64,000 nt of DNA, taken from contig JABLXD010000007.1 in the NCBI GenBank assembly GCA_013178285.1, positions 18,093 through 82,092 on the forward strand. The letters run 5' to 3'. The notes beneath the pieces are model-generated. The model did not search any database. It saw only the letters and a program-made list of their open reading frames with translations, and had not been told where the DNA came from. The position numbers and the translations under genes are program-made. Positions 1-64,000 of the stretch are shown here, piece by piece. The first letter of the stretch is position 1, and each line of letters begins with the position of its first letter. This DNA is from Methanofastidiosum sp. Its GTDB lineage: Archaea > Methanobacteriota_B > Thermococci > Methanofastidiosales > Methanofastidiosaceae.

Positions 1-75
1 ACAAGATATTACTCATTAATCAATGCAAGCTACAAAGGCTCTTTTAATGATTTATATTATGAAATAATAGAGTGA

Positions 76-780
76 TTACTCTATTACAATCAAAGCATCT
101 ACAGCCACAGCACCTTTTTCGGAAACAAATACGGGATTTAAATCAAGTTCTTTTACTTCTGGAAAATCAGAAACAAATTTTGATACTTTAAGCATAATGT
201 CCACTAGTGCATCTATATCTGATGGTTTCTCTCCCCTGACCCCACAAAGCATCTGATGTGATCTAATCTCAGAAATCATTTCGTATGCATCTTCCTTTTC
301 TATAGGGATAATCCTAAATGATACGTCTTTTAATACTTCAACAAAGATACCACCAAGTCCAAACATGAGGACATGGCCGAATTGATTGTCTTTAGAAACT
401 CCTATAATAACTTCTCTTTGCTTTGGCATCATGTGCTGGACTATTACACCTCTTATGTCTGCATCAGGCTTAAAGTTCTTTGAGTTCTGTATTACCTTCC
501 TATATCCTTCTAAAATATCCTCTGCTTTTGATAAATTCAAAAATACTGCACCTGCATCGGTCTTGTGTTGGATATCGGGTGACGCAATTTTTAGTACTAC
601 CGGATACTCTACTTTTCTTGCAATCTTTAGTACTTCTTCTTCAGAAGTTGCAATTCCTTCTTTTGGTACTTTTATCCCATAAGCTTTCATTATTTCCTTA
701 GCTTCATGTTCCATCAAAGAATTTCTTCCTTCAGATTTTACAAATTCCAATATTTTCCTTACGCTCTCTATGGATATCAC
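76..780 (-). CDS. acdB: Acetyl-CoA synthetase (ADP-forming), beta subunit (ATP-grasp domain)
   Basis: The 234 aa protein has ATP-grasp-like motifs (VVLKIASPDIQHKTDAGAV). It overlaps the downstream end of the alpha-subunit gene by about 50 nt, which is the typical two-gene ACD arrangement. Confidence 0.75.
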   Translation of the reverse strand: MISIESVRKILEFVKSEGRNSLMEHEAKEIMKAYGIKVPKEGIATSEEEVLKIARKVEYPVVLKIASPDIQHKTDAGAVFLNLSKAEDILEGYRKVIQNSKNFKPDADIRGVIVQHMMPKQREVIIGVSKDNQFGHVLMFGLGGIFVEVLKDVSFRIIPIEKEDAYEMISEIRSHQMLCGVRGEKPSDIDALVDIMLKVSKFVSDFPEVKELDLNPVFVSEKGAVAVDALIVIE

Positions 781-2140
781 CTCGAACTATTGCATGATTA
801 ACTAAGGCGTATGCTGCTCTAGCTGCTCTCTCAGGAGAAGGATAAACTGCAAGTCCACCTTCTTCCAATTTTCTAAGACATGGAGTTATGATTTCTCCTC
901 CTGCTGCCAGAATAATAATGGGTTTATCAGAATTCTTTTTAATATTGAGGATTATGTCTGCAGAATCTAAGGAAAGTGTTGGAACCTGAAGTAACAAAAT
1001 AACTACGATTAAACCTACGTCTTTATCTTCCATAAGGGCTTTTAGAGCAATTTCATAACGTTCTTTATCTGCATCTCCAACTAAGTCCATTGGATTTGAA
1101 ACAACTACTCTTTCGGGAAACTGGGTCTTTAGCTTTTCTACTGTGTCTTCACCCAAATTGGCAAGTCTAAGTCCATTCATTTCTAATGCATCTGCGGTCA
1201 TTACCCCTAGTCCACCGGCATTAGTCAAAATTGCAACCCCATCACTCTTAGGATAAACCTGTTTTTCTAGAGCTTTTGCCATGTCAAAAAGTTCTTCAAA
1301 ATTACTTGCCCTTATTATGTGAGATTGTTTAAATGCAGAGTCATATATTATATCCTCTCCTGCAAGGCTTCCAGTATGACTTGAAGCGGCTTTAGCTCCA
1401 GATTTAGTTTTGCCGGATTTCAATGCAAGAATAGGAACTTTTTTTGAGGCCCTTTTTGCAGATTCCATAAATCTAAGACCACGACGTATACCTTCAATAT
1501 ACAAACAAATAACTTTTGAGGTTTCATCATCATATAAATAGTCAATAAGGTCGGCTTCATTGACATCTATTTTATTTCCATAGCTTACAACTTTTGATAT
1601 TCCAATTCTTTCCTTACTTGTCCAGTCCAATATAAGTCCTGCAAATGCCCCGCTCTGTGAAATAAAAGAAATATTACCTTTTTGGGGGAAAGAAATTTTC
1701 TCCTTTGATAAAAATACTGTATTTACGCCAGAAAAATTATCATAAATTCCTATACAATTTGGGCCTATTATTCTAATGCCATATTTATTAGATATCTCTA
1801 ATAGATTAGCTTCCCTCTCTTTTTCTCCAATTTCTGAAAAGCCTCCAGAAACTATAACTACTCCCTTTACACCTTTTTTACCACATTCCTCTAAAACGTC
1901 AGCAACATATTGTGCTGGAATGGCTATAACTGCCATTTCAATAGTTTTGGGCACGTCAAGTATACTCTTGTAACTAGGTTTGCCAAAAATAGGTTTTTGT
2001 TTAATATTTATTGGGTATAGTTCTCCGGGAAAATCTTCAAGGAGATTTTTCATTATTTCATAACCCACACTCCCAACTGTATCTGAAGCGCCTATGACGG
2101 CTATAGAAGAAGGATTAAAAAAGAAATCTAAGTCTTTCAT
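731..2140 (-). CDS. acdA: Acetyl-CoA synthetase (ADP-forming), alpha subunit (CoA-binding / succinyl-CoA-synthetase-like domains)
   Basis: The 469 aa protein has an N-terminal CoA-binding Rossmann region (IAVIGASDTVGSVGY) and a CoA-ligase domain (GPNCIG). Its size and its pairing with the beta subunit match archaeal ACD I. Confidence 0.8.
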   Translation of the reverse strand: MKDLDFFFNPSSIAVIGASDTVGSVGYEIMKNLLEDFPGELYPINIKQKPIFGKPSYKSILDVPKTIEMAVIAIPAQYVADVLEECGKKGVKGVVIVSGGFSEIGEKEREANLLEISNKYGIRIIGPNCIGIYDNFSGVNTVFLSKEKISFPQKGNISFISQSGAFAGLILDWTSKERIGISKVVSYGNKIDVNEADLIDYLYDDETSKVICLYIEGIRRGLRFMESAKRASKKVPILALKSGKTKSGAKAASSHTGSLAGEDIIYDSAFKQSHIIRASNFEELFDMAKALEKQVYPKSDGVAILTNAGGLGVMTADALEMNGLRLANLGEDTVEKLKTQFPERVVVSNPMDLVGDADKERYEIALKALMEDKDVGLIVVILLLQVPTLSLDSADIILNIKKNSDKPIIILAAGGEIITPCLRKLEEGGLAVYPSPERAARAAYALVNHAIVRGDIHRERKENIGICKI

Positions 2141-2191
2141 ATTTTCACAAACTTCTATGGTATTAGCTAATTTAAATATATTTTGTAAAAT

Positions 2192-3704
2192 CTATATTTT
2201 TATCAATTCATCTTTTAATATAGATCTAGTCCTGCCCACAGTTTCTGGGTTAATAGAGTCCCCAAATATATCGTTGAATATCCTATAATATAATAGTTCT
2301 TCTTTTGATCTTAAAATTGTATTTTTTCCTATATTTTTTTCTTTGTCGAATTCCTTATTCGATATCTGATTCTCTGCATGATTTGCCATCAAATCTTTTG
2401 ACCCGGCACCATGAGAGAATTTTTCTTTTGGCCTATGAATTTTCATACGGCAGCATATCTTTGAATGCTTCTCTTAAAATATATTTTTCAACTCTTTTTT
2501 TGTGATGTAATTTCCAGGTTACAGGGATCCCTAATGAAGTTTCAATAACATTTTTGTCCAGAAAAGGTACTCTTGCTTCTAAACTAAATGCCATGGTCAT
2601 CCTATCGGTACGTTGAAGATTTGTGTTATGTAGGTTAGATATCAGATTATATAATTCACTTTGAAATTCATACGGATTAGATATTTCTGACATGTATTTA
2701 TATCCACCAAACAATTCATCTGCGCCCTCACCAGTTAATATTACTTTAACATATTTTGAAGCCAGCTTTGCTAGAAAATAATTTGGGACTGCGCTTCGAA
2801 TTAATGCAGCATCAAAAGACTCCAAGTGCTTTATCACTGTAGGGAGGGCTTTTAGAATATCTTCAGCATCATATAAATAAGTATGATGATTAGTATCCAA
2901 ATATTCAGAAACCATTAAGGATAATTCCAAATCTTTACATCCAAGTGTACCCACAGCAAAAGTATCCAAAGGATCTTTTTGCTCTCTTGCTAGGGCCGTT
3001 ATAATACTACTATCAAGCCCACCACTTAAAGCAACGCCAAGTGGAACATTTTCATCTACAATCAATCTTAAGTTAACAGCCTTTTTTAGAGAGTCTTTTA
3101 TTTTAATTAAATCTTCCTCCAAAAATGGATCTGTTTTTAGATTTGGTATTAATGAATTAGAGAAATCATAATATTTTTTGAATCCAAAGTTGGAATGCCA
3201 ATATGTTCCACTAGGGAATTCAATAATTCTCCCGCCTAAACCTGATAGGGCTTTAATCTCTGAAGCAAAATAAATTGTGTCTTCATTTATTATATAATAC
3301 AAAGGTTTAATCCCAATAGGATCCCTTGCCAAAAATAAGCTATTTTTGTTAATTATAGCAAATGAAAACATACCATTAAATTTGTTCACGATTTCTGGGC
3401 CATACTTTAAATAAAGTCTTAAAATTGTTTCTGTGTCCGAATCGGTTGAAAATTCCTCATCTGTGAGTGAACGAAGATTCTGATGATTGTATATCTCTCC
3501 ATTAAAAACTATTAAATGATCTTTATATTCCATTGGTTGTATCCCAGAATCAACATCAATAATGGCAAGCCTGCAGTGTCCATAGACGCCCATTTCAGAT
3601 TCAATAATATTGTTGTCGTCTGGCCCTCTATGAAGAATTTTAAATAATCCTTTTGATACACTATTCTTATCTTTGCTAGGAAAGCTTCCAATAAAACCAC
3701 ACAT
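2192..3704 (-). CDS. asnB: Asparagine synthetase (glutamine-hydrolysing) AsnB, interrupted by a single-nucleotide frameshift near 2440-2446
   Basis: The 423 aa ORF (2433-3704) starts with Met-Cys (MCGF, a class II Ntn amidotransferase nucleophile) and has the PP-loop SGGLDSS. The 84 aa ORF (2192-2446) in another frame carries the AsnB C-terminal signature (HRPKEKFSHGAGS, LLYYRIFNDIFG). The junction lies in an A4/T4 run (gaaaat). Confidence 0.75.
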
Positions 3705-3824
3705 TATGCTCCCTCCTAAAGAATAAAATTAGTAAATAAAATCTTTAGGAATCTTCTTCTAGAGAATCTTTTGGGAGGGCCTTTAAATAATTAACTATTT
3801 TTAAAAATAAATAGAAAAGATTAT

Positions 3825-5696
3825 TCAAGAAGATTTGATGATTTCTTCTATCTTTTCTTTTACGATTTTATTAATTAAACTACCATCTACTTTTCCCCTA
3901 AATTCCTTCATGCATAAACCCATTAGTGGAGAAATAGCACGGTCTCCTTTTTCTATTATGAAATCTCTTTTCTCTAGGATAATTTTCTCAATTGCAGATT
4001 CAACGTCAGAAGAATTGTTCTCTGAAGAGAACTCTGATAAGACTTTTTCAATATCTTCTCCTTTTGAAACTCTCTTCAAAACCTCTTCAATCCCTTCTTT
4101 TGCTATAATCCCTTTTGATACTTTTTCAAAGAGTAAGTATAGGATTTCATCATCTGTTACATATCCTTCTTCTCTTTCTAGATTTTTTGAAAGATCTAAA
4201 GCTTTTATAAATATAGTAGATTTTATATCAAGGGAAGATGAAACTTTTTCAAAAAGTTCAGGGCCTTCATAAACTATTCTTTCCGCCTCTTCCTTCTTAA
4301 GCCCATATTTGTCGATAAATCTGTTAACCTTCTCATCAAAAGTTTCAGGCAGATTAATTTTAATTTTTTCTATTAATTCTGATTGAATAGAAAATGGAGG
4401 GATATCGGTTTCAGGATACATCCTTGCCCTTCCTGGAAGTGGACGAGAATATTTTGAATTCCCATCTTCTAATGCATCCCTTGTTTCATTGGGAACTTCA
4501 GAAAATGCCTTTTTGCACCTCTCAAAGACTTCTTCTAAAGCCTTATAGCATATGTTCTCCTTCCCAGTTACGATAACAAAAGAATCCATTTCTTCAATCT
4601 TAAGTTTTGTTTTTACTTTAGTTACTTCATCTATTGTTATTCCATAGTTTGGAAGTTCATCTATATGGAATAGTCCAGAGAGTCCATATGTTTTCACATG
4701 ATCCGCTAGTTCTGTTCCAAATCTTCGCCCTTTTTGAATTTCATTTCCAAGAATTCCTCTGAAATTTTTCAATTTTATTGCATAGACTCCTCCATTCTTT
4801 TTGATGGAACTAGCAATTATCTTAGATGAAGTATTATTAAAAATATCAGTAAGTTCAGTGACCTTAAACTCAAGATCTTTTTCAGATCCTCTTTTATACA
4901 ATTCTTTCTTAATTTCAACGAGATTGATCTGTCTTTCAATTTCTCTTTCAATCCATAAAGGTATCATTTCTAGTTTTTGGACTCCTTTTAGTTCAACTCT
5001 TCCACCTTCTCTAATGGAAACATTTAGATCTTGTCTTATTGTTCCTAAACCTCTCTTTACCTTCCCCGTTGCCCTTAAGATTTGCCCCAAAATATATGCC
5101 GCTTCTTTTGCCTGTTCGGGATTAGAAATATCGGGGCCAGTAGCTATTTCAACTAAAGGTATTCCCAATCTATCAAGCCTAAATGTTTTAGTGGTATCAT
5201 CTTGACTAATTAATCTAGCCGCGTCTTCCTCGAGACATACTGTTAGAATTGAAACTGGACCTTCTTTAGTTTCAATGTATCCATCTGTTGATATAAGCAT
5301 GGTTCTCTGAAAAGCAGAGGTATTTGATCCATCAAGAACAGTTTTTCTCATCACCTGTATCTCTTCAACTATATTAGAATTAAGCAGTAAAGAAACTTCA
5401 ACTCCAATTACCTTGGCTTCTTCAGAAACAAGATGGGGTGGTTCTTCATCAAGTTCAACTAGACAGTTTGTATCATAATATTGGTAGATATAGGTTTTAC
5501 CCCTCATATATTCTTTTAAAGCGGCAACGTCTACTTCACCTATTTCAGAAGGGGTTGGCCTTAGTTTTCTTTCAATTGTATCAAAAGGATCATCAGTTCT
5601 AAGAACTGTTGGACAATCACAAAATAGTTTTCTTTTAGTATTTAATTGTTGATGGATTTCTAATCCTACTCTAAGTCCAAGTTCCTTATAGTCCAT
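3825..5696 (-). CDS. gatE: Glutamyl-tRNA(Gln) amidotransferase subunit E
   Basis: The 623 aa protein has the GatE N-terminus MDYKELGLRVGLEIHQQLNT..KLFCDCPT. It overlaps gatD by 11 nt. Confidence 0.9.
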   Translation of the reverse strand: MDYKELGLRVGLEIHQQLNTKRKLFCDCPTVLRTDDPFDTIERKLRPTPSEIGEVDVAALKEYMRGKTYIYQYYDTNCLVELDEEPPHLVSEEAKVIGVEVSLLLNSNIVEEIQVMRKTVLDGSNTSAFQRTMLISTDGYIETKEGPVSILTVCLEEDAARLISQDDTTKTFRLDRLGIPLVEIATGPDISNPEQAKEAAYILGQILRATGKVKRGLGTIRQDLNVSIREGGRVELKGVQKLEMIPLWIEREIERQINLVEIKKELYKRGSEKDLEFKVTELTDIFNNTSSKIIASSIKKNGGVYAIKLKNFRGILGNEIQKGRRFGTELADHVKTYGLSGLFHIDELPNYGITIDEVTKVKTKLKIEEMDSFVIVTGKENICYKALEEVFERCKKAFSEVPNETRDALEDGNSKYSRPLPGRARMYPETDIPPFSIQSELIEKIKINLPETFDEKVNRFIDKYGLKKEEAERIVYEGPELFEKVSSSLDIKSTIFIKALDLSKNLEREEGYVTDDEILYLLFEKVSKGIIAKEGIEEVLKRVSKGEDIEKVLSEFSSENNSSDVESAIEKIILEKRDFIIEKGDRAISPLMGLCMKEFRGKVDGSLINKIVKEKIEEIIKSS

Positions 5697-6975
5697 TCTT
5701 ATCCCCCTTTATACGATAGTTTATCTCTCCAGCCATATTATCAAGCATGTTTCTTTTTACCTCAAAGTAGTCGTTTGTGTGGCCTAAAATCCAAGATAGT
5801 TTGAGATATGCCGTTTCAGGTAGCATATCTTCAGCGTATATTACACCCATCTCTTCCATTATCCTTCCGTTGGAGTACACAAATGGGTCTACCCTACCAA
5901 ATAGGCACTGTGTTGCAAAAACAACTATTATGCCTTGCTCCCTCGCTCTTTTAATTGAATTTACCCAAGAAAACTTTTCATTAATTGTATCTGTTGGAAC
6001 ATGACCTAGAGCTGACGCCTCAATCACTAACCCTTTGTATCCTTTGTCAATATAATAATCAAGGATTTCTGGGTTAAAATTTGGATATGCCTTAATAATT
6101 GCAGTCCTTTCTTCCATCTCTATGTCCGCATATACTTCATTATCGTCATTTCTTAATCTATAATCTGATATTTTCTCAAATTTTCCATTCATGAATACTT
6201 TGGCTAAAGGAGATGTATTTATGGGCCTAAATGTATCCCTTCTTGTAGAATGCATTTTTCTGACTTTTGTTCCTCTTAGGACATTGCAATAGGTATCGCT
6301 CATTTCTCCGTGCATCACTATAACAGCTTCACCCATATCTGACTGCCCGGCGATATATGAAGCACATATTAAATTCATAGAACCATCAAAACTTCCCCTA
6401 TCAGGACTTCTTTGTGCACCTACTAGACAAACTGGTTTTGATAGATTTTGGAGCATGAAGGATAATGCAGCGGAAGTATAATGTAGTGTATCAGTTCCAT
6501 GAGTGATAATAACTCCTTTTGATCCAGCGTTTAATTCTTTCGCTGCTTCTTTGGCCAATATTCTATAGCATTCAAAAGTCATTGATTCGGAGGCTATCTG
6601 AAAAGGAGATGAGATATTTCTAAAAGTTGCTATATCTGAGAGTTCAGGTGCCATAAAAAATATTTCTTCCGGTTTCATAAGCCATCTGACTCCCCCCGTT
6701 TCATAATCTACTCTCGAAGCGATTGTCCCTCCTGTAGAAATCAAAGATATTTCAGGGATATCCTTACGTTTTTGGAACTTAACTTCAGAAAATATTTTTG
6801 GTTTTTCTTTTTTCTCTACGTTTATTATTTCAACGGACTCTTTTCTAAAACCAATATTATATCCATTAGATAATTTAATAATAATTGAATCTTTTTTAGG
6901 AGAAGGTATGACTATTCCTTCGTAACTAATTTTACCCCTCCTTAATGTAATAACATCTCCAACTTGTGGCTCCAT
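5686..6975 (-). CDS. gatD: Glutamyl-tRNA(Gln) amidotransferase subunit D (asparaginase-like)
   Basis: The 429 aa protein has the L-asparaginase motif STGGTIAS after an N-terminal extension. It forms an operon with gatE, which is archaea-specific. Confidence 0.9.
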   Translation of the reverse strand: MEPQVGDVITLRRGKISYEGIVIPSPKKDSIIIKLSNGYNIGFRKESVEIINVEKKEKPKIFSEVKFQKRKDIPEISLISTGGTIASRVDYETGGVRWLMKPEEIFFMAPELSDIATFRNISSPFQIASESMTFECYRILAKEAAKELNAGSKGVIITHGTDTLHYTSAALSFMLQNLSKPVCLVGAQRSPDRGSFDGSMNLICASYIAGQSDMGEAVIVMHGEMSDTYCNVLRGTKVRKMHSTRRDTFRPINTSPLAKVFMNGKFEKISDYRLRNDDNEVYADIEMEERTAIIKAYPNFNPEILDYYIDKGYKGLVIEASALGHVPTDTINEKFSWVNSIKRAREQGIIVVFATQCLFGRVDPFVYSNGRIMEEMGVIYAEDMLPETAYLKLSWILGHTNDYFEVKRNMLDNMAGEINYRIKGDKNGL

Positions 6976-7060
6976 ATTTAAGAATAAGAAGAATACTATA
7001 TAAGTGTTTTACATATTAAAAAAATTAGAAAATAAAATAATAGATGAAATAAAAATAGAT

Positions 7061-8308
7061 TTAGTAACCAAACCCTCTTGCCTTCATTGCGTCGACTACT
7101 CTTTGGATTGCAACTGCATAAGAAGCTGTTCTCATGTCAATGTTGTATTTTTCCTTAGCCGCGATTACGTCCCAGAAAGCTTTTGTCATCTTCTTGTCAA
7201 GTTTTTCGTATACTTCATCTGCAGACCAGTAGTAATTCATTAGATTCTGGACCCACTCAAAGTAAGATACTGTTACACCACCTGCATTGCATAAGAAGTC
7301 AGGTAGCTGGTAAACTCCCTTTTTAATAAGTATTTCATCGGCTTCAGGGGTAACTGGCCCGTTTGCAAGTTCGGCCACCATTTTTGCTTGGATCTTGTCT
7401 GCATTTTTAGCAGTGATTTGATTTTCAAGTGCAGAAGGACATAGGATATCACATTTAAGGAATAATAGTTCTTCATTAGTTATGTTTTTTGCACCAGGGA
7501 AGTCCACGACAGAGCCTGTTTTTTCCTTATGCTCAAGGACCTTATATGGGTCAAGTCCTGCTTCGTTATAAATTCCTCCTTGAGAATCAGAAACAGCTAT
7601 GACTTTTGAACCTTGGTCATGTAGGAATTGTGCAATGTATGAACCTGCATTTCCATATCCCTGAACTGCAGTTGTTGTTTTCTTCATATCCCATTTCAAA
7701 TACTTTACATATTCTCTAATTGTGTACCATGCACCTTTTGCAGTTGCGTCTCCTCTTCCTAGTGAACCCCCTATAGACAAAGGCTTTCCGGTAATAACTC
7801 CTGGAGAGTAGTGTTGCCTTATCTTAGAGAATTCATCCATCATCCATCCCATTATTTTTGGATTGGTATAAACATCAGGAGCTGGAACATCTAACTCTGG
7901 ACCAATAAATTTGTAAATTGCTGCAATAAATCCTCTGGAAAGTCTCTCAATTTCTCGATCGCTCATTTCCTTTGGATTACAAATTATTCCTCCTTTTCCC
8001 CCTCCGTATGGGATATCGACGACTGCGCATTTCCACGTCATCCAAGCGGCAAGTGCCCTTACTTCTGATGGAGATACATTCCAGTGATATCTTATACCTC
8101 CTTTTGTTGGACCTCTGGCATCGTTATATTGACATCTATAACCAGTAAAAACCTTAACATTACCATTGTCCATAGTAACTGGCACGGTTACCTCAAGAAA
8201 TCTTTTTGGCCTTTTAAGTGCCTCGTATATTCCTTCATCAAGTTTCAGAACTTTGTTTACTTTTTCAAGTTGTTTTAATACATTTTCAAAAGGATCTATG
8301 TTTTCCAT
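7061..8308 (-). CDS. gdhA: Glutamate dehydrogenase (Glu/Leu/Phe/Val dehydrogenase family)
   Basis: The 415 aa protein has the GGGKGG glycine-rich motif, the K-containing catalytic region and an NAD(P)-binding GYGNAGSY motif. Confidence 0.9.
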
Positions 8309-8510
8309 AGAATACCTCCCCTTTGGAATGTTAAATTTTTAAGTATTTAAATCTTAGTTATTTTCTTTGGCAGAAAAAGTTACAATTTGACATTAAATTA
8401 TCAAACATAATGCCAGTTTTACCTATTTTAAAATTAATTAGATTATAAATGGCCTTAAATTGTACAAAAAAATAAGTGAAAAAATAGTTAAGCCGTACGA
8501 TATTCGGAGG

Positions 8511-9131
8511 TTATATATCCTCTTCCATAAGGGTAACCATATACTTGTTAAATAGAAGATCTTTCCCTGGAAAACTTTCCCCATGTCCTGGAAAAACTTC
8601 TTTAACTTTAATATCGCATAGCTTTTTTAAAGATTCCTTTAAATCTTCAAGACTTCCGGATGGCAAGTCATATCTGCCAACTGATCCTTTGAAAACGGTG
8701 TCACCTGAAAAGAGGTAACTCTTATCTTCTTCAAGTAGGCACATTGATCCTGATGTATGCCCAGGTGTATGAATTACTTTAAGCAAGTAATCTCCAAGAT
8801 CAATTTCATCGTTTTCTTTGAGGGGATTTACATCTTTAAATCCTTCAAAAGTTTCTGAAAATCCCCAGAAAAAAGTTTTCTCTGATCCATTCTTTATGTC
8901 AAGGTAGTCTTTTTCATGCGCATATATCGGTACCTGAAAAAATTTATTGCCGCCGATATGGTCGTAGTGACAATGCGTATTAATAATAATATCTATTTGT
9001 AAATCATTTTCATCTACATAATCGTATATTCTGTAGTTTTTGTATGTTCCTGTATCAATTAGTGCAGTTATATCACTTTCAAGGATGTAACAATTAGAGT
9101 CAACACCAATGGACTCTATAAAATGAAACAT
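8511..9131 (-). CDS. MBL-fold metallo-hydrolase (glyoxalase II-like)
   Basis: The 206 aa protein has the HxHxDH motif (HCHYDHIGG) and the later His/Asp ligands HTPGHT and GD. Confidence 0.7.
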   Translation of the reverse strand: MFHFIESIGVDSNCYILESDITALIDTGTYKNYRIYDYVDENDLQIDIIINTHCHYDHIGGNKFFQVPIYAHEKDYLDIKNGSEKTFFWGFSETFEGFKDVNPLKENDEIDLGDYLLKVIHTPGHTSGSMCLLEEDKSYLFSGDTVFKGSVGRYDLPSGSLEDLKESLKKLCDIKVKEVFPGHGESFPGKDLLFNKYMVTLMEEDI

Positions 9132-9135
9132 TTAA

Positions 9136-11130
9136 TCACGCTTGTACTCCTAGAGATTCTTTTAATTTTGTTAGATTTTTAATAAAATCTGAATTTTTAT
9201 TTGTTATTAGTACATAGCTCAAAATATCTTCTAGTCTCTTTACTGGAACTATTTTAATCTGTTCTCTCTTTGATTTTTCTATGTATACGTCATCTTTGTT
9301 TGAGTCAGGGATAATTACTTCTTTCATTCCACTCTCTAGGGCAGCCTCTATTTTAGCAGTGACTCCGCCTATTGGAAGAACATCACCTCTAACTGAAAGT
9401 GACCCAGTCATTGCAACATCTTGTCTTATTGGAAGTTCTTCGAGTGCAGAGATAACTGCTGTTGCAACAGATACACTAGCACTATCTCCTTCAACCCCTT
9501 CATATGCTTGAAGGAACTGGATAGTAATATCAAAGCTAGATAAATCCTTGTTCGAATATCTCTTTATTAAAGAGGATACAATAGATATTGACTCCTTTGC
9601 AATTTCTCCGAGTTTTCCTGTTGCAATTACATTTCCATGAGATTTTGAGGAGGATCTACTAACACCGACCTCTATAGGCGTAATAATTCCACTTCCTTCA
9701 CCCAAAACAGCAAGCCCGTTAACTTTTCCTATCTGGGCCCCTGTGGATCCAAATATCTGGTAAGCTTTTTTCCTATCAATATAGTCATCAGCTATTTGAT
9801 GTTCAAGAGACCTAGAAAGTTTTCTTGCTTCAACAATATGCTCAACTGTAACAATATTATCTCCTCTAGATAATGCTACGTCGCCAGCTGCCCTTACCAT
9901 TCCACCAAGTTCTCTCAATCTCAAGGTAAGGTGATTCTTTCTGTTACTTCTCCTTCTTGCTTCTTGAACAATTTCAGCTACTGCGTCAAGGGAGAAATGT
10001 GGTATTTTTGCATCTTTTTTAACTTCCTGTGCAACAAATCTTACAATCTTTTTAATGTTCTCTTCGTTGGCAGGCATTGAATTTTCCATGTAAACTTCAT
10101 AACCATAACCTCTAACTCTTGAACGTAATGCAGGGTGCATGTCTCTTAAAGTTTCAAGATTTCCGGCAGCAACTAAAACAAAGTTACAGGGAACTTTTTC
10201 AGTTCTAACCATTGCACCAGAACTCATTTCGCTTTGCCCAGTTATGGGATATGCTTTTTCTTGCATACCTGTAAGAATGGCTTGTTGCATCTGGATTTTT
10301 AATGTTGAGATTTCATCTATGAACAGTAATCCTTTGTGAGCCTTGTGGATCATACCCGCTTCAACTCTTTCATGCGCAGGCGTACCAAGCCCTCCCGACT
10401 GGAATGGGTCATGTCTGACATCCCCAAGTAATGCCCCGGCGTGAGCACCTGTTCCATCCAAAAACGGAGCATGGTCCCACTTAGAATTATCAACTAATAC
10501 CTTTGGAATCATGACTTGATTTTTAATCCTAAATGTCTGCCTTCCAAAGAATATAATAACTGCGAGGAAAAGTCCCCAGAGTAACTGTCCTTGAGTTAAT
10601 GCGATTACAACGATTGCACCTATGACAAAGAAAAGTATCATTCTTTTAGTTTCTTCCTGTTTTTTTGCCATAGCTTTGTGCTCATCTATTATGAGCCTAG
10701 CCTTGCCCCTTGGAACAGTTCTTATTCTAGGCGTGTTTGGATCATCAGGATTTGGATATGCCAAGATATCTTCAAGATCCTCTTTTGGCAAAAGTTCTGC
10801 CATTGCCAATCCAAGCATTGATTTTCCTGTTCCAGGTTCTCCTATTAATAGTACATTTCTCCTTTGTTTTGCTGCGGTCTTAACGATTTCAACTGCGTGG
10901 TCCTGACCAATAACTTGATCAATTAAGTTCTCGGGAACTTCTATTTCTTCTGTAGTTGTAACATCATAAAATGATTTAATTTGTTCTCTAACTTTTTTAA
11001 CTTCTTCAGTTATGTCTACTAATTCTTCATTTAATACCTTAACATTATTTTCTTCTGATTCCGGAATAGAAGATTTTTTCTTTGCCATTACTATTTCCTC
11101 TAGAAAGACTTTAGCGTTTATAGTTATCAA
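9136..11130 (-). CDS. lonB: Archaeal membrane-bound ATP-dependent Lon protease (LonB)
   Basis: The 664 aa protein has Walker A GEPGTGKS, two hydrophobic helices inserted in the AAA+ module, and a C-terminal Lon proteolytic domain with Ser-Lys dyad context (MTGSLSVRGDVLPIGGVTAKIEAA). Confidence 0.9.
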   Translation of the reverse strand: MITINAKVFLEEIVMAKKKSSIPESEENNVKVLNEELVDITEEVKKVREQIKSFYDVTTTEEIEVPENLIDQVIGQDHAVEIVKTAAKQRRNVLLIGEPGTGKSMLGLAMAELLPKEDLEDILAYPNPDDPNTPRIRTVPRGKARLIIDEHKAMAKKQEETKRMILFFVIGAIVVIALTQGQLLWGLFLAVIIFFGRQTFRIKNQVMIPKVLVDNSKWDHAPFLDGTGAHAGALLGDVRHDPFQSGGLGTPAHERVEAGMIHKAHKGLLFIDEISTLKIQMQQAILTGMQEKAYPITGQSEMSSGAMVRTEKVPCNFVLVAAGNLETLRDMHPALRSRVRGYGYEVYMENSMPANEENIKKIVRFVAQEVKKDAKIPHFSLDAVAEIVQEARRRSNRKNHLTLRLRELGGMVRAAGDVALSRGDNIVTVEHIVEARKLSRSLEHQIADDYIDRKKAYQIFGSTGAQIGKVNGLAVLGEGSGIITPIEVGVSRSSSKSHGNVIATGKLGEIAKESISIVSSLIKRYSNKDLSSFDITIQFLQAYEGVEGDSASVSVATAVISALEELPIRQDVAMTGSLSVRGDVLPIGGVTAKIEAALESGMKEVIIPDSNKDDVYIEKSKREQIKIVPVKRLEDILSYVLITNKNSDFIKNLTKLKESLGVQA

Positions 11131-11291
11131 GCCTTTAAAAATATATCGTACTTATTATATAAGTTGTATATTTAGCAAATATTTTACATAAATTTATTAT
11201 TGGAATAATCATAAATTAATAAAAAGATGGACAAAATAAAAAAATAGAAAAATATATTAATGATTAGGCATACCAAATTCAAGGTGTTAAA

Positions 11292-12140
11292 ATGTTTGTT
11301 ACATCGCTCTCATCAAAACAAACTTTACAGCAGTTAAAGGGAGATTTCAAATTAATCGATTGCCATTTTGAAAGATTTCCTGATGGAGAAGGCTATGTCA
11401 GATTTGACGAAAAGGTAAAAAATGTTAAAGAGATTCTTATAGTACAATCATTATATTACCCGCAGGACGAGCATATAATGCAACTTTTTTTCATGATTGA
11501 TGCATTAAAAGACCTAAACATCAAAATTAATCTTCTAATTCCATATATGGCTTATGCAAGACAAGACAAGAGATTTAAAGACTGGGAATCTGTATCAGGT
11601 ATTTCTCTAGCAAAGATGATAGATAGATTCGATTTAGAATCCAAATATACGGTAGATATACACGATCTTAAAGTCACAAAAGCTATGAACGGAGAAAATT
11701 TGTCAGCTATGCCGTTGATCGCAGATTATTTGATGGATCTAAATCTAAAAGAGCCCGTTATTATTTCTCCTGACAAGGGCTCAGTTGAAAGGGCAAAAAT
11801 AGTTGCAGACCAAATGGACGCAGAGTTTGATCATCTTGAGAAAACAAGGCTTTCCGGGGACACAGTGGAGATAAGACCAAAAGAGATTAATACTAAGAAC
11901 AGAGACGTAGCAATTGTTGACGATATCATATCAACTGGGGGAACTATGGCAAAGGCATGTGAAGTCCTAAAAAGAGAAGGAACACTAAAAGTACTATCTG
12001 GGGCAACACACCTCCTAATGATATCAAATGCTGAGGAAAGACTAAAAAAGGCAGGAATAGACGGAATTTTTGGTTCTGATTCTATACCTTCCAAATTCTC
12101 GGACATCTCAATTGCATCTATAATAGAAGAAATGTTTTAG
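11292..12140 (+). CDS. prs: Ribose-phosphate pyrophosphokinase (PRPP synthetase)
   Basis: The 282 aa protein has the PRPP-binding loop VAIVDDIISTGGTMAKA. Confidence 0.85.
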   Translation: MFVTSLSSKQTLQQLKGDFKLIDCHFERFPDGEGYVRFDEKVKNVKEILIVQSLYYPQDEHIMQLFFMIDALKDLNIKINLLIPYMAYARQDKRFKDWESVSGISLAKMIDRFDLESKYTVDIHDLKVTKAMNGENLSAMPLIADYLMDLNLKEPVIISPDKGSVERAKIVADQMDAEFDHLEKTRLSGDTVEIRPKEINTKNRDVAIVDDIISTGGTMAKACEVLKREGTLKVLSGATHLLMISNAEERLKKAGIDGIFGSDSIPSKFSDISIASIIEEMF

Positions 12141-12148
12141 GGGATTAA

Positions 12149-12694
12149 ATGATTGATCTTGGGGAAGTAAAAAAGCTAAGGAAAAAATTTGGGATAACCC
12201 AAAAAGAGTTAGCCGACAAAGCAGGAGTTACTCAAGCTTACATAGCTAAACTTGAAAACAAACAAATTGATCCAAAACTTTCTACCTTCAACAAGATCTT
12301 AAATGCCTTAGAAGAGCTAAGGGCAAGAATGAAAAAAATAGAGGATGTTATGATTTCGCCAGTAATCTTTGTTCACCCCAAGGATAAAGTTAGTGACGCT
12401 ATAACAATAATGGCAAAATATAATATATCACAACTACCTGTCATGAGAAATGGAATACCAGTAGGTAGCCTTTCTGAGAAATCACTTGTAAAAAAACTTG
12501 GGCTTGGGAAAATATGTGAGAGTCCAGACCTCACAGTATCTGAGATCATGGATGAAAGTTTTCCAGTAGTTTCCAAGAGGCAAAGTTTTGTCGAAGTTTA
12601 TACCTTGCTAAAAGAAAATCAAGCCGTTCTTATAGAAGAAATGGGAAGGGTCGTAGGGATAATTACCAGGGCAGACATCCTCGATAAAATATAA
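12149..12694 (+). CDS. Transcriptional regulator with an XRE-type HTH domain and a CBS domain pair
   Basis: The N-terminal HTH is FGITQKELADKAGVTQAYIAKLE. The C-terminal half has CBS-like motifs (PVMRNGIPVGSLSEKSL, VVGIITRADIL). Confidence 0.7.
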   Translation: MIDLGEVKKLRKKFGITQKELADKAGVTQAYIAKLENKQIDPKLSTFNKILNALEELRARMKKIEDVMISPVIFVHPKDKVSDAITIMAKYNISQLPVMRNGIPVGSLSEKSLVKKLGLGKICESPDLTVSEIMDESFPVVSKRQSFVEVYTLLKENQAVLIEEMGRVVGIITRADILDKI

Positions 12695-12752
12695 TATTTT
12701 AATAGTTAATTTTAAAAACAAATCTTCATTCCATAGGAAAAGGAGGTTTGAC

Positions 12753-13202
12753 ATGCCAATAATTAATTTTAATATTACAAAAGCTGAAGTAGAAAAGAAA
12801 AAATTGGAGAAGGCCCCTGAGGGTCCAGTAAGTTTCACGCAGACACCAAACATTGTCTCAATTAAAGAGATGCAAATGTCTGGCCCCGGAGGAAGATTAA
12901 ACGTCTTAGATGTTGAGTTTGATTTCCTTTCAAATTATGAGCCTGCAGTAGGTAGTGCAAGCATAAAGGGAAATGTTTACTATCAAGAAGGCGAAGAGTT
13001 CAGAAAGAAAATCATTGAACAGTGGGAAGGTAAAAAGCAACTAGACACAGCATTTTTTGATGAAGTCATTAATGGAATAAATGCTAAATGCTACGTATTT
13101 TCAATGATGTTGATAAAGGAACTAGGCCTTCCAATCGCAACACCTTTTAGATACAGCGCTTCTCCAGACGCTGCTAAGGCTGAAAAGCCAAAGAAGAAAT
13201 AA
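12753..13202 (+). CDS. Hypothetical protein (149 aa, Lys-rich C-terminus) with a strong SD AGGAGGT
   Basis: The ORF has a good RBS and no motif I recognise. It lies immediately upstream of the methyltransferase-corrinoid fusion gene. Confidence 0.4.
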   Translation: MPIINFNITKAEVEKKKLEKAPEGPVSFTQTPNIVSIKEMQMSGPGGRLNVLDVEFDFLSNYEPAVGSASIKGNVYYQEGEEFRKKIIEQWEGKKQLDTAFFDEVINGINAKCYVFSMMLIKELGLPIATPFRYSASPDAAKAEKPKKK

Positions 13203-13277
13203 TTTTTCTATAATTAATTCTATATTTTTTCTTTTAAATTAAAAATTTATTAATGTTTTTTTAACTGATTAAATAAT

Positions 13278-13296
13278 TGGATGGCTAGACCATCCA
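13278..13296. promoter_or_regulatory. Hairpin TGGATGG-ctaga-CCATCCA (7 bp GC-containing stem) between the hypothetical ORF and the methyltransferase gene
   Basis: This perfect 7 bp inverted repeat with a 5 nt loop stands out in AT-rich intergenic DNA, about 90 nt upstream of the TTG start at 13385. Confidence 0.3.
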
Positions 13297-13384
13297 TGAA
13301 AAAGCTTTTATAAATTAATCAGAAGGAACAATCGGGTTAGTTAACCTAATTTTATTTGGTTGGCTACATAAAGGAGGAGATTAT

Positions 13385-15138
13385 TTGGCATTAAGAGAAA
13401 TGACACCATATAGAAGATTTATGTCAGCTATGGCCGGTGGTCGTGTTGACAGAACACCTACTATAGTACTTTCAAACTTTTGTAAAGAATTAATGGCTTC
13501 AACAAACGTTACCTGGCCAGCATGTCAGACTGATTCAAAGGTTATGGCACAGTTCCAGGCAGGCAGATATGAAGTTTGGGGATTAGATTTACTTATATCC
13601 CACAATGATTTAGTATCTGAATCAACTATGCTTGGTGCAGATATTGATTTAGGAACTGATTTAAGACATCCATCTGTATTAAAACATGTTCTTGAAAACA
13701 CTGACCCAACAAAATACAACTTGCCAAAAGACGTTATATCCAAGGGAAGAAATCCAATTGTTGAAGGTTCAACTAAGATTCTAGTCGAAAAATATGAAAA
13801 ACTTGTTCCTGTTTTTAGAACTGTTACAGGTCCAATGACCATTGCAGGTCACCTTTGGGGCGTAGACAGAATATTAATGTGGTCAAAACAAGAAGAAAAG
13901 AAATTTGAAGCTTGTCTTGATATTTGTACTGATCTTTGTATTGAAATCTTAGGAACTCTGTTGATTCAAGTGGCGCAGATGGATTTTACATGCCTGATCC
14001 AACAGCTTCAGGAGACTTACTTGATCCAAAGGATTACCAGTACTTCCTTGAGCCAAGATATAAGAGAATGACAAAGGAATTAAAAGATACTATGTCTATC
14101 TTACATATCTGTGGTGACACAAGAGGTTACATGGACAGGATACCACACTCTGGATTTGATGCATTCTCATTCGAGGCACCTGGTACCTCAGTTAAAGAAG
14201 CAGTTATGGGTCTTGGAGACAGGGTTACACTCGTCGGAAGTTTGGAAACAATCCCAGTCGTCATGATGGGTACACCAGAATATGTTTACACACAATCACT
14301 TAGAGATATTGCAGATGGAGTAGATATTCTTTCTCCAGCATGCGGTACACCACCAATGACTCCAAATGCAAACATAAGGGCCATGGTAGAAGCTTGTGGG
14401 CCAAAGAAAGTAAAGAGAAAAGTCGTTGCGCTAAGCAAAGAAGAGATTATAAAGAAGTACACACCAGCAAAACCTGAATTTGCAGAAATTACAAAAGCAG
14501 TCATGATAGGTGACGCAGATAAAGCTGAAAAGCTCGTAGTAGCTGCACTCGAAAAAGGATTAAAGCCAATTGATTTAGTAGAGGAAGCATTGTTACCTGG
14601 TGCAATTGGTGTAGCAGAAATGTACGATGGTGGATACGCATTCGTTCCTGAAATATTACTCGCTGCAAACGCAATGAAGAAAGGTATCAGCCACTGCCAG
14701 AGCGCAATGGGAGATGTCAAGCCAAAAGGTAAGATTATTATGCACGTTGCATTCGGTGACGTTCACGCCATTGGAAAAGACATTGTAAAGTCAATCTTGA
14801 TTGCAAAGGGATACCAAGTTACTGATCTAGGGGCAAGTGTTCCATGGGATAAAGTAATTGAAGCTGCAAAGAAAGAAAAACCTGATGTAGTATCCGGTAC
14901 TGCTTTAATGACAACAACAAGAACTGCATTCCCCAAGGTAGCCGAACTTATGAAGAAGGAAGGATTAGAGGTCCCATTCATAGTTGCCGGTGGAGCAGTC
15001 GACCCAGCTTACGCAGAGACAATGGACTATGCAATATACTGTAAAGGACCAGGAGATGCTGAGCCTGTCTTTGAAGGTATAAGAAAAGGCAAGAAGTGGC
15101 AACAAATCAGAGAAGAAGAACACAAGAAATACAAATAA
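13385..15138 (+). CDS. MtaA/MtsA-family (URO-D fold) methyltransferase fused to a C-terminal corrinoid (B12)-binding domain; interrupted by a 1-nt frameshift near 13945-13955
   Basis: The N-terminus MTPYRRFMSAMAGGRVDRTP matches the methylcobamide:CoM methyltransferase family, and the region CIEIL/NSVDSSGADGFYMPDPTASGDLL aligns with MtaA (SIEYAKAQIEAGADAVMIADPVASPDL). The C-terminal half has B12-binding_2 plus B12-binding motifs (GDVHAIGKDIVKSILIAKGYQVTDLGASVP). It starts at TTG preceded by GGAGG. ORFs 13385-14071 (frame 2) and 13990-15138 (frame 1) overlap. Confidence 0.8.
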
Positions 15139-15262
15139 ATATTTAATTTTTTCTTATTCTTTTTTTATACTAATTTTTCAATTCATTTTTATTTTAGAAG
15201 AGAGTAATCTCTCAAAAACTTTTTATATTTAGACAATTATAATTTATTCTAGGTTGATTTAA

Positions 15263-16003
15263 ATGAAAAAAATTGCTATTATAGGAGGAACTGGCGGACA
15301 GGGCTCGGGACTTGCATTGAGGTGGGCAAGAGCTGGACATGAAGTCTTTATTGGATCTAGGGAAGAGAAAAAGGCCTGTACTTCTGCCGATAGTTTAAAA
15401 ACGATTTGTATTGATACTGCATGCTCTTTGTTAGAAATAGAAAAAACAGATGTCCAAGCTGTAAAGGAAAAAGTTCCTGAAGCGAAGATATCAGGATTTG
15501 ACAATTTAGAAGCTACAAAGAAAGCAGACATAGTAGTGATAAGCGTTCCTTATTCACACTTAATTCCAACAATTGCTTCTATTAAGGAAGCTTTAACTGA
15601 AGGTAAAATAATTGTATCTGTAGTTGTGCCTCTTTCAACTGCTGTGGGCGGAAAAGCAACTACTATGATATCCCCGTGGGAAGGCAGCGCTGCTGAAGTT
15701 ATCCAGAGTTTAGTTCCAGAAAATGTTCAAGTTATTAGCGCATTTCAGAATGTTAGTGCAGATAGGCTTTCTGACCTTGAAAAAGATGTCGATTGTGATA
15801 TAATGGTATGTGGAGGCTCAAAAGATGCAAGAAAAAACATAATGGAACTTGCAAAGGATATACCTGGCGCTAGAGCAATTGATGGTGGACCACTACAAAA
15901 TGCAAGACTTATTGAGCCAATAACTGCATTGTTGATCGGGATGAACATAAGGTACAAAGTCAGAGAAGGAATGGGCATCAGATTTACTTATCTTCCTGAA
16001 TAA
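15263..16003 (+). CDS. fno: F420H2:NADP+ oxidoreductase (F420-dependent NADP reductase)
   Basis: The 246 aa protein has the N-terminal Rossmann motif IAIIGGTGGQGSGLALRWARAGHEVFIGSR. Throughout it resembles Archaeoglobus/methanogen Fno (DCDIMVCGG, IDGGPLQNARLIEPITALLI). Confidence 0.8.
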   Translation: MKKIAIIGGTGGQGSGLALRWARAGHEVFIGSREEKKACTSADSLKTICIDTACSLLEIEKTDVQAVKEKVPEAKISGFDNLEATKKADIVVISVPYSHLIPTIASIKEALTEGKIIVSVVVPLSTAVGGKATTMISPWEGSAAEVIQSLVPENVQVISAFQNVSADRLSDLEKDVDCDIMVCGGSKDARKNIMELAKDIPGARAIDGGPLQNARLIEPITALLIGMNIRYKVREGMGIRFTYLPE

Positions 16004-16020
16004 AAAATAATTTTTTAAAT

Positions 16021-16464
16021 TTATTCTGAGTATAATCCTTCTTTTTTATTATATACTTCTATTATGTTGCCATCTGGATCATAAAAATAGAAGAATCTCT
16101 TGCCATTTATTTTTGGATGGGGGTGTGTAAGCGTTACTGGCTCTGAAACTGTTTCTATGCAATTATTTACAAATTTTTGGTGAAGTGCATCAACATCCTC
16201 AACTTCAAAAGCTATGTGGTTAAATATTGAAGGACTTTCCATGAGGCCATTTTTGAATTCTACTAGCTCGATATTTACTTTGGATTTTTTATCAGATAAT
16301 ACTGCAAATACAACGTCAAAGTCATTTAGACCCGTTACTTTTTCGAACTGTTCACCGTTAATTGGATGTTCAAAGACTGCCTCTAATCCTAGTGTTTCTT
16401 TATAGAATCTTTTTGATGTTTCAAGATTTGAAACAAGTAAGGCTATGTGATTTAAAATTGCCAT
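16021..16464 (-). CDS. VOC family protein (glyoxalase/bleomycin-resistance/dioxygenase fold)
   Basis: The 147 aa protein has the N-terminus LNHIALLVSNLETSKRFYKETLGLE, typical of glyoxalase I-like proteins. Confidence 0.7.
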   Translation of the reverse strand: MAILNHIALLVSNLETSKRFYKETLGLEAVFEHPINGEQFEKVTGLNDFDVVFAVLSDKKSKVNIELVEFKNGLMESPSIFNHIAFEVEDVDALHQKFVNNCIETVSEPVTLTHPHPKINGKRFFYFYDPDGNIIEVYNKKEGLYSE

Positions 16465-16505
16465 AAATACTTTAAGAAATGGATAGTTTTAAAGGTTTTG
16501 AAATG

Positions 16506-16661
16506 ATTACTTTATAATTTTACTAATGTTATAACCGGTTTTAATATAACCTGAAAGAAGGGAGTTTCCATTATATTACAACCTTTATATTGGATAAACT
16601 TCTTTCCCTATTTTCCCTAATTTTTTCCATATCCTTAAATATATGGAAAAGATGAAATTAA
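16506..16661 (+). repeat. Intergenic module A, copy 1 (156 bp), promoter-like, with hairpin and TATA-embedded palindrome
   Basis: This copy is near-identical to 56501-56656 (same length, no indels; differences are concentrated in 16550-16570). It contains TTTATAAT, the stem TAATATAA/TTATATTA, and TTCCATAT-N8-ATATGGAA overlapping TTAAATATAT. Confidence 0.85.
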
Positions 16662-16690
16662 TCAAATTGAATTTAAGTAAGAGAGATTAA

Positions 16691-17068
16691 ATGACATTAG
16701 ACAATAACTTAATTGTTGTATTTTTATTACTTAGCTTAGTCGAACTCTTAACTTTTTTTTCTATTTTAAATAGTCTAAGATATCGTAAATATGGCAAATT
16801 GATTCGAATTGATGCGAATATTCCAGAAACTCATTATACTGGAAATGGTGTTCTAGCCTACCTAATTCTAATCTTTATGTTTGTTAATCTCTTTGCTATA
16901 TTTCTTTTGAAATTTTGGGGTTTCGTATTTTCAGTTCTATGGATAACCTTTAGCAGTATTTTCCTCTACTGGTACTGGCACACCAAGGAAGATCCTCTAA
17001 ATCGTTTCCACTACGAGCAGAAGGTCTGGGAGGATCCAAGGGACAAGAAGAAAAAGGAGACCAACTAA
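16691..17068 (+). CDS. Hypothetical small membrane protein (125 aa, three predicted TM helices)
   Basis: The ORF has hydrophobic segments and a Lys-rich C-terminus. Its stop overlaps the start of the next ORF (TAAATG). Confidence 0.5.
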   Translation: MTLDNNLIVVFLLLSLVELLTFFSILNSLRYRKYGKLIRIDANIPETHYTGNGVLAYLILIFMFVNLFAIFLLKFWGFVFSVLWITFSSIFLYWYWHTKEDPLNRFHYEQKVWEDPRDKKKKETN

Positions 17069-17752
17069 ATGACATCCGACTTCAAACCCGGCAAAGCATA
17101 CCTGATAGAAGGCAAGGGCATAGAACAGGTGAAGAGTGAGATCAAGGATTGGCTTACTGAAAAAGGGATAGAAGTAAAAGAAGAAGATGAAAATTCACTT
17201 ATAGCGTATAATTATTTTTATAGTTTCAAGATTAGCCAGATATGGATTAGTCTAAAATTGGAAAATCACATTTCTGAAACTGTTATCACTTTTGATGAAA
17301 GAGTATATAGGTTTCAGATGTGGTTGATTGTTGGGGGCCAGTACTATTACCTCGACGAAATAAGAAAAGATATGGTAAGGTATCTCAAAGGAAAAGATGA
17401 AATTGGCATCAATACAATTGGCAGATATTGCGCTTTATCATACTTGCCCATGTTGCCTGCCTTAATATTTTGGGGCGTTCCATTCTTTTCGGGAATGTTT
17501 TCCATCGTGCTTGAAGAGAGTATCTGGAATTTATTTATGAAATTATTTCTAATTTTTATCTTAATTGGTAATTTATGCTCTATGTATCTAGAATTTGTCC
17601 CTCTTAGAAAAAAATTAGACGCTCTTGCAAATTCATATGAACACTATATTGAAAAATATTCGGGAGAAGAGTATAAGGTGGACATATTTCCACTTATTGG
17701 ATATTTTTTTATCTGTCTAATATTCTTCTTTTTTATAATTTACCACATATAA
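17069..17752 (+). CDS. Hypothetical membrane protein (227 aa; about 110 aa soluble N-domain followed by TM helices)
   Basis: It is translationally coupled to the upstream ORF, and the pair is bracketed by repeat modules A1 and B1. Confidence 0.5.
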   Translation: MTSDFKPGKAYLIEGKGIEQVKSEIKDWLTEKGIEVKEEDENSLIAYNYFYSFKISQIWISLKLENHISETVITFDERVYRFQMWLIVGGQYYYLDEIRKDMVRYLKGKDEIGINTIGRYCALSYLPMLPALIFWGVPFFSGMFSIVLEESIWNLFMKLFLIFILIGNLCSMYLEFVPLRKKLDALANSYEHYIEKYSGEEYKVDIFPLIGYFFICLIFFFFIIYHI

Positions 17753-17760
17753 GACGAAAT

Positions 17761-17797
17761 TATAGTTTATTAAGTTAAACTTTATAATTTTACTAAT
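17761..17797 (+). repeat. Intergenic module B, copy 1 (TATAGTTTATTAAGTTAAACTTTATAATTTTACTAAT)
   Basis: This copy shares the 22-mer ACTTTATAATTTTACTAAT with module A and matches 58062-58100 almost exactly. It is followed by the hairpin ATTACAgggcttTGTAAT. Confidence 0.7.
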
Positions 17798-17890
17798 ATT
17801 ACAGGGCTTTGTAATATAATGAAGAATTCAATGAACTGTTTTATCTAAGAAAGGAATTAGTATATAAAAATAAATAAAATAAAATTTATT

Positions 17891-18790
17891 TTATGGAACA
17901 ACTAGTTGTATCCTTATTGTGTCAAATGTTCCATTTGTAGAGTAAGCTACCATAGAGATATTATAAGTTCCTGATGGAACGTTTGTACCTACTGTGAATG
18001 TTGCGCTGTATGTACCTATATTATGTGCCTTTATTGTCTGTGTAGCTGGAGTTAATTCTACTGTGACTCCATCTGGGAGCCCAATGAATCTTACTCTTGC
18101 ATCCTTTTGTGTAAAGAATCCTCTGTTCTCAACTTGTATCATTGTCTGCTGTACACCAGGCAAAACATTGAAAGCTGAGATGATTTTACCATCCTTTATT
18201 ATGGTTGCGCCACCGCTAACTGCAAATCCTTCAATGTCGACTTTTGGGTATAAAGCCTGCTTTCCTTTACATTCACAGATTGAGTAAAGTTTCCAGGAAT
18301 AGGTAATAGGACAATCTGAATTCTCGCTGTTTACAACTTGAATACTTTCAAATTCTTTTATTACACTTCCTTGTATAAATTCATTCTCACTAAAAGGAAA
18401 CCTAATATCCACACCATCTACAACTCCGCACTCTGGGTCAAATTGAGGTGAGCTAATCCCGTGTTCTTCTCCTTTATAGTAAGCTGTAATCCAAAAAATT
18501 GCTAGAGGGGGGTCTCCTGTACATTCTATGCATTCTTGTGTTTGCCCTTTTATTTGGAGATAGTAATAACAATCTTCAAGAATAAAAGAAGGTACACTAT
18601 ATGATCTGTTTTCGCCAGGTTGAAGAGTTGTGTTAAATGACCAAACTAGTTTTTCATTATAGCACTCAAAAGGCACCCCTTCAACAAACATATCGTCCAT
18701 TGGATTCTGACCAAGTACTGTTGAAAGGCTACTAATCGCCAATAAAAATATACCAATTAAAGCAATGATTCCTTTTTTCATGTTTACCAC
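17891..18790 (-). CDS. Hypothetical secreted/anchored Cys-rich protein with a C-terminal Ig-like (CARDB-like) domain
   Basis: It has an N-terminal signal/TM segment (MKKGIIALIGIFLLAISSLSTVLGQ) and 9 Cys. The C-terminus has a beta-sandwich-like pattern. Confidence 0.45.
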   Translation of the reverse strand: MVNMKKGIIALIGIFLLAISSLSTVLGQNPMDDMFVEGVPFECYNEKLVWSFNTTLQPGENRSYSVPSFILEDCYYYLQIKGQTQECIECTGDPPLAIFWITAYYKGEEHGISSPQFDPECGVVDGVDIRFPFSENEFIQGSVIKEFESIQVVNSENSDCPITYSWKLYSICECKGKQALYPKVDIEGFAVSGGATIIKDGKIISAFNVLPGVQQTMIQVENRGFFTQKDARVRFIGLPDGVTVELTPATQTIKAHNIGTYSATFTVGTNVPSGTYNISMVAYSTNGTFDTIRIQLVVP

Positions 18791-18887
18791 CTTTAATATT
18801 CATTTAAATGAAATCTTAATATTATATAAAAGTTTTGGATTTTACCGAGGGATTATTTGAAAGGGCCAATTTAAATATCCATTTATA

Positions 18888-18930
18888 TTTTATTAAGTTA
18901 AATTGAACTATTTTACTAAAATTACAAGCC
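18888..18930 (+). repeat. Intergenic module B-like, copy 3 (degenerate)
   Basis: TTTATTAAGTTAAAttgaacTATTTTACTAAaATTACAAGCC combines the B core with the ATTACAAGCC segment seen in module A2. Confidence 0.4.
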
Positions 18931-20018
18931 TAGTATTTATCAGGCCTCATTTTTTTGATAAGCTTTATTTTTTTAGAAATGTCTTTGCCTCTAACTTTCT
19001 CTGTAACCCTGCCCATCTCATTCTGTTTTATAGTAAGATATTCTATTTCTTTTTTCAGTTTAAGATAATGCTCATACCGACGTGCTTCAAGATCACCGTT
19101 TTCAATAGCATTCTTCACAGCACAGCCTGGTTCACTAATATGGGTACAATCTGAAAATCTACAGTTATTTGAAAGTGCTTCTATATCAGAAAAGACATCA
19201 CTAACATCGTCACCATCAGACCATAATTGAAGTTCTCTCATCCCAGGATTATCAATAATCATCCCTCCATTTGGAAGCATAATCATCTCTCTAAAAGTCG
19301 TAGTATGTCTCCCATGGCTATCAGATTTTCTTACAGAACTAACTTTTTGACGGTTTGTGCCAAGTAGTTTATTAATAATAGTTGATTTGCCTACGCCAGA
19401 AGATCCGAGAAGAGCTATAGTCTTTCCTTTTTCAAGATATTGTTCAATTGACTCCAATCCTTCATTTAACTCTGCACTCAAATTATGTATTGGAACATTT
19501 GGGGCTATTTTTTTCACTTCTTCTAACTTTTGATCGAGGTCATTGCAAATATCAGATTTATTTAGTACAATAACTGGCCTTGCGCCACTCTTTGAAACTA
19601 AAGTAAGGTATCTTTCAATCCTCTGGATATTAAAATCATGATCAAGTCCTGATACAATCAAAACCACATCAACATTTGCAAGTAAGACCTGTTCTTCTGT
19701 AAGTTTACCTGCAATTTTTCTAGAGAATTTGCTCTTTCTAGGTAGAACTTCATGAATAGTTCCCTTGTTATTAATCTCAATCTTTATGATCACCCAATCT
19801 CCAACTACGGGGAAATTACTTTTGTCCAGTGTATTAAATCTAAATTTACCAGAAACTCTAGATTCTACCTCGCCTAGTTCTGTAATCACCATGAAGCTTT
19901 TACGTTGGACTTCAGTGATACGGCCAGGTATCAATCCTTCTTCTTTAAATTCGGTAAAATTATCCTCAAAGTAGGAATCCCAGCCGATAGTTTCAAGATC
20001 AATTGATGAATTTTCCAT
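18930..20018 (-). CDS. rsgA: Ribosome small-subunit-dependent GTPase A (circularly permuted GTPase RsgA/YjeQ)
   Basis: Motif order is G4 (NKSD) then G1 (GSSGVGKST) then G3 (DNPG), with an N-terminal OB-fold region and the C-terminal zinc knuckle CRFSDCTHISEPGCAV, which is RsgA-specific. Confidence 0.85.
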   Translation of the reverse strand: MENSSIDLETIGWDSYFEDNFTEFKEEGLIPGRITEVQRKSFMVITELGEVESRVSGKFRFNTLDKSNFPVVGDWVIIKIEINNKGTIHEVLPRKSKFSRKIAGKLTEEQVLLANVDVVLIVSGLDHDFNIQRIERYLTLVSKSGARPVIVLNKSDICNDLDQKLEEVKKIAPNVPIHNLSAELNEGLESIEQYLEKGKTIALLGSSGVGKSTIINKLLGTNRQKVSSVRKSDSHGRHTTTFREMIMLPNGGMIIDNPGMRELQLWSDGDDVSDVFSDIEALSNNCRFSDCTHISEPGCAVKNAIENGDLEARRYEHYLKLKKEIEYLTIKQNEMGRVTEKVRGKDISKKIKLIKKMRPDKY

Positions 20019-20123
20019 TGAATACCCTCTCTTCTATTTTAAGTAGATGCCCTATCTTTTTAAAAAACTAACATATGAAGATAGAACTAAAGATTTTAAT
20101 ATACCTAATAATCTAATAGATTA

Positions 20124-20588
20124 ATGAATATTAGAAGAGCACAAGAAAAAGACTTACCTAGAATACTAGAATTAAACAATATAGAATCTAAATGGGTGGG
20201 TAAAAAGGAAATTAGCTTTTTTCAAAAATACTGGAATATTCCATTCTTCAGTATAATTGAAGATAGCGATAAAGTAGTTGGATTCTTGATGGCTATGGAT
20301 GACTGCACAGATTATGATAGTGTCAATTTTCTATGGTTTAAAAATAAGTTCAGAAAATACTACTATATCGATAGAGTAATTGTTGATGAGTCTATGAGGG
20401 GCAAAGGGATTGCTTCTATGCTATACAAAGAACTGATAAACAATAAAGGGCCAGTACCTCTTGTAGCAGAAGTAGCTATAGAACCTCAAAATGAAGGCTC
20501 AGTCAAATTCCATGATAAAGTTGGATTTAAAGAGGTAGGAACTCTAACATCTGACGGTAAAAAGGTCAGAATGTATTACCTTGATTGA
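20124..20588 (+). CDS. GNAT family N-acetyltransferase
   Basis: The 154 aa protein has the acetyl-CoA-binding motif RGKGIASMLY. Confidence 0.7.
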   Translation: MNIRRAQEKDLPRILELNNIESKWVGKKEISFFQKYWNIPFFSIIEDSDKVVGFLMAMDDCTDYDSVNFLWFKNKFRKYYYIDRVIVDESMRGKGIASMLYKELINNKGPVPLVAEVAIEPQNEGSVKFHDKVGFKEVGTLTSDGKKVRMYYLD

Positions 20589-20633
20589 ATAGATTTTTAT
20601 AATCAAATAATCTAATAGATAACCTGAGAGACT

Positions 20634-20894
20634 ATGAAGAAGAAAAAACCTATTGAGGATACACGTATGAAAGGGTACATCAAAATCTGCCCAAATTGCG
20701 GTAGTACTGATGTTTCTGTTGAATCATTTAATTATATGGTAAGGGATATCTGTAAAGAATGTGGCTATGGAAGTATCAAGGAAAGTGTATTTGTAAACGA
20801 TCTGATATATTTCCCAGAAATCCCTGAAGAGGATATTGAAGAATTCAGAAAAGAGGTTATTCAAAAGAAAAAGAAAGTTAAAAAAGAAGATTAA
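20634..20894 (+). CDS. Small zinc-ribbon protein (86 aa) with a Lys/Glu-rich C-terminus
   Basis: It has CPNCGS...CKECGY (C-x2-C-x17-C-x2-C). It shares an upstream 15-mer with the GNAT gene. Confidence 0.5.
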
Positions 20895-22090
20895 ATCTTA
20901 TCCATATTCTTAATTATTCTCTCGCCAAACTCTGAGCATTTTACTTCAGTTGCGCCTTCCATCTGTCTAGCGAAGTCATATGTGACATATTTTTGTTTTA
21001 TGGTTTCGCCAAAGCTCTTTTCAACTAAAGTTGCAGCTTCCTTCCATCCAAGGTAGTTTAGCATCATGACGCCAGAAAGTAATAATGATCCTGGATTTAC
21101 TTTGTCCATTCCTGCATATTTTGGTGCAGTACCGTGAGTTGCCTCAAACACAGCGTATCCATCTCCGACATTTCCACCAGGTGCAATTCCAAGTCCGCCA
21201 ACTTGAGCTGCTAGAGCATCAGAGAAGTAATCCCCATTTAGGTTTGGCATGACAAGCACGTCGTATTCAGCCGGTCTTAAAAGAACTTGTTGGAACATAT
21301 TGTCAGCTATAGCATCTTTTAGAACGATGCCAGAATCTTTATACTCAGTATAAGGGATAATCTTACCTTTGTAATCCTGGTTAGCAAGATCATATGCCCA
21401 GTTCTTAAAAGCCCCTTCTGTGTATTTCATTATGTTCCCTTTGTGTACTACAGTTACAGACTTCCTATTATTTTCAATTGCAAAATCAAATGCTTTCTTA
21501 ACAATTCTCTTTGTTCCAAACTCTGAAATGGGTTTTATACCAATGCTAGAGTTTTTTCTTATTTTTACTCCAAACTGTGTTTCAAGATAAGAAATAACTT
21601 TATTAGCTTCTTCAGAACCGGCAGGCCATTCTATCCCAGAATAAACATCTTCGGTATTTTCTCTATAAACAATCATGTCAACGTATTCTGGATGTTTCAT
21701 TGGAGAAGGGAGTCCAGTATAGTATCTAACTGGTCGTATACATGCATAAAGGTCAAGAACTTGCCTTAGGGTAACGTTAATACTTCTTATACCCCCTCCA
21801 ACTGGAGTTGTTAAAGGCCCTTTAATACCTACTATGCACTCTTTAATCTTTTCAACTGTTTCATCCGGAAGCCAACTTTTTGTTTTATTGAAAGCTTTTT
21901 CTCCAGCCAATACTTCAGTCCAGTATATTTTTCTCTTGCTTCCGTATGCTTTTTGAATAGCAGCATCCATAATCTTTTGGGATGCCTTCCATATATCAGG
22001 ACCTATCCCATCCCCTTCAATGAAAGGAATAATCGGGAAATCTGGAACATCAATCTTCCCAGATTTTATTGTAATTAAATCTCCACTCAT
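20891..22090 (-). CDS. icd: Isocitrate dehydrogenase (NADP-dependent, homodimeric prokaryotic type)
   Basis: The 399 aa protein has the signature [25 protein letters not shown] and the [10 protein letters not shown] motif. Confidence 0.9.
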
Positions 22091-22091
22091 T

Positions 22092-24008
22092 TTATCTCCT
22101 CATTTTGTTATATACATAATTTAAGGCCCCTCCGGCCTTCAAAAGTTCTAGATCCCTACTCAAAAGATTTTTATTGAGCTTGTATGTTTGACTCTTTGTA
22201 ATGTTCTTACAGACGATGTTACTAAAGTCCCCTATCTCAATTAATAGCTCATCGCCAGAATCTATTCTGTCATAGTCTTTTTCATCAGAAAATGTAAGCG
22301 GAACTATCCCAAAGTTAACTAAATTTGCATGATGTATCCTTGCAAAACTTTTAGCAATTACAGCCTTAACCCCCAAAAACATTGGAGCTATTGCAGCGTG
22401 CTCCCTTGAGGATCCTTGACCATAATTACTACCTCCAACTATGAATCCTCCACCTTTAGCTTTCGCCCTTGAAGGGAAGTCTTTGTCTATCCTTTCAAAA
22501 GCGTATTCGGATATTTTTGGGATGTTTGACCTTAGTGGCAATATCTTTGCCCCTGCAGGCATTATATCATCAGTTGTAATATTATCCCCTGTTTTTAATA
22601 AGACGGAGCCTTTCAAAGGATCTTTTAGACTCTCGTTTCTTGGAACAGGTTTTATATTTGGCCCTCTAATTATTTCTACATCTTTTCCATCTTCTTTTGG
22701 AAAGATGAACAAGTTATCATTTATCTCAAACTTTTCAGGCATGTCTATTTTAGGGTATTTGCCCAATTTTCTTGGATCTGTGATGACCCCATAAAGAGCT
22801 GCTGCAACTGCAACTTCCGGGCTTACTAAGTAAATATCTGCATCTTTTGTCCCACTTCTACCTTTGAAATTCCTGTTAAATGTCCTAAGAGAAGTACCTC
22901 CGGATGTGGGGGCTTGGCCCATCCCTATGCATGGCCCACATGTGCACTCCAAAATTCTTGCTCCGGCATCTACAATATTCTTTAGATGGCCATCCTTGAC
23001 TATCATTGAAAGAACTTGTTTAGAGCCTGGAGAAACTACAAAACTGACATTCGGATGAACTGTCTTACCTTTAAGAACTTCAGATACTAGCGCTAAATCC
23101 TTGTAGGATGAATTAGTACAACTTCCAATTGCAACTTGGGATACTTTAGTGCCTTCAATTTCACTTATTTTTACAACATTATCGGGCATGTGTGGTTTTG
23201 CAATCATTGGCTCCAATTTGCCTAAATCAATAGCAATAGTTTCAGAGTATTCTGCAGTATTATCGGCTTCAAGTTTCTTCCATTGGGCCTCTCTTCCCTC
23301 AGATTCCATAAACTTTTTTGTTATTTTATCGCTTGGGAAAATAGAAGTTGTTGCCCCTAGTTCAGTTCCCATATTTGTAATTGTTGCTCTTTCTGGAACG
23401 GATAAACTTTCAATACCTTTACCTGTAAACTCAAATATTTTATTTACTCCGCCTTTAACGGATAATCTTCTCAACAGTTCTAAAATTACATCCTTTGCAG
23501 AAGTCCAATCAGAAAGCTCCCCATCGAGACAAACTTCTATAATGTTTGGCATTTTCAAGTAAAATGGCTCACCTGCCATTGCAAGTGCTACGTCAAGCCC
23601 TCCGGCCCCCATAGAAATCATGCCTATTCCGCCACCTGTTGGTGTGTGACTGTCAGACCCAAGAAGAGTTTTTCCGGGTATGCCAAATCGCTCAAGATGT
23701 AGCTGGTGACAAATTCCATTTCCAGGTCTTGAAAAAACTAGGCCATATTTTTTCGCAACACTTTGTAGATATGCGTGATCGTCTGCATTTTCAAATGAAG
23801 TCTGTAAGGTATTGTGGTCAACATAACTTACGGATAACTCAGTTTTTACTCGTGGAACTCCCATTGCTTCAAACTGTAGATAGGCTAGCGTACCTGTTGC
23901 ATCCTGTGTCAAAGTCTGATCTATTTTAATTCCAATAAGACTTTGACTTTGCATCTCGCCCTCAACTAAATGAGCAGATATAACTTTTTCAGAAACATTA
24001 TATGCCAT
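22092..24008 (-). CDS. acn: Aconitase-family hydratase (compact about 640 aa form; probable aconitate hydratase)
   Basis: It has the Fe-S cluster ligand regions (SDSHT, CTNSSY, CGPCIG) and a C-terminal swivel domain ([15 protein letters not shown]). It sits directly upstream of icd. Confidence 0.8.
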
Positions 24009-24125
24009 ATTAACACCAATTGTTCACTATAAGCTCTTTTCTTTGGTATATTGAATATGTTTTTAAGTTTAGTGGGTACATTAAGGCAAATTATTGTAAT
24101 AAATAAAACAAATGAGTGAAAATGA

Positions 24126-24650
24126 CTAATCTAATTCTATTGTTTCTATATCCTCTACCTTCTTCTCTTCATATCTTATTATCGTGAGATTTTTTATTTT
24201 ACCAAATACTTCAAAGTTCATCTCGTTTAACTCGTCAACGAGTTTCTTGCATTCATTTGCATTTATAGAATTACCAACACCTATATGAGGAAGATACTGA
24301 ATAGCAAGGAAATGCTCATCTTTTAGCTTACCTGAATAAAATTTATCATGAAATTTTGTAATACCGCTAAATCCTTCATCGGGCACTAAAAATGCATGCC
24401 AGTAATCATTGAATGCATCCTTGTTTAGCACTGCACATCTAAGACAAAAATCTACCTTTTTAAGGTCTTTAGACTTTTCTTTAATTTCAGAAATTAGTTG
24501 TTTTTGATTCAAATAAAAAACGGGAAATACAAGAGTAAAATGGGGTTTTACGGCATCATAATAAAGCTCATCATTTTTACTTCTTAGTTCCTGAATCCAA
24601 TTGAAATCCTTCTTTTTGAGTTCTGGATATGCAATAACTAAAAATGACAT
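24126..24650 (-). CDS. 2H phosphoesterase superfamily protein (LigT / 2'-5' RNA ligase-like)
   Basis: The 174 aa protein has two H-x-T/S-x motifs (PHFTLVFP and PHIGVGN). Confidence 0.65.
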   Translation of the reverse strand: MSFLVIAYPELKKKDFNWIQELRSKNDELYYDAVKPHFTLVFPVFYLNQKQLISEIKEKSKDLKKVDFCLRCAVLNKDAFNDYWHAFLVPDEGFSGITKFHDKFYSGKLKDEHFLAIQYLPHIGVGNSINANECKKLVDELNEMNFEVFGKIKNLTIIRYEEKKVEDIETIELD

Positions 24651-24704
24651 GATTACTAATTTATTTACTATAATAAAAATATATCTATTTACTATTGATC
24701 TTTT

Positions 24705-25460
24705 TCATAACCATTTTTTGAACCAATCTAAAGTAAGTCCTATAAGTTCAGACTCATGCTCTTCTTTTGAAAACATGTGGTCTGACCCTTTTATGACAAT
24801 AAAATTCTTTGGATCATTTGCATTTTCATATATCTCTTGTGAATTAACAATAGAAACTAGTTCATCGTTTTCAGGATGGATTACAAGAATTGGTGCTTTT
24901 ATTCTTTGTACCAATTTAGTTGCATCTTGTTTTTTTAAATCTAGATAAAATCCATAGTTTATCCTTATCTTTCCTCTTTTCCAAGAGGGAAATGTTATGT
25001 AACCATCGTTCTTCCATTGAGCTTCCTTTTCCTTAAAGAGCGTATCCCACTCAAGCTTTGCTGGAGCTGCTGCTGAGACTAATGCCTTAATTCGATTATC
25101 ATTTGCAGCTGCGTTTATTGCAACTAGTCCTCCAAGTGAATGCCCGATTATACCTATTTTTGAGATACCTTTCTCCTCAAGAAAATCAATTGCGGAGATA
25201 ATATCATTGGTCTGATTAGTTACACTCATCTCCTCACATGTACCTTCAGATTCACCTATGCAATCACTAAAGTCAAATCTAAGTGCGCATATTCCGTTAT
25301 CTGAGAGTGTTTTTGCGAGATTAAAGTAATGTTTAACTTCTTTGAATCCAGTGAAGTGACTTGAAATTATGGCACATCTATCCCCTTCACCGTCAAGTAT
25401 GCCAACTATCTTAAGCCCTCTTGAATTAAAAAAAGATACTTTCTGCACAGTCATGAACAA
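24705..25460 (-). CDS. Alpha/beta hydrolase (esterase / dienelactone-hydrolase-like)
   Basis: It has the nucleophile elbow GHSLGG and a later HPENDELV motif (Asp/His of the triad). Confidence 0.7.
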   Translation of the reverse strand: MFMTVQKVSFFNSRGLKIVGILDGEGDRCAIISSHFTGFKEVKHYFNLAKTLSDNGICALRFDFSDCIGESEGTCEEMSVTNQTNDIISAIDFLEEKGISKIGIIGHSLGGLVAINAAANDNRIKALVSAAAPAKLEWDTLFKEKEAQWKNDGYITFPSWKRGKIRINYGFYLDLKKQDATKLVQRIKAPILVIHPENDELVSIVNSQEIYENANDPKNFIVIKGSDHMFSKEEHESELIGLTLDWFKKWL

Positions 25461-25538
25461 GAATATGTAAATAAAAATAAAAAGATAATGTAATTCTTAC
25501 TTGACCCCAAACTATTTATAGAAAGAAGTCTTATTGTA

Positions 25539-25754
25539 ATGGGGATTTTTATGTCTGAAGTTGCGAAAGTGATTGAGGTAGTTGGAAAATCTGAAATAAG
25601 TTGGGAAGATGCGGTATCAAAAGCAGTCTTTGTTGCTTCGAAAACCGTCCACGGTATTAAAGGCGTGGAAATTGAAAAGTTAACAGGAAAAGTAAGTGAT
25701 GGCAAGATAACTAAGTACAAAGCCAATGTTAAATTGATCTTTGTTGTTGAATAA
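25539..25754 (+). CDS. Dodecin-family flavin-binding protein
   Basis: The 71 aa protein has the pattern KVIEVVGKSEISWEDAV...KYKANVKLIFVV, which matches the dodecin beta-alpha-beta-beta fold signature. Confidence 0.65.
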   Translation: MGIFMSEVAKVIEVVGKSEISWEDAVSKAVFVASKTVHGIKGVEIEKLTGKVSDGKITKYKANVKLIFVVE

Positions 25755-25764
25755 ATTAAATTTT

Positions 25765-26436
25765 TTATTTTTTATTTATGTTTACAATGTGCCAGAATCT
25801 GTTATATGCCTCACTTTTGGGATTGGATAACTCTTTTAGAACTGCAGTTGCGCCACTTGCAAAATCAATTGGTTTTTCTTTGAATAAAGAAACTACTTCG
25901 GATATGTCAATTTCTTTATAGGATAACTCTTCTATTGACCCATCTTCATTTTCATCTGTAATTACTATTGTTGAATCGGCAGGTATGGAGAGAATATACC
26001 CTGTCATATACCCCACATTAATAGAGGCGGAATTATCAAATCCTGTTATAAGCTCCCCAACCTTTGTAAATCTTATCAAATCTCTGGATGAGAATACATA
26101 AGGCCTGCCATCAGTTGAAACGGCAATTTCTTCTCTAGTTTCTCTTAAAGCAGTTTTATCATTTGATTCTTCGATTACCTTTGGCCCCAACATTAGAATT
26201 GGTTCATAAGTAACATGGCCACCGTTAAAATCATATTTACTTGGGTCTATTTTTCTCTTTTTTGATCTTATGTGTAGGATTGTTTTTTCTGTTCCTCTAA
26301 TTATTGGGATAATGTTCACAGATATGTGAGGTATCCTAAAGTTACTGTGGACAATGTCCCTTCTAACAAATCCTCCTACAGAAAAACTATCGCCTTCTTT
26401 TACTATAAAAGGCAGATATTCTTTATTTTCAGACAT
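25765..26436 (-). CDS. Hypothetical protein, possibly a divergent Nudix-like hydrolase
   Basis: It has a Nudix-box-like stretch GGHVTYEPILMLGPKVIEESNDKTALRETREEIAV, which is GX5EX7REUXEEXGU with G replaced by A. The similarity is weak. Confidence 0.3.
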   Translation of the reverse strand: MSENKEYLPFIVKEGDSFSVGGFVRRDIVHSNFRIPHISVNIIPIIRGTEKTILHIRSKKRKIDPSKYDFNGGHVTYEPILMLGPKVIEESNDKTALRETREEIAVSTDGRPYVFSSRDLIRFTKVGELITGFDNSASINVGYMTGYILSIPADSTIVITDENEDGSIEELSYKEIDISEVVSLFKEKPIDFASGATAVLKELSNPKSEAYNRFWHIVNINKK

Positions 26437-26445
26437 AGACTAACC

Positions 26446-29268
26446 TTATTTGATAAAATTTAGTTCCCCATATCTCTCTTTATACTTACCAACAGCTACT
26501 GGAGCCCCAATTAGTAATCTCCTAGCAGTGTTATATACACTTGGCATTTTTTCTTGTGATATACTTGACATAATATCAACAAGTACTTTGATCAAATCCA
26601 AATGGTATTTTTCTTCCATATCATCGATATTTCCAAATACTTTTATTGCATTGACAGCTGTATACTCATTTATTTTAGAGAGTTTTATTATTGAATTTTT
26701 CAAGAAATCTCTTCCCTCTTCAGTCTCTAATGATTTTTTCCTATTGTGTGCAAATTGAACATAAAGTGCTCTTTGGTCGTTAGATTGCTCTATTCTAAAT
26801 GAATCGGAACTCTCAATTTTTTTAATTATTTTTAATGTATCTTCGCTACTGTTTGATGAGATAATTGCAAGAAATGACTCCCAGCTTACTAGATTCTTTC
26901 TTGACCTTTCCTCCACTAATTTAAGAACTTCCATTTTATCCCTTGCAGAACTATTGAGGTACAGGGAAAAAGCCGTTAGCTTATCTGTTGCAGAATCTGA
27001 CCCCTCAAGTTGTTCTTTTATAATATTGTGAATGTCTTGTGTATCAATTGAAGCCAATAAAGATAAAGCAAGATTTTTTACCTGTCTTCTTTTTATTTCG
27101 ATACTTTTAGTTTCAACATAGTTTTTTCCTTGACAAGGTACATTATATTTATTATATATCTCTAAAATTTCTTTCTTGTATTTTTTTCCGATTGATTCCA
27201 TTAGTTTCTTTTTAACATAATACATTTTTGTATAATGATGTGCAAATTTTCTTTCATCCACTGATTCAAATATGGTAAGGAACTGACCACCTGCATTTTC
27301 CATTAGATTTTCATCTGAGAGTAATTCATAATAAAGATCTATTATTTCTTCAGTTGGCTCAAGATTTAGATTATCCAAAAGTCTCATCTTCTCCGTATCG
27401 AGAAGTTTATAAAAAGATACATATTTAGCAATCAAATTTTTATCTTTTCTTATCTGGGAAATAATTTCTTTAGAGGGAATGTCAAAAGTTATCTTGCCAT
27501 AGAAAGAATAATCTCTATTCAAAGATAAAAAGTGAGGCTCTGGAATATTATCAAATTCTATACTTGACTCTTGGCCTTCTATTTTTGTAATTACATCTAT
27601 GATATCATTGCCATTGCTGTCTAAGATAGCAATTTTTAATGGGAAGGTCCAGTATACTCCTTCGTGTGGAGTCAATTGTTTTAATTTAATTGTTAATTTT
27701 TTGAGTTTTTGATCGTACTTAGTTTTTATATCGACTGTGGGAAAACCTGTTTGTTTTAACCACTGTTTTGACATTTCATAAAAACTCATGCCTGAAACTT
27801 CTTCCATCGCTTTAATCCAGTCTTCAGTTGTTGCATTTCCATGGCTGAATCTCTTGTGGTACAAATCCAGACCCTTAACAAACTTTTCTTTCCCCATTAA
27901 AGTTTCAATCATTTTTACAAATTCGGGAGCTTTGACATAAGTGACCCCCGTTATCAATTCATTGGGATCATTAAAGCCATCTGGTAATATTGGCATAACA
28001 GATGAACCTTGATCAGAAGCAAATGTTCCGCTGCTTGGAGCAAGTAAAGTTAATACAGTTTTTAATCTTCCATAATCCTTTCCAAAAAGGAATTCATGGT
28101 ACTGTTTTTCAATGATGACTGTAACTGCTTCGTTTAACCATATTTGAAAAGGATCTTTTCCTGTAACTTCTGAGCCATTTAGGTTATGGTAATATTCATG
28201 TACCTTGACAGAAGTCATGTATTCAAATCCTCCATCTGTCATGTCATCGAAAGGCATAATTCTATTAGTGCTAATTGTTGTATTCCCGACATTTTCCATT
28301 CCGCCAAAGTCAGAATTTTGCATTCCAATTTCGCGATAGACTGTCCCAGTGTATTTGTATCCTGGGATTATTCTACCATTTAACTCAGACAATCTATTCC
28401 TCAACGATTGAAGTTTTTGACTGTTCCCTTCAATTTTATATTCTTCTCTTTCTTCGATTAAGGACATCATTTCATTTCTGATGTCAAGATTATCGTATTG
28501 ATTTGGCCCTGTAAAAATATATGTCCATAATACACAGTTGTGCAGTACATCCAATGCTTTTTCCACTATTTCTTTAACTGAATCTGGTGGAACAAGTAAT
28601 TCTAACATGAACTTGTGTCCATCGGGGTACTCAACTTCTCTTGTATAAGTTGAATAAGTTCCAACTCCTAAAAAGAAAAGATATGGCGCCATAGGAGTTA
28701 TTAGATTGGCATATTTTATTCTGTCTCTTCCTCCGCCAATGGAATGTCTTTCTTCAACTATGTCCCCATTTGTGATTAAATTGGTATATCTCTCGTCTGC
28801 AATAATTGTGGTTGTGTAAGTGCATTTTGCCATCATATCATCAAAACATGGAACGATTCTTTGGAATCCCCACTGTTGGCATTGGGTAATTTGTTGTGGT
28901 GGTGCTCCTTGAGGAGTCTCATCATAATATAGCCCTTCTAAGATATTTTTAGTCGGCTTACATATGGTTTCTGTATTGATTACGAACTCAGTATCAGGAG
29001 GAACAGGATTCTGAAAATTTATAATAATGATATTTTCATCTTTTCTATATTCGTAATTAGTCTCACCATTATCTACGGATATTGATAAGATTTCCAGATT
29101 TTTTGCGTTAAGTTCAATCTTCGATAAAGGTAATTTTAGCGATTTAATCCTAAGTTTTGATTTAACATTTGTATATGTATCGTATACATCAAAAACTAAA
29201 TCCATATGAATTACTTTGACTGGAAGATCCTTGAAATCCTCAGGATAATACTTGAACATTCTTTTCAT
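26446..29268 (-). CDS. M1-family zinc aminopeptidase (aminopeptidase N / tricorn-interacting-factor-like) with a long C-terminal helical domain
   Basis: The 940 aa protein has the exopeptidase motif GGMEN and the zinc motif HEYYHN...WLNEA (HExxH-x18-E). Confidence 0.85.
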   Translation of the reverse strand: MKRMFKYYPEDFKDLPVKVIHMDLVFDVYDTYTNVKSKLRIKSLKLPLSKIELNAKNLEILSISVDNGETNYEYRKDENIIIINFQNPVPPDTEFVINTETICKPTKNILEGLYYDETPQGAPPQQITQCQQWGFQRIVPCFDDMMAKCTYTTTIIADERYTNLITNGDIVEERHSIGGGRDRIKYANLITPMAPYLFFLGVGTYSTYTREVEYPDGHKFMLELLVPPDSVKEIVEKALDVLHNCVLWTYIFTGPNQYDNLDIRNEMMSLIEEREEYKIEGNSQKLQSLRNRLSELNGRIIPGYKYTGTVYREIGMQNSDFGGMENVGNTTISTNRIMPFDDMTDGGFEYMTSVKVHEYYHNLNGSEVTGKDPFQIWLNEAVTVIIEKQYHEFLFGKDYGRLKTVLTLLAPSSGTFASDQGSSVMPILPDGFNDPNELITGVTYVKAPEFVKMIETLMGKEKFVKGLDLYHKRFSHGNATTEDWIKAMEEVSGMSFYEMSKQWLKQTGFPTVDIKTKYDQKLKKLTIKLKQLTPHEGVYWTFPLKIAILDSNGNDIIDVITKIEGQESSIEFDNIPEPHFLSLNRDYSFYGKITFDIPSKEIISQIRKDKNLIAKYVSFYKLLDTEKMRLLDNLNLEPTEEIIDLYYELLSDENLMENAGGQFLTIFESVDERKFAHHYTKMYYVKKKLMESIGKKYKKEILEIYNKYNVPCQGKNYVETKSIEIKRRQVKNLALSLLASIDTQDIHNIIKEQLEGSDSATDKLTAFSLYLNSSARDKMEVLKLVEERSRKNLVSWESFLAIISSNSSEDTLKIIKKIESSDSFRIEQSNDQRALYVQFAHNRKKSLETEEGRDFLKNSIIKLSKINEYTAVNAIKVFGNIDDMEEKYHLDLIKVLVDIMSSISQEKMPSVYNTARRLLIGAPVAVGKYKERYGELNFIK

Positions 29269-29300
29269 ATTTGCACCTTTTCATCTTGAGAGTAAAATAA

Positions 29301-30119
29301 TTAAGTTTTCTTTGGATTTTTATTTTTTGATTTATTTGAAGTTTTTTTCTTCTTTGTTTTTTTAGTTTCAATTATCAGCGGCTTTAACCCACCTTTTTGT
29401 ATAACGAAATTGACCCAATTAGTATAATGATCCGCACCTTTAATTTTTCTGACTCTTATCTGTTTTAGAAGTATATCTGAAGCCATGTAAGTCGGATCAT
29501 ATCTTAAATCTATAATTCCATCCACAATATAATCAAATACGTCAGCAAATCCTTCAAATGCCTTAAGACCATAATGTAGTGTCGTGACAAACAATACATT
29601 TCTTTCCTTTGTTCCTCTAGCCCTCCAATTTTTAACGGAGTCTACTACTTGAGAAGGATCTGACAAGGTCATAAATTCAGTGAGGGAGTCAATCAACACT
29701 ATACCTTTTCCATCCATATTTAATTCGTCCATTATACTAACTAATTTATCCGTAAAATTGGGTAAGTCATCTGGCTCTCTTAGAACAGTAATACATTTTT
29801 CATCGTAATCTGTTTTCATCCTAAAAGAAAAACAGTCTAAAAATCTGATCAAGCCCTTTTCACAAAAAGGAGTAAGATCCCAACCTAAACTACTGATATC
29901 TGAGAAAACAGACGCTGGAGAGTTATCTAATGCAACGTATATTACGGGTTCCCCTTTTTTAAGAAATCTATAACATAACTCCCCAAGGATTGCAGATTTA
30001 CCTGTTCCTCCCTCCCCGAGCAATACCATAAATGAGTCTCTAGGGAGACCATCAATTATTAAATCATCTAAAAGCTGTATATCTGTCTTAATATTTTGGC
30101 GTTCTTTGAAACCTTTCAT
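29301..30119 (-). CDS. KaiC-like RecA-superfamily ATPase with a poly-Lys C-terminal tail
   Basis: It has Walker A GEGGTGKS and Walker B VLIDSL. This is the COG0467-type archaeal KaiC/RadA-like ATPase. Confidence 0.7.
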   Translation of the reverse strand: MKGFKERQNIKTDIQLLDDLIIDGLPRDSFMVLLGEGGTGKSAILGELCYRFLKKGEPVIYVALDNSPASVFSDISSLGWDLTPFCEKGLIRFLDCFSFRMKTDYDEKCITVLREPDDLPNFTDKLVSIMDELNMDGKGIVLIDSLTEFMTLSDPSQVVDSVKNWRARGTKERNVLFVTTLHYGLKAFEGFADVFDYIVDGIIDLRYDPTYMASDILLKQIRVRKIKGADHYTNWVNFVIQKGGLKPLIIETKKTKKKKTSNKSKNKNPKKT

Positions 30120-30218
30120 AAATATTACTAAGTCTCAAACTATAAAAGAGTAATTATGTTAATATTATACCATTATTCAAACACAAGCTTTAAGAAATTC
30201 AAAATATAATAATTATCG

Positions 30219-30488
30219 ATGAAAAGAGTAAGAATTTATGTCTCGGGACAAGTACAAGGAGTTTTTTATCGTGCTAATGCCCAAAAAGAAGCTGAAAGGC
30301 TTAAAGTTACTGGTTATGTGAGGAATCTCCAAGATGGTAGAGTAGAAGCGGTGATAGAGGGAGAAGATCTTTGTGTTAATAAGATGATTCAATGGTGTGA
30401 AGTTGGTCCAAAGTATGCCAGAGTAGATAAGGTCGAAGTAATAAACGAACAGTACAAGGGAGAATTCAAAGAGTTTTTAATTAGATAA
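30219..30488 (+). CDS. acyP: Acylphosphatase
   Basis: The 89 aa protein has signature 1 VSGQVQGVFYR and signature 2 GYVRNLQDGRVE. Confidence 0.85.
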   Translation: MKRVRIYVSGQVQGVFYRANAQKEAERLKVTGYVRNLQDGRVEAVIEGEDLCVNKMIQWCEVGPKYARVDKVEVINEQYKGEFKEFLIR

Positions 30489-31343
30489 TTATTGGCATTT
30501 TGTATCTTTTCCTAAATGATATCCCTCAAATTCTGTTAGTACCTCAAATCCTGTATATCCTCTGCAATACATTTTGTCAAGTGCATGGCAAAGTATTGAA
30601 GAAGCGTGATCACCGGTGCAATGGAATCCAAACAAAGTTATTCCATATTTTTTAAGATACTCTATGGTTAAAGATATCCTTTTTTCATCTGCTGAAACAA
30701 GGTGTGTCCCCCCCAGAACTAAAAAAACGTCATCGCCTATAATATCCTTAGAATGCTCAATTGTATTTAAAAGGCCGGAATGATTACAGCCTAAGATCAC
30801 AACTCCACCAACATTTGTTTTAATAACTAAAGCTTGGTCATCAGGTATATCGTCATGATTATACTTCGACCCTACTTTCTTCTGAAATATTGTTGAGACT
30901 TTCTCAAAATCAAAAGTTCTCTCTATTTCTCCAGTAGTAAATATATTCTTAGACAATTCGACGCTTTCTTTAGTAAGCAAGATCTCTTGTAAGTCTTTAT
31001 CCTTAAATGGGGCACCTATATATTTAGGTCCCTCGGGAGTTTTTTTATATTTTTGATCGAAAATAGAGGGATGGGCAAATATTTTTGCATTTGTATGTTT
31101 CATTATGCCGATTAATCCGCCTGTATGATCATAATGCCCATGACTAATGAAGATTTTAGATATCTCCTCTTTTTTTTCACCTAATACCTCTAAATTATGA
31201 TTAAGCACTTCAAAAGTTTTGCCAGTGTCGAATAATATTTTTTCTTTATTTTCAATTAAAAAACTAATTCCATGCTCTCCCCAAAAATTTGAGGAAAGCT
31301 TTACATTATTATCTACAACACATTTAATCTTTGCATGCATCAT
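30489..31343 (-). CDS. MBL-fold metallo-hydrolase (COG1237-type, archaeal)
   Basis: It has the HxHxDH motif (SHGHYDHTGG) and later His/Asp/Cys ligands. Confidence 0.65.
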   Translation of the reverse strand: MMHAKIKCVVDNNVKLSSNFWGEHGISFLIENKEKILFDTGKTFEVLNHNLEVLGEKKEEISKIFISHGHYDHTGGLIGIMKHTNAKIFAHPSIFDQKYKKTPEGPKYIGAPFKDKDLQEILLTKESVELSKNIFTTGEIERTFDFEKVSTIFQKKVGSKYNHDDIPDDQALVIKTNVGGVVILGCNHSGLLNTIEHSKDIIGDDVFLVLGGTHLVSADEKRISLTIEYLKKYGITLFGFHCTGDHASSILCHALDKMYCRGYTGFEVLTEFEGYHLGKDTKCQ

Positions 31344-32116
31344 AATCCTTCCAATATTTCAAATATACCTCCAAGATCTATTTCATATTTTTCTATTTTA
31401 CCTTCATCACATAATCTTGATATTTCTGGATCGATTGGTATTGTGCCAACAATTGGGACTCCCATCTTGTTGTCATCACCATTCCCAAACACTTTGATTT
31501 TACTACCACAATCCGGACATGTTGCATAAGACATATTTTCTACAGCACCAATAATTTTAACATTTAGTTCTTGAGCCATCGATATTGCTTTTTTTACAAT
31601 TGTTGCGGCAAGAATCTGAGGAGATGTTACTACTAAAAATCCATCTAATTTGATACTCTGCATTAATGTCAACTGAACATCACTTGTTCCAGGAGGGAGA
31701 TCGAACAATAAATAGTCGAGTTCATCCCAAATAATATCTGCAAGGAACTGAGATACTGCTCCGCTAATCATTGGGCCCCTCCATATTACAGCATCTTCAT
31801 TTTTAGGCAAGAGTAGACTCATTGACATTATTTTGATTCCACTTTCAGTTAGTACTGGCATTATACCTGAGCTACCACCTATTGGTTTTTCGTTTGTGCC
31901 AAACATCATGGGTATACTTGGCCCCGTTATATCGAGGTCTAATATGCCTACACTTTTTCCTTGTTTAGCTAGATAAGACGCAATTAATGAAGTAACAACA
32001 GATTTTCCAACGCCTCCTTTACCGCTCCCAATAGCTATTTTTTTGCCAATTTTTGACATTCTTTCATCAATGTTCATCTTTTGAACTTTCAGTTGTTCTT
32101 GAAGGTTAGAAACCAT
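31340..32116 (-). CDS. apbC: Mrp/NBP35/ApbC-family Fe-S cluster carrier ATPase
   Basis: It has the deviant Walker A GKGGVGKS and the CPDCG (CxxC) cluster-binding motif. Confidence 0.85.
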   Translation of the reverse strand: MVSNLQEQLKVQKMNIDERMSKIGKKIAIGSGKGGVGKSVVTSLIASYLAKQGKSVGILDLDITGPSIPMMFGTNEKPIGGSSGIMPVLTESGIKIMSMSLLLPKNEDAVIWRGPMISGAVSQFLADIIWDELDYLLFDLPPGTSDVQLTLMQSIKLDGFLVVTSPQILAATIVKKAISMAQELNVKIIGAVENMSYATCPDCGSKIKVFGNGDDNKMGVPIVGTIPIDPEISRLCDEGKIEKYEIDLGGIFEILEGL

Positions 32117-32277
32117 TTATACCACGTTGGAATATTTATTCAATACTATTTAAAACTTTTTAGATATGCCTAAAATAAAAAAAATTAAAAATAATAGAAA
32201 ATATTAGGAATATGTCATCTATATTTACATTAAATGCAAAACGTTTATAAAGAAATTAAGTCCTTAATTTATATAGT

Positions 32278-33690
32278 ATGAACAAATCAATAACTATCCT
32301 TTTAATTTTATTAATGCTATTTTCTACTTTTGGAACCTATATTGGTGCCCAAGATGAAGATGAAAAAAGTTTGTTGCCTGAAGTTTCTCTAGATTATCCC
32401 ACTGAAGCAACACCAAATCAGGAGATTAAAGTTAGTGTAAAAGTGAAAAATACAGTAAATGATGTAATGTGGGATACACTTGCATATATTGATGAAGATT
32501 CAATGACAAAGGAAGCTAAAGCTGCTTTTCAGATAGTAGAAGGAAAGAAATTATTTCCTGTTCGAATGGATCCTGAACAAGAAGAAACTGTTATTTTAAC
32601 TGTTAAAATAACGACTAAGGCACTGAGTGGAGAATACTTGCTTCCTGTAGTTGTGGCAACTGGTATAGGTGGATGTAGGGAAGGTTGTGAGCCATCTTTA
32701 CTGACTGTATTTTCAACTATCAAGATTAAAAGAAATGACCCATTAATCACTTTAGAATTTGATAAATATCAAATAGATATCGAGCAAGGAGTTTGTGAAG
32801 TTGAACTTGTAGTTCCTTATTTACCAAATATTCCTTTCAGAATAACAAATATTAACAATACTGAGTCAGCATACAATCTGAAGATGACTGTTGTCCAAGA
32901 CACTCCTATGGTAAAAGGGATAATCGACCCTCCTGTAAATCAAAGTGTACTTCAACCAGGTGGGCAAATTACTGGATCGTTATATATCAGAGCTTCTTAT
33001 GAGGCCCCTATTGGAACGCAGGTCATAAGAGTAAGACTTACTTATTCTGACAAATATGGGGCAGACTATGATATGTTTAGAGAGATTGGAGCAACAGTGA
33101 AAAATGTTGGTAAGAACTTTTATGACCAAGGAAGACTTTACTATGACGCATGTGACTATGAAAATGCAAAAATATCTTTAAATCAGGCAAGGGAAATTTA
33201 CGAAGAAAATAACAACATATTAGTTGTACAAGAAATTGACAAGTTAATAAAAAGAATGGAAGCGAATGACAAATTTATGCAGGGTCAAACTAGATTTTTT
33301 GCAGGCGACTTGAAAAATGCAGTAACATATTATTCTGAAGCAAAGACACTTTACACTGAAATTAATGACTGTCAAGCAGTACAATTGTGTGAAGATGCTA
33401 TGAACGCTGCCAATAGGCCTCTTGGCGGAATACTTGGAGGAGTATCCGGTTCAGGAGGAGAAAGCCTAACCACATTTTCTATCCACACAATAATTGAAAT
33501 TGTCCTTGCAATTATTGTTGCTATACTACTTATTATAATAATTAGGGGAAAAGGTGGAAGTGGAGGCGGTAGAAAACTTACACTACCTGGAAAGATTTCT
33601 AGGCCATCACAGCAACAAAGTAATAGACCATCTCAACAGCCCATATCAAGACCTTCTGCAGAACCCATAAGGCCTCTCAAAAAATTCTAA
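32278..33690 (+). CDS. Hypothetical cell-surface protein (signal peptide, C-terminal TM anchor, Gly/Ser and Pro/Gln/Ser-rich tail)
   Basis: It has an N-terminal hydrophobic leader ILLILLMLFSTFGTYIGA. Near the C-terminus it has the TM helice IIEIVLAIIVAILLIIII followed by a GGSGGG linker and PSQQ repeats. Confidence 0.5.
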   Translation: MNKSITILLILLMLFSTFGTYIGAQDEDEKSLLPEVSLDYPTEATPNQEIKVSVKVKNTVNDVMWDTLAYIDEDSMTKEAKAAFQIVEGKKLFPVRMDPEQEETVILTVKITTKALSGEYLLPVVVATGIGGCREGCEPSLLTVFSTIKIKRNDPLITLEFDKYQIDIEQGVCEVELVVPYLPNIPFRITNINNTESAYNLKMTVVQDTPMVKGIIDPPVNQSVLQPGGQITGSLYIRASYEAPIGTQVIRVRLTYSDKYGADYDMFREIGATVKNVGKNFYDQGRLYYDACDYENAKISLNQAREIYEENNNILVVQEIDKLIKRMEANDKFMQGQTRFFAGDLKNAVTYYSEAKTLYTEINDCQAVQLCEDAMNAANRPLGGILGGVSGSGGESLTTFSIHTIIEIVLAIIVAILLIIIIRGKGGSGGGRKLTLPGKISRPSQQQSNRPSQQPISRPSAEPIRPLKKF

Positions 33691-33699
33691 ATTTTATTT

Positions 33700-34578
33700 T
33701 TAATATATTACTTTATTTAAAGGATATTCTATTATTCCTTCTGCACCAGCGCTTTTTAATTTAGGTATTAAATCTCTAATTATTTTTTCATCGACTATTG
33801 TTTCAACTGCGACCCAACCATCTGAACTTAAATTAGAAATAGTTGGTTTTCTTAAAGCGGGTAGAACTGAGATTACTTCTTCAAGATTTGATTTCTGAAC
33901 GTTCATCTTAACTCCGACCATTGATTCTGCTGCTAATGCACCCTTCAACAACATGAAAAGATCTTCGGTCTTTTTTCTTTTCCAGCTGCTCTTCCATGAT
34001 TCTTTATTACTTATCAGAACTGTTGTAGATTCTAATAGTGTATCAAGAACTCTAAGATTGTTAGCTTTGAGGGATGATCCTGTTTCAGTAAGATCCACTA
34101 TTGCATCGACAAGCTCTGGAACTTTTACTTCTGTAGCGCCCCAAGAGAACTCTACTGATGCATCTACTCCTTTGTCAGTCAAGTATTTCTTTGTAATATT
34201 GACTACTTCAGTTGCAATTCTTTTTCCGTTAAGGTCCTCAATAGTCTTTATTTTTGAAGAATCTGAAACAGCTAAGACCCACCTTACAGGTTTTAATCCT
34301 TGTTTTGCATAGACTAGTTTTCCTACGTTAACTACATCTGCATTGTTTTCAATTACCCAATCTAATCCAGTTAAACCTATGTCAATTATTCCTTTTTCTA
34401 CATACCTTGGTATTTCTTGTGCTCTAATCAATAAGCATTCGATATTTGTATCATCAATCGACGGTTTATAAGACCTAGAAGAGATATTGATAGAATAACC
34501 TGCTTTTTTAAACATATTAAGGGTAGATTCCTGTAAGCTACCTTTGGGCAATCCAATTTTAAGCATCATTTCTCTCAC
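33700..34578 (-). CDS. hisG: ATP phosphoribosyltransferase (long form)
   Basis: The 292 aa protein has the N-terminus [24 protein letters not shown] and a C-terminal regulatory domain. Confidence 0.85.
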
Positions 34579-34694
34579 TTTTTAATTATAAATCTGGTCC
34601 TTGAAAACTGTTTATATATTTTATGCACTAAATCCTATAATCTCTTTATTATATTTACAAAAGAGATAAATAAAAAGAAATTTTAATAGTAATT

Positions 34695-35237
34695 ATGCCA
34701 TATGAAAAACATTTAGAAGGGGAGAAAGCATTAAATTTTTGTTTATACAATAAAGATGAAAAAAAGGTCTGTTTAAATGAAATAAAAAGTGATTGGATAG
34801 TACTCTTCTTTTTTGATAAAAGTATTCTTGAATCTGAGAATTCCGACATACTTTACTACTCAAAAGTAAAAGATGATTTTAAAGAATTAAAGGCAGAATT
34901 GGTTGGAGTTGGCCCTGTGTCACAAAAAGAAATTAGTAATTTTTGCTTAGAACATAATCCAGATATAATGCTACTAAGCGATTTTGATTACAAAGTATCA
35001 GAAGAGTATGGCGTAGTATTTCTTGATAAAGAAAATAACAAGAGAATCCTTCCAATGACATTTCTAATTAACAAAAAAGGTATTGTATCTAAAGTATGGA
35101 ACAGAGAAAAGATGTATTATAGGTTTTCTGGATATGCAGACAATTTAATTGAGTTATGGGAACAAAGTAAGATGTGGGCCCATATAACTAAAGTAATAGA
35201 TGCCATAGAGTTACTGGATAAAGCCCAAAATAGTTAA
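34695..35237 (+). CDS. Redoxin/peroxiredoxin-fold protein that lacks the peroxidatic Cys
   Basis: It has the AhpC/TSA-like topology (WIVLFFFDKS in place of the FTFVCPTE motif), so it may be non-catalytic or use a different residue. Confidence 0.4.
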   Translation: MPYEKHLEGEKALNFCLYNKDEKKVCLNEIKSDWIVLFFFDKSILESENSDILYYSKVKDDFKELKAELVGVGPVSQKEISNFCLEHNPDIMLLSDFDYKVSEEYGVVFLDKENNKRILPMTFLINKKGIVSKVWNREKMYYRFSGYADNLIELWEQSKMWAHITKVIDAIELLDKAQNS

Positions 35238-35998
35238 AATAAATTTATCCTTTCTAAAACTTTCTTAGTCAATTCACTATTGGAAACTATAACTCCTTTA
35301 GAAGAATTGGATAAGCTATTCCCAAAAAAATCAATGGCAATCCCGCCAGCTTCTTCACAAATCAATGAGCCAGCAACTGCATCATAATAATTGATTTTAT
35401 TTTTTATAAAAATGTCATATCTACCTTCTGCAACAAATGCCATATTAATTGAAGTAGATTGATTTAGACGGATACCCAGAACATCTTTTGAAAATGAAGA
35501 AATTATCTTAAAAAATTCTTCATGAAAATCCCTATCTTTAGTTAAATCTGTTACTATTAGGGAATCGGTAAGATTGAGTTTATTAGAAATAAAAATTCTT
35601 TTATCATTAATATAAGCACCCTTGCCTTTTTCTGCAAAGTAAAAATCTTCAGTTATTGGATTGTATATTACTGAAAGGATTGGGCTATCATTCTTTAATA
35701 AAGCAATAGAAACAGAGAACAATGGGATACATCTAGAAAAATTTATTGTTCCGTCAAGTGCGTCAACTAACCATTTGTATTCTGATTCTTTATTTCCAGA
35801 ATACCCGCATTCTTCGCACAAAAAAGAATGATTTGGATATTTTTGACTTATTATCTCCATTGCTTTATTTTCAGATTCATAGTCTGCATCAGTAACTAGA
35901 TCAAAATCTCCCTTTTTATAAATTCCACAATCATTTCTATAATATTTTTTTAAGATTTCACCAGATGCTCTTGCAGCACTGAAGGCAGTTTGAAGCAT
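35234..35998 (-). CDS. suhB: Inositol monophosphatase / fructose-1,6-bisphosphatase family protein
   Basis: It has the IMPase motifs WLVDALDGTINF and the C-terminal GG..D region. Confidence 0.8.
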   Translation of the reverse strand: MLQTAFSAARASGEILKKYYRNDCGIYKKGDFDLVTDADYESENKAMEIISQKYPNHSFLCEECGYSGNKESEYKWLVDALDGTINFSRCIPLFSVSIALLKNDSPILSVIYNPITEDFYFAEKGKGAYINDKRIFISNKLNLTDSLIVTDLTKDRDFHEEFFKIISSFSKDVLGIRLNQSTSINMAFVAEGRYDIFIKNKINYYDAVAGSLICEEAGGIAIDFFGNSLSNSSKGVIVSNSELTKKVLERINLF

Positions 35999-36002
35999 AA
36001 AT

Positions 36003-36401
36003 TCAACCTTTAATTAATTTTACATGTATTTTTCTTGATCGTGGCCCATCAAATTCCATGAAAAATATTTGCTGCCATGTTCCTAAAGAAATTTTTCCAT
36101 TCTCAATAATAATTGTTTTAGAAGGGCCGATTATAGAACTCTTTATATGGGCATCAGAATTTCCTTCGAGATGTTTGTAATTCCTATTGTGAGGTACCAA
36201 TTCTGATAAGAAATTGTTTATGTCGTCAACAACTGAAGGATCGTAACCTTCATTAATCATTATACCAGTAGTAGTGTGTGGAGAATAAATTACACATAAT
36301 CCAGAGGAAATATTTGATTTGGATATAATAGATTCTACATATTTTGTTATTTCTATTGAGTCAATTCTCTTGTTTGTTTTTAGATTTATGGTGTTATCCA
36401 A
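36003..36401 (-). CDS. YjbQ/UPF0047 family protein (secondary thiamine-phosphate synthase-like)
   Basis: The 132 aa protein has the conserved SPHTTTGIMINE and HLEGNSDAH motifs. Confidence 0.75.
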   Translation of the reverse strand: MDNTINLKTNKRIDSIEITKYVESIISKSNISSGLCVIYSPHTTTGIMINEGYDPSVVDDINNFLSELVPHNRNYKHLEGNSDAHIKSSIIGPSKTIIIENGKISLGTWQQIFFMEFDGPRSRKIHVKLIKG

Positions 36402-36402
36402 A

Positions 36403-37992
36403 TTATCCTCTCATTCTAATTTTAACAACTTTTCCTCTATTTAAATTTTTCATGACCTCTCCTGAAACTATCGCCTCTCCCACCCCAATACATTTATTAT
36501 TTTTCTGAACAATCACATCGTCACCGGGCCTAATGTTACTGGAACAACTTACGATTCCTTTTGAGAAAATATCCCCTCTTAAATCAAAATCTATGTTTAC
36601 CCATAATGAATCTTTAATTAATTCGCCACCTTTAACATTGACTTTGATTTTATTCTGGAAAATACCAATGTTTTTCTTATTAAATAGTAAGTCAGTGCTT
36701 TTTCTTCTTTCTTGATAATCAAATGGTAAATCAAATTCTTTTTTAAATTGAAAAGAAAACATTTTTTGTGCTTTTATCTTATATTCATTTAAAGGCTCTT
36801 TATCCCAAAAAATTCTATTAGCTTCAAGTATATTTTTTAATTCTTCAAGAGAACCTTTTGTATATAATATCTCAAAAGGTAGTTTTTCGAGAGCTTTTAA
36901 ATAAGGGCTATTTTCACCGAAGTGAGCAATTACAATTGGATTATTACATTTATTTAGTAAGGAAAGCAATAATTCAGAAAGGCAATCCAACTCTTCCTGA
37001 CTCCAGTGACCAGTGACTGGAATATCATAGTCTGCATAATCTTCAAGTTCCCTTGGAACTACGCCCAAAGGAGAGGTAAGAATCAACTGAGAGATATTAG
37101 AGTATTTATCTTTTAGAAAATCTTTTAGAAATGAAATAATTTTTGTATGGGATTTAGATACGCGATAAGGTTTTTTTGCACTGCATGGAAGTAATAAAAT
37201 TATATCTGTAGACGGAGAATAATATTCCTCTATTTCATTTCTCCATCTCACAACTTGGGGTCTTTCCAAGGAAATATCGTCTATGTAATAAGAACGTTTA
37301 AATTCTCTTCGTAAATGAATTTCAAATGAATCATAAAATTCTTTGTAAAGTATTCTTAGTAATCTTCTCGAATCTACAGACCCGTTAGAATACATCTCAA
37401 CTATTTCCGGCGATGGATTTGAGAGATACTCCTTAAAAAAATGCTCATTGTTTTCTTCATGTAAAAACAAATCAAATCCTATAAATAGGAATATTGGGAT
37501 TTCATAATTTTTTGAATTGATGAAAAAAAGTGAAGAGGGATATTTTTCTTTTAATCTAAAAAAGAAATCGAGAAGAATTCTTTCATCTGGTATTCTTTTG
37601 AAAAAATAAATAGATTTTTCAGGTATTGCCTCAAAAAGTTCTTGATTAATTTCTTTATATTTCGTGAGATATATTGGAAGACAATCATCAGTATTTTGAT
37701 TGGTTATGGAAATGTTCAAACTAGATAGTTTTTTAGCCTCTTTTAAGGGTAAGTCAAAAGGTATATCAATCAGTGGGGCTGTTGTCAAATCATATTTTTC
37801 TCTTTTGTAAGTTTCAGAAACAAGATAAGATATGGGCTTTTCTATAGTTATGCTGCCAAATTGTAAAAAATTCATATTATTCTTAATAAGGAACGGAGTA
37901 TTTTCTAAAGTACTATTTAGGGAGACTTTACCCAGCCTATGGCCATCTTCATATAGTATTTCAAATGAAAGATTATTTTCCAATGACATCAT
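36403..37992 (-). CDS. arcS: Archaeosine synthase (ArcS), with a C-terminal PUA domain
   Basis: It has the ArcS signature PC-x3-KPY-x2-S-x2-H (LLLPCSAKKPYRVSKSH). The C-terminal PUA region is GDDVIVQKNNKCIGVGEAIVSGEVM. Confidence 0.7.
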   Translation of the reverse strand: MMSLENNLSFEILYEDGHRLGKVSLNSTLENTPFLIKNNMNFLQFGSITIEKPISYLVSETYKREKYDLTTAPLIDIPFDLPLKEAKKLSSLNISITNQNTDDCLPIYLTKYKEINQELFEAIPEKSIYFFKRIPDERILLDFFFRLKEKYPSSLFFINSKNYEIPIFLFIGFDLFLHEENNEHFFKEYLSNPSPEIVEMYSNGSVDSRRLLRILYKEFYDSFEIHLRREFKRSYYIDDISLERPQVVRWRNEIEEYYSPSTDIILLLPCSAKKPYRVSKSHTKIISFLKDFLKDKYSNISQLILTSPLGVVPRELEDYADYDIPVTGHWSQEELDCLSELLLSLLNKCNNPIVIAHFGENSPYLKALEKLPFEILYTKGSLEELKNILEANRIFWDKEPLNEYKIKAQKMFSFQFKKEFDLPFDYQERRKSTDLLFNKKNIGIFQNKIKVNVKGGELIKDSLWVNIDFDLRGDIFSKGIVSCSSNIRPGDDVIVQKNNKCIGVGEAIVSGEVMKNLNRGKVVKIRMRG

Positions 37993-39280
37993 CCACTATC
38001 TCTTTAGCATAACCAATATATTTCTCAGGATTTAACGCATCGTCTATTTCAGATTCAGATAAAAGTTCTGTTATCTTTTTATCCTTCTTAACATTGTCAA
38101 TAAATAGACCTTCTTTCATAGAAACTAATCTCATTATTTCATGAGCGTCTTGTCTACCCATTCCCTTCTCAACTAGCTTTAGCATTAGTACCTCCGCTAA
38201 ATTTGAATAGCCAGTAAGCCCCAAATTCTTTTTTACATTTGACTCGTAGAATACTAAATTGGATAGAACTTTGATAGTTCCTTTGAGCATTTCATCCAAA
38301 AGAATAAATGACTCGGGATGGATTACCCTTTCACAAGAAGAGTTGGTAAGATCTCTCTCATGCCACAGAGGATTGTTTAAGAGGGCAGGAAACACATTAG
38401 AATATAATACTCTTGCAAGACCACATATTTTTTCACAAGTTACTGGATTTTTTTTGTTTGGCATGGTTGAAGATCCAACTTGTTTTTTACCAAATCCTTC
38501 TGCAATCTCCATTATCTCTGTTCTTTGAAGATTTCTTATTTCCAATGCCAGTTTATCTAAAGTTGAAGCTATAGAAGCCAAAGAAAACATAACGTCTGCA
38601 TATATGTCCCTAGATACAACTTGATTTGATATTTTTGCCATTTTAATACCAAGTATATCTCCCACTCTTTTCTGTAATTCAGGCCCATCTTTATATGATG
38701 CCATAGTTCCAACTGCACCAGAAATCTTTCCAGAAACGTTACTATATGAGAATTCAAGCCTATCATTCGCCCTTCTTATTTCATCTAAGAAGATTGCAAA
38801 CTTCATTCCATAAGTCGTTGGTATAGCATGCTGCCCATGAGTTCTTCCTACACAAACTGTATCTCTATATTTTTTGGATAATTCTATTAATATATTCTCA
38901 AGTTTATTTAAATCCCGAAATATAATCTTGAATGCTTCAACAAATTGAAGGGCCGTTGCAGAATCATTAATGTCATTAGAAGTTGCTCCTAGGTGAACAT
39001 ACTTTCCGTACTCACCACATTGTTCCGATAAAGAAAGAACTAACGCCATAATATCGTGATTGATCTCAGCTTCAATCTCTTTCATTCTTTCAAGAGAAAC
39101 ATATTTTGTATTTGCTTTTTTGAAGATCTCATTTCCTGCTTCTTTTGGTATATGGCCTAATTCTGAATGGGCCTTTGCTATTGCACCTTCAACTAGAAGC
39201 ATCTTATTTAGCCTCTCCTCCTCATCAAATATTTTTCTCATCTCAACAGAACCATATCTATTATCAATCGGATGGATCAT
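37973..39280 (-). CDS. purB: Adenylosuccinate lyase
   Basis: It has the fumarate-lyase signature GSSTMPNKKNP and a PurB-like N-terminus IDNRYGS. Confidence 0.9.
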   Translation of the reverse strand: MIHPIDNRYGSVEMRKIFDEEERLNKMLLVEGAIAKAHSELGHIPKEAGNEIFKKANTKYVSLERMKEIEAEINHDIMALVLSLSEQCGEYGKYVHLGATSNDINDSATALQFVEAFKIIFRDLNKLENILIELSKKYRDTVCVGRTHGQHAIPTTYGMKFAIFLDEIRRANDRLEFSYSNVSGKISGAVGTMASYKDGPELQKRVGDILGIKMAKISNQVVSRDIYADVMFSLASIASTLDKLALEIRNLQRTEIMEIAEGFGKKQVGSSTMPNKKNPVTCEKICGLARVLYSNVFPALLNNPLWHERDLTNSSCERVIHPESFILLDEMLKGTIKVLSNLVFYESNVKKNLGLTGYSNLAEVLMLKLVEKGMGRQDAHEIMRLVSMKEGLFIDNVKKDKKITELLSESEIDDALNPEKYIGYAKEIVDDVIGK

Positions 39281-39393
39281 TATTACACCTAATCTATTTT
39301 TCTGAATAAAGTTTATTAAGTTTTTTGAGATATATTATTCTATCTAAAAAAAGTAACCGAAAGATATATCATTAACTAGTAATTCTTATAATT

Positions 39394-39648
39394 ATGGATT
39401 ATACTAGTATTATTGGTCTAACTGCTGCTTTCCTTACTACCGTTTCTTCATTACCTCAAGTGATAAAGACTATTAAATTAAAGGAAACGAGAGATATTTC
39501 TTTTTGGATGTGGACTTTTCTTTCTCTAGGAATATTTTTGTGGTTAATTTATGGTATTTTTAGAAACGATCTACCAATTATATTGGCAAATGGTATATCT
39601 CTGTTTTTAGTACTTATTGTCCTAGGATTAAAAATAAAATACAAATAA
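39394..39648 (+). CDS. SemiSWEET / PQ-loop family small sugar transporter (3 TM)
   Basis: The 84 aa protein has three hydrophobic helices and the LPQ motif in TM1 (TVSSLPQVIKTIK). Confidence 0.7.
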   Translation: MDYTSIIGLTAAFLTTVSSLPQVIKTIKLKETRDISFWMWTFLSLGIFLWLIYGIFRNDLPIILANGISLFLVLIVLGLKIKYK

Positions 39649-39649
39649 C

Positions 39650-40417
39650 TCAGTTTTTTCCATTACATTCTTTGATCATTTCTTTTAGTTCAACTGCTTC
39701 ATCTATTACTTTCCAGCCTTCACCTAAATAAATAGTATTAACTAGATTTTTTAGAAAAGCAAGATTTGATTTAGGATCGTTAAGGTCATATTTTGCTACT
39801 AAATTTAATATTTTTTCTAGAAAAGAAAAGGTAACTGGATAATCTTCTTTAAGTAGTTCGATCAAATCTTCTTTAATTTCTTCAGAACAATTTAATACAT
39901 CGTCTGCAAATAAAAGTGCAAATTCTGCCCACCTGTCCCCTAGCATGATTTCTGGGCCCCTAGTCAAATTATTAAGATTAGATTTTGCTCTTGTATCAAT
40001 CATTTTTTGAGGGTCGTGCCCATTTTCTCTCTGAAGTTTGTAAAGAGGTGGATGCTGAGCTAGAGAATTCATATTTATGTCTATCCCCATTTGTTGAGTA
40101 TATTTATTGGCTAATCCTTTGAATCCTCTAATCATCAAGATCCAATGTCCTATTTCGTGAGTTATCAATAAAGGATCGAATGATTTTGGATTTTCAAGCC
40201 ATATGGGCAAAACTACTCTTCCATCTATCACGCCCGGGTATGCGCTGTTAAGTTCTCCAGGTATATGTTTTAGTTCAGGATTATCTTTCCTGTTGCCTAT
40301 CATAATTTCTATTGGATATCCAAGAATGTCTTGAGAATATTTTTTCCATAAATCTAATATTCTTATAGTTGGCTCATCCGCCAAGTTTCTAATATAACTT
40401 TCAGAAAAAGGTTTCAT
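39650..40417 (-). CDS. Hypothetical protein with an HExxH motif (putative zinc metallopeptidase)
   Basis: It has LITHEIGHWILM (HEIGH). It has no signal peptide and I recognise no family. Confidence 0.4.
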   Translation of the reverse strand: MKPFSESYIRNLADEPTIRILDLWKKYSQDILGYPIEIMIGNRKDNPELKHIPGELNSAYPGVIDGRVVLPIWLENPKSFDPLLITHEIGHWILMIRGFKGLANKYTQQMGIDINMNSLAQHPPLYKLQRENGHDPQKMIDTRAKSNLNNLTRGPEIMLGDRWAEFALLFADDVLNCSEEIKEDLIELLKEDYPVTFSFLEKILNLVAKYDLNDPKSNLAFLKNLVNTIYLGEGWKVIDEAVELKEMIKECNGKN

Positions 40418-40443
40418 TTAATCACACCAATAAAATACAAATA

Positions 40444-41058
40444 TTAATCATTATCTGCTCCTTTCATAATTTCAATTCCTTCTTTTATAAGGAATATAAA
40501 AATTATTACCCCAACTATCGGATCAGCTTGCCAGAATCCAAAAAAATAATTCAAAGATAGCCCGAAAAAAAGGGGTAAAGATAAGAAAGCACATGCAAGC
40601 GTTTCTTTTGAATCGGCAATAAGGGATTTGCTATTGATTTTTTTTCCAATAATATTTTTTTGATAAAAAAGGATTGGCATTATCAAAATCGATGCTATTG
40701 AAATAATTATTCCTGCTAACGAAGGATCAGGCTTTTCGGTTATTAAGATTTTTCTGATTGATTCGATTAATACATAAAAACCTAAGATAAGAAAAGTTAA
40801 TCCAACTAACTTAGTTGCTTTTTTTTCCACATTTAGTTCTTCATATTCGTCTACAAAACCGTGTTTTTTTAATCTCCAGATCAATATAATCCCAGATAAA
40901 GATTCAACTACGCTATCAAGCCCAAATCCAACTAAAGCTATACTATTTGAAAGTGTTCCAAAAATTATTGAAAAAAATGCCTCAAATATATTATATGCTA
41001 CAGTAAAGTATTCAAGGAACAATCCTTTCTTATATAGATTCTCCATAATAAATCCCAC
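40444..41058 (-). CDS. Cation diffusion facilitator-like membrane protein (transmembrane domain only, 204 aa)
   Basis: It has CDF TM signatures (SNSIALVGFGLDSVVESLSGIILIW) but no C-terminal cytoplasmic domain. Confidence 0.55.
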   Translation of the reverse strand: MGFIMENLYKKGLFLEYFTVAYNIFEAFFSIIFGTLSNSIALVGFGLDSVVESLSGIILIWRLKKHGFVDEYEELNVEKKATKLVGLTFLILGFYVLIESIRKILITEKPDPSLAGIIISIASILIMPILFYQKNIIGKKINSKSLIADSKETLACAFLSLPLFFGLSLNYFFGFWQADPIVGVIIFIFLIKEGIEIMKGADND

Positions 41059-41092
41059 CTTTAAATGGATATAAACCTATCTTAATAAAAAA

Positions 41093-42316
41093 CTAAATAT
41101 CGCAATTTTTACAAAATATATCAATTAAACGAGAAAATATGGGAGGTATAAAATTAGATTCATAATGATATCCTATATCAACTATACCTTTATCGAATAC
41201 TTCATTAACTTGAGTAGTCTTTCGATTTAATTTAAAGAAAGAAGAAGTATCAGAACCTGTGTCGATTGCTTTACTCTCTCCTCCTAAATAATAATTGCCT
41301 CCGGGACCAATTGTGAATAATGGATCAGAAATTATAAAGTCATTATCTCCAATACCATAATTAATTTTATTCTTCCATAAGATATTTTTTCTTTGAACTA
41401 TTTGTCCATCGTTATAAATTCCATAATTATTATTTGAAATAATATTGTTTTGAAGTTCAATAGCTCCTTTATTATAGATACCAAATCCAGAATCATAGCC
41501 ATTAGAATCAACTGTGTTATTTATCAAAACGCCCTTAGAATTTACAGAATCAATTAGAACTCCTTTTAAGTTACTAGCGAAAAGATTATTTTTAGAGTAA
41601 AGCTCGACTGGACCAAAAATTTGGATACCAGTATTATTGTTGAAAAACACTGAATTTTGAACTTTTAAATCAATAAGACTCTCTGGAGAAAAAGAGTATG
41701 CAGTGAGACTAGAAGAATTTGAAAAACTTGAGTTATTTATCTCTAAATTTATTGAATCATATTTTGAGCCGCCATCTCTTATTGAGACCTCGCCTACTTC
41801 AGGTGCTGAACTTTCACCATAATAGATGTCACATCTATTAATTGTCATCTTATAGTTTCTAACAACATATGTGGCAGAAATTAATGCAACATCTCCAATA
41901 TTTTCAAATTTACAATCAGATAAAACTAGATTCATAGAAGTGTTAGGGAGATAATTTTCAAAAATGATGGTCTCAGAAGTTTTTGCATTTTTGAATGTAA
42001 TACCTGAAATTGTAACTATCATTGGATTTGCATTGTTTTGAGTCTTATAGATATTAAATTTGTGATCATCGAGAATAATTATGGTCTTATCTGAGCCATC
42101 GCCCACAATGGGAAGGCTTTTCCCAGATATATTTACATCGTCTTTTAGAGTATGGATACCTTCATGTATGTATACAATGTCCCAGCTACATGTATTTTGG
42201 GTAATTGTATACGCCAAATCATCGCCAGGATATATGTGGTAGGAAGTTGCATAAACAGATTGCCCAAAGAATAGAATTAAACTCAAGGATAATAAGAAAA
42301 TAATGGCTCTTCTCAT
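41093..42316 (-). CDS. Secreted right-handed parallel beta-helix repeat protein (NosD/pectate-lyase-like fold)
   Basis: It has a signal peptide MRRAIIFLLSLSLILFFGQSVYA and many N/S/G-rich repeat turns (NNTGIQI, NSKGVLINNTVDSNGYDSGFGIYNKGAIELQNNIISNNNYGIYNDG). Confidence 0.6.
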   Translation of the reverse strand: MRRAIIFLLSLSLILFFGQSVYATSYHIYPGDDLAYTITQNTCSWDIVYIHEGIHTLKDDVNISGKSLPIVGDGSDKTIIILDDHKFNIYKTQNNANPMIVTISGITFKNAKTSETIIFENYLPNTSMNLVLSDCKFENIGDVALISATYVVRNYKMTINRCDIYYGESSAPEVGEVSIRDGGSKYDSINLEINNSSFSNSSSLTAYSFSPESLIDLKVQNSVFFNNNTGIQIFGPVELYSKNNLFASNLKGVLIDSVNSKGVLINNTVDSNGYDSGFGIYNKGAIELQNNIISNNNYGIYNDGQIVQRKNILWKNKINYGIGDNDFIISDPLFTIGPGGNYYLGGESKAIDTGSDTSSFFKLNRKTTQVNEVFDKGIVDIGYHYESNFIPPIFSRLIDIFCKNCDI

Positions 42317-42448
42317 GATAAATATATTATCAGAAACTCAATTAAAAAATTAAGTATAATATATTATAGGCTACCTTGACTACCAAGAATTATAGTATAA
42401 CCAATTACTTGGGAACAAATATTTAAAACAAATAGAATAGTCCAATAT

Positions 42449-43360
42449 ATGCCTCAGGCATCACCAAGATTAGATAGAACTGAAAAAGGTCAAAGAGTAA
42501 CATTAATTGGACTTCTTGTAAATATAGTTCTAACAATCTTCAAATTTATTGCTGGAGTACTTGGTCAAAGCACTGCGATGATTGCTGATTCAGTACATTC
42601 TATTTCAGACACTGCATCCGATATTGTAGTTCTATTAGGATTTCAATACGTAAAAAAGCCTGTAGATGAGTCTCATAATTATGGTCACGGTAAAATAGAA
42701 ACTTTGTCAACAGCAATTGTAGGCCTGATGCTAATAGTTGTAGCTTTATTTATCGTTTTTTCGGGAACTGAAAAACTATTAAAGTCTATTCAAGGCGTTA
42801 TACTGGCAAAACCCGAAAATATTGCTTTCTATGCCGCAATAGTGTCAATAATAGTCAAGGAATTAATGTATAGGTATACAATAAAAGTAGGTAAAAATAT
42901 TAATAGCTCATTGATTATTGCAAATGCTTGGCACCATAGGTCCGATGCATTTTCTTCGATAGGTACTATGATAGGTATTGGAGGCGCAATTTTTCTAGGG
43001 GAAAAATGGCGAATCTTAGACCCCATAGCTGCTATTTTTGTTAGTGTGCTCATCCTTAAAGTTGCAATTGAAATATTAAGAGATAGTGTGAAGGAGTTAA
43101 TTGAAACATCAGTGGATGAAGAAACTAAAAAAGAATTATTAAAAGTTATTTCAAATGTTGATGGAGTTAAAGATTTTCATAAATTAAGAATAAGGCATAT
43201 AGGACATTATTACTCTATGAGCATACATATTTTGGTGGATAAATCTCTAAACATCGTTGAAGCTCATCAAATTTCAGATACGGCCGAAAAGGAAATAAGA
43301 AATTATCTTGGCCCTGAAACTCTTATCACTATCCATATTGAACCAGATGATAAAAATTAA
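42449..43360 (+). CDS. Cation diffusion facilitator family transporter (full length)
   Basis: It has HSISDTASDIVVLLG in TM2, HHRSDAFSSIG in TM5, and a C-terminal cytoplasmic domain. Confidence 0.85.
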   Translation: MPQASPRLDRTEKGQRVTLIGLLVNIVLTIFKFIAGVLGQSTAMIADSVHSISDTASDIVVLLGFQYVKKPVDESHNYGHGKIETLSTAIVGLMLIVVALFIVFSGTEKLLKSIQGVILAKPENIAFYAAIVSIIVKELMYRYTIKVGKNINSSLIIANAWHHRSDAFSSIGTMIGIGGAIFLGEKWRILDPIAAIFVSVLILKVAIEILRDSVKELIETSVDEETKKELLKVISNVDGVKDFHKLRIRHIGHYYSMSIHILVDKSLNIVEAHQISDTAEKEIRNYLGPETLITIHIEPDDKN

Positions 43361-43410
43361 TTTGTAGAGATAGTAATTATTTTGTTACTAAAAAATCAAG
43401 AGGATTTTTA

Positions 43411-43605
43411 ATGGTTGATAACTCTCCAGGCTCTCGTATTGAAAGAGTGAAAAAATTAAATATTCAACATAATAGTTTTTCAGCTAAAGATATGATTGGT
43501 GTGGATGACTTCAAAGAACTGTCGGATATTTTTAAAGATGAACCAATAGTTATAGAGAAATTTAAATTAATGAGAAAAATAATTGGAAAAAAAAGAGAGA
43601 AATAG
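43411..43605 (+). CDS. Hypothetical small protein (64 aa)
   Basis: This is only an ORF; I recognise no motif. Confidence 0.25.
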   Translation: MVDNSPGSRIERVKKLNIQHNSFSAKDMIGVDDFKELSDIFKDEPIVIEKFKLMRKIIGKKREK

Positions 43606-44254
43606 AAAAGTATATAAAATTAAAATCAAGATAATATGCATGGATAAAAGTCGTATTATTAGTTTATTAGGAGGTATTATACTAATTGTAGCTGCTTTTT
43701 TGCCATTCTTTTATTTTATTGATGGCTGGTACTCTATTTTTGAGATTACATACGCTGTGTTAATGAATTTTACCAATAACGCAACTATGCAGAACTTTTT
43801 ACTTCAAATAAATCCATCCTACGGAATGGCTGCTATGACCTTAGCACTGATGGTTGCAGGATTTTTCCTACTTGTTATTGGGGGTTTGTTAGCAATCATT
43901 AAAAAATCTGGGGGATCAGTAGCAGGTCCTGGAGGAATGGTAGTACTAACAATAGCAGGTTTTCTTTACGCCGGAGCATTAATATTTGGATTTCTAGCAA
44001 TTGGATTTTATTTGGGCTGGGTCGGCGCGATTCTATGTATCATAGGTGGAGCAATATCCCCCGATAAAGACAAAAGCAGAGTTAATGTTTCAGTAAATCA
44101 ACAGCAAAATGTTACAACTACTGGAACACCTATTACTTCAAATCAAAACACAAACAATCCACCACAAAATAAAGATATTAAGTTTTGTAATCAATGCGGA
44201 TACCAAAATAAAAAAGATACTTCGTTCTGCGTTAATTGCGGCAATAGATTATAA
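43583..44254 (+). CDS. Hypothetical polytopic membrane protein with a C-terminal zinc ribbon (likely start near 43637)
   Basis: It has four hydrophobic helices and then FCNQCGYQNKKDTSFCVNCGNR (C-x2-C-x10-C-x2-C). Confidence 0.45.
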   Translation: MEKKERNRKVYKIKIKIICMDKSRIISLLGGIILIVAAFLPFFYFIDGWYSIFEITYAVLMNFTNNATMQNFLLQINPSYGMAAMTLALMVAGFFLLVIGGLLAIIKKSGGSVAGPGGMVVLTIAGFLYAGALIFGFLAIGFYLGWVGAILCIIGGAISPDKDKSRVNVSVNQQQNVTTTGTPITSNQNTNNPPQNKDIKFCNQCGYQNKKDTSFCVNCGNRL

Positions 44255-44409
44255 CTTTTTTTATTTTAATCTATTTTCTATTAAATTAATTCTATTACGA
44301 ATTTCGTAATATTGTAACTAAATAAATTGTCAAGGGAAACATTTATTAGTGATTGATATTACTTTTTAACATACTTCCACATGGGAGTACGAAAACGGAG
44401 GTATTAAGA

Positions 44410-45186
44410 ATGAAAAGAATAGGACAAATAAGCATTGTATTACTATTGGTATTGGCTGTCGTTGCAGCCAGTGGATGTACTGGTACACAAAGCAGAAAAT
44501 TAGTAGAAGAAGGATACCTTACCATTGGTACTGAAGCTCAGTTCCCCCCTTTTGAAATAAGGAAGGCTGATGGAAGTTTCTACGGTTTTGATATTGCTTT
44601 GGGTGAAGCTTTAGCTAAAGAACTAGGACTTAAGCCAAAGTTCGTTGATACTGATTTTGCTTCAATAATTGCATCACTAAATTCTGGAAAATTTGACATT
44701 GCCATGTCTGCTATGACTATAACTGAAGAAAGAAAGAAAACAGTTAACTTCTCAGATTCATACTTTGATGCCGGTCTTAGCATGGCCGTTCCATTCAACA
44801 GCAACGTGCAAACAATTAATGACCTAAATGGCGCAATAGTTGGCGTTCAACTTGGAACTACAGGAGATCTATACGCATCTGAACTCAAAAACATAAAAGA
44901 AGTAAAGAGATACAACCATGCGCCAGACGCATTTCTAGACATGAAAAACGGAAAATTAGACGCAGTAATTAACGATGACGTTGTTTCAAAGCCTATCGTT
45001 GCAAGTGACCCTACAGCATTCAAGATTGTTGGTGGATTACTTACAGTAGAAGAATATGGAATTGCAATTCCAAAAGACAATCCAGACTTACTCGTGAAAG
45101 TAAACGCAGCCCTTAAAAAACTCAAAGAAAACGGAACCTACGACCAAATATACGACCAATACATAGTTAACTGGTCTGAAGAATAA
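44410..45186 (+). CDS. Amino-acid ABC transporter substrate-binding lipoprotein (GlnH/HisJ-like)
   Basis: The signal/lipobox is MKRIGQISIVLLLVLAVVAASGC, after a GGAGGT SD at the right spacing. It has a periplasmic-binding-protein type 3 fold. The track ORF starting at 44353 probably over-extends. Confidence 0.8.
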   Translation: MKRIGQISIVLLLVLAVVAASGCTGTQSRKLVEEGYLTIGTEAQFPPFEIRKADGSFYGFDIALGEALAKELGLKPKFVDTDFASIIASLNSGKFDIAMSAMTITEERKKTVNFSDSYFDAGLSMAVPFNSNVQTINDLNGAIVGVQLGTTGDLYASELKNIKEVKRYNHAPDAFLDMKNGKLDAVINDDVVSKPIVASDPTAFKIVGGLLTVEEYGIAIPKDNPDLLVKVNAALKKLKENGTYDQIYDQYIVNWSEE

Positions 45187-45197
45187 AAAAGAAAAAG

Positions 45198-45872
45198 GTG
45201 ACCAAAGTGGTGGGACTAGGATTTCAATTTGATTTATTTGTAAGAATACTTCCAGAGTTATTACGGGGTGCAGCTATAACTGTTCAGCTTACTGCATTTT
45301 CTGTTGCTATAGGAACTTTAATCGGACTATTGATGGGTATTGCAAGAATTTCACACTATCGAATTATTAATGCCCCGGCTACGCTGTATGTTGAATTCAT
45401 CCGAGGAACGCCGCTTTTGGTCCAAATAATGATAGTTTATTATGGATTACCTGCATTAGGGGTAAATCTCGATCAATATACTTCTGGTATACTTGCTTTA
45501 TCTATTAACAGTGGTGCATATATCGCTGAAATATTTAAAGCAGGAATTAAATCAATTAAAAAGGGACAAACTGAAGCCTCGATTTCATTGGGATTGAATT
45601 ATATACAAACAATGAGATATGTAATATTGCCACAAGCAACTAGAAATATTCTCCCGGCTTTAGGAAACGAATTTATAGCTTTATTAAAAGATTCTTCACT
45701 TGTTTCAGTAATAGCTATCTCTGAACTTTTAAGACGTGGTATGATTGTTTATTCAAGAACTTATGATGCGTGGACGCCACTACTTGGCGTTGCATTAATT
45801 TATCTTTGTATTACTATACCACTCTCCAGGGCAGTCCAATACATTGAAAAGAGGTGGGAAATACATGATTAG
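45198..45872 (+). CDS. Amino-acid ABC transporter permease (GlnP/HisM-like)
   Basis: It has the EAA-loop region [21 protein letters not shown] and five TM helices. Confidence 0.85.
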
Positions 45873-46653
45873 AGATACTCTCAAAAGAAAAAAATCTAAA
45901 TTTACAAATGGAACTTCAAATGGAGCTCCTATGATAAAAATGACACATGTAAAAAAATCTTTTGGAGATCTAGTTGTACTGAAGGACATTAATCTTGAAA
46001 TAAAGAAAGGTGAAGTCTTAGTAGTTCTCGGACCTTCTGGATCAGGTAAAAGTACTTTGATTAGATGTATTAATAGGTTGGAGAAAATAGATGAGGGCCA
46101 AATTATACTAGAAGGAACGGACATCTATTCTCCAGATATGGATGTTCATGAGTTAAGGACAAAAGTTGGAATGGTATTCCAACAATTCAATTTGTTCCCG
46201 CATATGAAGGTACTAGACAATGTGATTCTTTCCCCGATAAAAGTTAAGAAGATTTCCAAAGATGTTGCAAAGAAAGAAGCATTAGAACTACTAAAAAAGG
46301 TGGGACTTGAAGACAAATCTAACTCTTATCCTCATGAACTTTCTGGAGGGCAACAACAAAGAGTTGCAATTGCAAGAGCACTTGCTATGAATCCTGATGT
46401 TATGTTGTTTGATGAAGTTACATCTGCTCTAGATCCAGAACTTGTTAAAGGAGTTCTCGAAACAATGAAAGAACTTGCAAAAATGGGAATGACTATGATT
46501 GTTGTCACCCACGAAATGGGATTTGCAAAAGAAGTAGCAGATAGAGTTATTTTCATGGATGAAGGATATATAATCGAAGAAAATGAACCTAAAGAGCTAT
46601 TTGAAAATCCAAAGAATCCAAGAACTCAGGCATTTATATCAAAGATACTATAA
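45866..46653 (+). CDS. Amino-acid ABC transporter ATP-binding protein (GlnQ-like)
   Basis: It has Walker [10 protein letters not shown], the signature [15 protein letters not shown] and Walker [12 protein letters not shown]. The start was chosen at the ATG after a GAGGTG SD. Confidence 0.85.
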
Positions 46654-46688
46654 TAAACCATAAATATTCTTTTTTTATTAATAGTAAT

Positions 46689-47489
46689 ATGACAAAAAAA
46701 ATTTTAATATTAACGTTGACTTTAATTAGTTTGATATTGAGTTTAGGTTGCATAGGCCAAGGGTCTAATCCAAAAATAGAGAAAGATATACTTTACCAAT
46801 ACTCAACCATTGAAGCTCTTTTAGAAGGAATTTATGATGGCAACATGACTTTCGGAGAACTTGGGGCCCATGGAGACTATGGACTTGGAACAGTCAATGC
46901 TCTAGATGGGGAAATGATTCAAGTTGATGGAAAGTTTTACCAAATAAAGATTGATGGAGTAGCCTATCCAATTTCTGATAACGAAAAAACTCCATTTGCG
47001 GTAGTATCCTTTTTTGATCTGGATAAATCCGTTAAAATTAATGGCCCATTGAATTACAAGCAATTTACAGAGTATCTTGATGAAAATATACCTACAAATA
47101 ATCTCTATTATATGGTGGTAGTAAAAGGTAATTTTGATTACATAAAGACTAGAAGCGTCCCTAGACAGCAATCACCTTACGTGCCCTTAGTCAAAGCAAT
47201 AGAGGGGCAAAAAACTTTTGAATTCACCAATGTAAGGGGAACATTGATAGGTTTTAGGATGCCTGAATACATAGGGGATATGAACGTTCCAGGATATCAC
47301 TTCCACTTTATTACCGAAGATAAAAAAGCTGGAGGTCATGTTTTAGAATTGATTATTCAAGATCAAGAAGCATATATTGATTATACCGATAACTTCTTTA
47401 TGAAAGTCCCAGAAAATAAATTATTCTACAATTTGAATTCCGGACAAGGCAATGAAGAAGATGTCCAAACAGTCGAGAAAGGAAAATAA
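46689..47489 (+). CDS. budA: Alpha-acetolactate decarboxylase with a lipoprotein-type signal peptide
   Basis: It has the ALDC family motifs YQYSTIEALLEGIYDG, GLGT and HFHFITED (His metal ligands). The leader is MTKKILILTLTLISLILSLGC. Confidence 0.8.
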   Translation: MTKKILILTLTLISLILSLGCIGQGSNPKIEKDILYQYSTIEALLEGIYDGNMTFGELGAHGDYGLGTVNALDGEMIQVDGKFYQIKIDGVAYPISDNEKTPFAVVSFFDLDKSVKINGPLNYKQFTEYLDENIPTNNLYYMVVVKGNFDYIKTRSVPRQQSPYVPLVKAIEGQKTFEFTNVRGTLIGFRMPEYIGDMNVPGYHFHFITEDKKAGGHVLELIIQDQEAYIDYTDNFFMKVPENKLFYNLNSGQGNEEDVQTVEKGK

Positions 47490-47568
47490 GACGCCCTAGT
47501 AGGTATTATTTTTCTATTAATTCTCATTTTTTATAAAAATATATAAATCCAAATATTTAATATTCATC

Positions 47569-48132
47569 ATGGATGTAAAAGAAGCCATAAATAAAAGAAG
47601 AGCATATAGATCTTTAGAGCCTGCAGAGATAACGCCGGACATCATTAATTCACTAGCTGGAAGTGCTCAACTTTCACCTTCTTGTTTTAATAATCAACCG
47701 TGGAGATACGTATTCGTTACAGACTCTGAGAAACTTATTGAAATGCATTCTGCACTTTCCCAAGGGAATGAATGGGCCAAAGCTGCATCAATGATTATAG
47801 CTGTATTTTCTAAAAAAGAAAATGACTGTTTGATAAAAGATAGAGAGTACTACTTATTTGACACCGGTATGGCTACTGCGTTCATAATATTGAGGGCAAC
47901 TGAAATTGGATTAGTTGCCCATCCAATCGCAGGATTCAGCCCGAAAAAAACAAGAGAGATACTAGAGATACCTGATGAGATGAATGTAATTACTCTTGTT
48001 ATAGTTGGAAAACATTCTTCTAATATGAATCCTTTAATGAATGAAGATCAGATAGAAGTTGAAAAGGAAAGGCCAGAAAGATTACAAGTTAATAAATTTG
48101 TTTTTATGAACAAATACATGGCCAATAAATAA
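47569..48132 (+). CDS. Nitroreductase family protein
   Basis: It has the N-terminal KRRAYRSLEP motif and the FMN-binding fold pattern. Confidence 0.8.
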   Translation: MDVKEAINKRRAYRSLEPAEITPDIINSLAGSAQLSPSCFNNQPWRYVFVTDSEKLIEMHSALSQGNEWAKAASMIIAVFSKKENDCLIKDREYYLFDTGMATAFIILRATEIGLVAHPIAGFSPKKTREILEIPDEMNVITLVIVGKHSSNMNPLMNEDQIEVEKERPERLQVNKFVFMNKYMANK

Positions 48133-48232
48133 ATTCAAGTAAACTTATATATACAATGAAGGTGTCTTGATATAATAGAAAATCTTAATAAAACATTATA
48201 TTTTTTGATTCATATAATAGGAGGGTAATCAA

Positions 48233-49936
48233 ATGGAAGGTATTTCTATTGTTCTTTGTGGTGAAGCTGGTCAAGGTATAGAAACTATAGAGGACATTCT
48301 AACAAGAATATTAAAAATTTCAAGATACAATGTCTTTTCTGCAAGAGAATATATGTCTAGAGTCAGAGGAGGTATCAATTCAACAGAAATACGTGTGTCT
48401 CCAAAACGTAATAGGGCTTATGTAGATAGAATTGACTTATTATTTGCTTTGAGTAAAAACTCTATCAATCATCTAAAAGGTAGGATAACGGAAAATACAA
48501 TAATATTTGGAGATAAAGAGGTAATAGGCGATATTCCAAATGCGGTTGATATACCTTTATCAAAAACTTCTAAAAAAGTGGGAAGTAGTTTATTTTCTAA
48601 TACGATTACTGCAGGAGTAATTTGCGGATTGCTAAATGTTTCAGAATATGAGATAAATGATTTTATTTCAAAATATTTTGAAAGCAAAGGACAAGAGATA
48701 GTTAACAAGAATCTTGAAGCTATTAGTCAAGGATATGAGTTGGCTAATAATATAATAGATTCTGGAGTTTCTATAAAGGCTAGAAGAAGTGACGAAATAT
48801 CTGGAGATTTGGGAAAAGATATTCTTATGTCGGGCAAAGATGCAGTTGCACTTGGAGCTCTTGCAGGAGGATGTAATTTTATTTCGGGTTATCCAATGTC
48901 ACCTGCTACAGGAGTTCTTTCTTTTATGTCAGCACATTCAAAAGAATTTGATATTATAGCCGAACAAGCTGAAGATGAGATAAGTGCAATTAACATGGCC
49001 ATAGGGGCATGGTATGCAGGCGGAAGGGGAATGACCACAACTTCAGGCGGAGGATTTGCTTTGATGGAAGAAGGATTAAGCCTAGCTGGAATGTCTGAAA
49101 CTCCTGTTGTTATCCATATAGGGCAGAGGCCAGGTCCAGCTACAGGACTCCCAACAAGGACGGAACAAGGAGATCTTGACCTTTCATTATATGCAGGCCA
49201 TGGAGATTTTGCTCGAGTGATATTATCTCCAGGAAGTATTGAAGATTGCTTCTATTTATCAAAATATGCTTTTTCTCTAGCAGACAAATACCAGATTCCT
49301 GTTTTTATATTAACAGACCAATATTTGTTAGATTGCCAGTATAATATTACATCTCTAGATTATAAGAAATATGGGGTAAAAAAATATGTAATTAAAACAG
49401 AAAAAGAGTATCAAAGATATCAGTTCACAAAGACTGGAGTTTCTCCAAGAGGTATACCTGGATTTGGAGAGGGATTAATAGTGCAAACTGGAAATGAGCA
49501 TGATGAAACTGGCCATACAACTGAAAATGCAATTATAAGGAAAAAGATGGTTGAAAAGAGATTCAAAGAAAAGCTTAATCAGTTGAAAAATGAGGTCATC
49601 TATCCCGAACTACTTGGAGGTAAAGCATATAAGTTTCTCTTAATAGGGTGGGGATCTACTAAAAATATTGTAGAAGAAGCCCTAAAAGAATTGAAAGAAC
49701 CTCGAATGGGATTTCTTTATTTTAAACAAGTTTACCCACTACCAAGAGAAATGATGGGGTACTTAATAAATGCTCAAAAGATTATTACGATAGAAAATAA
49801 TGCTTCAGGGCAATTTGCAAATCTTATTAAAAAAGAAACGGGTTTTGATATAAAGTATAGAATTTTAAAATATGACGGTAGACCCTTTTCTGTTGAGGAC
49901 GTTGTGACAAAAATAAGGGATATTTTGGAGGAATAA
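48233..49936 (+). CDS. 2-oxoacid:ferredoxin oxidoreductase, fused gamma-alpha subunit
   Basis: It has an N-terminal gamma-like domain ([18 protein letters not shown]) followed by the alpha catalytic domains. The 567 aa size matches the Sulfolobus/Aeropyrum two-subunit OFOR. Confidence 0.85.
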
Positions 49937-49937
49937 A

Positions 49938-50798
49938 ATGGAAGCTAAAGATTTTGATATTCAAAATATTGACATTTCATGGTGCCCTGGATGCGGGAAC
50001 TTTACTTTATTGAAAATACTAAAAGAAACATTTGCAGAACTCCAAATAATGCCAGAAAATTTAGCAGTTATTTCGGGTATTGGACAATCGGCAAAAACTC
50101 CCCACTATTTCAAAAATAATACTTTTCATACATTACATGGCAGAGCTGTTCCCATAGCAACAGCGATAAAAGCAGTTAATCCAAATATAACAGTTATTGC
50201 TGAAGGGGGAGACGGAGACATGTACGGTGAAGGAGGAAATCATATACTTCATGCGATAAGAAGGAATCCAGACATAACAAATATAATACATAATAACATG
50301 GTTTATGGCCTAACTAAAGGACAAGCTTCGCCTACTACAATGTTAGGGGTCAAAACTACGCTACAAACTGATGGTGTTATACTAGAACCTTTCAATCCTA
50401 TAGCAGTTGCAATAGCATTGAATGCTTCTTTTGTTGCCCGTGCGTTTGTGGGAGATATTGAGAAAACAAAAGAAATTCTAAAAAAAGCTATTTCACACAA
50501 AGGATACGCAATAGTAGATATATTCCAGCAATGCCCTTCCTTTAATAAAATAAACACTTTTGAATGGTTTAAACAGAATACTTATTATCTTGAGGATAGC
50601 CATGATCCTTACAATAGAATCGAAGCGTTCAAGAGATCTATTGAGACAGAAAAATTCCCTCTTGGTATTTTCTATATAAATAAAAGAAATTCGTTTGAAG
50701 AAAATCATGACCTATATAAAGACAATAAAGACCCATTATGTTTTAGAGAAAGGGATCAAAACATAATACAGCAATTCATAGACTCAAAAATGCGTTAA
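49938..50798 (+). CDS. 2-oxoacid:ferredoxin oxidoreductase, beta (TPP-binding) subunit
   Basis: It has the Cys ligands WCPGCGN and the TPP motif [12 protein letters not shown]. It lies 2 nt after the alpha subunit. Confidence 0.85.
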
Positions 50799-50827
50799 GT
50801 TATAAATAATTGACATAAATCTTTTAA

Positions 50828-51442
50828 ACTTACCTAATTCTTTCATTTCAGGGTGATAAAATAGCTACAAAGAAAAAGAAGGATGTTACTGAGAAAAAGG
50901 TAACTAAAACTACTAAGGCTGCTACAAAAAAATCAGTTACTCCAAAAGTAGAGAAGAAAGTCGCCTCAACAAAGAAAGAAAAATCATTCTTAAAGGAAAA
51001 CAAGAAGATAGCAATAGTTGGGGCCGTTGCAATAGTATTAGTAATTGCTACAATAGCTGGGTTTTACTACACTCAAGAAAGCGAAAAGGACAAAGTAGAA
51101 GAAGCAGTCAGATTACACATTGAATATTATAACACTAGAAATATTGATGCATACTATGACTTAGTATCTCAAAATTCTAAGGATAAATACGGCATTAAAT
51201 TAGAAGATATATCCAATCTCCTTAATAAAGCTGCATTTGATGGAACAAATATTACAATAGTAAATATAAGCCAGATAACAGTTCAAGGAAATGATGCAGA
51301 AGTTAGAGGGGTAATACTTGCAAAGAACAATCAGGGATCTGAATCAAGATCTTTCGTTGAACTCTATAAAAAGGAAAACGGAGAATGGAAATACGAACAA
51401 AGAATGTGGGAAGATACCGCTACTTCGCAGTCTCCTCAGTAA
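50828..51442 (+). CDS. Membrane-anchored NTF2-like (DUF4878-like) protein; open frame without an ATG/GTG/TTG start (possible ATA start at 50861 after GGTGA)
   Basis: The 200-codon frame-2 ORF is open from 50828 to TAA at 51440-51442. It has a Lys-rich N-terminus, one TM helix (IAIVGAVAIVLVIATIAGFYY) and a C-terminal NTF2-like domain ending ...KENGEWKYEQRMW. It is absent from the ORF track because it has no canonical start. Confidence 0.4.
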   Translation, partial: TYLILSFQGDKIATKKKKDVTEKKVTKTTKAATKKSVTPKVEKKVASTKKEKSFLKENKKIAIVGAVAIVLVIATIAGFYYTQESEKDKVEEAVRLHIEYYNTRNIDAYYDLVSQNSKDKYGIKLEDISNLLNKAAFDGTNITIVNISQITVQGNDAEVRGVILAKNNQGSESRSFVELYKKENGEWKYEQRMWEDTATSQSPQ

Positions 51443-51956
51443 GAATATTTTTACCTTTTTCGGAAGGAACTATTTTTAATTTTGCATTTTTAAATTCTTT
51501 TTTAATCTCTTTTCCATCATAAAGCCTATCTAAAAATAGGGCTAATGCAGATATTTCAGAATGGGGTTGATTTGTCACTGAAAGATTATACGTTGACATT
51601 TCATAAATGTCCTTTGGAACTTTTTCTGCTCCAATTACTATCATAAGGTTTTTATTATTTTTAAAAACAGAATCTTTAATCTCTTCAATTTTATCTTCAA
51701 ACGGAATCCCATACATAGTCAAGTGCACAGATATTCCTTCAAATTTTTTGAAAGCTTGTTTGTATGTTTCAAAATTGACGGAAAAATCTCCGCCCCACCG
51801 CTTACATACACTATCCAAACTTTTTTTTATTTTTTCATCCTTTTCCCAAATAGAAATTGAATTGGCCCCAAAGGTTCTAGAAACTAAGGCAACGTGAGTT
51901 GTGATACGATGATCTCTTTCGGGCCTGTGGCCAATTCTAAGAACTGTGATGCTCAT
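51420..51956 (-). CDS. tRNA (cytidine56-2'-O)-methyltransferase (archaeal SPOUT enzyme aTrm56)
   Basis: The N-terminus ITVLRIGHRPERDHRITTHVALVSRTFGA is the aTrm56 signature, and the protein is 178 aa. Confidence 0.8.
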   Translation of the reverse strand: MSITVLRIGHRPERDHRITTHVALVSRTFGANSISIWEKDEKIKKSLDSVCKRWGGDFSVNFETYKQAFKKFEGISVHLTMYGIPFEDKIEEIKDSVFKNNKNLMIVIGAEKVPKDIYEMSTYNLSVTNQPHSEISALALFLDRLYDGKEIKKEFKNAKLKIVPSEKGKNILTEETAK

Positions 51957-52174
51957 TTTTTGATCATTGTAGAGGACATTTGTACACCAGGAACTCTTCT
52001 AATAGAGCTGGTGAGTATATCAAGCTCTCCTAATTCTTTTACGTTAACTTTAACAATCATATCATATTCGCCATAGAGCTCATGTACTTCAATCACATTC
52101 TTCATGTTAGAAATTTTTTCAATGACATCTTCTTCAGTTCCGGGTTGTACAACACAAAGTATAAATGCTATCAT
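51953..52174 (-). CDS. Standalone Lrp/AsnC C-terminal (RAM) ligand-binding domain protein
   Basis: The 73 aa protein has the beta-alpha-beta-beta-alpha-beta pattern typical of RAM domains (VKVNVKELGELDIL...IRRVPGV). Confidence 0.6.
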   Translation of the reverse strand: MIAFILCVVQPGTEEDVIEKISNMKNVIEVHELYGEYDMIVKVNVKELGELDILTSSIRRVPGVQMSSTMIKK

Positions 52175-52238
52175 TTTTATCCCTTCTTTTTTAAATTTAA
52201 CATATTTTTAAACTTTTTGCATGATGGTTGCCATTTGT

Positions 52239-53018
52239 CTATATTATGCCATAAAATTCAGGCTTTCTATCGTTAAATATGTTATTTTTTGGATTAAGAT
52301 TTTTATCTCTTGCTTTTAATGGATCTACTTCAACTTCATAGCTCTCCTGTTTAGCTTCTGAAGCTCTGAAAATAATCTTCCCATCTGGACCTACAATCTG
52401 GCTCTGCCCAATAAATTTTAATCCCCTTTCTTCACCAACCCTATTTGAGGTAATAGAGTAAACTCTGTTTTGAAGGCATATAGTTTTCATTGCTTCTGGG
52501 CAGTAAGGCATAACCAGATTAGCAGGATGGCATAGTATATCTGCCCCCATGAGTGACAAAGTTCTAGTAGATTCAGGAAAAAACCAATCAAAACAGATCA
52601 TTGTGCCAATTTTAATTCCTTCCACTTCAAATATTTTAAATCCTAAATCGCCAGGAATGAAATAATCCTTCTCATCAAAGAAAAGATGTATTTTTCTGTA
52701 TTTTCCAATATATTCTCCCTTACTAACAACGGCCAGAGAATTATATAATCCCTTTTCTGTTTTTTCAGATAGTCCAAAAACAATTGTTTTATCGTTGCCC
52801 TCAGTAAAATCTTTCAATGTTTTTGTTGTATAGCCATCTGGGATATTTTCAGAAACTTCTAAGACTTCATTCTTATTTTTAAAATTATAGCCAGTATTAA
52901 AAAGTTCGGGTAAAACTATCAATGATGCCTCGTTTTTTTCCATCAATTTGATTGCATTGTCCACATTCTTTTTAACGTCAAGTAGCTCTATATTCATCTG
53001 GATAAATCCTACTTTCAT
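52239..53018 (-). CDS. Carbon-nitrogen hydrolase (nitrilase superfamily)
   Basis: It has the catalytic triad context: E (VLPELF), K (GKYRKIHLF) and C (IGTMICFD). Confidence 0.8.
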   Translation of the reverse strand: MKVGFIQMNIELLDVKKNVDNAIKLMEKNEASLIVLPELFNTGYNFKNKNEVLEVSENIPDGYTTKTLKDFTEGNDKTIVFGLSEKTEKGLYNSLAVVSKGEYIGKYRKIHLFFDEKDYFIPGDLGFKIFEVEGIKIGTMICFDWFFPESTRTLSLMGADILCHPANLVMPYCPEAMKTICLQNRVYSITSNRVGEERGLKFIGQSQIVGPDGKIIFRASEAKQESYEVEVDPLKARDKNLNPKNNIFNDRKPEFYGII

Positions 53019-53040
53019 AAAGCTATTTTAGAATTAATAA

Positions 53041-53721
53041 TTAAAAAGACTTTCTTCCAATGAAGACAATATATCGCCCAAATCTATTTAGTATCGGTAG
53101 AAATATCAACTTTGGATACAACGACCCAATTCTTTTTGTATAATCCTTGAATGTGGCATCTATTTCCTTTTTTGAATAGTACCTTATCCTCACAGATATT
53201 TTCTTTCCACCAGAGTATACGGATAATTTTCCTTTCCTTTTTTTTATGGCCCTCATGGGATTTTTTCCTTCTTTAACTGATTTCATTATCCAAGACATAT
53301 TATAGATATTGCCAACTGTAAATACCAAATAACCGTCTTTTTTTAAGCAGAAGTCTGAGCACTCTTTAAAATTTGAGATATTTGCATGATTCAAGGGGCC
53401 AAAAACCGATATAATATTGTCGAAGGTATTCCCCTTAAATGGAAGTTTTTCCATGTCTGCTACTAGGTAGTAGTTTCCATTCTTGCCATTCTTTGCTTTT
53501 TTAACCATTTCGTAAGATATGTCAGCAGAGATTACTTCGTGCCCTTTATTTTTCAATAATCTCGAGTGATGCCCTGTTCCGCACCCAATATCTAAAGTCA
53601 GACCTAAAGGTAAATTTGAAAGAATCTTTTCTTCTTCCATTCTCATTTTTATATTTAAATTATCAGAATATCTTGAATCATAGTCTTGGGAGAGGGAATC
53701 ATAAAAACGTCTCTTATCCAT
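53041..53721 (-). CDS. Class I SAM-dependent methyltransferase
   Basis: It has motif I LDIGCGTGHHS and motif II/III spacing. Confidence 0.75.
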   Translation of the reverse strand: MDKRRFYDSLSQDYDSRYSDNLNIKMRMEEEKILSNLPLGLTLDIGCGTGHHSRLLKNKGHEVISADISYEMVKKAKNGKNGNYYLVADMEKLPFKGNTFDNIISVFGPLNHANISNFKECSDFCLKKDGYLVFTVGNIYNMSWIMKSVKEGKNPMRAIKKRKGKLSVYSGGKKISVRIRYYSKKEIDATFKDYTKRIGSLYPKLIFLPILNRFGRYIVFIGRKSF

Positions 53722-53820
53722 TTAATCCTATCCTGATATCTTTTTGAGTATAGTCTTTATAGAAGATTATCATAAAATTTTATAAACTAATCCTTTAGAA
53801 GCAGTAAAAGAGTTGCCATT

Positions 53821-54702
53821 ATGAGAAAAATAGGATTTTTTTTATTACTAATCATAGTTTCTTCGGCATGTGTACAATTTACCCCAAGTCAAACGAATGA
53901 GAAAAATTATAGCGTTAAGGAAAATAGTATTATTCCGCCAAAAAAGTATTCAATAGATGACTCTGATATCACCCTTACTTACTATGGGACAATTGATGGG
54001 GTTGAGCTTGGATACCAGATTGCGCCACACAATGTTGCCATGAAATCTTTAGAGGCTTTTTATCGATATCATGATACTGGGAACGAATCTTATCTAACTA
54101 GAGGATTATATCTAGCAGACTGGCTTATGGAGAATGCTGAGTACAGGGATAATGGAACTTTTGTAGTTTGGACATACGATTATCCTTGGCCCCCCTACGA
54201 CCTTAAAGAAGGGTGGACTGGATCCCTAAATCAAGCAACAATAATAAAAGCCCTTTCATTTGCACATTTATATTCTAAGGACGAAAAATATAAGCAAATG
54301 ATTGACAAAAGCCTTAATGCTTTTGAAGTTGAGGTTAAGGATGGTGGGCTCAGGATGATTAGAGAAGATGAAGGCAAGTATTATGTGTGGTACCCAGAGT
54401 ATGCAAAAGAAACTCCCCCTTATGTTCTTAATGGATTTATTACAGTGATTGTTCGTTTGAGAGAGTATTATCTTATTTCAACTGATAAGAAAGCAGAGAG
54501 ACTTTATCTTGAAGGTCTAGCTTCTCTTGAACATTATTTACCAGAATACGATGCCGGAAACAAAAAAAGTTACTACGATGCAATGGGGAATATAGCAAAT
54601 GATCACTACCATGAAATGCATGTTGCCCAATTAGATTCATTATACCAATATACCAAAAATCCAATATTTAGAGAATACAAAGAAAAGTGGGAAAGAAAAT
54701 AA
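53821..54702 (+). CDS. Hypothetical secreted/lipoprotein (293 aa), aromatic-rich
   Basis: The leader is MRKIGFFLLLIIVSSAC. I recognise no catalytic motif. Confidence 0.4.
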   Translation: MRKIGFFLLLIIVSSACVQFTPSQTNEKNYSVKENSIIPPKKYSIDDSDITLTYYGTIDGVELGYQIAPHNVAMKSLEAFYRYHDTGNESYLTRGLYLADWLMENAEYRDNGTFVVWTYDYPWPPYDLKEGWTGSLNQATIIKALSFAHLYSKDEKYKQMIDKSLNAFEVEVKDGGLRMIREDEGKYYVWYPEYAKETPPYVLNGFITVIVRLREYYLISTDKKAERLYLEGLASLEHYLPEYDAGNKKSYYDAMGNIANDHYHEMHVAQLDSLYQYTKNPIFREYKEKWERK

Positions 54703-54705
54703 ATT

Positions 54706-56376
54706 CTAGTAACCTGAATCCTGCCTCTCTGTTGTCTCAAAAGTCGTTTGATCCTTCTTCATAGTTTCAGATATTTTTATTGTTTCCTTTCTAATTTCTT
54801 CTAGCTCTGAGAAAATCATTTTTTCTTTTATTTTTTCTGGAGGTCCAATTTCTACTATGTTTCCTTCAAGTAAGAAACAAGACCTGTCACAGGCATCGAC
54901 AACAAAGTCCGAGTCATGAGTTATTATAATGAAAGTTTGGTCTAAATATTCCCTTGATTTTCTTATTGCATTTGCAATTTCTTTTGTCCCCCTTGGCTCA
55001 TCAAGAATAACAAGATTTGGTTCCTTTATCAAAATCTGTGCCAAAGCAACTGTATGCCGCTCACCTTCAGAAAGCGATTCAGGTGTTTTATGGATAATTT
55101 CTTCGATTTTATTTTTATTAAATCCTACTGCCTCTAGGACATCAGATACTTTTTTTGTTGCTATTTCTATGGGGAGCTTTAATCCAATTGACTCAGTTAA
55201 ATTGTCAAAAACAGTTTTATTTTGGTAGAGAGAGTATTCCTGGTGCAAAATTCCTATATAGGGTGCTGCCCTTATTCTACCTGAAGAGCCATCTTCTTTC
55301 ATATTTATCCATTCATCACCAATTCTAAGTTTAAATTCTCCTTCTTTAAAAGGAATTAACCCCCCTATAATCTTAGAAACGGTAGTTTTCCCAGCCCCAC
55401 TCTTACCTACAATACCAAAGATCTCTTTCTCATTGACGGTAAGGGAGAAATTATCAACGGCTTTAATTACTCCCCTTGATATAGAATAAAAGTATTTTTT
55501 TACATTGACTAGGGATATCATCTCTTTTCCAGTTTCTGTAAAAATCAATTTATAATCGTCTGTGGGATTTATATCTTCTACGATTAGATTGGACGAATCT
55601 AATTCTTCAGTTATCTTTCCTTTGTCAAGAACTAATGCCCTCTCAGTGACTTTGCTAATTATAGAAGATTTTTGAGATGCAACTACTAGACTTTTACTAT
55701 CATTCTTAAAAATGCTAATTAATGTCTTTTCAATAATATCTGAAGTAACAGGATCAAGAGTTTCTGTTGGCTCATCAGCAAACAATACTATTGGATCTAA
55801 TGCGAGTTGCCTAGCTAAAACAAGTCTTTGCTTCTCTCCCCCAGAGAGGTCTCTTGCAACATGAGTCATCCTATGTATCAAGTTAACTTTCTGAAGAATT
55901 TCAATTATTCTAGAATTGATTTCTTTTTCTGGTAATTGCATGTCTACGAATACTTCGTACATGTTTTCAATTACAGATCTCTGCCCGAAAAGTGCAAATG
56001 TTCTCTGAAACATTATCGCCGTTCTTCTCTTCAGCATATTGAAAAATTCAGCGTCTTTCCAAAAATTTATTTTTTTGGGAACGTATTCAGAATTACATTT
56101 AAGGCATTTATTTCCTGCATAGCTTGGGAGATTGATATGTTTACATTTTGGACAATATGAAACAAAGTAGTATACATTTCCCTTTGAAGGGGCGTAACCC
56201 TTTGTACCCCTTAAGATATTGAGTAAAACTGATTTTCCGCTACCTGTAGGGCCATATAACCCTAAGGAATCTCCTTCTTTAATTGAAAAAGAAATATTAT
56301 CCAATATTACTACGTCGTCAACAATAAATGAAAGATTTTCAACTTGAATTAGATTGTGCTTCATTTTAATCCCCAA
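54706..56376 (-). CDS. ABC-type ATPase with two tandem nucleotide-binding domains and a zinc-ribbon insertion in NBD1 (AtwA/EcfA-fusion-like)
   Basis: NBD1 has GPTGSGKS, LSGGEKQRLVLARQL and ADEPTETLD. NBD2 has GKSGAGKT, LSEGERHTVALAQIL and ILDEP. It has the insertion CPKCKHINLPSYAGNKCLKC. Confidence 0.75.
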   Translation of the reverse strand: MGIKMKHNLIQVENLSFIVDDVVILDNISFSIKEGDSLGLYGPTGSGKSVLLNILRGTKGYAPSKGNVYYFVSYCPKCKHINLPSYAGNKCLKCNSEYVPKKINFWKDAEFFNMLKRRTAIMFQRTFALFGQRSVIENMYEVFVDMQLPEKEINSRIIEILQKVNLIHRMTHVARDLSGGEKQRLVLARQLALDPIVLFADEPTETLDPVTSDIIEKTLISIFKNDSKSLVVASQKSSIISKVTERALVLDKGKITEELDSSNLIVEDINPTDDYKLIFTETGKEMISLVNVKKYFYSISRGVIKAVDNFSLTVNEKEIFGIVGKSGAGKTTVSKIIGGLIPFKEGEFKLRIGDEWINMKEDGSSGRIRAAPYIGILHQEYSLYQNKTVFDNLTESIGLKLPIEIATKKVSDVLEAVGFNKNKIEEIIHKTPESLSEGERHTVALAQILIKEPNLVILDEPRGTKEIANAIRKSREYLDQTFIIITHDSDFVVDACDRSCFLLEGNIVEIGPPEKIKEKMIFSELEEIRKETIKISETMKKDQTTFETTERQDSGY

Positions 56377-56500
56377 GAATTACTATTAATAAATCGACAA
56401 TCAATAAAAAGATTTTGATTCTGATAGAGATGCAAAGCTTATAATCTTATTTTTTTGAAGTAAATATAATAAGAAAAAACGTATAAATTATAGGGAAAAA

Positions 56501-56656
56501 ATTACTTTATAATTTTACTAATGTTATAACCGGTTGTAATATAATCCAAAACTAGCAAACTTGTCTTATATTACAAGCCTTATATTGGATAAACTTCTTT
56601 CCCTATTTTCCCTAATTTTTTCCATATCCTTAAATATATGGAAACGATGAAATTAA
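56501..56656 (+). repeat. Intergenic module A, copy 2 (156 bp)
   Basis: It has the same length as copy 1 and is collinear with it. It is identical except for a few flank substitutions and the 21 nt hairpin loop (56545-56565). Confidence 0.85.
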
Positions 56657-58066
56657 ATGAATAGAATGCGAACTGAAGCCGATTTATCGCGCCCACCATT
56701 AATAATATTGATATCCCTAGTACTGGGAATTATCTTAACTGGAATTACAAAGACATACTATGGGCAACCTAAATCCATGAATATTATTTACATTTCAATA
56801 TTGCTTTATATTTTAATCATCGTAACTATTGCCTTGGCTTTATACAAAGGGCTAATAACAGAGATGAGGCACAATATATTTTCAAGGAAGAAAGCATTTG
56901 TCAATGATGAAGAAGAGCCTGAGGATAGTATATATCTAGAAAATATGGAGGGCGGTAAGGATTGCTGTCCTTATTGTAATAAAGAAATATTTGACTACTG
57001 GGATATCTGTCTTTATTGTGGGAATAGTTTGAAGTATAAGAGCAGGTTCAGATTTCTAAACACTAGAAATTTATTTTCAGCAAATAAAGCATCAAGCGAT
57101 TACGAAGAAGATCCTGAAGATAGCATAGATTCAGACGATATGGATGATGATAAGGATTACTGCCCCTACTGTAATGAGGAAATATATGGCAGTTGGGACA
57201 TTTGTCTGCATTGTGGAAAAAATCTAGAATTAAAGAAAGGCATAATTTACAAATTCAAGAATCCCATTTCTATTTTATCTATACTCCTGATAGCTTTTAT
57301 GATAATATGGGCCATAACACTATCCTTTGCTCCAAATGCTGAAGAATATACTATGGAAGGAAATTCATTATACAATCAAGGAAAATACGACGAGGCTCTA
57401 GAGAAGTTTGATAAGGCTTTAGAGATAAATCCTAATTTTGCTTATGCATGGGAAGGCAAGGGTCTTGTACTTCATAATAAAGGAAAATACGACGAGGCTA
57501 TTGAATGTTATGATAGAGCTATTGCCATAAATCCTAATTTTGCTCAGGTTTGGTATAACAAAGGACTTGCATTTGAAGAGCAGAGTAATTATATTAAATC
57601 TATAGAATGCTATGATAAGGCAATTTCAATAGATTTAAACTATATTTACGCGTGGGAAGGAAAGGGAATAGTATTTTATATACAAGGTAATTATCCCCTA
57701 GCGATCGAATGCTATGATAAGGCAATTGCCATAAATCCAAACTATGCATCCGCATGGGTTAACAAAGGGGCTGCTTTTTTAATACAAGGAAAATACGATG
57801 AAGCTATTGAATGCTTTGACAAAGCGATTGTTATAGATCCTAATTTTGCTTATGCTTGGTGTAACAAGGGACTTATACTTGGAGCTCAAGGCAAATACGA
57901 TGAAGCTATTAAATACTATGATAGAGCTATTTTAATCAATCCAAATTTTGCTTTTGCATGGTATAACAAAGGACTTGCACTTAAAAAACAAGGTTTGTAT
58001 TTTGAATCCATTATATGTTTTCAAAAGGCAAAAGAACTTGGTTACAAAGAATCGGCCAATCTATAG
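56657..58066 (+). CDS. Membrane protein with two tandem zinc-ribbon/acidic modules and about 7 C-terminal TPR repeats
   Basis: It has an N-terminal TM helix, then the duplicated module EEEPEDSIY..CCPYCNKEIFDYWDICLYCGNSL and EEDPEDSID..YCPYCNEEIYGSWDICLHCGKNL, a second TM helix, and repeated 34-aa units (W-GKG--L---G-Y-EAIECYDKAI-INPN-A-AW). Confidence 0.65.
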   Translation: MNRMRTEADLSRPPLIILISLVLGIILTGITKTYYGQPKSMNIIYISILLYILIIVTIALALYKGLITEMRHNIFSRKKAFVNDEEEPEDSIYLENMEGGKDCCPYCNKEIFDYWDICLYCGNSLKYKSRFRFLNTRNLFSANKASSDYEEDPEDSIDSDDMDDDKDYCPYCNEEIYGSWDICLHCGKNLELKKGIIYKFKNPISILSILLIAFMIIWAITLSFAPNAEEYTMEGNSLYNQGKYDEALEKFDKALEINPNFAYAWEGKGLVLHNKGKYDEAIECYDRAIAINPNFAQVWYNKGLAFEEQSNYIKSIECYDKAISIDLNYIYAWEGKGIVFYIQGNYPLAIECYDKAIAINPNYASAWVNKGAAFLIQGKYDEAIECFDKAIVIDPNFAYAWCNKGLILGAQGKYDEAIKYYDRAILINPNFAFAWYNKGLALKKQGLYFESIICFQKAKELGYKESANL

Positions 58067-58100
58067 TTTATTAAGTTAAACTTAATAATTTTACTAAGTT
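58062..58100 (+). repeat. Intergenic module B, copy 2
   Basis: TATAGTTTATTAAGTTAAACTTAATAATTTTACTAAGTT overlaps the TAG stop of the TPR gene and matches 17761-17797. Confidence 0.7.
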
Positions 58101-58226
58101 TATTATCCTAGCATAATTTTTTATCTAATTAAGGAAATTATACTAAGACTAATCCAGACCCTATACCCAAAAATTAATCAGTATTTAGATAGATTTTAAA
58201 TATATCTTAAACCTCTTTTATTATAG

Positions 58227-59807
58227 TTGAGGGATTTTGTGATATCTAAATCGGGTAAGGACTTTGACATAATATTAATTACGGCAGAGTATTACGACGA
58301 TCACCCATTATCTCCTTCAGGAGTTATCTCAAGAGTCCTAGAAAGTAAAGGTTACAAAATCGGGATTATAGAAAAACCCTTAACAAAAGAAGATTACCTG
58401 AAACTTGGAACGCCAAAATTATTCTTTGCTGTTACGTCTGGATCTATAGATAGCATGCTCCATAACTATACGCCATTAAAAAAAAAGAGATCAGAAGACC
58501 CGCACTCTAACTTATCTTTGATGCCTGATAGGGCTTTGATAGTATACTGTAACAAGATTAGAGAATACTTCAAGTCGGCAGTGATTGTTATAGGTGGAAT
58601 AGAAGCTTCAATGAGGAGATTTGCCCATTATGATTACTGGAACAATGATATCAGAAGGAGCATTATCTTTGATACTCGAGCAAACATTTTAGTATATGGA
58701 AATGGAGAAAAACAAATTCTTGAAATAGCAGAAAGATCAAGAAAAGGCATCGAACTTAAAGGAATTCCAGGGACATGCATCATAAGTAAAACTTTGGATG
58801 AAGGATTCGAACTGCTTCCTTCGTTTGAAGAAGTAAAAGAAGATCCACTAAAATTTTGTGAAATGCAGAAACTACTTTCAAATAAGAAGAATTTAGCCCA
58901 GTTCTACGATAATAACTATCTCCTTCAATACTCTTATCCAGAATACACAACAGAAGACCTAGATTGGATATACTCACTACCATATTCAAGGAGACTTCAT
59001 CCTAATTCTCTTTTAAAGATGGCAAAATTTTCAGTTGTTACTCATAGAGGTTGTATAGGTAATTGTAATTTTTGCTCACTTAAACTCCACCAAGGAGATA
59101 AAATAGTTTCAAGGAGTGAACGTTCAATCTTAAAAGAAATAGAATCACTAACATCTCATCCAGATTTTAAAGGATATATAGATGATCTTGGTGGGCCTTC
59201 TGCAAATATGTATGGGATGGATTGTGCAGATAAATGCAATCAAGAATGCATTAACTGTAATAAACTAGACAAAAGCCATATGAAATTAATCTCGCTTTTA
59301 AAAAAAGCTAGGGCGATTAAAGGTGTTAAGAAAATATTTGTCAGAAGTGGCATAAGATATGACCTTGCAATAGAAAGTAAGGAATACATCAAAGAACTAT
59401 CAGAGCACCACATATCTGGCTGTCTTAAAATAGCGCCTGAACATTTTTCTGAAAAAGTTTTGACACTTATGAATAAGGATAATTCGAGATTTGATGAATT
59501 TGTTTCTTTCTTTGATAGTATTAACAAAGATAAAAAACAGTATCTTAAGTATTATCTAATGATTTGCCACCCAGGCGATGATGAGAAAGAAATAATGAAA
59601 TTAAAGGAAAAAATAAGTTACCTGTCAAACATTGAAAGGTTTCAAGTTTTTACACCGACGCCCATGACAAATTCCACATGTGTCTATTGGACTGGGATAG
59701 ATCCAAATAGCATGAAAAGAGTTAACGTCATACATGACTACAAAACAAAAAAGAAATTAAAACGCATAATACTACAAGAAATTGATAACAAAAAATCTCG
59801 TAGTTAA
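58227..59807 (+). CDS. YgiQ/UPF0313-family radical SAM protein
   Basis: It has the radical SAM triad CIGNCNFC (C-x3-C-x2-C) and an N-terminal B12-binding-like/Rossmann domain. It starts at TTG. Confidence 0.75.
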   Translation: MRDFVISKSGKDFDIILITAEYYDDHPLSPSGVISRVLESKGYKIGIIEKPLTKEDYLKLGTPKLFFAVTSGSIDSMLHNYTPLKKKRSEDPHSNLSLMPDRALIVYCNKIREYFKSAVIVIGGIEASMRRFAHYDYWNNDIRRSIIFDTRANILVYGNGEKQILEIAERSRKGIELKGIPGTCIISKTLDEGFELLPSFEEVKEDPLKFCEMQKLLSNKKNLAQFYDNNYLLQYSYPEYTTEDLDWIYSLPYSRRLHPNSLLKMAKFSVVTHRGCIGNCNFCSLKLHQGDKIVSRSERSILKEIESLTSHPDFKGYIDDLGGPSANMYGMDCADKCNQECINCNKLDKSHMKLISLLKKARAIKGVKKIFVRSGIRYDLAIESKEYIKELSEHHISGCLKIAPEHFSEKVLTLMNKDNSRFDEFVSFFDSINKDKKQYLKYYLMICHPGDDEKEIMKLKEKISYLSNIERFQVFTPTPMTNSTCVYWTGIDPNSMKRVNVIHDYKTKKKLKRIILQEIDNKKSRS

Positions 59808-59896
59808 ATTTCATACAATGCCTCATCAGTAAATTTTAAATATATTATTCGCCTATAGTAATAGAATAAAAATATCAAAAAAGGAAGTATTTATTA

Positions 59897-60061
59897 ATGA
59901 GTGAAAAAACAATGGAAGGTTTTAGAGGAGAATTCCGGGAAATGCATGAAGCTGTCTGTTCTGAGTGTGGCAATATGACAAAAGTTCCATTTAAACCTGA
60001 CGGGATAAGGCCAGTTTATTGTAAGGATTGCTATAAAAAAAGAAGGGCTAGAAAGTATTAA
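59897..60061 (+). CDS. Small zinc-ribbon protein (54 aa)
   Basis: It has CSECGNMTKVPFKPDGIRPVYCKDCYKK (C-x2-C-x17-C-x2-C) and a basic C-terminus. It is not in the ORF track, which has a 60 aa cutoff. Confidence 0.5.
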   Translation: MSEKTMEGFRGEFREMHEAVCSECGNMTKVPFKPDGIRPVYCKDCYKKRRARKY

Positions 60062-60118
60062 TAACGTCTATTGAATTCAAATAAATATACTCTTGTTAGA
60101 TTGTAAAATAAATAAGGA

Positions 60119-62473
60119 TTAAAAGAAATCCCCAAGGGTCATCTGTTTATTTTTAGAATACTTTAAGTTTTCTTCTGTGTATCCAAATCCTTTAAGAATT
60201 CTCATAACTGCGGGCAATACTTGATTATCAATATAATAATCGGCGTCATATTTATATCCTGCATTTCTAAATGATTCGACGTCAAAAGATCTATCCCTAA
60301 CCATGCCATCCCCACTTTTTACAATAAATGATATCATTGAACCTGCTTTAACTTCCTCTCCTTTTTCTTTCATCCGTTGTGCTACAATGACGTGAGGCCC
60401 TATTTGTTTGTATCTTGATAGGGGCATTGTTAATTGAGTGTATATAATAAGTGAATCTAAAGGAGTTTTACCTTCAATTAACTCTTGGGTAATTTTCCTA
60501 ACAATTTCAGCTGCTTTTTCTGGTCCTTTGCCTTCTAATATAGTTCTTAAAACTTCCTCTTGTGTCTTCTTCGCAATATCGGCCCAATCCCTCCTTACAA
60601 CTTCTAGACCTTTAGTTGTAATATTGTTCTCTTTATCGATGATTGCGTATCTTTTCTTAGAAACGAAAAATCCACGCCTGTAATATCCTTGAAATTCCAG
60701 TTCCATGAAATCAGGGAGGATAGAGTTAACTTTATCTCTAAAATATTTCGATTTTTCCATGTCTTCTGATCCTAATCCTACAAATAAACTGTCAGTATCT
60801 CCATAAAGAACATCCAATCCCATCTCTTCGGCAATTTTTATTGCTTTGTGGATATATTCTCTTCCCCATGAAGCGATGCTTGAAGCCGCTTCTTTTGAAT
60901 ACCATCTTGAACGGGGATACCCCATATAGCCATAGAAAGAGTTAGCAAGGATTTTAAGAGCCCATTGCTGGGATTGATAAATAGTCTTCTCATTTTTATC
61001 AGAAGCTTCCTTTAATTTTTTCTTAATCTGTACCCTTCTTTCGATAAGTTCTTTTAATATTTCAGGAATGAATCCTTTTTTATTGAGACAAAAATTAACT
61101 CCTTCTGGAGAGGTATTATCGCAACAATCACAACCTATTGTATTTGGGTCTATATTGTGTGCAATAATTATGGAGGGATATAGTGACCTAAAGTCAAAAA
61201 CAGCTATGTGCTCGTGAAGTCCTTTTTTAGGGTCCAGAACAAATCCACCTTCATAAGTTTCTGAAGACCTTTCTAGATATTCACTGCCTTTTGGTTTATT
61301 AGGGACTATTGTTTTTTCTTCAAATGCTCTTTTCATTAAAAGGTATTCAACCATATTAGAGGAGGCCATTCGAGACATATCAAAAATATTCTGCCCAACT
61401 ATCCTTGAGAGTTCTATTTCTAGAGGGCCTATTGCAGCACCAATTTCCTTTGCTGCTACAGCATCCTCTTTATTGTATAATGCGACTTTTAATAGTCCTT
61501 CTTGTGTTCCTTCTTCCCAAAACTGATCCATCTCAGCTAGCTGGATTTTACTTTTCTCTTTACCTAAGAAATTGAGATAAACATTTTCAAGGGTGTATTT
61601 ATTTAAACTTAGTAGTTTTCTACTTAGTGGATAAAGGTCAATATGTACCATGCCTGGGATCTTGCTACTATCATTAATTCCTCTTCTATCAATTCTTATT
61701 TCATCTAATACGGGGTGAGATATTTTCAGTTTTTTTGCCCTTTCATATATGTAAGGAAAATCAAAGGTATCCCCGTTGTAAGTATAAAGTATATCAGGAT
61801 TGTACTCTAAAAGAATATCAAAAAATTTCTTTAACATTAATATTTCATTATCAACGACCTCAATATAATCTGCCGTGACATTTTTATAGGTAATTACCTT
61901 ATCAAAATCATTAGTGGAAATACCAACCATGATGATGGGATCATTTTGGGCATCAGGTTTTGCCTTGCAGTATACTTCTATATCAAATGCTAATACTTTT
62001 AGAGACAAATTTAGATTTCCCTCTATTTGGAAATTATTTATAATGGGGATTTCTCCCTCTTTTTCAATTTCAAAATTGTAGTGTATTGCGGGGATAAGAT
62101 TTTTATCAATAAGAAACCTTCTAGCAAAGGGAATGTCATATTCATAAATGTCTGAAATATCTTCTATTTCTTTTCTAAGATTGGGCACATCCGAAGGGTG
62201 ATTAAATATAACTTTTAGGACGGGCACTTTATTGCCAAAAATATATCTCTCTTCAACAATACATTTTTTAATAGTTAAGAATTTCCCATGGGACTCTTTA
62301 CTTATTCCTTCTATAAGCTCCTTTTTAGATTCGATCTCTCTCTGATCGCACACTGCCCAAATATATGGCTCAAAGTCTTTGTAGAATGCCTCTATTTTTG
62401 AATCATTCTTAAGAATTAGTCTAACATATGCTTTCTCGTTGAATGTTTTGTAATCAGAATCTAATACAAACAT
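60119..62473 (-). CDS. polB: DNA polymerase, family B
   Basis: The 784 aa protein has the 3'-5' exonuclease motif FDIEVY and the polymerase motifs YGDTDS, KILANSFYGY and SLYPSII. Confidence 0.9.
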   Translation of the reverse strand: MFVLDSDYKTFNEKAYVRLILKNDSKIEAFYKDFEPYIWAVCDQREIESKKELIEGISKESHGKFLTIKKCIVEERYIFGNKVPVLKVIFNHPSDVPNLRKEIEDISDIYEYDIPFARRFLIDKNLIPAIHYNFEIEKEGEIPIINNFQIEGNLNLSLKVLAFDIEVYCKAKPDAQNDPIIMVGISTNDFDKVITYKNVTADYIEVVDNEILMLKKFFDILLEYNPDILYTYNGDTFDFPYIYERAKKLKISHPVLDEIRIDRRGINDSSKIPGMVHIDLYPLSRKLLSLNKYTLENVYLNFLGKEKSKIQLAEMDQFWEEGTQEGLLKVALYNKEDAVAAKEIGAAIGPLEIELSRIVGQNIFDMSRMASSNMVEYLLMKRAFEEKTIVPNKPKGSEYLERSSETYEGGFVLDPKKGLHEHIAVFDFRSLYPSIIIAHNIDPNTIGCDCCDNTSPEGVNFCLNKKGFIPEILKELIERRVQIKKKLKEASDKNEKTIYQSQQWALKILANSFYGYMGYPRSRWYSKEAASSIASWGREYIHKAIKIAEEMGLDVLYGDTDSLFVGLGSEDMEKSKYFRDKVNSILPDFMELEFQGYYRRGFFVSKKRYAIIDKENNITTKGLEVVRRDWADIAKKTQEEVLRTILEGKGPEKAAEIVRKITQELIEGKTPLDSLIIYTQLTMPLSRYKQIGPHVIVAQRMKEKGEEVKAGSMISFIVKSGDGMVRDRSFDVESFRNAGYKYDADYYIDNQVLPAVMRILKGFGYTEENLKYSKNKQMTLGDFF

Positions 62474-62736
62474 AAAAATATTTATTATTCTTAATATAAA
62501 TAGGTTATTACCCCTAATTTTGGGATTAGTCTACTATAGTATTGGGGATGATTAAGCTAGTTCTTTAACACTAGTAGGAAGATTTTTGATATCAGTTACT
62601 TATATTGTTTAAAATACCTTTAATTGAGTTTCCCAAATTTATAACAACACTAATGTTTGTTTCAGACTGTTCTTTGTTAGAGGAACACTAGAATAAAGCA
62701 TATTGATAAAAAAATAATATATAACTTATAATGGAT

Positions 62737-63153
62737 TTAATCGAGTAGTCTTTTCTGACCCTCTAATTTTTGGATAGTGGCAATATTTTGACTTGATTCA
62801 AGGCATCCTAAATAATTTCCATCTTGATCTCTTAATGCATAATATTCTATCATTACCTTCTCTTTTTCACCATTTTTTCCAAGAGGGAGGTCAATCCAAA
62901 ATCTTGCCTTATCTCTTATCCCTTCTTTCATCTCACTGATTATCTGTTCAACTTTGTCAAGACTTCTTTCAGGATGGCACTGCCTAACGTCCCTTCCTAA
63001 AGCTGCTTCCGGTCTTTTAAATATTCTTGTCTCGTGTTTATTCCAAGCCAAGACCTTATCATCTTCATTTAGAACTGAAAATTCAATAGGGATGGTTTCA
63101 AGAATTGCTTCAAGTATTTTACCATCAATTTTTCCAATCATATAATCTACCAT
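62737..63153 (-). CDS. PAS-fold domain protein (DUF438-like)
   Basis: The 138 aa protein has a single PAS-like core with the conserved VRQCHPERS segment. Confidence 0.5.
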   Translation of the reverse strand: MVDYMIGKIDGKILEAILETIPIEFSVLNEDDKVLAWNKHETRIFKRPEAALGRDVRQCHPERSLDKVEQIISEMKEGIRDKARFWIDLPLGKNGEKEKVMIEYYALRDQDGNYLGCLESSQNIATIQKLEGQKRLLD

Positions 63154-63171
63154 GAGATTCCGATTATTTTA

Positions 63172-63510
63172 TTATAATACCTTTGTTTGTTCAGTTGGCC
63201 TTGGAACTTTAACAACAAGGAAACGAAATAATTTATCGCTTTGATTTAGTAATCTGTGCGGAATCTTTGCAGGGCTCTCAATAAGTAAATCTGGATATAC
63301 TTCTTCCTTTTCATCTCCGATTTCTACAATTCCTTTTCCTTCGAGCACGTAAAAAAATACATCAACAGGAGTGATGTGTTTTAAAAGAGCTTCTCCAGGT
63401 TTTAATGTTATATGGATAGCTTGTGCCTTTTCGGAGTCATATAATTTTCTAACATCCACTTTATGTGGGGTTTCAATAATTTTTTGTTCATTTACTTTAA
63501 CTATTTTCAT
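63172..63510 (-). CDS. Cupin-domain protein
   Basis: The 112 aa protein has the two-motif cupin pattern (HITLKPGEALLKH ... FYVLEGKGIVEIGDE ... PAKIPHRL). Confidence 0.6.
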   Translation of the reverse strand: MKIVKVNEQKIIETPHKVDVRKLYDSEKAQAIHITLKPGEALLKHITPVDVFFYVLEGKGIVEIGDEKEEVYPDLLIESPAKIPHRLLNQSDKLFRFLVVKVPRPTEQTKVL

Positions 63511-63520
63511 TTGATCACCT

Positions 63521-63928
63521 TTATATTTTTATAGAATCAAATTTACAGATCTTTTCACATTCATAGCATAAAATACATTTGCTACCTATTATCTTCATTT
63601 TTTCGTTATTTAATTCTATTGCTTCTGTGGGGCATGCTTTCTTGCACAAATTACAGTTTGTGCAGGAGTGATTGTCTATATTGGGCATTAATAATCTATT
63701 TAACGAGGGTAATTTCATTATTAAACCAAAAGGACATAAATAATTGTGCCACAGGTCAGAAGTAAATAACGCCAATATGGGAAATGCAACTATTAGAAAT
63801 GGAATTTTTATTTTAATTGGAATTATTAAGCCAGAAATTTTTAATATTATCAAAATCAGTAGTATAACTGAAATTGGATAATAAATAGATCCTTTCTTTA
63901 ATAAACTGGGTGTTTTAATTTTTTTCAA
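63521..63928 (-). CDS. Membrane-anchored 2x[4Fe-4S] ferredoxin-domain protein (N-terminus may extend beyond the annotated Met or the window)
   Basis: It has two hydrophobic helices and then CTNCNLCKKACP and CILCYECEKIC ferredoxin motifs. Confidence 0.6.
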   Translation of the reverse strand: MKKIKTPSLLKKGSIYYPISVILLILIILKISGLIIPIKIKIPFLIVAFPILALFTSDLWHNYLCPFGLIMKLPSLNRLLMPNIDNHSCTNCNLCKKACPTEAIELNNEKMKIIGSKCILCYECEKICKFDSIKI

Positions 63929-64000
63929 ACCTAATTTATTAACAATGTGCCCCCATCCCTTGTCGAACGCGTGGAAAGGGCAAAAATAACCACAGAATAT

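Follow-up and report, generated by a model that had tools for sequence, protein, structure and literature searches.

Three copies of a short repeat (the B modules) and the openings of two copies of a longer repeat (module A) in the 64-kb window analyzed here, meaning the whole stretch of DNA with its approximately 60 genes, are most likely junctions formed by site-specific recombination of mobile cassettes that lack a recombinase gene of their own, as judged by comparison with empty and filled loci in related genomes. The repeat is most likely part of a system that shuffles genes and not an ordinary promoter. Methanofastidiosa, methanogens found in anaerobic digesters, have yet to be cultured, and to our knowledge almost nothing is known about gene exchange in their genomes. 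A defined site of about 29 bp with standardized cassette ends would make accessory genes countable and trackable in metagenomes, would allow tests of whether viruses transport cassettes between hosts, and could serve as a short engineering site once the enzyme is found.

All three B copies and both module A openings were present where the original prediction had placed them. B1, composed of TTATAGTTTATTAAGTTAA followed by ACTTTATAATTTTACTAA, spans 17760 to 17796 and lies 8 nt past the stop codon of ORF2 (17750 to 17752), B2 (58061 to 58097) overlaps the stop codon of the TPR gene (58064 to 58066), and a degenerate copy, B3, spans 18883 to 18919. The two copies of module A, A1 (16500 to 16672) and A2 (56495 to 56667), are 87% identical over 173 nt, including 65 nt at 100% identity, and open with the same core as the B copies, which places related direct repeats on both sides of the cargo, as had been claimed. 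Within the window, the invariant 10-mer ATTTTACTAA had 5 matches, compared to 0.85 expected, all on the plus strand and confined to the three B copies and two module A openings; none of 100 shuffles matched this count. The 3′ motif TTTATTAAGTTAAA matched 3 times (0.36 expected), and the shared 20-mer matched 4 times when up to 3 mismatches were allowed (0.09 expected), rather than standing before most genes. With only five places of occurrence among approximately 60 genes, the motif is not a general promoter consensus.

Evidence for cassette movement came from loci that are empty in one genome and filled in another. Gene order around RsgA is kept for more than 10 kb between the window and five related loci (L045, from GCA_001587695.1, and L047 to L050), in which the gap between the RsgA and glyoxalase genes measures 71 nt and contains one site. 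The left flank of this empty site aligns to the window left of A1 and the right flank to the window right of B3, so that the window carries a 2,393-bp insertion (16527 to 18919), made up of cassette 1 (16527 to 17796) and cassette 2 (17797 to 18919) and divided by B1. At the locus flanked by ABC ATPase and radical SAM genes, L006 has just one site and no cassette; the window has the TPR cassette there (56522 to 58097), and cassettes of 0.6 kb and 1.27 kb occupy it in L001 and L018, respectively. A third locus, between J-domain and methyltransferase genes, has a single site in L014 and differing cargos in L003, L005, L007, and L011, and a fourth, flanked by peroxiredoxin and OsmC genes, is occupied in L020. 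When empty and filled loci are aligned, the breakpoints lie exactly inside the motif. A single metagenome contig (L017) contains an array with intact junctions, in which a cassette related to cassette 1, another of 2.67 kb with four genes (HxlR regulator, cupin, hydrolase, and flavodoxin), and an A2-type (TPR-type) cassette start occur together; the units corresponding to the L017 neighbors stand 40 kb apart in the window. The synteny comparison proposed in the original prediction thus revealed relatives that differ in cassette occupancy at the same loci, and its suggestion that direct repeats around variable cargo reflect cassette exchange is supported by the empty sites, the swapped cargos, and the same cassette types elsewhere. 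Neither a circular cassette junction nor polymorphism within a single population was observed. Because all comparisons are between species or samples, they do not resolve the temporal order of excision, insertion, and loss.

Searching one genome per species with ACTTWATAATTTTACTAAKNTTA gave 14 loci, 9 of them in Methanofastidiosum or related "Thermococci" metagenome-assembled genomes, and window proteins were 79 to 98% identical to homologs named Candidatus Methanofastidiosum. The possibility that the cassettes are compositionally foreign was ruled out, as their G+C content (31.5 to 33.4%) is near the window value of 33.5%.

Each site consists of an 11-bp AT-rich arm, the invariant asymmetric center TTACTAA, and an inverted 11-bp arm. 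Out of 35 candidate sites tabulated, 28 were accepted as genuine; TTACTAA was constant in all 28 while the 11 nt on either side varied, with the caveat that most sites were located using window-derived patterns, which biases the apparent conservation of the query parts. The empty site of the RsgA locus, GCTTTATAATT-TTACTAA-AATTATTAACC, is symmetric at 25 of 29 positions about the C of TTACTAA, and the empty site of the ABC ATPase locus (L006) reads AACTTAATAA-TT-TTACTAAGTT. Host-type left arms (ACTTWATAATT) were located at attL, while cassette-type left arms (ACTGAATGATT and ATTGAACTATT), always preceded by TTATAGTTTATTAAGTTAA, occurred at attR and at cassette-cassette junctions of unrelated loci. 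This segregation of arms, with the host arm 5′ and the cassette arm 3′, indicates that exchange was reciprocal and took place at or beside TTACTAA. A target-site duplication would yield identical flanking copies, and is excluded because these copies are systematically unlike each other. A MITE- or MIC-type transposon was rejected in the same comparison, since the ends are not mutually inverted repeats and a left host arm stands against a right cassette arm. An exchange point to the left of core position 5, proposed from a single-nucleotide polymorphism among A2, B2, and L006, was dropped when further junction pairs were compared.

An arm, an asymmetric central overlap of 6 to 8 bp, and an inverted arm make up the standard simple site of tyrosine recombinases (Xer/dif, Cre/lox, and lambda Int), and strand exchange by these enzymes needs an identical center in both partners. 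The empty site has this layout, with TTACTAA between the two arms, and a tyrosine recombinase acting with a 7-bp overlap is probably responsible for the exchange. The layout of the dif site has been described (PMC2958812).

Two other ways of moving DNA between such repeats fit the sites poorly. Short regulatory repeats might exchange cassettes by homologous recombination or gene conversion, without a recombinase of their own, and could make use of the repeated cassette ends and of the long, partly identical A1 and A2 copies, but identity between cassette and target on the right side is only about 10 to 19 bp, resolution always falls within the same 7 to 10 bp, orientation is strictly kept, and the target shows dyad symmetry, as protein-binding sites do; we give this explanation hardly any weight. 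Equally little credence attaches to nonautonomous IS200/IS605-type (PATE-like) elements, which would transpose in single-stranded form, integrate 3′ of TTAC, and have hairpins close to their ends. TTAC does lie inside the invariant center, and an imperfect palindrome is found near each end (3′, TTATTAAGTT-A-AACTTWATAA; 5′, the inverted repeat). However, the empty site is a 29-bp near-palindrome, filled sites share 10 to 19 nt on both sides of TTAC that would be superfluous for the IS200/IS605 mechanism, no Y1 (HUH) transposase was found in the ORF lists and Pfam scans of the annotated loci, and the sole transposase found was of the DDE type and interrupts a cassette.

The mechanism that we consider most likely is conservative site-specific recombination. 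Attachment sites would bracket cassettes of 0.6 to 2.7 kb that have no recombinase gene, and each cassette would possess one composite site that is split upon integration into a 3′ part (TTATAGTTTATTAAGTTAA plus the left arm) and a 5′ part (TGTTATA, 6 nt, TTGTAATATAA, usually an inverted-repeat or hairpin element, and the promoter module). Insertion would occur by exchange at TTACTAA with a similar single intergenic site; successive insertions would build arrays, and the reverse reaction would leave a single site again. B1 would then be where the two cassettes in the glyoxalase-RsgA gap meet, B3 would be the right-hand junction of this pair, and B2 that of the TPR cassette. We infer that cassettes pass through a circular form, that the overlap is 7 bp, and what kind of recombinase is involved; the enzyme would act in trans, with a Xer-like 405-amino-acid integrase or the host XerA as candidates. 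The features assigned under this scheme are listed in Table 1.

Table 1. Features of the putative cassettes and their junctions in the window
Feature	Coordinates	Strand	Details
attL, two-cassette insertion	16509..16537	+	host arm ACTTTATAATT 16509-16519, TTACTAA 16520-16526, cassette arm TGTTATAACCG 16527-16537
Type A 5′ end, cassette 1	16538..16602	+	GTTTTAATATAA 16538-16549 / TTATATTACAAC 16571-16582, 21-nt loop, then TTATATTGGATAAAC
Promoter/operator-like module, cassette 1	16603..16650	+	TTTCCCTATTTTCCCTA, then TTTTTCCATAT-CCTTAAAT-ATATGGAAAAG; identical at 56598-56645
Cassette 1 cargo	16691..17752	+	two membrane-protein ORFs, 125 aa and 227 aa
B1, cassette 1/2 junction	17760..17807	+	TTATAGTTTATTAAGTTAA 17760-17778, ACTTTATAATT 17779-17789, TTACTAA 17790-17796, TATTACAGGGC 17797-17807
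Type C 5′ end, cassette 2	17808..17875	+	TTTGTAATATAA, about 36 nt ending GTTTTATCTAAGAAAGG, degenerate second direct copy
Cassette 2 cargo	17891..18790	-	secreted Cys-rich protein, 299 aa
B3, attR	18883..18930	+	TTATATTTTATTAAGTTAA 18883-18901, ATTGAACTATT 18902-18912, TTACTAA 18913-18919, host arm AATTACAAGCC 18920-18930
attL, TPR cassette	56504..56532	+	arm ACTTTATAATT, TTACTAA 56515-56521, arm TGTTATAACCG
Type A 5′ end and module, TPR cassette	56533..56645	+	inverted repeat 56533-56544 / 56566-56577; module 56598-56645
Cassette 3 cargo	56657..58066	+	469-aa membrane protein, double zinc ribbon, seven TPR repeats
B2, attR of TPR cassette	58061..58108	+	CTATAGTTTATTAAGTTAA 58061-58079, ACTTAATAATT 58080-58090, TTACTAA 58091-58097, host arm GTTTATTATCC 58098-58108

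Junctions in the window could be matched to specific loci elsewhere. To the left of the center of the first attL, the window flank matches the empty site of L045 and L047, and to the right of B3 it matches the L047 empty site from the center onward, with the B3 host arm overlapping the RsgA stop codon. The left flank of the TPR-cassette attL is common to L001, L006, and L018, and the arm, center, and right flank of B2 equal the single site of the empty L006 locus, ACTTAATAATTTTACTAAGTTTATT. The architecture of the B1 junction recurs in L007, L017, L019, L027, and L042. B3, which had been described as a degenerate copy upstream of the secreted Cys-rich gene, is present as such a copy, but its position is actually that of the right-hand junction of the Cys-rich gene's own cassette.

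Cassette 5′ ends in general consist of the right arm TGTTATA, 6 variable nt, and TTGTAATATAA. In type A starts (A1, A2, L001, L017, L018, and L019), an inverted copy follows after a 21-nt loop, succeeded by TTATATTGGATAAAC and the promoter-like module, and this inverted-repeat element is kept in seven cassette starts with differing cargo. Type C starts, including the one at B1, instead have a direct second copy about 36 nt farther on and cargo on the opposite strand; homologous starts were found in L002, L003, L004, L007, L011, L020, L027, and L042, each before minus-strand cargo. The original prediction had noted a hairpin, ATTACA-gggctt-TGTAAT, after B1. This palindrome is indeed present (17798 to 17815), but it is the start of the next cassette and is homologous to the TGTTATA-N6-TTGTAATATAA beginning of module A.

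Cargo is diverse and occurs in either orientation relative to the site. No Pfam family was found for the two ORFs of cassette 1 or for the Cys-rich protein of cassette 2. Homologs of the cassette 1 cargo lie within the L017 array, homologs of its ORF1 lie downstream of integrase genes in L023 and L027, and other type C cassettes carry unrelated cargo, such as beta-propeller proteins. In the TPR gene, the repeat region (57377 to 58031) comprises five tandem 102-nt units that are 64 to 74% identical, and the N-terminal half encodes two CxxC...CxxC zinc-ribbon motifs between transmembrane segments. The leaders of both type A units end in a short ORF starting ATGAAATTAA, at 16653 to 16692 in unit 1 (encoding MKLIKLNLSKRD and a stop) and at 56648 to 56668 in unit 2 (encoding MKLNE and a stop), located just before or overlapping the cargo start. 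The second ATG of the TPR gene (56669) may be its real, possibly leaderless, start.

A key question was whether the repeat is simply a promoter or operator, with BRE/TATA elements and a regulator site controlling a regulon, in which case differences in gene content would be unrelated to the motif. Several features are compatible with this: the arm ACTTTATAATT is TATA-like and the AT-rich arms resemble archaeal TATA boxes, a reverse-oriented site lies about 50 nt before the glyoxalase start codon, and a genuine promoter-like module travels with the cassettes. On the other side, the invariant part is the non-TATA center TTACTAA, and at many sites the TATA-like arm gives way to ACTGAATGATT, a sequence that does not resemble TATA. 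Copies also stand at gene 3′ ends facing convergent genes, the breakpoints between empty and filled loci coincide with the motif, and five copies for about 60 genes are few. A regulon explanation is thus very improbable, and the BRE/TATA interpretation given to the repeat in the original prediction is not supported. The same prediction had suggested that B1 could drive a short antisense RNA into the convergent gene; this is not supported either, as the TATA-like arm varies between sites and cargo occurs in either orientation relative to the site. At the glyoxalase locus, the site could double as a promoter for that gene on the other strand.

The module TTTCCCTATTTTCCCTA...TTTTTCCATAT-CCTTAAAT-ATATGGAAAAG is a better candidate promoter than the site, and its copy at 16603 to 16650 is likely the promoter of the cassette 1 cargo. 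Conservation in the module is opposite to that in the site: the arms are conserved, the TATA-like center is variable, and the module always lies just before cargo. It also precedes cargo or accessory genes beside integrase genes and in virus-like contigs. This constant position just before cassette cargo or virus accessory genes suggests a common regulator. The module is built from two direct TTTCCCTA repeats followed by an 11-8-11 inverted repeat with a TATA-like center, and further examples lie in L023 (3150 to 3200 and 4480 to 4510), L027 (11343 to 11386), L042 (10516 to 10560), L044 (7031 to 7075), and L038 (1680 to 1725).

Other functions considered for the type A 5′ end were not supported. 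When folded as RNA, the inverted repeat gave z-scores of −0.4 to −1.5, and a compensatory change was found in 1 of 15 consensus pairs; by these values the element is not unusually stable as RNA and shows almost no covariation, and we claim no RNA structure for it. A variable guide-like loop in module A was rejected because most loops of cassette starts are mutually related, and a second degenerate site within module A (TTATATTGGATAAAC... compared to the 3′ end and core) was not significant, at 67% identity over 42 nt (E = 0.28). A Rfam scan of the whole window at the gathering score had zero matches, and no tRNA genes were detected when the window and 11 loci were scanned for them.

No recombinase was found in the window. 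A regular expression for recombinase motifs had no match in the window or the first 26 loci, a pattern that missed the L023 integrase revealed by the ORF list. In L023, L027, and L042, a PF00589 protein (E = 4e−25) of approximately 405 amino acids with a C-terminal zinc ribbon is encoded beside arrays. The order following the integrase gene, on the same strand, is the promoter module, cargo that includes relatives of window ORF1 and the TPR gene, a cassette 3′ end with its site, and a type C cassette; the first cassette after each integrase gene is without a left-hand site. This integrase family is common in Methanofastidiosum, with 449 homologs. Its best NCBIfam match was NF040815 at 122 bits, compared to a cutoff of 220, and is therefore below the XerA_Arch equivalog level, and it also scored below the integron-integrase cutoffs (TIGR02249, 69.5 bits for a cutoff of 265; NF011946, 41 bits for a cutoff of 435). 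By these curated cutoffs, the predicted protein is Xer-like and is neither XerA nor an integron integrase.

This protein is linked to the cassette sites by adjacency in three contigs, and whether it acts there is doubtful. Among annotated proteins, it is closest to the integrase of Geoglobus acetivorans pleomorphic virus 1 (BK065156.1), at 43.5% identity over 95% of the length, and the record of this virus starts just upstream of int, at a GC-rich end. The boundary of the Methanofastidiosum integrase module is sharp, about 115 nt upstream of int at GC-rich AGTGCGGG..., and related proviruses meet host or virus DNA at this upstream boundary (L034 compared to L035). The host junction of pleomorphic-virus-type elements is thus GC-rich and upstream of int, whereas the cassette site is AT-rich and downstream of int. 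The GC-rich boundary and the likeness to the Geoglobus virus imply that the cognate attachment site of the integrase is probably not the AT-rich cassette site. The idea that AGTGCGGGAGCTGGG upstream of int is the 3′ fragment of a tRNA was set aside as a guess, with zero tRNA genes in the loci.

Viruses are nevertheless linked to the cassettes in several contigs. In L023 and L024, a virus-like genome that has methylase and terminase-like genes contains the site in its accessory region, which suggests that cassettes reside in viruses too; scans of viral contigs for the site and for the integrase found neither. Distant relatives of the integrase in Methanofastidiosum head proviruses with methylase, terminase-like, and tube genes. 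The sample SRR6186653, which contains a contig identical to part of the window (L026), also holds a member of the integrase family on a Logan contig (L044), where a 420-amino-acid Xer-like integrase is encoded between sodium:solute symporter (SSF) and helicase genes, near Fpg, and is followed by the promoter module and McrBC-type restriction genes. The neighborhood of Fpg and integrase genes occurs in two contigs (L044 and L027). A 90- to 95-amino-acid ORF (MA.YVTRWIKTDPIEGVNRI...) with no Pfam family lies to the right of the site on the opposite strand, its end being about 15 nt away, in four virus-linked contigs (L016, 1254 to 1526; L022, 235 to 507; L023, 3737 to 4024; and L024, counted by its matching right-flank sequence); it could encode a recombination directionality factor or merely be the first virus gene.

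These links raise the alternative that the repeats are scars of decayed proviruses or larger integrated elements, with leftover att junctions around units that are no longer, or never were, independently mobile. The module and the ORF1 and TPR families are indeed found again beside integrase genes and in virus-like contigs that have terminase-like and methylase genes, and the site abuts virus genes in L023 and L024. We consider such scars improbable, since the units are compact and keep both ends at four or more chromosomal loci although their cargo is unrelated, junctions within tandem arrays are intact, one locus holds different single cassettes in different genomes, and independent decay would not produce the same two ends again and again. 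In addition, the related proviruses L034 and L035 join the host elsewhere, upstream of int.

Cassettes of integrons offer a close parallel in organization, and integrons have been described from archaea (Ghaly et al. 2022; PMC9668308). Like integron cassettes, including those of CALINs, the units described here are small, mostly with 1 to 4 genes and one site each, and lack a recombinase gene. Both have diverse cargo mostly of unknown function, form tandem arrays with a single site orientation, and can either adjoin a tyrosine recombinase gene or occur elsewhere as integrase-less clusters. The Methanofastidiosum site differs from integron sites in being a conserved double-strand-type 11-7-11 sequence instead of a structured attC. 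An attC site has imperfect inverted repeats, R″(RYYYAAC)-L″...L′-R′(GTTRRRY), at the 3′ end of the cassette. A motif search for this pattern found GTTAAAC or GTTAAAT at 17774, 18897, and 58075, yet RYYYAAC was not found within 190 nt upstream of any of them. Host sequence extends up to the arm left of TTACTAA with cassette sequence after it, which places the exchange 12 to 18 nt downstream of GTTAAAC and not at G/TT. Unlike integrons, Methanofastidiosum has short arrays (1 to 3 cassettes) dispersed among a number of intergenic sites, and a promoter-like module is part of each type A cassette. The adjacent integrase (L023, L027, and L042) is co-oriented with the cassettes, whereas IntI is divergent from the array and comes with attI and Pc. 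Cargo can be on either strand. Three features that define integrons are accordingly not seen here: the attC architecture, the G/TT exchange point, and a divergent IntI-type integrase. The system is integron-like in organization, and no description of such cassettes in Methanofastidiosa was found in the literature searched; the text of PMC9668308 does not mention the lineage.

Two classes of bacterial elements share other properties. Cis-mobilizable elements (CIMEs), and the tandem accretion seen at ICE or prophage att sites in Streptococcus, involve integrase-less, att-flanked units that can be used by an element with a related integrase; known CIMEs are bacterial, occupy one att site (often a gene 3′ end), and are deletion derivatives of ICEs. 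The Methanofastidiosum cassettes resemble them in being integrase-less and att-flanked and in forming tandem arrays by successive integration, and differ in having several chromosomal sites, many small cargos, and standardized ends. No autonomous element using the same cassette site was identified. In pdif modules of Acinetobacter plasmids, site orientation alternates. Xer-exploiting elements (IMEX) and pdif modules are similarly recombinase-less, with short palindromic arm-spacer-arm sites, and a host Xer-type enzyme could serve in trans, but each Methanofastidiosum genome has many sites, which always flank the modules in direct orientation. The geometry of the site resembles that of dif (11-6-11), with a center of 7 bp. 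The dif site of Pyrococcus abyssi (ATTGGATATAA-TCGGCC-TTATATCTAAA) is unlike the cassette site (archaeal XerA/dif; PMC2958812), and a search of the analyzed loci for dif-like 11-(5-8)-11 sites with ATATAA/TTATAT arms found none of relevance.

A tentative extension of these comparisons, which we hold somewhat less likely than its opposite, is that Methanofastidiosum has a second cassette system independent of integrons. Cassettes consisting of a 5′ inverted repeat, their own regulated promoter, cargo, and a 3′ half-site would move among many dispersed chromosomal 11-7-11 sites and the accessory regions of resident viruses by means of a Xer-like recombinase acting in trans at the overlap TTACTAA, and the 5′ element would be an accessory recombination element or a small RNA, not a promoter. 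Apart from this extension, the cassettes described here show that an organization like that of integrons can arise where a plain double-strand site (arm, overlap, arm) takes the place of a folded attC, which is relevant to the evolution of cassette systems.

Several other observations were made in the compared regions. In L019, a DDE-type transposase gene (933 to 1934) directly follows a truncated type A 5′ end, and an insertion sequence therefore appears to have landed in the cassette leader. Gene content between the 2′-5′ RNA ligase and dodecin genes also varies, with an alpha/beta hydrolase in the window (24708 to 25496), an AhpC-type peroxiredoxin in L045 (1251 to 1736), and nothing between them in L047 (1276 to 1367); a copy of the att site was looked for at this variable spot and not found. 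A methyltransferase:corrinoid-protein fusion in the window (13385 to 15138) needs a change of reading frame near 13950, where L045 has a single 584-amino-acid ORF; possible causes are a frameshift, decay to a pseudogene, or a fault in the assembly.
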